Shown: in pieces, positions 1 through 14,486 of the stretch
Position numbering within the stretch: position 1 is the first letter of the stretch
Layout of the letters: each line of letters opens with the position of its first letter
Origin: an uncultured Chloroflexus sp.
GTDB taxonomy: Bacteria > Chloroflexota > Anaerolineae > Anaerolineales > Villigracilaceae
Length of the DNA stretch: 14,486 bases
NCBI GenBank assembly: GCA_964618215.1
Contig: CAZTZE010000064.1
Coordinates: 1-14,486, forward strand
Direction of reading: 5' to 3'
Translations under genes and position numbers: made by a program
The notes under the pieces: generated by a model
What the model saw: the letters and a program-made list of their open reading frames with translations, nothing else
The model's database searches: none
Told to the model about the DNA's origin: nothing

Positions 1-394
1 AGATGGCTTAGCTTACCCCGTTTTTTGTTAATGTGCAAATGGACAAAGTCCAGATGAGAATGTGTTGGTTTATTGGACTGCTAGTATTACAGCGCAAAGT
101 TCAAAAAAACCTACTCAAATTGTCACCCCTTCGCCTCACTCAGGGCAGGCTCTGAGGGCGCGTTCCTTCGGCTTCGCTCACACCGTCCCGGTGTCCTTCC
201 GGGAGGACAAGTTTGTGTGCCCGACCTGTGCCACGAAGTGGTAAGGGTCTCCATGCACCGTTTTGGAGATGCTTCGGGCAAAGACTTGCCCTGAGTGCTT
301 TTCGAAGGGACGCCCTCAGCATGACAGTGTCAAGGGACTTTGAAAAAGCCATACATTTTTTGAAATTGTCAGGTGGCTAGATTTGCCTATTGCC

Positions 395-437
395 TGTATA
401 ATAAATAGTTGTACCAACTTACATATTCAACGGAGGT
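395..437 (+). promoter_or_regulatory. Promoter and RBS for the downstream membrane-protein gene: TG-extended -10 'TGTATAAT' at 395-402 with no convincing -35, and SD 'GGAGGT' at 432-437, 6 nt before the ATG at 444
   Basis: Read directly from the sequence: TATAAT hexamer at 397-402 preceded by TG, and GGAGGT with 6-nt spacing to the ATG. The lack of a good -35 is typical of extended -10 promoters. Confidence 0.45.
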
Positions 438-443
438 CGCCTG

Positions 444-1451
444 ATGAAGATTCTTGAGTACATTAAGAGACCAGTTGTTGCTGCTGTGCTTGCCGGTGTA
501 GCGGGGATTCTTCTGGGACTGATCTGGGGTTGGGGGATCCAGCCAGTGAAGTGGAAAGATGCTCCGCCATCTATGCTGCATGTTGTTTATCAAGAAGACT
601 ACCTGCGGATGGCAATCGACTCCTACGGGATAAACGGTGACACCGCGCTGGCCCTCAAACGCTATCAGGCGCTGGGGTCAAACGGGCATGCGGTTCTGTT
701 GACCATTCAGAGAAACCCGGGGAAACAAAATCCAGCCACGATCATAAACTTCTCAAGCATTGTACAACCAGCCGGCGGCGTCGTCATCCCTACCCCCGGC
801 GAAACGCCAGCAAAACCCACTACTGGCAATCTACTCGTGATTTACGGGCTTATCGCTTTTGGAGTTATTGTCTTGGCAGTCGTGGGTTATGGGCTGTTCA
901 AGTTCTTGCGCCCGATGTTGGGGCGAGGCAGCGGTGAAGCGACCCCGGCTCAACAAGCGCGCCGCCTCAGCCGGCAGGCCGAGGTGACTGATTACACGGG
1001 GAGAGGTCAAGAGACCCCCATCGCCCAGTTTGTTACGACCTATGTGCTTGGTGACGACCTGTTCGACGACTCCTTTGGCATCGACTCTGCCTCTGGAGAA
1101 TTTTTGGGCGAGTGTGGCATTGGCATCTCGGAAACCATCGGCGTGGGGGATCCCAAGAAAGTAACTGCCTTTGAAGTTTGGATGTTCGATAAAAATGATA
1201 TCCAGACTGTGACCAAGGTCTTGATGAGTTCACACGCTTTCAATGATGTGGCTACCTTCCAACGCCTGGAAGCCAAAGGCGAGCCGATCCTGGTTGAGCG
1301 CGGCAAACAGGTGGTGCTGGAAACAGCCGCGCTGCAATTGGTGGCGACAATCTCGGATGTTGAATACGGTCGTGGCGCACTCCCGGATAGCAGCTTCTTC
1401 GAGCGCGTGACGCTGGAATTGGCCATCTGGCCGAAGATTACAGCCGGGTAA
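444..1451 (+). CDS. Hypothetical membrane protein with two predicted TM helices (residues ~12-33 and ~131-152) and a C-terminal cytoplasmic domain of about 180 aa with no recognised family
   Basis: 335-aa ORF with a strong RBS. It has two hydrophobic stretches (VVAAVLAGVAGILLGLIWGWGI and LLVIYGLIAFGVIVLAVVGYGLF) and a terminator-like hairpin downstream. I recognise no motif in it. Confidence 0.7.
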   Translation: MKILEYIKRPVVAAVLAGVAGILLGLIWGWGIQPVKWKDAPPSMLHVVYQEDYLRMAIDSYGINGDTALALKRYQALGSNGHAVLLTIQRNPGKQNPATIINFSSIVQPAGGVVIPTPGETPAKPTTGNLLVIYGLIAFGVIVLAVVGYGLFKFLRPMLGRGSGEATPAQQARRLSRQAEVTDYTGRGQETPIAQFVTTYVLGDDLFDDSFGIDSASGEFLGECGIGISETIGVGDPKKVTAFEVWMFDKNDIQTVTKVLMSSHAFNDVATFQRLEAKGEPILVERGKQVVLETAALQLVATISDVEYGRGALPDSSFFERVTLELAIWPKITAG

Positions 1452-1452
1452 G

Positions 1453-1474
1453 CCTTCGGCGTCAGCGCCGAAGG
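1453..1474 (+). terminator. GC-rich hairpin (9-bp stem CCTTCGGCG/CGCCGAAGG, loop TCAG) 2 nt after the stop of the 444-1451 gene, with no U-tract
   Basis: Perfect inverted repeat seen directly in the sequence. The sequence that follows is not T-rich, so this may be a stabilising 3' hairpin rather than an intrinsic terminator. Confidence 0.4.
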
Positions 1475-1480
1475 TCTACT

Positions 1481-1529
1481 CGATAAAAAACTCGATATTG
1501 AAAAGCCCGACTCTCTTGAGAGTCGGGCT
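1481..1529 (-). terminator. Rho-independent terminator for greA, probably bidirectional: perfect 12-bp inverted repeat AGCCCGACTCTC/GAGAGTCGGGCT at 1504-1529, followed on the minus strand by the T-rich run TTTTCAATATCGAGTTTTTTATCG
   Basis: The hairpin lies 22 nt downstream of the greA stop (1551) on the minus strand, and the tract at 1481-1503 is T-rich on that strand. On the + strand the same hairpin is followed by TCTTCG, a weak U-tract, consistent with convergent genes sharing one terminator. Confidence 0.7.
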
Positions 1530-1550
1530 TCTTCGTGGCTGAAATGTACG

Positions 1551-2033
1551 TTATTCAATTTTCAGGATTTTCAACTTGATCTTTCCGCCCGGTGTTTCAG
1601 CCTCGACCACTTCGCCGACGCGGTGATCGAGTAAGGCGCGACCAATGGGGGATTCATTTGATATCTTTCCGTTGCGCGGATCGGCTTCTTTCGCGCCCAC
1701 CAGATAATAAATTTCGGGCGGGAAATCTTCTTCCCGAAGGCCTACCGGTTGAATAATCACCCGTGTTCCGACGGATACCCTGTCTTTGGAGATGGAATTT
1801 TCTTCGACGACGATCGCATATTGCAGGGTGTATTCCAGTTCCTGAATGCGGCCTTCGAGAAAGCCCTGGTCCTCTTTGGCTTTGTGATAGTCAGCGTTCT
1901 CTGAGAGATCGCCCATTTGGATGGCGGAGCGCAGGCGTTTAGATAACGCCAGGCGGGCCGGGCCTGTTAGCTCTGCCAGTTCAGCTTTTATTTTTACAGC
2001 GCCTTCGGCGGTCAAGAAGATATCGTTTGCCAT
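1551..2033 (-). CDS. greA: Transcription elongation factor GreA (transcript cleavage factor)
   Basis: From the internal Met, 'MANDIFLTAEGAVKIKAELAELT...' aligns along its full length with GreA. It has the N-terminal coiled-coil with acidic tip residues 'DLSENADYHKAKEDQGF' and a C-terminal FKBP-like domain ending '...TPGGKIKLKILKIE'. That start gives 160 aa, typical for GreA. The ORF-track start at 2081 adds 16 residues (MNIPNSSFQLKNLRDT) that would overlap the dgt stop, and an AGGGA sits upstream of the internal ATG. Start coordinates are accurate to about one codon. Confidence 0.9.
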   Translation of the reverse strand: MANDIFLTAEGAVKIKAELAELTGPARLALSKRLRSAIQMGDLSENADYHKAKEDQGFLEGRIQELEYTLQYAIVVEENSISKDRVSVGTRVIIQPVGLREEDFPPEIYYLVGAKEADPRNGKISNESPIGRALLDHRVGEVVEAETPGGKIKLKILKIE

Positions 2034-2040
2034 AGTGTCC

Positions 2041-3192
2041 CTAAGGTTTTTCAGTTGAAACGAAGAGTTTGGTATGTTCATCCACCGCGTAACGGTCGGT
2101 CATCCCGGCGATGTAATCGCAGATGGTCCGCTCCAGGCCGCGTTTGTCAATCCACATTTGGACGTGGTCGGGGAGAATGGCCGGCTCGAGATGATAAGCA
2201 TTGAAAAGGTCGCTGAGGATCCGTTCGGCTTTGGTTTGCATGCGGACAACACGGTAATGGCGATAGAGTTTGGCGTACAACAGGTCTTTCAATTCCCGGT
2301 TGCGCCGCTGCATGTCTTCGCTGAATCCGATGAGATTAAGGGATAGTTTTTGGACATCCAGCGCGGATCTCACCCCGCTTTCGCGCAGGCGTGCATCAGT
2401 CGCCTCGACCAGATCGGTCACTTCCAGCCCGACCAGATGGCGGATCATGCGGTGGCGTTCCATATCCACTAAAGTGTAAGCGCGCCATTTGAAGGTTTCG
2501 ACGAGGATCTCCCAGAGGGCAACGCTATTCAGCGTTTGGGGTGTGATCATCCCCGAGCGCAGGCCGTCATCGAGATCGTGAGTGGTGTAGGCCAGTTCAT
2601 CGGCAACATTGGCGATCTGCGTTTCCAGGTTGCCGCGCAAGTCAGGGTTGAAGTCGCGCGCATCCGAGATATCGTAATCGGATTCATGCTTGACAATGCC
2701 CTCGCGCGTTTCCCAGGTCAGGTTTAGCCCGGGGAACTCGGGGTAACGCTGTTCTAGTTCGGTGACGATGCGCAGGGATTGCTTGTTGTGATCGAAACCG
2801 CCGTAATCTTTCATCAAGCGGGCCAGGGTGACTTCGCCTGAATGTCCAAAAGGCGAGTGACCCAGGTCGTGCGCCAGGCAGATGGTCTCGACCAAGTCTT
2901 CGTTGGCGCCCAGGGCGCGGGCGATGGTGCGGCCAATTTGCGCCACTTCCAGCGTGTGCGTCAGGCGGGTGCGGAAGTAATCGCCTTCGTAGTTGATGAA
3001 GACCTGTGTCTTGTATTCAAGGCGGCGAAAAGCGGTGGTGTGGAGGATGCGGTCACGGTCGCGCTGAAAAGCGGTGCGATAATCCGGCTCATTGTCCAGG
3101 TAGGCGCGGCCTTTCGAATCCTTGCTGCGCATACCATACGGCGCAAGGCTGCGGTCTTCAATTTCTTCGAGTTGTTGGCGTGAGAAGAACAT
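2041..3192 (-). CDS. dgt: dGTP triphosphohydrolase-like HD-domain phosphohydrolase (Dgt family)
   Basis: Carries the Dgt family hallmarks: 'FQRDRDRILHTTAFRRLEYKTQVF' and the HD motif region 'THTLEVAQIGR...CLAHDLGHSPFGHSGE'. At 383 aa the length is typical. Only 7 nt separate its stop from the greA start, so the two are probably co-transcribed. Confidence 0.9.
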   Translation of the reverse strand: MFFSRQQLEEIEDRSLAPYGMRSKDSKGRAYLDNEPDYRTAFQRDRDRILHTTAFRRLEYKTQVFINYEGDYFRTRLTHTLEVAQIGRTIARALGANEDLVETICLAHDLGHSPFGHSGEVTLARLMKDYGGFDHNKQSLRIVTELEQRYPEFPGLNLTWETREGIVKHESDYDISDARDFNPDLRGNLETQIANVADELAYTTHDLDDGLRSGMITPQTLNSVALWEILVETFKWRAYTLVDMERHRMIRHLVGLEVTDLVEATDARLRESGVRSALDVQKLSLNLIGFSEDMQRRNRELKDLLYAKLYRHYRVVRMQTKAERILSDLFNAYHLEPAILPDHVQMWIDKRGLERTICDYIAGMTDRYAVDEHTKLFVSTEKP

Positions 3193-3200
3193 GGTGGTGA

Positions 3201-3263
3201 ATGGCAGATGGCAAATGGCGAATGGCAGATGGCGGATGGCGGATGGCGGATGGCGGATGGCGG
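3201..3263. repeat. Heptanucleotide microsatellite: nine tandem copies of ATGGCRR on the + strand (CCGCCAT/CYGCCAT on the minus strand), plus a degenerate tenth copy, ATGGTGG, that contains the dgt start codon
   Basis: Read directly: ATGGCAG ATGGCAA ATGGCGA ATGGCAG ATGGCGG x4 ATGGGCA. The array sits between the IPK stop (3306) and the dgt start (3192), so on the minus strand it occupies positions -9 to -71 of the dgt 5' leader. Confidence 0.9.
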
Positions 3264-3280
3264 ATGGGCAAAGTGAGATG

Positions 3281-3310
3281 AGTCTAATCTACACGACGGG
3301 GGATGTCAAC
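3281..3310 (-). promoter_or_regulatory. Putative sigma70-type promoter for dgt on the minus strand: -35 TTGACA (3310 to 3305, overlapping the IPK stop codon), 18-nt spacer, -10 TAGACT (3286 to 3281)
   Basis: Found by reading the reverse complement of 3264-3320. The -35 hexamer is a perfect match and the spacing is correct, but the -10 is only a 4/6 match. Confidence 0.35.
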
Positions 3311-4103
3311 GCCGAATGAGGGTGCCGATACCTTCGCCGAGCAAGGCGCGTTGTACGTTACTATTCTCTTCGCCGGAGAAGATGCTCACTTCCAGACCCG
3401 CAACCTGTTCCACGAGCCGGAGCATTTGCTTGACCTTGTCCCTCATCCCACCGGTCACGTCCAAGCCTGCCGCTGCGACCATACCCGCGCTAAAAGAACC
3501 AAAATTCTTCGGCGTGATCAGATTGACGAGTTTGCTCCGTGCCGGGAAGTCTGCCCAGACGCCTTTTTCCAGCCCGGCCAGGAGGATGCGCTGTGGATGG
3601 AGATGGGATGCGAGTGTAAAGAACAAATCTTCTGTGGAAAGGATGGTCCCGTTGAGGGTCGCGTCGAAGGCAACGTCACCAAAAATCACCGGCAGGATGC
3701 CGGCTTCGAGCGCGTTTTGCAGCGGTTGAAGATACCAGTCTTCGATTGTCCCAGCCTTCGCCTGGCTTGCAGCCGAGGGAGGGAAGCTAATGGCAGGGAT
3801 ATTCGCATTATGCAGCGCATCCATGACCAATCTATTCAACGCCGAGGCTTGATACCAGACCTCGGCGAAACCCCTCCAATCTTCGGCCTCCCATTTTGAA
3901 TTGACCGGCCAGTTTTGGCTGGCCGCCGCGTGACCGAAGGAGCCGGAGCCATGTCCCAGAACCAGACGCAGGTGCGGGTCGAGGCGACGGACGGCGGCGA
4001 TTTGAGCCGCCAGTTCAGCCAGTTTATCCAGGCGGGGTGTATAGGGGCGTGTTTTGTCGGTGATCAGCGATCCGCCGAGCTTCAGGAAAGTGAGCTTCAT
4101 CAT
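3306..4103 (-). CDS. Isopentenyl phosphate kinase (amino-acid kinase family; alternative/archaeal-type mevalonate pathway)
   Basis: From the internal Met pair, 'MMKLTFLKLGGSLITDK...' and '...LVLGHGSGSFGH' match the IPK signatures (K-L-G-G-S nucleotide-binding N-terminus and the conserved His of the GxGSFGH motif). This start gives 265 aa. The ORF track extends 95 residues further upstream to 4388; that extension is a low-complexity stretch with a non-coding look and it overlaps the divergent promoter, so I take 4103 or 4100 as the start. Confidence 0.8.
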   Translation of the reverse strand: MMKLTFLKLGGSLITDKTRPYTPRLDKLAELAAQIAAVRRLDPHLRLVLGHGSGSFGHAAASQNWPVNSKWEAEDWRGFAEVWYQASALNRLVMDALHNANIPAISFPPSAASQAKAGTIEDWYLQPLQNALEAGILPVIFGDVAFDATLNGTILSTEDLFFTLASHLHPQRILLAGLEKGVWADFPARSKLVNLITPKNFGSFSAGMVAAAGLDVTGGMRDKVKQMLRLVEQVAGLEVSIFSGEENSNVQRALLGEGIGTLIRR

Positions 4104-4148
4104 GCCTGAAACTTTAGCACGTTCTGTGGATGGCGTCAAGAATGGGTG

Positions 4149-4157
4149 TGCTATAAT
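4149..4157 (+). promoter_or_regulatory. Extended -10 promoter element TGcTATAAT for the divergent membrane-protein gene; no good -35
   Basis: TGnTATAAT read directly, 27 nt upstream of the ATG at 4185, in the 81-nt divergent intergenic region between IPK and the 4185 gene. Confidence 0.5.
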
Positions 4158-4184
4158 TTGAGCGTCGCTTGGCCAAGAGAATTT

Positions 4185-5120
4185 ATGAAACTTGACGTTC
4201 ACGCTGCGGTCCAGACCGCCGTTGTCCTCGCCTTGATCGGATTTGTTCTCGGCATTTGGCTGGGAGTACGCGCCATCCGTGAGGGGCGGCGTATACCTTT
4301 CTTTCGTATCCGCCGGCAGCGCGTCTTGGGCGGCTGGCGGAGGATATTTTATTCGATCTTGCTGGGGGTTTTCGCGATTGTTCTGCAACGCTACACCGAA
4401 CCGGCGGTCTATCGTTTCTTCCCTCCGACCGTGGCTCCCTCCCGGACGGCGACGATCACCCTGACACCAACCATCACACTGACCCCTACCATCACGCTGA
4501 CGCCGACGATCACACTCACGCCGGCGGTCAGCTATACTCCTACGCTCACTCCGACCCCCTTCCTCCCGCTAGCCATCGAAGCCCGCTTCCAGAGTACAGT
4601 GACGCCCAACCCGGATGCGGTCTTTAGCCCGTTGAAGTTCGCCTACCGCATTCAGGATGGACAAGCGCTCAACCCCTCCACTGTTTTTCAGAATCCGGTT
4701 CGACACCTGTATGCCGCTTTTACCTACGACAAGATGCTGCCCGGCGTCCAATGGACAGCGCTTTGGTACCGGGATGGTAAACTGGTGCATTTTGAGACCA
4801 AACCCTGGGATGGCGCAATCGGCGGTTATGGTTTTACCGATTGGAACCCGCCCGCCGAGGAATGGCTGCCAGGGAACTACAGCGTGCAAATCTTTGTTGG
4901 TGTGGACTGGAAAGTCGTCGGCGGATTCATCGTCCAGGGTGACCCTCCAACCTCGACGCTCACCTTGACCCCCAGCCTGTCGCCGACGCCGACACTGACG
5001 CGCACCCCGAGCCGCACCCCCACTCCCTCAAAAACTCCCACGGCAACCTGGACGCCGATCCCATCCAGAACGCCTCGTCCGAGCGATACCCGTTGGCCGT
5101 CCCAAACCCCGACAAAATAA
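4185..5120 (+). CDS. Membrane-anchored (single N-terminal TM), presumably extracytoplasmic protein: (TITLTP)x4 repeat linker, a central beta-rich domain of about 120 aa, and a C-terminal Pro/Thr/Ser-rich tail
   Basis: 312-aa ORF from the first ATG; the track start at 4146 is a GTG sitting inside the -10 box. It has a hydrophobic helix AVVLALIGFVLGIWLGV. The repeat protein sequence is encoded by an 18-bp DNA tandem repeat. The tail reads LTPSLSPTPTLTRTPSRTPTPSKTPTATWTPIPSRTPRPS. I recognise no family. Confidence 0.65.
   Translation: MKLDVHAAVQTAVVLALIGFVLGIWLGVRAIREGRRIPFFRIRRQRVLGGWRRIFYSILLGVFAIVLQRYTEPAVYRFFPPTVAPSRTATITLTPTITLTPTITLTPTITLTPAVSYTPTLTPTPFLPLAIEARFQSTVTPNPDAVFSPLKFAYRIQDGQALNPSTVFQNPVRHLYAAFTYDKMLPGVQWTALWYRDGKLVHFETKPWDGAIGGYGFTDWNPPAEEWLPGNYSVQIFVGVDWKVVGGFIVQGDPPTSTLTLTPSLSPTPTLTRTPSRTPTPSKTPTATWTPIPSRTPRPSDTRWPSQTPTK
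4452..4523 (+). repeat. Four tandem 18-bp repeats (ACGATCACCCTGACACCA and variants) encoding TITLTP x4 inside the 4185-5120 CDS
   Basis: Read directly; the variation between copies is mostly synonymous or conservative. Confidence 0.85.
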
Positions 5121-5141
5121 TAAACTCGAGAGGAACCCTTC

Positions 5142-5627
5142 ATGGAGCAAAAAGCTTTCCAAGACTACTACCCGGATCATTTTGCCCATTGCTATGGCTG
5201 TGGGAAACTCAACGCATCCGGCCACCAAATAAAAAGTTATTGGGAAGGCGAAGAGTCGGTCTGCCGCTTCCTGCCGGAAGCCGAGCACACTTCCATCCCT
5301 GGTTACGTCTACGGCGGGCTGATCGCCTCGTTGATTGACTGTCACGGCACCGGGACGGCTGCCGCGGCCGCCTACCGCGCCGAGAAGCGCGCCATGGACA
5401 CTGAGCCAGCCTTCCGCTTTTTGACCGCTTCGCTGCATGTAGATTATCTGAAGCCCACGCCCCTGGGCGTGATACTGGAAGTGCGTGGAAGGGTAAAAGA
5501 AGTCAAAGGCCGCAAAGTGGTGATCGAGGCGACCGTCTCGGCGGAGGGTGTCGTCACGGCGCGCGGGGAGGTGGTCGCCGTTCAAGTCCCGGAGCATCTG
5601 ATAGAGGAATTGTTGCTGAAGGCCTAA
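5142..5627 (+). CDS. Hotdog-fold acyl-CoA thioesterase (PaaI/YbgC-like family)
   Basis: 161 aa. Contains 'GYVYGGLIASLIDCHGTGTAAAAA' and a C-terminal beta-rich region ('ILEVRGRVKEVKGRKVVIEATV') typical of PaaI-type hotdog thioesterases. SD GAGAGGA sits 6 nt before the ATG. Confidence 0.7.
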   Translation: MEQKAFQDYYPDHFAHCYGCGKLNASGHQIKSYWEGEESVCRFLPEAEHTSIPGYVYGGLIASLIDCHGTGTAAAAAYRAEKRAMDTEPAFRFLTASLHVDYLKPTPLGVILEVRGRVKEVKGRKVVIEATVSAEGVVTARGEVVAVQVPEHLIEELLLKA

Positions 5628-5924
5628 CCGGTAGATGTAATAAACCGCCAAGACACCAAGACGCCAAGAAGTTCTTTGAGTTTGCCACACTTGCACCCCG
5701 TTCGGGCCGGGAGCCCGCCGTGACAACGAATAAGGGGGCGAGACGGCCTGCCGCAAGTGCAGGTGAGAAAAGCCCCTTGGCGCATTGTGTACATCACTTG
5801 GCGCCTTTACCCTTCGGGTACGATGTGCGACTTGGCGGTGAATAGAATTCCACAATTGCGGATAATCTCTAATATCTGACTTTGGCCGCGATTTTATATT
5901 GCTCGCTCCCGAAGGCCTACTCGG

Positions 5925-6863
5925 TCAAAGGCCGGTGCTGTAAGCACATGCTATTCGTGCGCCCAGGCGGGCATTGTTGAGCAGTAGATCCAAATTGGCG
6001 CGCAGTGTCGCGCCGCCGGTCAATTCGCTCAGGCGTTGGAGCAGGAAAGGCGTGAGCGCCTGTCCGTAGATATTCCTCTGGCGCGCTTCCTGCCTGGCTT
6101 GCTGGATGACCCCTTCCACAGCCTGTCGGGGCAGGGCAGTCGCGGCGGGCGGGGGTTGGCAGACCAGGACGGCGCTCTTCAGCCCAAGCTCCCAGTGCGC
6201 CTTTGCAAAGGCAACCACTTCCTGGGACGTGTCGAGCCGCGCGCTGACCGGCAGTCCGCTCTCGCGGGAATAGAAGGCGGGAAATTCATCCGTCTGGTAG
6301 CCGATGACCGGCACCCCCATCGTTTCCAGGTATTCCAGCGTAGCCGGCAGATCCAAGATGGCCTTCGCCCCCGCGCAGACGACGATCATGGGCGTATCGG
6401 CCAGCGCAGGAAGATCGGTGGAAATATCCAATGTCTCTACCTCGTGCACGCCGCCGATCCCGCCGGTGGCAAAGACCTTGATCCCGGCTTTGTGCGCGGC
6501 GAACATCGTCCCTGCAACGGTCGTACCGCCGGATTCCTGCTTGACGATAGCGGTGGCAAAATCCCGACGGCTGATCTTGCGCACGTTTTCTGCGTTCGCC
6601 AGTTGCTCCAATTGCGCGTCGGTCAGCCCGACGTGGATTTTCCCATCCAGCACGGCGACAGTGGCAGGCGTCGCGCCGTTCTCGCGGACGACGCGCTCCA
6701 TCTCGCGCGCCAGTTGCAGGTTCTGCGGGCGCGGTAGTCCGTGCGTGATGACGGTCGATTCGAGGGCGACGGAGGGGAATCCTATGTCATGGGCATGGAG
6801 GAGAGAGGGGGATAAAAAAAAGGAAGGAGTAAAGTCTCTGGGATACAAGTCACCTGTTGTCAT
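5925..6863 (-). CDS. psuG: Pseudouridine-5'-phosphate glycosidase (IndA/PsuG family)
   Basis: 'SVALESTVITHGLPRPQNLQ...GATPATVAVLDGKIHVGLTDAQLEQLA...TTVAGTMFAAHKAGIKVFATGGIGGVH' is colinear with PsuG. The ATG at 6863 has a strong SD (AAGGTGGA) 4 nt upstream and lies inside the last codons of the upstream gene, which suggests translational coupling. The first ~30 residues (..SFFLSPSLL..) are low-complexity and encoded by a polypyrimidine tract, but there is no alternative in-frame ATG or GTG. Confidence 0.85.
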   Translation of the reverse strand: MTTGDLYPRDFTPSFFLSPSLLHAHDIGFPSVALESTVITHGLPRPQNLQLAREMERVVRENGATPATVAVLDGKIHVGLTDAQLEQLANAENVRKISRRDFATAIVKQESGGTTVAGTMFAAHKAGIKVFATGGIGGVHEVETLDISTDLPALADTPMIVVCAGAKAILDLPATLEYLETMGVPVIGYQTDEFPAFYSRESGLPVSARLDTSQEVVAFAKAHWELGLKSAVLVCQPPPAATALPRQAVEGVIQQARQEARQRNIYGQALTPFLLQRLSELTGGATLRANLDLLLNNARLGARIACAYSTGL

Positions 6864-7611
6864 CTATCCACCTTTGGATTGCGCGATCAATTGCCTCATT
6901 CCTGCTTATGGTCGGTTCTCTTTCGATTTCAAACGCGATTAATCTTTTGGAGAGATTAACCTCACCTTTGGCCATATTGAGTAGTACCTGGTAAGGTTCT
7001 TCTTTCGTTTCCGTAGGCCATGATGGAGGTGGCGATGGTTTAAATGGCGACTCTGGTGCAGGTTCTTCAGTCCCCAGTTGGCCGGGTGTAGATGGCGCAG
7101 AACGCCGGATAAAGTCCGGCAACCTGGCTAGTATCCAGTCCAACCGATTTAGCAGGAACTCGTGGCAGCGTTCACGATTTTCATATCGGCCTGTATGTTC
7201 TGAATCTTCTGCGATCCACTTGAGGATAGCTACAGCATTACGCAATTCATCACAACAATCTTCCTGACGGTTAGCGCCAAAATAAATGATACCCCGTATC
7301 CAGTGCGCCATCCCTCGATCCCACTCTTTCGTAATATTAAGGATGTCAAATCCGACTAAAGCTTCGTCAATACATTGCACCGCCTCTGGCCATTTGTATA
7401 ATTCAGCGTAAGCACAAGCCTGGAATAGAGAGAGATATGACTTCAATATCAATTTTCTGGCGGAGCGGTGTTTTTCTTCTTCCAGCTCCGCGATGATCTG
7501 TTCTGCGCCAGTTTCGCTTGTGCAGGTGGTCAGTACTCTTTGGCGCATTCTCAGCAAAGGTTCTTCCTCAATTCTCAGACTTCTAACAATATCCGCAAAT
7601 TCCTCCCGCAT
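6850..7611 (-). CDS. Hypothetical two-domain protein: an N-terminal helical (TPR-like?) domain of about 165 aa, a Pro/Ser/Thr/Glu-rich linker, and a C-terminal module of about 47 aa; third gene of the AT-rich SPFH island
   Basis: 253 aa, with SD AAGGAGAA 6 nt before the ATG at 7611. Its stop, TGA at 6850-6852, overlaps the psuG start by 14 nt. Codon usage and GC match the two upstream SPFH genes rather than psuG. I recognise no family; the C-terminus (KRLIAFEIEREPTISRNEAIDRAIQRWI) has a beta-strand-plus-helix look. Confidence 0.6.
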   Translation of the reverse strand: MREEFADIVRSLRIEEEPLLRMRQRVLTTCTSETGAEQIIAELEEEKHRSARKLILKSYLSLFQACAYAELYKWPEAVQCIDEALVGFDILNITKEWDRGMAHWIRGIIYFGANRQEDCCDELRNAVAILKWIAEDSEHTGRYENRERCHEFLLNRLDWILARLPDFIRRSAPSTPGQLGTEEPAPESPFKPSPPPSWPTETKEEPYQVLLNMAKGEVNLSKRLIAFEIEREPTISRNEAIDRAIQRWIDDNR

Positions 7612-7649
7612 ATTTTATTCTCCTTCGAAAGTTCTCTTTTGAGAGGTCA

Positions 7650-8990
7650 CTAAAGCACTCTAAGTCTTTGAAGTGTAATCAGAGCTTCATCTGTCATATA
7701 AGACTGGACTAATGGATCCCCAATACTTTGATCGAGAATTCCCCCTAAATATAACAGGAGAGAATCGGGATCAGGCCCAATGCGGGCCAACTCCCTGGCT
7801 ATTGCCATGATCAGATTATTTTGTGCGTCTGCTCGCGCTTCCTCAAAGGCGCGAATCTGAAAAGCCTCCGCTGCTCCCCCTGTCCGAATGATGATACGCT
7901 GCTTTTCGGCCGCCCAATTGCGCAAACGTTGCTGTTTGACAGCCATGGGCATGCTCACATCCAAGATCTGCAGGCTGGTGGCTTGAATACCGCGACTCCG
8001 GAGGGCGTTATTTATATTACTACGGAGGTTGTTCCCAACCTGTGGAGAGAGTATTTGTCCAGCGCCTCTATCCGCTAGAAATAGTTCATCCAGAAGATGT
8101 CGAGATACATGGGCGGCGATGATGCCCCGCGCCATCCCCCACGCGCCGTCAACCCAATCCGAATCTTCAAGTGTGTCTTCAACCCGGTTATAGCGGGAAG
8201 CAGTGTATTCCACTGCGTGGCGCACAGCCAGCGGATCGAAAGGATAGACGAGTTTCTCAGAAGAGGATCTGAAGCTCGCCACCGTTCCTATTTGGTATAC
8301 CAGGCGCACCTTAATTTTGATTTTGATGCCGTCTTTTGTCCAGGCGTTGACATCTCCTGTTTTGATTTGTGGTTTCAAGTCCACCACTGCCTTGACAGTC
8401 TCATACCAATCCAGAAACGCTACAGGCATACCGGGGCCGACAACCCGCGAGAATTGATTCCCGCGTTCCAGATAAAGCGCATTCCCGTCCGTAATTATCA
8501 AGAGAGCCGGGCCGCCCAACCATTCTATCCAACAATTCTCCGGCTTTATTTTTCCATCCTGGATCAGCGCAAATGGGAAACTCCAGATACCATCTAATAC
8601 TGGCGGTAATGGAGGAACGCCAAGAAGACGTCTCCGGATCAAGGTGTGCGGTTTAAGTTTTAGTTCTTTGGGCGGTTTATAAAAATCTTTGCAGAAAATA
8701 GTTGAGATACGGATCGGGAGGATAAAAGAAAGAAGCCCGAATAAGATCGGCAATGCGATTAGCGTAATGCTTATGAGTGAAAACCAATTATTACTTGATA
8801 ATCCTTTGGAAACTATATTAAGCCAATCCCTGGCATCAAAAATATAAACAATATAAGCAAAGGAAATAAAGAGGCCGATAGATAATGGGGTGAATATCCA
8901 GAAGATGTTCTTGAGGGAATTCCATCGGGAACGCTCGCTAGTATATAAGCCCTGCCAGGTAGTTGGATAATTTGTGATTGGGGTTGGCAT
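7650..8990 (-). CDS. SPFH/band-7 domain membrane protein (stomatin/prohibitin/flotillin/HflK-C superfamily) with two N-terminal TM helices
   Basis: 446 aa. The TMs are IFWIFTPLSIGLFISFAYIVYIF and FSLISITLIALPILFGLLSFILPI. The SPFH core, 'ALLIITDGNALYLERGNQFSRVVGPGMPVAFLDWYETVKAVVDLKPQIKTGDVNAWTKDGIKIKIKVRLVYQI', fits the conserved E-R/GPG/VDLR-Q/TKD/V-VD/Y-I-D pattern. It is followed by the Ala/Glu-rich helical region typical of the family ('IIIRTGGAAEAFQIRAFEEARADAQNNL'). The start ATG sits 5 nt after the upstream gene's stop, with SD AAGGA inside that gene. Confidence 0.75.
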   Translation of the reverse strand: MPTPITNYPTTWQGLYTSERSRWNSLKNIFWIFTPLSIGLFISFAYIVYIFDARDWLNIVSKGLSSNNWFSLISITLIALPILFGLLSFILPIRISTIFCKDFYKPPKELKLKPHTLIRRRLLGVPPLPPVLDGIWSFPFALIQDGKIKPENCWIEWLGGPALLIITDGNALYLERGNQFSRVVGPGMPVAFLDWYETVKAVVDLKPQIKTGDVNAWTKDGIKIKIKVRLVYQIGTVASFRSSSEKLVYPFDPLAVRHAVEYTASRYNRVEDTLEDSDWVDGAWGMARGIIAAHVSRHLLDELFLADRGAGQILSPQVGNNLRSNINNALRSRGIQATSLQILDVSMPMAVKQQRLRNWAAEKQRIIIRTGGAAEAFQIRAFEEARADAQNNLIMAIARELARIGPDPDSLLLYLGGILDQSIGDPLVQSYMTDEALITLQRLRVL

Positions 8991-8995
8991 AACGA

Positions 8996-10753
8996 TCAGT
9001 CCTTGCTCATTTCAGATGGCATCCGCAGTCTGATCTCACGGATATACTGACGAAACCATTCGTTTAACTTGCTGCCTTCCGCTTGCTGTCGGATCAACTC
9101 CTCCAGCGCCCCAATGAAATGCATGCCAACCACATAGCGGCTGAACCCGAGGGTAGGATTAAGCGTTCTTGCTTGATTTAAGCCATCAACAATTCTGTTG
9201 AGTAGAACAGAATGAGCGTAGGCACGCGCCCTTTGCCTCAGAAGTTCTGCATCCGCTTCTCCCTGGGCGTGTGCCTGAACGACTTCCTGCTCCCAGTCGG
9301 CGCACCAACTGGCAATTTGCTGGGTTCGCACTTTGTCTTCTTCGCCCGTTGTCTTCTCTGCGAAAATTAGATCTACGATCCGGCAAGTGTACAACCGTAT
9401 TCCCCATAGCTGAAGGCGATACCTGGCCTCAGTCTCGATCACACTTGCGATTTCATCAATCGAATTGACACCGCTTAGATCGTAATTCGGTCGCCATAAT
9501 TCGTCCAGCCGGTATTGGGATAACACGGTATTTGCCGTGTTTTCTATCTGGTAAACGACCCTTTCGTCCCAATATACTATCGGGCGTTTTGAATCATCGG
9601 ATGCAGGTTCCACCTCATCTTTGGACTTTACGCCGGTCGCAGCGAAAGTGGCGCGTATCCGCACTCGAGAAAAAGGAAAGCTCCCCTCGCTGTAATCCGG
9701 AATCATTCCCCTCCTCAAGGTTGGATTCTCATGACATAATTGGTTATACAATCTGTGCGGCCATCTATCCTTATCCACAGCAAACGCCGCGAAAAAGATT
9801 ACTTTCAGAGGAACGCCGTCCTTCGAGACCGACCCAATCAAGGTGGTTCGCAGTTGTGTCCGTAGATCAATTACTTCCTGCGGGCGCTCGTAAGGACGTG
9901 TGAAAGTAACACCGGGATTACAGACACGAGCAAATTGTATGCCTGTAGTCAATCCGGCGACTTGATGAGAGCGTGTCCAAATCAAGCCAGGAACTCCATA
10001 AAGATTAAAGGCGCTCCCATCAATTCGTGTCTCGATTTTACGACCAGCATTGTCGCTTACTACGAGCAGGGGATACTGAAGTCCCCACATATACCAGCAA
10101 AGCACAAAGAACCGCTGCCATCGCTCGCCGAATATTTTCTCAACAACAGCTCTCCAGCGACTTTGCTTGGCTAAGTCAATACGCTCCTTTAAACGTTTAT
10201 CCTCTCCGTTAAAGGCAACATCCGGGTTTCTTATATAGCTAAAGAGGTTCTTGAAAACGTTTCCGGAAGCATCTGGATCAGATGCTGGAACGACCACGAC
10301 GGCTATGCGGTATATAGAATAATAGAACATTACCATAATAGGCAGTGATATGAATAACATACCTGACCAGCGATCTAACCACCAGCCAAAAAAAAGAATG
10401 CTGAGATGTCCCCACATTGAATAGATGCCCCGCCGCCCCCCATACTTGCGGCTTAGAAAATAGATTACAACGCTTGAACCTAGAAATAATACAATCCAGC
10501 GAAGGATAGGCGCCATTTCTAGTTTTGAAGCCCATGATGCAATCCATAGTGGAAGGTGCCAGATGAGTAATACAATGATTACTTCTTCGAAAAGAAATGT
10601 GACCCCCAGAAACAGACATCTTTGAAACCCCTCTTCGCGTATTGACCAGATGTAGAATATCGCAGCGCCGACGAGTACAAAAATGGCGACATATGGCAGA
10701 GCTGCGTCCAATGTGTCATTGAAGATGTCAATGGCCTTGATGATGACTTCCAT
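8996..10753 (-). CDS. Large polytopic SPFH/band-7 domain membrane protein: about 5-6 N-terminal TM helices, then the SPFH core, then an Ala/Glu-rich helical region
   Basis: 585 aa. Several hydrophobic helices occupy residues ~20-160, with one more (FFVLCWYMWGLQYPLLVV) immediately before the SPFH core 'GLTTGIQFARVCNPGVTFTRPYERPQEVIDLRTQLRTTLIGSVSKDGVPLKVIFFAAFAVDKD'. The C-terminal 'AHAQGEADAELLRQRARAYAHSVLL' matches the HflK/C and stomatin C-terminal motif. It is a paralogue of the downstream gene. Confidence 0.75.
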   Translation of the reverse strand: MEVIIKAIDIFNDTLDAALPYVAIFVLVGAAIFYIWSIREEGFQRCLFLGVTFLFEEVIIVLLIWHLPLWIASWASKLEMAPILRWIVLFLGSSVVIYFLSRKYGGRRGIYSMWGHLSILFFGWWLDRWSGMLFISLPIMVMFYYSIYRIAVVVVPASDPDASGNVFKNLFSYIRNPDVAFNGEDKRLKERIDLAKQSRWRAVVEKIFGERWQRFFVLCWYMWGLQYPLLVVSDNAGRKIETRIDGSAFNLYGVPGLIWTRSHQVAGLTTGIQFARVCNPGVTFTRPYERPQEVIDLRTQLRTTLIGSVSKDGVPLKVIFFAAFAVDKDRWPHRLYNQLCHENPTLRRGMIPDYSEGSFPFSRVRIRATFAATGVKSKDEVEPASDDSKRPIVYWDERVVYQIENTANTVLSQYRLDELWRPNYDLSGVNSIDEIASVIETEARYRLQLWGIRLYTCRIVDLIFAEKTTGEEDKVRTQQIASWCADWEQEVVQAHAQGEADAELLRQRARAYAHSVLLNRIVDGLNQARTLNPTLGFSRYVVGMHFIGALEELIRQQAEGSKLNEWFRQYIREIRLRMPSEMSKD

Positions 10754-10821
10754 TGTCAGTCTGATCTCCGCCTGGAATGTTTTTAGCTCTCCGGATATTT
10801 TCCGTTCGTTATTACAGGGTC

Positions 10822-10851
10822 AGTATATACTTTTATGCGCGGCTTTGTCAA
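10822..10851 (-). promoter_or_regulatory. Near-consensus sigma70-type promoter for the SPFH-psuG operon on the minus strand: -35 TTGACA (10851 to 10846), 18-nt spacer, -10 TATACT (10827 to 10822)
   Basis: Found by reading the reverse complement of 10800-10860. The -35 is perfect and the -10 is a 5/6 match. The predicted TSS lies about 60 nt upstream of the ATG at 10753. Confidence 0.5.
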
Positions 10852-11254
10852 GAACCCTTGCCGGGGGGTGTTGGGTAGCCAGCGCAAGGTTCAATAATCT
10901 TCGAAAACGCCGAAAGCCTTGCGTGCCGGGCAAATTTAACCGCGAAGAACGCCAAGTTCGCGAAGTTTTTCAAGGTTTCTTTGCGTTCTTTGCGCTCTTC
11001 GCGGTTCAAAAAATGCAGGCGCGCTAGCCACCACGGTTAAGTGCAGTCTTGCCCGTCTCCGAAAAAAGGCCTACATTAGACATTATCTGTAATAAAAGCT
11101 GAACGCTGATTCACGCTGCCTGCCCTGGCGGGCTAGGCCAGGGAAAACGCAGATTTTAAGAAGTTGAATCAGCATTTATCAGCGTCCAAATCAAGGTTTT
11201 ACTTATTACGAATAAAGTCCATTGACGAACTCTAAAATCGCGTCAAAAACCAGG

Positions 11255-12751
11255 TCACGAAAAATCGGACGGGGCGCGATCAAACCAGGGTTGAGCGCGC
11301 TCGAGCTGGCCGGCCAGTCGGAAGAGAGTGGCCTCGTCGCCAAAACGACCGACGAAGTGCATACCGATGGGCAGCCCGGCTTCATTCCAATACAGAGGCG
11401 CCGACATCGCTGGCTGGCCGCTTGCATTGAAGATTGGTGTATAGGGCATGAAATCGAATGTCTTGTTGGCCAAGGGCTTGATTATGCCAAGCGCATTCAG
11501 CAGCCAGGCAGCATTGAGCCGGCCGACCAGTCCCACCATGAACCGCTCTGCACCTGTGGGCTGCAACGAGCCTGTCAGCACAGGGGGTTGAGAGAGAGTC
11601 GGGGTCAGCAGGACGTCATAACCTTCGAAGAAGCGGCCCACCTCACGCGCCGAGGCCATTAGATAGTTCAATGCATTGGCGTATTTGCCGGCGCTGAAGG
11701 CCTGCCCCAGCAGAGCCAGCGCGCTTGTGCCAGTTTCGAAGTCAGCATAAGATGACTTGCGCCCGGCCAGGCCTGCGGCCCAATCAATCTCGTCGCGCGT
11801 CTCGGCCGCCACCATTGTCATAAATGCAATGGCAAACGCCTCTCTGTCAATCTGCGGCGCGGCTTCTACTAGTTCGTGGCCCAACTGCTCCAGCAAGTGA
11901 ACAGTGGCTTCCAACCCTTTCCGGCAATCTTCGTGGACAGCATGGCCGAGGAAAGGGTGCGCAGTGAAGGCGATGCACAGGCGGCCCGGCTCTGTGGTCA
12001 CTTCCTGCAAATAGGGGCGCTGCGGCGCTGGGGCATAGTAAGGCGCGCCTACATCCGGCCCGGCGATGGCGTCCAGCATGGCGGCGCTGTCGCGTACCGA
12101 GCGGGTGAGGACGTGTTCCTGGGCAAATCCGCGCCAGATATCGCCAACATCCGGACCCGTTGGAGTGCGGCCGCGGGTGGGCTTCAGTCCAAATATTCCA
12201 CAACAGGAGGCTGGGATACGGATTGACCCGCCTCCGTCGGCGCCGCCTGCCAGGGGTACCAGGCGGGCCGCCACAGCCGCCGCGGAGCCGCCGCTGGAAC
12301 CGCCGGGTGTCCGCGTCAGGTCCCATGGATTGTTGGTTGGGCCGAAAGCTTCAGGCTCAGTATAGGGCAGTAGGCTGAATTCAGGGACATTGGTCTTGCC
12401 GAGCAGGATAACGCCCGCAGCCCGGTAGCGGCGCACAATTTCACTGTCGTGCGGCTGGGGGATGTCCTTCAAGATGCGCGTCCCACAGCTCGTCGGCGCG
12501 CCTTTGACGGTAGCGTGCATGTCCTTTAGAAGGAAGGGCACACCCTTGAATGGCCCGTCGGGCAAGTCGCCTTTTGCCGCCGCGCGCGCCTGCGCATACA
12601 TTTTATAGATGACGGCATTGATCTTGGGATTATGCGCCTCAATGCGGCTGATCGCCTCTTCGATCACATCCGCGGCCGAGATCTGTTTTGTCTTCACCAG
12701 TTCGGCAAGGCCCAGACCATCGTACTTGTGGAATTCAGGGAAGGTGTTCAT
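11255..12751 (-). CDS. Amidase (amidase-signature family; GatA- or Asp-tRNA amidotransferase-like, or general amidase)
   Basis: Contains the AS-family signature '[13 protein letters not shown]', the catalytic Ser-cisSer-Lys context ('[13 protein letters not shown]', '[26 protein letters not shown]'), and other family-typical motifs ('GKTNVPEF', 'TNNPWDL'). The start at M18 (12751) has SD GAGGAG about 4 nt upstream; the longer ORF-track start at 12802 has no SD. Confidence 0.9.
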
Positions 12752-12849
12752 AGGCTCCTCTTGGAAATCCAGCTCGAAAGGGTTGCTCCCCGCTGGGGTC
12801 ATTGCCCGGCGGGACGCTTTATTTTAACGGTCAACGGCTTGGCTCAGCG

Positions 12850-14486
12850 GCAGCGGCGGGACTGGCGAGACGCCTAACCAATTATGCACCATTTCTGGCA
12901 AATCGCGCCTGCGCGGAGCGGCAGAGCCGCTGTCCGACTGGAGCCGGTGTTACTAGAATGTACCTGCGTTGGGGCGTGGCGGGTGGTATCCTTGGGCTGA
13001 CCGAGCACCGGGGATGCCAACCGGGGCAGGAGCATCCGGGCGGACCGACGCGGCCTATGGGAGAGAGAGTAGTCTCACCCCGAGTTGTTACTTGGTCGCC
13101 CGGTGGATTCTCGTCTGGGCCACGAGCCCGAATCGGTGTTTGCGACTTCTGCCCGAAAATCCACGCCCCAACCACAAGTTCAAGGAGAGTGTAGCATGGA
13201 AGATGAACAAAAAGCAAGTACCAATCGTTACATCGCCCTGGATATCCACAAGTATTATTCGGTGGTGGCCGGGGTGAACCGGGATGGGGAGGAGATCCTG
13301 CCGCCTTGCCGGGTGGAGCACCTGAACCTGGAGGACTGGCTGGGGAAGCACTTGCTGCCCAGCGACCGGGTGGTGATCGAATCGACGACCAACGCCTGGC
13401 ACGTGTATGACTTGCTGGAGCCGCTGGTGGCCGAAGTATTGGTGGCCAACCCGATCAAGGTGAAGCAGATTGCCTGTGCGCGGGTGAAGACCGACAATAA
13501 GGACACCTTGATCCTGGCGCGGCTCTTGGCTGCGAACCTGGTGCCGACGGTATGGGTGCCTCCGAAGCACGTGCGCGAACTGCGGCAATTCATCTCGCAC
13601 CGGCGGCGGTTGGCCAACATGCACACGCAAGTTGTGAACCGGATGCACAGTGTCGCACACCGGCACCATCTCAGTCACCCAAAAGGGAAGGATTTTCAGC
13701 CGAAGAACACAGGGTGGCAGCGGGATGAAAGTTTGTCCAGCCTGGAGAAGTTGCAATTGGAACTGGACATGGCAACGCGTGCGCACCTGGAAGAACAGAT
13801 GGAGCGGATGACGCGGGAGTTGGGGCGGATGAGCCACGAAGAGCCGTGGGCGAGCGACATGCTGTATCTGATGCAGATCCCCGGCTGTGGCGTGGTGACA
13901 GGCATGACGATCATGGCGGCCATTGGAGACATCACCCGCTTCGAGAACCCGAAAGCGTTGGCGAGTTATTCGGGACTGACGCCCGGGTTGGAGCAGAGCG
14001 GGGTGAAGGTGCGCGGCAAAGGGATCACGAAGGAAGGGCGGCGGGAGTTGCGCTGGGCGCTGGTGGAAGTGGCCTGGCGAGCAGTGAAGGCCGATCCGCA
14101 CTGGAAGCGGCTTTTCGAAGAACTGAAAAGACGCATGCACCCCAACCAGGCAATTGTGACCATCGCACATTACCTGCTGGTGGTAATCTGGTATGTGCTG
14201 ACAAAGCACGAACCCTACCGGCACTATTCACCGGAGCGGATCGCCTACAAGTACCTGACCTGGTCGTGGGCGCTGGACGAAGAGCAGCGGCAGGGAATGA
14301 CCCGCCCGCAGTTTGCGCGCTATTACCTGATGCGGCTGGGGATCGGGAACGATTTGAAACGTGTGGCCTTGAATCCGGAATTTCCGTACCGGTTGGCTTC
14401 TGTGGAGGAAGTCCTGGCGCTCAGGCCGGAGTTGCGGCCACCTGAGTAATCGGTAGTCTACTCTCTGGAAGAAACAAACAACCCCG
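12850..14486 (+). mobile_element. IS110-family insertion sequence, probably partial at the right end. The left-end coordinate is approximate; the right end lies at or beyond the window edge
   Basis: The element comprises a DEDD-type IS110 transposase gene preceded by a ~350-nt GC-rich structured non-coding region, which is the characteristic IS110 organisation; the family has no terminal inverted repeats. The boundaries cannot be fixed from sequence alone. Confidence 0.6.
13196..14449 (+). CDS. IS110-family transposase (DEDD/RuvC-like N-terminal domain plus C-terminal IS110-type domain)
   Basis: The N-terminal 'YIALDIHKYYSVVAG' is the family DxH motif equivalent to IGIDV(H/S)K. It has '...ARVKTDNKDTLILARLL' and the C-terminal 'IPGCGVVTGMTIMAAIGDITRFENPKALASYSGLTPGLEQSG' (IPGIG...AEIGDI.RF....L.AYAGL.P....SG). 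SD AAGGAGAG sits 6 nt before the ATG. The ORF-track start at 13085 is an upstream in-frame extension with no RBS. Confidence 0.9.
   Translation: MEDEQKASTNRYIALDIHKYYSVVAGVNRDGEEILPPCRVEHLNLEDWLGKHLLPSDRVVIESTTNAWHVYDLLEPLVAEVLVANPIKVKQIACARVKTDNKDTLILARLLAANLVPTVWVPPKHVRELRQFISHRRRLANMHTQVVNRMHSVAHRHHLSHPKGKDFQPKNTGWQRDESLSSLEKLQLELDMATRAHLEEQMERMTRELGRMSHEEPWASDMLYLMQIPGCGVVTGMTIMAAIGDITRFENPKALASYSGLTPGLEQSGVKVRGKGITKEGRRELRWALVEVAWRAVKADPHWKRLFEELKRRMHPNQAIVTIAHYLLVVIWYVLTKHEPYRHYSPERIAYKYLTWSWALDEEQRQGMTRPQFARYYLMRLGIGNDLKRVALNPEFPYRLASVEEVLALRPELRPPE

Follow-up and report, generated by a model that had tools for sequence, protein, structure and literature searches.

A three-gene SPFH cassette at a fixed Anaerolineales site is probably exchanged as a unit

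Introduction

The described systems with which the locus studied here was compared include PH1511/PH1510 of P. horikoshii, QmcA-YbbJ of E. coli, YqiK-YqiJ, and FloA/FloT with NfeD. In the first of these, stomatin PH1511, an SPFH protein, is cleaved by its partner PH1510, a Ser-Lys dyad protease of the long NfeD form (PMC3795559). The QmcA-YbbJ cage protrudes into the cytoplasm (PMC13086221, citing Tan 2024).

Here we analyse a stretch of 14,486 nucleotides of a metagenome contig (the window) that carries two SPFH genes, followed by a third gene and psuG. We put at about 0.6 the probability that the window carries one allele of a three-gene cassette that sits at a fixed Anaerolineales site, is exchanged as a unit and serves a conflict-type role.

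Results

The genes A (8996-10753, 585 aa), B (7650-8990, 446 aa) and C (6850-7611, 253 aa) are all on the minus strand, as is psuG (5925-6863). A encodes a polytopic SPFH protein, B its two-TM SPFH paralogue and C, the third gene of the cassette, a soluble TPR-like protein; psuG, the conserved downstream flank, encodes pseudouridine-5'-phosphate glycosidase of the Indigoidine_A family (Pfam E=5e-120). An earlier sequence-only reading had proposed an operon of three closely spaced genes, two of which encode paralogous SPFH proteins. The open reading frames matched that description exactly, and the Band_7 matches, BLASTP and the junctions agreed with it (A-B gap of 5 nt, B-C gap of 38 nt, overlap of C with psuG by 14 nt). 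The Shine-Dalgarno-like sequences that it had placed before each gene were found as well (AAGGA, GAAGGAG and AAGGTGG), as was a sigma-70-like promoter match, TTGACA-18-TATACT (10851-10822 on the minus strand, 11/12 positions), about 68 nt 5' of the A start. This promoter is putative, being a consensus match for which the fit of the sigma-70 consensus to Chloroflexota was assumed, and the total count of promoter-like sites across the region was not above chance. C and psuG overlap in different reading frames and thus are not the in-frame fusion that had been claimed; psuG is probably co-transcribed with A-B-C in the window, while lying outside the exchanged cassette. A very stable hairpin (10925-11020, minus strand; inverted repeat 10935-10965/10979-11009), with an RNA fold of -40.8 kcal/mol (z=-5.5), separates the operon promoter from the amidase gene. 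It could serve as a terminator or an insulator, and a search for it in the other loci did not find it.

The three genes and their upstream regulatory region coincide with a low-GC tract, the variable cassette (6850-11254), with a GC content of 0.474 versus 0.577 in the rest of the window. The contrast noted earlier is therefore real, although it amounts to about 47% versus 58% and not 45% versus 60-65%, and the tract does not end at 10753 but takes in the intergenic region upstream, as far as about 11254. GC3 was 0.44-0.49 in the module versus 0.55-0.75 in the flanking genes (psuG 0.73), and tetranucleotide correlations were 0.19-0.50 between island and flank versus 0.71-0.83 between flanks. 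A compositional break in a metagenome contig could reflect an assembly or binning chimera, and the related contig L008 is apparently mis-binned. However, an independent Logan assembly (L002) carried A, B and C at 100% identity, and the order third gene-psuG was also present in the closest relative, L061, and in dozens of metagenome-assembled genomes, which makes a chimera extremely improbable.

Both A and B scored above the Pfam Band_7 gathering cutoff of 23.6 (27.2 and 29.5 bits, respectively), and their 22% identity over 275 aa (BLASTP, E=1e-10) identifies them as paralogues. TM helices numbered about 4-6 in A, where the count is ambiguous, two in B and none in C. In A an N-terminal TM region (residues 1-157) is followed by a linker, the SPFH domain (about 230-464), a long helix (474-531) and C-terminal helices. 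B starts with a two-helix membrane hairpin (about 18-53 and 67-104), which precedes a beta-rich domain, the SPFH domain (140-346) and a long helix (349-402). The earlier reading had seen no long EA-repeat coiled coil; both proteins do have a long helix of about 55 residues after the SPFH domain, as in other SPFH proteins. With the AF2 model of B (pLDDT 79) Foldseek matched stomatin, erlin, HflK/C, prohibitin and QmcA (E 6e-11 to 2e-9), and in a hydropathy and charge analysis the strongly basic stretch after TM2 predicts that the SPFH domain of B is cytoplasmic. NCBIfam matches for A and B, HflK/HflC included, were not obtained; FtsH and NfeD were absent from the window and from the loci of relatives, and hflX was not nearby. 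The pair is therefore, as had been proposed, distinct from HflK/HflC, flotillin and QmcA/YqiK. A and B are true SPFH paralogues whose membrane anchors are unusual. JGI auto-annotation labels B-family proteins 'HflC'. The two genes were adjacent in every case, and the stop codon of one frequently overlaps the start codon of the next.

In the majority of alleles, the product of the third gene is a protein of about 350 aa in which a TPR domain is joined to a LexA/UmuD-type Ser-Lys (S24) C-terminal domain. The columns G, S, M and K (the serine in G-x-S-M and the lysine in V-K-R) are invariant in the relatives. A profile search matched the LexA C-terminal domain (E 3e-6), and also UmuD' and lambda cI; hhalign to LexA reached 92.5% probability, with S119 and K156 aligned. 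By position only, V-x-A-G, some 57 residues N-terminal to the serine and beyond the reach of the LexA alignment, may be guessed to be a LexA-like Ala-Gly cleavage site. In the window, C consists of a TPR-like helical part (about 1-165), which aligns with the N-terminus of the TPR+S24 proteins of relatives, a linker rich in proline (about 166-205) and a conserved, helical C-terminal motif of about 50 aa, ..LL....G.....RLI..E.ER.P..SR.EAI.RAI.RW..DNR, which had no match in Pfam. It is a short variant without S24, a form also seen in L055, P0175, P0179, P0193, P0194 and P0170. The supposed absence of a protease partner hence applies to the window's allele and not to the family, and a protease-switch mechanism cannot apply to the window allele as such.

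Gene order was compared in 51 species-level loci (GTDB), nearly all from Anaerolineales. In about 45 of them the order was PHP/A-B-third gene/(psuK)/psuG, with the PHP-phosphoesterase gene transcribed divergently from the cassette and psuK/psuG on its other side. This conservation indicates that the psuG adjacency is ancestral synteny. It bears directly on the proposal that a foreign island was newly inserted beside psuG and captured that gene by accident. The composition of the tract would fit an insertion, as would an IS110 transposase 2.3 kb upstream and the rearranged upstream flank, which lacks PHP and FTHFS and has an amidase unlike that of relatives. The C/psuG junction is also allele-specific: in L061 a 30-nt spacer separates the third gene from psuG, in contrast to the 14-nt overlap in the window, and DNA homology between the window and L061 is lost at window position 6777, about 86 nt inside psuG, with psuG homology beginning at residue 29 of the window's protein. 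The junction segment (6778-6863, minus strand) thus comprises the overlap and the first 28 or so codons of psuG, its 5' end, which L061 does not conserve. However, it is only this exact junction that is allele-specific and not the psuG adjacency; L061 has the same order third gene-psuG-4HBT-311-AAkinase-HD as the window. The order shared across Anaerolineales largely refutes an insertion; no tRNA, integrase or flanking direct repeat was found at the window cassette, and low GC marks the module in almost all genomes, so that AT-richness alone does not date an insertion. We consider a new insertion very unlikely. What holds of the suggested horizontal acquisition is that the allele replaced a resident homologue at a fixed site. 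None of the outcomes that the earlier reading had named as a refutation was observed: synteny of the genes is strict, the GC difference holds up and the pair is no ordinary HflKC.

Module GC3 was below that of the flanks in 45/47 loci (means 0.553 and 0.702; Wilcoxon p=5e-9 for the difference, 44 loci). Pairwise identities of A and B co-varied closely (Spearman 0.91), whereas those of B and PHP did not (0.07); the coefficients were 0.39 for B-psuG, 0.67 for psuG-PHP, 0.37 for third gene-B and 0.09 for third gene-flanks. This decoupling is inflated in distant pairs by rate heterogeneity and saturation, and the case for replacement comes mainly from five close pairs of genomes, with flanks of 85-96% DNA identity. 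In L011/L013 the flanks were 83-92% identical in DNA and psuG 95% in protein, whereas A and B were only 36% identical, and DNA homology was lost exactly across A, B and the third gene; L032/L034 showed the same swap. Across four close pairs pS was 0.23-0.45 in the flanks (unsaturated) versus 0.73-0.85 in A, B and the third gene (saturated). Between the window and L008 it was 0.44 in psuG and 0.72-0.82 in A, B and C. Between the window and L061 the flanks were 91-96% identical (pS 0.13-0.27) and the C protein 51-53% (pS 0.59), with pS climbing as a gradient toward the cassette. Together, the AT-richness, the A-B co-variation with decoupling from the flanks and the sharply bounded saturation suggest that the cassette is replaced as a unit, taking the place of a resident homologue at a fixed site that appears to be hypervariable. 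Unit exchange by recombination in the conserved flanks would explain the AT-richness, the saturated synonymous divergence and the remodelled psuG junction.

The same comparisons make it highly improbable that the module serves pseudouridine catabolism, for example as a nucleoside-uptake scaffold co-regulated with psuK/psuG. The psuG adjacency, often with psuK, is kept in at least 30 loci, and the window shows no terminator where the third gene runs into psuG. However, psuG and psuK track the flank phylogeny and lie outside the exchanged segment (for psuG in L011/L013, L032/L034 and window/L061), copies at other sites (L012, L021, L029, L033, L048 and L055) have no psuG nearby, and no transporter domain was detected in A.

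Discussion

A vertically inherited housekeeping scaffold or quality-control system of the HflKC or QmcA-NfeD type, in which weak constraint, low expression and incidental allele exchange account for the divergence, has to be weighed against a cassette exchanged as a unit. It would fit the single conserved locus in most sampled Anaerolineales, the canonical SPFH architecture and the lack of phage-borne copies and of matches to known defence families. Cassette pN/pS was about 0.1-0.5 where measurable, well below 1, which indicates purifying selection on each allele. However, a saturated cassette beside unsaturated flanks, with sharp boundaries, cannot be produced by weak constraint alone. At least six deep allele types (<48% identity) are spread without regard to flank phylogeny, an FtsH or NfeD partner is missing, and of the related copies one is fused to TIR, one adjoins a type I R-M system and one a HerA-like gene. 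We therefore regard a housekeeping role as doubtful.

For the cassette exchanged as a unit, the following mechanism can be envisaged. A and B would alternate in a hetero-oligomeric SPFH ring or cage at the cytoplasmic side of the membrane, as do HflK/C, PHB1/2, erlin1/2 and flotillin1/2; we infer this hetero-oligomerization from paralogy, gene adjacency and co-variation. The third protein may dock on the A/B assembly via its TPR domain. In S24 alleles it could be a self-cleaving or SPFH-cleaving Ser-Lys switch, analogous to the long NfeD/STOPP protease, and in the window allele C would be an adaptor only. Cassette-like diversification suggests an antagonist or partner that keeps changing (such as phage, a toxin, or an envelope or kin conflict) instead of an invariant housekeeping task. 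The TIR fusion and the type I R-M neighbour hint weakly at a conflict or defence role, and the anti-phage function put forward in the sequence-only reading is a hypothesis drawn from circumstantial hints: searches of PADLOC, PHROGs, viral contigs and phage genomes gave no match for A, B or C, PADLOC thus detecting no known defence system. For a defence system, occurrence at a single conserved locus in almost all genomes would be unusual.

Like the SPFH-NfeD/STOPP systems, the cassette combines a membrane-anchored SPFH scaffold with a co-encoded, dedicated partner, and the cytoplasmic orientation of the QmcA-YbbJ cage is that predicted for B. It differs from them in having two SPFH paralogues instead of one, polytopic or hairpin anchors, a hypervariable locus and a third protein without the OB-fold, ClpP-like fold and TM segment of NfeD. 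With HflK/HflC-FtsH it shares two adjacent paralogous SPFH genes, for which an alternating hetero-oligomeric cage is expected. However, HflK/C face the periplasm and are anchored by one TM helix, whereas the cassette proteins have two and about 4-6 TM helices, and the orientation predicted for B is cytoplasmic; structural identity is just 10-16%, and the NCBIfam match and the neighbouring ftsH or hflX are lacking. The best structural matches of the cassette SPFH proteins were PHB1/2, erlin1/2, flotillin1/2 and stomatin. These eukaryotic cages resemble A and B in their SPFH1-SPFH2 domains, long wall helix, C-terminal cap and alternating paralogue pairs; they differ in identity (12-17%), in their membrane anchors and in the EA-rich flotillin domain, which A and B lack. 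The C-terminal domain encoded by the third gene corresponds, in most alleles, to the catalytic domain of LexA, UmuD and lambda cI (peptidase family S24), but the protein has a TPR-like domain in place of the N-terminal DNA-binding domain, no RecA/SOS link and a putative cleavage site, and the window C lacks the S24 domain.

Variable cassettes at conserved sites are known from O-antigen and capsule loci, hsdS alleles and defence hotspots. Like the present cassette, these have a GC content below that of the genome, deeply separated allele classes at odds with the species tree, homology that breaks off sharply at the conserved flanks and elevated divergence of the linked flank genes. In contrast to them, with their alternative gene sets or presence/absence polymorphism, this cassette invariably comprises one set of three homologous genes, found in almost all genomes examined.

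Gene organization and composition of the cassette

The six-frame ORF list of the window returned, exactly as the sequence-only reading had described them, three genes on the minus strand: A (8996-10753, 585 aa), B (7650-8990, 446 aa) and C (6850-7611, 253 aa), with psuG (5925-6863, minus strand) downstream of C. The junction sequences bore out their tight packing, with gaps of 5 nt between A and B and of 38 nt between B and C and an overlap of 14 nt between C and psuG, and a Shine-Dalgarno-like sequence was present ahead of every start, as had been claimed. The operon had also been described as fused in-frame to psuG, which is incorrect, because the overlap is out of frame. The TTGACA-18-TATACT promoter was located at 10851-10822, where 11 of 12 positions agree; this is a consensus match only.

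The GC content of 6850-11254 was 0.474 versus 0.577 in the remainder of the window, and the GC3 of the cassette genes was 0.44-0.49 versus 0.55-0.75 for the flanking genes. Tetranucleotide frequencies correlated at 0.19-0.50 between island and flanks and at 0.71-0.83 between the flanks themselves. The contrast in composition is real, although smaller than had been estimated by eye. The low-GC tract also takes in the 500-nt intergenic region upstream of the operon. A very stable, imperfect hairpin (10925-11020, minus strand; 31-nt arms, -40.8 kcal/mol, z = -5.5) separates the amidase stop from the operon promoter and may be a terminator or an insulator. It had no counterpart in the other loci fetched, and no Rfam family matched anywhere in the window at the gathering threshold.

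A and B are paralogous SPFH proteins with a membrane anchor

Both A (27.2 bits) and B (29.5 bits) exceeded the Pfam Band_7 gathering cutoff of 23.6 bits, and the two proteins are paralogues (E = 1e-10). Their AlphaFold models drew on 27 and 29 homologues and reached pLDDT values of 79 (B) and 75 (A). Each model starts with a helical membrane anchor at the N-terminus, continues through the SPFH alpha/beta region into a helix of about 55 residues and ends in further helices, so that both combine the SPFH fold with a long oligomerisation helix and an N-terminal membrane anchor. According to the model and to hydropathy the anchor of B is a two-helix hairpin (2 TM). That of A was modelled as four long helices spanning residues 2-154, which could give 4-6 TM spans. 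Because the N-terminus of B is positively charged and the stretch after TM2 is very basic, its SPFH domain is predicted to be cytoplasmic. C has no hydrophobic segment.

Full-length homologues of B numbered more than 300, nearly all of them from Anaerolineales or Chloroflexota metagenomes. Across the loci A and B were always adjacent and their stop and start codons often overlapped, an arrangement that would fit translational coupling and a fixed stoichiometry.

The cassette occupies an ancestral position beside psuG

The gene context was surveyed in five long contigs and one genome per GTDB species (51 loci). In about 45 of these the same block was present, consisting of a divergent PHP phosphoesterase gene, A, B, the third gene, in some cases a PfkB-type psuK, and then psuG, 4HBT, the gene for a 311-aa protein and an amino-acid kinase gene. 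The A-B-third gene trio travels together. Because the same block recurs in about 45 loci, the adjacency to psuG is ancestral across the order. This synteny refutes the proposal that an AT-rich island was inserted beside psuG and captured it. Furthermore, no tRNA and, around the tract, no direct repeats were found, which argues against a site-specific island. A mobile genomic island was rejected on these grounds and on the retention of the locus in about 45 species.

In the window, as in its relatives L016, L019, L022, L040, L046 and L061 and in the clade closest to it (psuG 70-82% identical), psuK is absent between the third gene and psuG; this PfkB gene is present there in many Anaerolineales. 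The upstream flank of the window (11255-14449) is rearranged: PHP and FTHFS are missing, and an amidase gene and an IS110-family transposase gene (13085-14449, plus strand) are found instead. The amidase is only about 31% identical to that of the conserved block, and its gene, which is of native composition, separates the IS110 gene from the cassette. These features point to a rearrangement at the left border of the cassette in which an IS element was involved.

Two neighbouring ORFs of the block deserve a remark. The 311/324-aa protein (4146-5120, plus strand) is conserved and has no Pfam match; it has a TM helix at its N-terminus and 'TPTITL' repeats rich in Thr and Pro. Its ORF is overlapped by the mechanical ORF of the amino-acid kinase (3306-4388, minus strand, 360 aa), the true start of which is probably near residue 96, because the protein was called as 265 aa on contig L001.

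The cassette is hypervariable and is exchanged as a unit

The AT-richness of the cassette is lineage-wide, as its GC3 was below that of the flanks in 45 of 47 loci (means 0.553 versus 0.702, p = 5e-9). The cassette is decoupled from its flanks. Pairwise identities of A and B were closely correlated (rho 0.91); the corresponding values were 0.07 for B and PHP, 0.39 for B and psuG and 0.67 for psuG and PHP. On average the third genes were 24% identical, A and B 40-42% and the flanks 64%. The alleles fell into at least six deep classes (<48% identity), which were scattered over the flank phylogeny.

The limits of the variable segment were apparent from closely related loci. In the pair L011/L013 psuG is 95% identical and A and B only 36%. 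Between the start of A and the end of the third gene nothing aligns in the DNA of this pair, which is 83-92% identical on either side. Likewise, the flanks of L032 and L034 are 85-96% identical at the DNA level and inside the cassette only patches of about 67% remain. The swapped segment excludes psuG, psuK and a second SPFH-like pair that is present in some genomes. This second pair (about 550 and 600-655 aa) is very divergent and lies between the third gene and psuK/psuG (L003, 12611-16253; also L011, L013, L024, L028, L041, L044 and L060); its DNA is 90% identical between L011 and L013.

Low protein identity could also result from faster evolution in place. Synonymous divergence, determined by the Nei-Gojobori method in four close genome pairs, was 0.23-0.45 (unsaturated) for the flank genes and 0.73-0.85 (saturated) for A, B and the third gene. 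Since saturation is confined to the cassette, faster protein evolution in situ is ruled out as the sole cause. The module is a hypervariable cassette that is exchanged as a unit.

The same was seen in the lineage of the window. The Anaerolineales MAG GCA_030018695.1 (L061) has the order third gene-psuG-4HBT-311-aa protein-amino-acid kinase-HD in common with the window. Their flanks are 91-96% identical in DNA and 90-97% in protein (pS 0.13-0.27), and the short-type third protein of L061 is only 51-53% identical to C (pS 0.59, pN 0.29). Towards the cassette pS rose from 0.13 (HD) through 0.15 (amino-acid kinase), 0.18 (311-aa protein), 0.26 (4HBT) and 0.27 (psuG) to 0.59 (C). The DNA homology ends at position 6777, some 86 nt into psuG; the N-terminal 28 or so residues of the window's PsuG are not conserved, and a 30-nt gap in L061 takes the place of the 14-nt C/psuG overlap. 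Of the suggestion that the link to psuG is an insertion artefact, this leaves the exact C/psuG junction, which is a product of DNA exchange, but not the linkage to psuG itself. The nearest A and B alleles anywhere (L008, L062) are only about 45% identical to those of the window. Between L008 and the window psuG is 79-82% identical (pS 0.44) and A and B are saturated. L008 (PCSF01000211.1) is a 4.9-kb contig labelled as a Desulfobacterales MAG that carries the Anaerolineales block; it is probably mis-binned.

PHP, the gene immediately upstream of the cassette, showed a pS of 0.55-0.58 in the pairs L011/L013 and L032/L034, versus 0.23-0.36 for the downstream flanks. These intermediate values, together with the window/L061 gradient, look like the signature of linkage or hitch-hiking, and the raised divergence of linked flank genes is part of the unusual evolutionary behaviour of the locus. 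A conspicuous AT-rich 'island' can thus be an allele swap at an ancestral locus and not a new insertion.

Most third genes encode a TPR-like domain and an S24 peptidase domain

In most loci the third gene encodes about 350 aa, comprising a TPR-like N-terminal domain, a Pro-rich linker and a Peptidase_S24 domain. The TPR-like domain is homologous to the first 165 or so residues of C. In the third genes of 24 diverse relatives the serine of a G-x-S-M motif and the lysine of a V-K-R motif are invariant (G, S, M and K columns). A profile of these 24 sequences matched the LexA C-terminal domain (E 3e-6), UmuD' and lambda cI in the PDB, and hhalign aligned the S24 domain of the relatives to LexA S119 and K156 with 92.5% probability. 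The relationship to LexA/UmuD was detectable only with this profile; a single-sequence phmmer search of the PDB with an S24-type third protein returned only designed TPRs. About 57 residues before the serine, beyond the LexA alignment, the relatives have a V-x-A-G-x-x-G motif (A invariant, the following G in 17 of 24), which may be a candidate self-cleavage site. The cassette thus combines an SPFH pair with a TPR-like partner and, in most alleles, an S24 dyad.

In C itself neither an S24 domain (Pfam) nor the catalytic Ser/Lys motif was detected. After the linker it carries a motif of about 50 residues (...RLI..E.ER.P..SR.EAI.RAI.RW..DNR, residues ~206-253) with the general form LL....GD...AERLI.YE..R.P..SR.E.I.RAI.RWERDNR, which is not in Pfam. 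In proteins of 418-430 aa the motif follows the S24 domain; it is also found alone, duplicated or on small TM-anchored proteins (P0204, P0214, P0221, P0239, P0240). That C is a truncation artefact was rejected, because four representative clusters (247-255 aa) and L055 share the short S24-less architecture, so that the short form and its C-terminal motif are present in several lineages. In L007 (9403-10065) the third gene is broken into three short ORFs in different frames next to intact A and B; it is probably a pseudogene, or possibly reflects a sequencing error.

A possible role of the cassette in conflict

The turnover of alleles suggests that an external antagonist exerts diversifying or frequency-dependent selection. 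The possibility that the locus is a defence module had been raised, and no model of PADLOC-DB v2 was matched by A or C. B gave one insignificant match in its TM region (E 0.0099) and the homologues from L003, L005 and L008 gave none; matches were limited to the TIR domain of a fusion protein (P0154) and to its HerA-like neighbour. A, B and C had no counterpart in PHROGs. Phage-borne origin was rejected, as no copies were found among IMG/VR viral contigs or, by tblastn, among GenBank phages.

Hints of function are few. In a second copy of the module, in Anaerolineales bacterium UBA5195 (L059, 765-2816; = L033), a TIR_2 domain (E 4e-24) replaces the first 140 or so residues of A, and a B paralogue follows. 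This TIR domain matches TIR modules of pAgo, retron, CBASS, TIR-TM and Thoeris defence models, and the copy adjoins a HerA-like ATPase of 1140 aa as well as a series of small ORFs. The copy of L021, at a non-canonical site, abuts a type I restriction-modification system and that of L029 a transposase-like HTH protein. These hints do not establish a defence role. Downstream of the module in L006, on the opposite strand, a region low in GC (10689-12361) encodes response-regulator receiver domains fused to TIR_2 and to SLFN/AlbA_2 domains and adjoins a 1250-aa multi-GAF protein.

With regard to mechanism, the paralogy, adjacency and co-variation of A and B suggest that the two would alternate in a ring or cage at the cytoplasmic side of the membrane; this arrangement is proposed because every structurally characterised SPFH paralogue pair adopts it. 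The third protein would bind the cage through its TPR domain. In S24 alleles it could act as a Ser-Lys proteolytic switch, cleaving either itself or an SPFH protein, and in the window, where the small helical motif takes the place of S24, C would be an adaptor only.

The cassette may have a housekeeping role to which the exchange of alleles is incidental. As a tentative reading, to which we give a probability of roughly 0.3, it is instead a hitherto undescribed membrane-anchored conflict system, active either in defence (anti-phage or by abortive infection) or in conflict related to the envelope or to kin. In such a conflict system the cytoplasmic hetero-oligomeric cage would hold the TPR adaptor, with a LexA-like self-cleaving switch in most alleles, and perturbation of the membrane or the cage would lead to cleavage or release. 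An arms race would then lie behind the turnover of alleles, their AT-richness and the effector domains, such as TIR, that are occasionally fused to them. If diversification does reflect conflict with phages or competitors, SPFH cages would be linked to immunity or to self/non-self recognition, and S24 autoproteolysis would have a RecA-independent setting.

Comparison with known SPFH systems

Although ubiquitous, SPFH scaffolds are little understood in bacteria. To our knowledge, NfeD proteins and FtsH are their only well-established operon partners. The 2009 classification of SPFH proteins gives NfeD as the sole partners (PMC2636767), and a conflict-systems paper (eLife 2020) mentions Band7-like domains solely in vWA-MoxR systems. 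In the literature searched, neither an operon of the SPFH/S24 or SPFH/TPR type nor an SPFH locus that behaves like a cassette was described.

A and B belong to the SPFH superfamily and are not HflK/HflC, flotillins or members of SPFH-NfeD operons. No NCBIfam family, the HflK/HflC equivalog models included, matched A or B at E<=0.1, nor was C matched, and neither FtsH nor HflX is encoded in the window or in five long relatives. HflK and HflC cross the membrane once and place their SPFH domain in the periplasm, whereas B has a 2-TM hairpin with a basic segment behind it and A probably some 4-6 TM spans; models, context and TM count all set the pair apart from HflKC, as had been supposed. Flotillins of the FloT/YqiK type have a long EA-rich coiled coil after the SPFH domain. 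The reported lack of such a coiled coil in A and B held, as the post-SPFH helix measures about 55 residues in both and no Pfam flotillin domain was matched. Similarly, neither C nor any third gene of the relatives gave an NfeD match. In SPFH-NfeD operons the neighbour is an OB-fold NfeD protein with or without a ClpP-like protease, whereas here the third genes of relatives match TPR and Peptidase_S24.

The locus appears to be an SPFH scaffold with a dedicated partner and an unusual population-genetic behaviour, its function being predicted only and its lineage mostly uncultured. It represents a third kind of SPFH partnership, that of two paralogues with a TPR/LexA-type Ser-Lys protein. Hypervariable exchange in the manner of a serotype cassette, at an always-present locus of fixed position, is unreported for SPFH genes in the literature searched. 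The catalytic Ser/Lys pair of LexA, UmuD and cI (peptidase S24) is shared by the third genes of relatives, but not by C. A functional parallel to the proposed S24 switch is offered by the stomatin PH1511, which is cleaved by the long NfeD protease PH1510 (PMC3795559).

What the first reader, a model, noticed from the sequence alone, without database searches (positions are those of the whole stretch)
12803..13195. IS110 left-end non-coding region: candidate bridge/guide RNA locus
About 390 nt of GC-rich, hairpin-dense non-coding sequence separates the divergent amidase start from the transposase ATG. Examples are GGATGC(N13)GCATCC at ~13010-13045, CTCGT(N7)ACGAG at ~13105-13125 and GTCGC...GCGAC at ~13095-13150. 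In the IS110 subgroup the long structured ncRNA that specifies target and donor recognition (the 'bridge RNA', as in IS621) is encoded in exactly this 5' non-coding end. The IS sits immediately upstream of, and divergent to, the amidase gene, so it could also disrupt or supply that gene's promoter.
Basis: partly seen in the sequence, partly recalled or inferred. Interest (0 to 1): 0.6.

Follow-up and report, generated by a model that had tools for sequence, protein, structure and literature searches.

The report
attC-hunting IS110 element's guide RNA

Summary
Only window 12952-13195 (244 nt) belongs to the insertion sequence. Window 12829-12951 is the left part of an integron attC site that the element has split at GTT|RGGC.

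Across about 50 copies from Chloroflexota metagenomes, the left end is better conserved (86.6%) than the transposase gene (80.7%) or the 3' non-coding end (65.3%). It folds into one consensus structure supported by compensatory changes. The window's own copy folds well below shuffled controls (z = -5.6).

Unpaired stretches beside two hairpins carry GCSGCCUA, which is complementary to T|AGGCSGC right of the insertion point. They also carry GGUGUU (identical to the target's left side) and AAUCGGU (identical to the element's right terminus). That makes three matches of 7 nt or more at the crossover, against 0.24 expected by chance (P = 0.002).

Joining the two ends of the element would create TTGACA-17 nt-TAGAAT just upstream of the RNA.

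Rfam has no bridge-RNA family, because the IS621 locus itself scores nothing, so the lack of an Rfam hit means little.

Verdict: a new member of a known kind. Two features are less ordinary. attC targeting evolved independently of the IS1111-attC group, and the order of guides within each loop appears reversed relative to IS621.

The parts
12829..12951 (+). Left part of the integron attC site that the element interrupts. It runs from the R''-like box GGTCAAC (12829-12835) to GGTGTT (12946-12951). The remainder of the R box (AGCC...) follows the element's right end, outside the window.
   Evidence: Intact IS-free sites have RYYYAAC...GTTRRRY ends and fold as hairpins. They include L017 3510-3636, L010 3495-3624, L001 6762-6900 and 11 sites between minus-strand ORFs in L106. 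A contig carrying a 97%-identical amidase (L102) lacks this stretch.
12946..12951 (+). Target left half plus the shared T (GGTGTT). Insertion occurred after 12951.
   Evidence: The six bases are perfectly GGTGTT at 26 of 36 occupied sites but only 6 of 16 intact attC sites (Fisher p = 0.03).
12952..13195 (+). Left end of the insertion sequence (244 nt, non-coding).
   Evidence: Alignment A1 of 45 distinct copies has a mean column identity of 85%. Identity to this copy is 86.6%, against 80.7% for the coding sequence and 65.3% for the 3' non-coding end.
12954..12959 (+). TAGAAT, a -10-like hexamer. It would form a promoter only when the right end's TTGACA is brought 17 nt upstream by circularisation.
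   Evidence: TAGAAT is present in 56 of 57 copies, and the right end reads CTTGAC(A) in most copies. The 17-nt spacing was counted from the sequences. No promoter-like site is found in the integrated state.
12966..13172 (+). Predicted non-coding RNA of about 205 nt. The 5' end is inferred from the -10 hexamer, and the 3' limit is the end of the closing helix.
   Evidence: MFE -113.9 kcal/mol, z = -5.58. Consensus structure: 98.1% of cells paired, 8 pairs with changes on both sides, and 0 of 500 shuffles reached that.
12971..12979 (+). P1, 5' arm (GGGGCGUGG). It pairs with 13161-13169.
   Evidence: (inverted repeat I5), 26 and 50: 98.3% paired.
12981..13022 (+). P2, the 5' stem-loop, with a variable apical helix.
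   Evidence: Per-copy folds show GUGCG/CGCAC, GUGUG/CACAC, UGCAG/CUGCA and similar variants. L024 carries several compensatory changes in the basal helix.
13038..13048 (+). P4, 5' arm. It pairs with 13092-13101.
   Evidence: Pair 109:164 is GC 25 / AU 10 / GU 10; pair 110:163 is AU 32 / GC 7 / GU 6; pair 112:161 is CG 37 / UA 7. The helix is 99.6% paired.
13050..13057 (+). Proposed right-target guide (GCGGCCUA here; GCSGCCUA in the family). It sits on the 5' side of the P4 internal loop and is complementary to the top strand T|AGGCSGC.
   Evidence: 8-nt antisense match that includes the crossover T. The U opposite position +1 tolerates the observed A/G there (30/25). The off-site insertion L024 still matches T|AGGCCG.
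13058..13082 (+). P4a hairpin between the two proposed target guides. Its loop is variable.
   Evidence: 99.1% paired; pair 126:147 is GC 41 / AU 3.
13084..13091 (+). Proposed left-target guide (GUUGUU here, GGUGUU in most copies) followed by AC. It sits on the 3' side of the P4 loop. It is identical in sense to the target's GGTGTT, and the AC equals the first two bases of the element.
   Evidence: In L037 both the guide and its site read GTTGTT.
13107..13114 (+). Possible right-donor guide (AUUCUCGU). It is complementary to ACTAGAAT of the element's left terminus at 7 of 8 positions.
   Evidence: Read directly from the sequence. On its own this match is at chance level by my estimate, so it is the weakest part of the model.
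13116..13130 (+). P5a hairpin (GGGC...GCCC) between the proposed donor guides.
   Evidence: 100% paired; pair 187:195 is CG 43 / UA 2. L016 and L017 tolerate insertions of roughly 30-50 nt just 5' of it.
13131..13140 (+). Proposed left-donor guide (AAUCGGU, followed by GUU). It is identical in sense to the element's right terminus ...AATCGGT.
   Evidence: Present in 36 of 39 copies as an exact 7-mer ending at the crossover.
13146..13154 (+). P3, 3' arm. It pairs with 13024-13032 and encloses P4 and P5 in a multiloop.
   Evidence: 97% paired, but only one-sided changes, so this helix is weakly supported.
13161..13169 (+). P1, 3' arm (CCACGCCCC).
13182..13189 (+). Ribosome-binding site AAGGAGAG, 6 nt before the ATG.
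   Evidence: Nearly invariant in the alignment.
13196..14449 (+). Transposase/recombinase, 417 aa (DEDD RuvC-like domain plus Tnp domain containing the Ser-Gly motif).
   Evidence: Pfam PF01548 and PF02371. NCBIfam NF033542, 224.9 bits. The alignment to IS621 covers E60, D102/D105 and S241.
14450..14486 (+). Start of the 192-nt right non-coding end. It continues to window-equivalent 14641 (L001 4446) and ends ...CTTGACACTGAGGTTAATCGGT.
   Evidence: Only the last ~22 nt, one hairpin and a terminator-like hairpin are conserved.

Best explanation
Window 12952 to window-equivalent 14641 is an intact 1,690-bp IS110-family insertion sequence. It sits inside the R box (GTT|RGGC) of an integron attC site, antisense to the gene cassettes.

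Its 244-nt left end encodes a structured RNA of about 205 nt (roughly 12966-13172) that acts as the element's guide (bridge or seek) RNA.

Proposed cycle:
1. Excision joins the two ends of the element. This places the right end's TTGACA 17 nt upstream of the left end's TAGAAT, which switches on transcription of the RNA and of the transposase gene behind it.
2. The RNA folds into a closing helix (P1), a 5' hairpin (P2) and two hairpin-bearing loops.
3. In the first loop, GCSGCCUA pairs with the top strand to the right of the insertion point (T|AGGCSGC), and GGUGUU pairs with the bottom strand to its left (GGTGTT).
4. [quoted passage not shown] 5. The DEDD/Ser recombinase bound to this RNA brings the circle junction and the attC site together and exchanges strands at the shared T.

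Shown here: the element's limits, the identity of the target, the insertion position and orientation, the conservation pattern, the covarying helices and the sequence matches.

Inferred: transcription, the promoter, RNA-protein binding, the base pairing itself and the exact guide assignment.

The confidence of 0.72 is for the claim that the left end encodes the element's guide RNA. That it is a functional structured RNA of some kind I put at about 0.85. The exact guide assignment and the reversed order I put at about 0.4-0.45.
For: Family: Pfam and NCBIfam matches, including 'IS110 family RNA-guided transposase' at 224.9 bits. The catalytic positions align with IS621.

Limits and target: about 50 copies share their ends, and intact attC sites read GGTGTT|RGGC.

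A functional non-coding left end:
- Identity is 86.6%, against 80.7% for the coding sequence and 65.3% for the 3' end.
- Indels are not multiples of three, and insertions are tolerated in or beside hairpins.

Structure:
- RNAalifold gives -64.8 kcal/mol.
- 98.1% of cells are paired, 8 pairs have double changes, 0 of 500 shuffles reach this, and sliding the partners drops pairing to 37-49%.
- The P2 apical helix differs in sequence between copies while still pairing.
- The window's own copy has z = -5.58.

Guides:
- Three exact matches of 7 nt or more touch the crossover, against 0.24 expected (P = 0.002, 5,000 dinucleotide shuffles).
- They lie in unpaired stretches flanking hairpins, as in IS621 (PMC11208158).
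- The U or G placed opposite target position +1 tolerates the observed A/G there.
- Occupied sites are enriched for GGTGTT (p = 0.03).
- The off-site insertion L024 retains the right-side match.

Promoter: TTGACA-17-TAGAAT exists only at the joined ends, and both hexamers are conserved. No promoter-like site is present in the integrated copy. Junction promoters are documented for IS621 and ISEc21 (PMC11208160, PMC11187229).
Against: - There are no expression data, and no circle junction was found among 104 loci.
- Within this family, guide variants do not track the flank variants. Cognate and shuffled pairings score the same (6.84 vs 6.78 of 10). This is because all copies hit one class of target, so the decisive guide-target covariation test is uninformative here.
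- The left-target guide is only 6 nt.
- The proposed right-donor guide is a 7-of-8 match that is at chance level on its own and does not cover the shared T.
- AAUCGGUGU also resembles the target's CGGTGT, so the donor versus target assignment of that segment is ambiguous.
- The order of the guides (top-strand guide 5', bottom-strand guide 3') is the reverse of IS621 and ISEc21.
- Helix P3 has only one-sided changes.
- GGATGC/GCATCC offers an alternative pairing that competes with P2.
- No public covariance model for bridge RNAs was available to run.
Confidence: 0.72

Rival explanations
1. The conserved left-end structure is only a cis-acting leader of the transposase mRNA, controlling translation or stability. 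The protein finds its target by recognising the folded attC hairpin, as integron integrases do.
For: The RNA ends about 10 nt before the ribosome-binding site and is co-linear with the gene. The targets are structured palindromes. Guide variants do not covary with flanks within the family.
Against: Three matches of 7 nt or more to the target and to the element's end lie exactly at the crossover (P = 0.002). Occupied sites are enriched for the 6-mer matching the loop. An insertion at a non-equivalent place in an attC (L024) keeps the sequence match but not the structural position. All IS110/IS1111 members tested experimentally need such an RNA (PMC11208160, PMC11187229).
Confidence: 0.12
2. The guide RNA is encoded in the 192-nt right non-coding end, as in IS1111, and the left end has some other role.
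For: Both non-coding ends are long; 26 of about 350 ISfinder entries have two long non-coding regions (PMC11187229). The right end has one hairpin with compensatory changes. The apparent guide order is the one reported for IS1111-type elements.
Against: The right end is the least conserved part of the element (65.3%) and has a consensus fold of only -6.5 kcal/mol. It holds no conserved match of 6 nt or more to the donor, and only GCCGGT/ACCGGC inside a terminator-like stem in about a third of copies. There is no subterminal inverted repeat of 7 bp or more. The transposase is 417 aa, not 330-350 aa.
Confidence: 0.04
3. The hairpins are incidental GC-rich secondary structure with no function.
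Against: z = -5.58 against dinucleotide shuffles. The region is conserved above the coding sequence in about 40 copies. Compensatory changes occur in several helices.
Confidence: 0.02

Closest known systems
IS621 and related IS110-group elements with a left-end bridge RNA (Durrant et al. 2024, PMC11208160; Hiraizumi et al. 2024, PMC11208158)
   Same: DEDD plus Ser recombinase. A long, conserved left non-coding end upstream of the gene. A promoter split between the right end (-35) and left end (-10). [quoted passage not shown] The left half is read on the bottom strand and the right half on the top strand. The crossover is at a T, with no terminal inverted repeats.
   Different: The proteins are distant: 328 vs 417 aa, phmmer E = 8e-16 over two segments. 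The order inside each loop appears reversed, with the top-strand guide on the 5' side here and on the 3' side in IS621. The proposed donor guides sit in a multiloop rather than a simple internal loop. The whole RNA is closed by a 9-12 bp terminal helix. The right end is also long (192 nt). The unambiguous shared core is 1 nt (donor GGT|, target GTT|) rather than CT.
IS1111-attC group: ISPa21, ISPst6, ISKpn4 (Tetu & Holmes 2008; Post & Hall 2009; seekRNA shown by Siddiquee et al. 2024, PMC11187229)
   Same: Targets one end of integron attC sites. Inserts near the cassette-proximal (5') end of the attC, antisense to cassette transcription (as stated in PMC3001079; here 48 of 58 flanks). The top-strand match lies 5' of the bottom-strand match in the RNA.
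   Different: The transposase is only 23% identical to ISKpn4 over 159 aa, whereas members of that group are 74% or more identical to each other (supplement of PMC11187229). It is 417 aa against about 345 aa. The conserved structured non-coding region is upstream, not downstream. There is no subterminal inverted repeat of 7-17 bp. The hosts are Chloroflexota with chromosomal cassette arrays, not Proteobacteria.
ISEc21 (IS110 type, upstream seekRNA; PMC11187229)
   Same: The upstream non-coding region is essential in that element. Both have a junction promoter, and both have short matches to both strands of the target that overlap at the insertion point.
   Different: In ISEc21 the bottom-strand match is 5' of the top-strand match. 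Its target is a linear sequence in IS3 transposase genes. No significant protein similarity appeared in a small BLAST panel.

Membership tests
IS110 family (DEDD transposases, RNA-guided) | Transposase with an N-terminal DEDD RuvC-like domain and a C-terminal Tnp domain carrying the G..P....SG motif | tested here: met
   PF01548 at 62.1 bits and PF02371 at 91.5 bits. NF033542 at 224.9 bits against a cut-off of 140. GLTPGLEQSG is visible in the translation. The alignment to IS621 covers E60, D102/D105 and S241.
IS110 family (DEDD transposases, RNA-guided) | Sequence-specific insertion, without classical terminal inverted repeats and without a multi-base target duplication | tested here: met
   42 left and 56 right distinct flanks share one target consensus. 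Comparing occupied and intact sites shows at most the single T shared. No terminal inverted repeat longer than 4 bp was seen by inspection of the ends.
IS110 family (DEDD transposases, RNA-guided) | A circular intermediate whose joined ends form a promoter | tested here: inconclusive
   Joining the ends in silico gives TTGACA-17-TAGAAT, with both hexamers conserved. No circle junction or tandem junction was present in the 104 loci held.
IS110 group (as opposed to IS1111 group) | The conserved structured non-coding RNA region lies upstream of the transposase gene (left end) | tested here: met
   Left end: 86.6% identity and a consensus fold of -64.8 kcal/mol. Right end: 65.3% and -6.5 kcal/mol.
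IS110 group (as opposed to IS1111 group) | [quoted passage not shown] | tested here: not met
   GCSGCCUA (antisense to the right target half) lies 5' of hairpin P4a, and GGUGUU (sense to the left target half) lies 3' of it. The IS621 order was checked against its sequence, which matches E. coli genomes at 100%. This assignment rests on sequence matches, not on experiment.
IS1111 group | Subterminal inverted repeats of 7-17 bp | tested here: not met
   Only a 4-bp GTTA...TAAC pair flanks the joined ends. It changes compensatorily in L032 and L011, but other copies carry mismatches.
IS1111 group | Transposase of about 330-350 aa related to the IS1111 transposase over its full length, with the long non-coding region downstream | tested here: not met
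   417 aa. Only 23% identity to ISKpn4, and only over the C-terminal 159 aa. The downstream region is poorly conserved.
Bridge RNA / seekRNA | The RNA is transcribed, binds the recombinase and is required for recombination | not testable with these tools
   Needs RNA sequencing, co-purification and recombination assays.
Bridge RNA / seekRNA | Loop nucleotides covary with the target and donor sequences across orthologues | tested here: inconclusive
   All copies retrieved (62-96% amino-acid identity) share the same termini and the same class of target. Mutual information and cognate-versus-shuffled tests are therefore flat. The only supporting cases are anecdotal (L037, L024).
Bridge RNA / seekRNA | Match to a curated covariance model | not testable with these tools
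   Rfam 15 gives no hit in the window. It also gives none on the genuine IS621 bridge RNA locus L104, so it holds no such model.
Integron attC site (the target) | Imperfect palindrome with RYYYAAC at one end and GTTRRRY at the other, recurring between co-oriented ORFs | tested here: met
   L106 has 11 intact sites of 63-180 nt (most about 125 nt) with GCCYAAC...GTTRGGC, lying between minus-strand ORFs, plus the occupied one. Further sites are in L010, L017, L105 and L001. No integrase gene was seen in the stretches held. The IntegronFinder covariance model was not available.

The most novel reading that the evidence does not exclude
This is a previously undescribed lineage of RNA-guided IS110-family recombinases that learned to hunt integron attC sites independently of the IS1111-attC group. 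Its bridge RNA sits in the left end, as in the IS110 type, but each loop has the IS1111-type polarity (top-strand guide first), and the donor guides lie in a multiloop. It would therefore be an architectural intermediate between the two groups. It would show that guide order and RNA location are separable. It would also show that cassette arrays of Chloroflexota are colonised by programmable recombinases that read the R box of attC.
Probability: 0.4. Interest if true: 0.6.

Novelty: new member of a known kind. Interest (0 to 1): 0.45.

Why it matters
RNA-guided IS110 recombinases are being developed as programmable genome-insertion tools, and natural diversity in their RNA architecture is the raw material for that work.

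This family offers three things. First, there are about 50 natural variants of a roughly 205-nt RNA with a clear consensus fold. Second, the target is well defined, abundant and structured: attC. Third, if the guide assignment is right, it is a left-end RNA with reversed loop polarity, which would bear on how the IS110 and IS1111 groups diverged.

For integron biology, it shows a second, unrelated lineage of insertion sequences that inserts at the same end of attC and in the same orientation as the IS1111-attC elements and the group IIC-attC introns. That points to a common selective reason for this position.

For annotating this window, it shows that the right-hand end of the window enters a gene-cassette array, and that the amidase gene lies at the distal edge of the part of the array seen on this contig.

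Tried and rejected
- **Rfam.** The gathering threshold and E <= 10 gave nothing meaningful. The IS621 control shows Rfam has no bridge-RNA family, so this result is uninformative.
- **First boundary model.** I first placed the element's start at GTTACT with a GT or CGGT core. I rejected this after finding intact target sites reading GGTGTT|RGGC. That model also gave a 20-nt promoter spacer, where the revised model gives 17 nt.
- **CACCGG (13007-13012) as a guide.** It is antisense to CCGGTG, but it is the 3' arm of hairpin P2.
- **CCGGUGGA (about 13100-13107) and the GUUGGG/CCCAAC strings in P1 as guides.** These are 6-mers at chance frequency and lie inside helices.
- **Guide-flank covariation.** Mutual information, cognate versus shuffled pairings and longest-common-substring tests for the left and right ends all showed no signal.
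- **Empty site through the amidase neighbourhood.** Two contigs with 88-97% identical amidases have different neighbours and no attC.
- **Circle or tandem junction in the loci.** None found.
- **GTGGATT/AATCCAC helix (I17).** Changes on either side break it rather than compensate, judging by inspection of A1.
- **TAATCGGTAG just after the stop codon as a 3' guide.** It is not conserved outside close relatives of this copy.
- **Placing the transposase in a named subgroup.** It is 23-29% identical to the panel members that gave a hit in the ISfinder set taken from a paper supplement, and at most 37% identical to anything in 72,556 plasmids. No closest named element could be given.
- **Covariance model of the left end.** Not built. 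At about 215-270 positions, calibration would probably exceed the time limit, and the sequences held would match by construction.
Full report
**What is at the coordinates.**
- The window has an amidase gene on the minus strand; its real start is at 12751 (Pfam Amidase, E = 2e-101).
- A 417-aa ORF lies on the plus strand at 13196-14449. It carries both IS110-family domains and matches NCBIfam NF033542, 'IS110 family RNA-guided transposase', at 224.9 bits against a cut-off of 140.
- The closest solved structure is the IS621 recombinase (E = 8e-16). That alignment covers the catalytic E, the D..D pair and the Ser-Gly motif.
- The window stops 37 nt after the stop codon. The same metagenome contig (ENA ERZ27284377, k119_325729) was retrieved as L001 and extends further. 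Window coordinate = L001 coordinate + 10195.

**Limits of the element.**
- I fetched 20 loci from Chloroflexota/Anaerolineae genome bins and 80 from metagenomes. They encode relatives at 62-96% identity.
- Homology to this copy always begins at about 12949 and ends at L001 4446.
- I first read the ends as GT|GTTACT... and ...AATCG-GT|.
- IS-free copies of the flanking repeat then turned up: L017 3510-3636, L010 3495-3624, L001 6762-6900, and 11 sites in L106. All read ...GGTGTT|RGGC... without interruption.
- The GTT therefore belongs to the target. The element is ACTAGAATG...TTAATCGGT, from window 12952 to window-equivalent 14641, or 1,690 bp.
- The only base that is ambiguous between the element and its target is a single T.

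**The target is an integron attC site.**
- The flanking repeat has RYYYAAC at one end and GTTRRRY at the other (GCCCAAC/GCCTAAC ... GTTGGGC/GTTAGGC).
- It has complementary inner boxes and a variable centre, and reconstructed empty sites fold as long hairpins.
- In L106, eleven intact sites and one occupied site alternate with ORFs that are all on one strand and mostly have no Pfam match. This is the layout of a gene-cassette array.
- Integrons are known in Chloroflexi (PMC4889954).
- The element sits between GTT and RRRY of the R box at the cassette-proximal end of the attC. It is antisense to the cassettes: the longest flanking ORF is on the opposite strand in 48 of 58 flanks, and almost always so on the right side.
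- The same position and orientation are described for the IS1111-attC group and for group IIC-attC introns (PMC3001079).
- The transposase here is nevertheless only 23% identical to ISKpn4, and only over its C-terminal part. It is at most 37% identical to anything in 72,556 plasmids.
- In the window itself, 12829-12951 is the left part of such an attC.
- A contig with a 97%-identical amidase lacks this stretch, and further attC-like sites follow to the right in L001. Among the sites seen on this contig, the occupied attC is therefore the one furthest from the rest of the array and lies next to the amidase gene.

**The left end is a conserved, structured, non-coding unit.**
- Over 38 full-length copies, identity to this copy averages 86.6% in the left end. 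It averages 80.7% in the coding sequence and 65.3% in the right non-coding end.
- The alignment of 45 distinct left ends (A1) has indels that are not multiples of three. It also shows insertions of roughly 30 to over 100 nt in or beside hairpins in some copies, so the region is not coding.
- RNAalifold gives one consensus structure at -64.8 kcal/mol.
- I tested a slightly extended version of that structure. In it, 98.1% of cells pair and eight pairs show changes on both sides. None of 500 column shuffles reaches that, and sliding the partners by 1-3 columns drops pairing to 37-49%.
- The best-supported helix is P4 (13038-48 / 13092-101), with pairs such as GC 25 / AU 10 / GU 10.
- The apical helix of the 5' hairpin P2 differs in sequence between copies while keeping its pairing.
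- The window's own RNA (12966-13176) folds at -113.9 kcal/mol, z = -5.58.
- The right end, treated the same way, gives -6.5 kcal/mol. It has one small hairpin with compensatory changes, a variable terminator-like hairpin, and a conserved last ~22 nt.

**Guide-like sequences.**

In IS621, each loop has on its 5' side a guide identical in sense to the left half-site plus core. That guide pairs with the bottom strand. On its 3' side is a guide complementary to the core plus right half-site (PMC11208160, PMC11208158). I checked this against the IS621 RNA sequence, which matches E. coli genomes at 100%.

Here, the internal loop of P4 carries:
- on its 5' side, GCSGCCUA (13050-57), complementary to T|AGGCSGC;
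- on its 3' side, GGUGUU followed by AC (13084-91). GGUGUU is identical to the target's GGTGTT, and AC equals the first two bases of the element.

Around hairpin P5a:
- the 3' side carries AAUCGGU (13131-37), identical to the element's right terminus;
- the 5' side carries AUUCUCGU (13107-14), complementary to ACTAGAAT of the left terminus at 7 of 8 positions.

Statistics and supporting cases:
- With the consensus sequences, three exact matches of 7 nt or more touch the crossover. Dinucleotide shuffles give 0.24 on average (P = 0.002).
- The U of the first guide and the G after AAUCGGU both face target position +1, which is A or G (30/25). Both would tolerate either base.
- Occupied sites have a perfect GGTGTT in 26 of 36 cases, against 6 of 16 intact attC sites (p = 0.03).
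- One copy (L024) sits at a non-equivalent place inside an attC, and the sequence there still matches the first guide (T|AGGCCG).
- In L037, both the second guide and its site read GTTGTT.

Against this:
- Guide variants do not track flank variants within the family, because all copies share the same termini and the same class of target.
- The 7-of-8 match is at chance level on its own.
- AAUCGGUGU also resembles the target's CGGTGT.

The existence of guide-like loops is therefore well supported. The exact assignment is a working model.

If the assignment is right, the half-site and strand logic is the same as in IS621: left half on the bottom strand, right half on the top strand. The order along the RNA, however, is reversed. 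That reversed order is the one Siddiquee et al. report for IS1111-type seekRNAs (PMC11187229). The donor guides would lie in a multiloop, as Durrant et al. note for many IS1111 members.

**Expression.**
- Joining the ends gives TTGACA, a 17-nt spacer (CTGAGGTTAATCGGTAC), then TAGAAT. That is 11 of 12 consensus positions.
- TAGAAT is present in 56 of 57 copies, and the -35 region is conserved.
- A start about 7 nt downstream falls at roughly 12966, just before helix P1.
- No promoter-like site is found in the integrated copy.
- The right end holds a terminator-like hairpin on the minus strand (L001 4394-4359). It could stop cassette transcripts from running into the element. This offers a reason for a long right end that does not require a second RNA.

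- The main interpretation is supported.
- The interval is composite: attC DNA plus the element's left end.
- Of the three named hairpins, one is a conserved alternative to P2. One reaches full length only in copies like this one. One conflicts with the covarying helix P4.
- The proposed covariance-model test cannot be done with Rfam, which has no such family.
- There is no evidence that the element affects the amidase promoter.

**Verdict.** This is an intact IS110-family element whose left end very probably encodes its guide RNA: a new member of a known kind. The less ordinary aspects are the independently evolved attC targeting and the apparently reversed loop polarity. The second needs experimental or wider comparative confirmation.

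Noticed in passing
window 12829-12951; L001 4447-7254 (the same contig, to the right of the window): The right edge of the window enters an integron-like gene-cassette array. A further intact attC lies at L001 6762-6900 (GGCTAAC...GTTAGCC), and a degenerate one near L001 5480-5600. They lie between minus-strand ORFs (GGACT 159 aa plus 191 aa, TPR 377 aa, 92 aa). The called GGACT ORF now ends about 30 nt inside the element's right end, so the insertion changed its C-terminus. No integrase gene was seen in the stretch held.
   Followed up: partly
L106 1-15022 (contig_27975 of ERZ25039515): A textbook cassette array: 11 intact attC sites plus one occupied by this element. The same array holds a second, different IS110-family transposase gene (402 aa, 38% identical) at 13609-14817. 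Its left non-coding region contains AAUGUUGUU, identical to its own left flank AATGTTGTT.
   Followed up: partly
L105 18462-19754: A group II intron reverse transcriptase (RVT_1 + GIIM) lies on the cassette strand, a few kb to the right of two attC sites and of the element. It recalls the group IIC-attC introns.
   Followed up: no
L032 45-108 (left flank of that copy): The left flank is a tandem array of about five units of GGAGCCGGTGTT(GTT). This is the target's left half plus the crossover bases, repeated. It may be a trace of repeated or aberrant strand exchange.
   Followed up: no
L027 and L037, right junctions: These two copies have an extra GTT between the right terminus and the RGGC of the target (AATCGGT-GTT-AGGC). 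Either their attC had a GTTGTT variant or the crossover was displaced by 3 nt.
   Followed up: partly
L024 (left flank ...GCCGAACGGCTTGCGTT|, right flank AGGCCGTACGC): An insertion at a secondary site, apparently within the 5' part of an attC rather than at the usual R box. This copy's left terminus reads ATTAGAAT, and its P2 helix carries several compensatory changes.
   Followed up: partly
L016, L017, L014, L033 left ends (alignment): Palindromic insertions of roughly 30 to over 100 nt (for example TGCCTGCACTTGCGCACCTGTACCTGCGCGCGTGCAGGCAGGTACAAG) lie in or beside hairpins of the left-end RNA, just 5' of P5a and elsewhere. They may be a small mobile hairpin element. The ORFs of several of these copies also appear disrupted.
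   Followed up: no
window 14447-14456: TAATCGGTAG, which overlaps the stop codon, is identical to the element's right terminus plus the first two target bases (L001 4439-4448). It is present only in close relatives of this copy. It may be a relic of a shorter right end, or chance.
   Followed up: partly
window 12971-12979 / 13161-13169: The arms of the closing helix P1 (GUUGGGGC.../...GCCCCAAC) resemble the attC R boxes themselves (GTTGGGC / GCCCAAC). A 6-mer match is expected by chance, so this may mean nothing.
   Followed up: no
window 12789-12813 (L001 2594-2618): A terminator-like hairpin on the plus strand (CCCGCTGGGG...CCCGGCGGG, then a T-rich tail) lies between the amidase start and the attC. 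It is partly conserved in the IS-free amidase contig L102.
   Followed up: no
L002 3741-3797: A second, variant copy of the element's left end (GGTTGTT|ATTAGAATGTAAATG) starts about 800 nt downstream of the first copy. This fits insertion into the next attC of an array.
   Followed up: no
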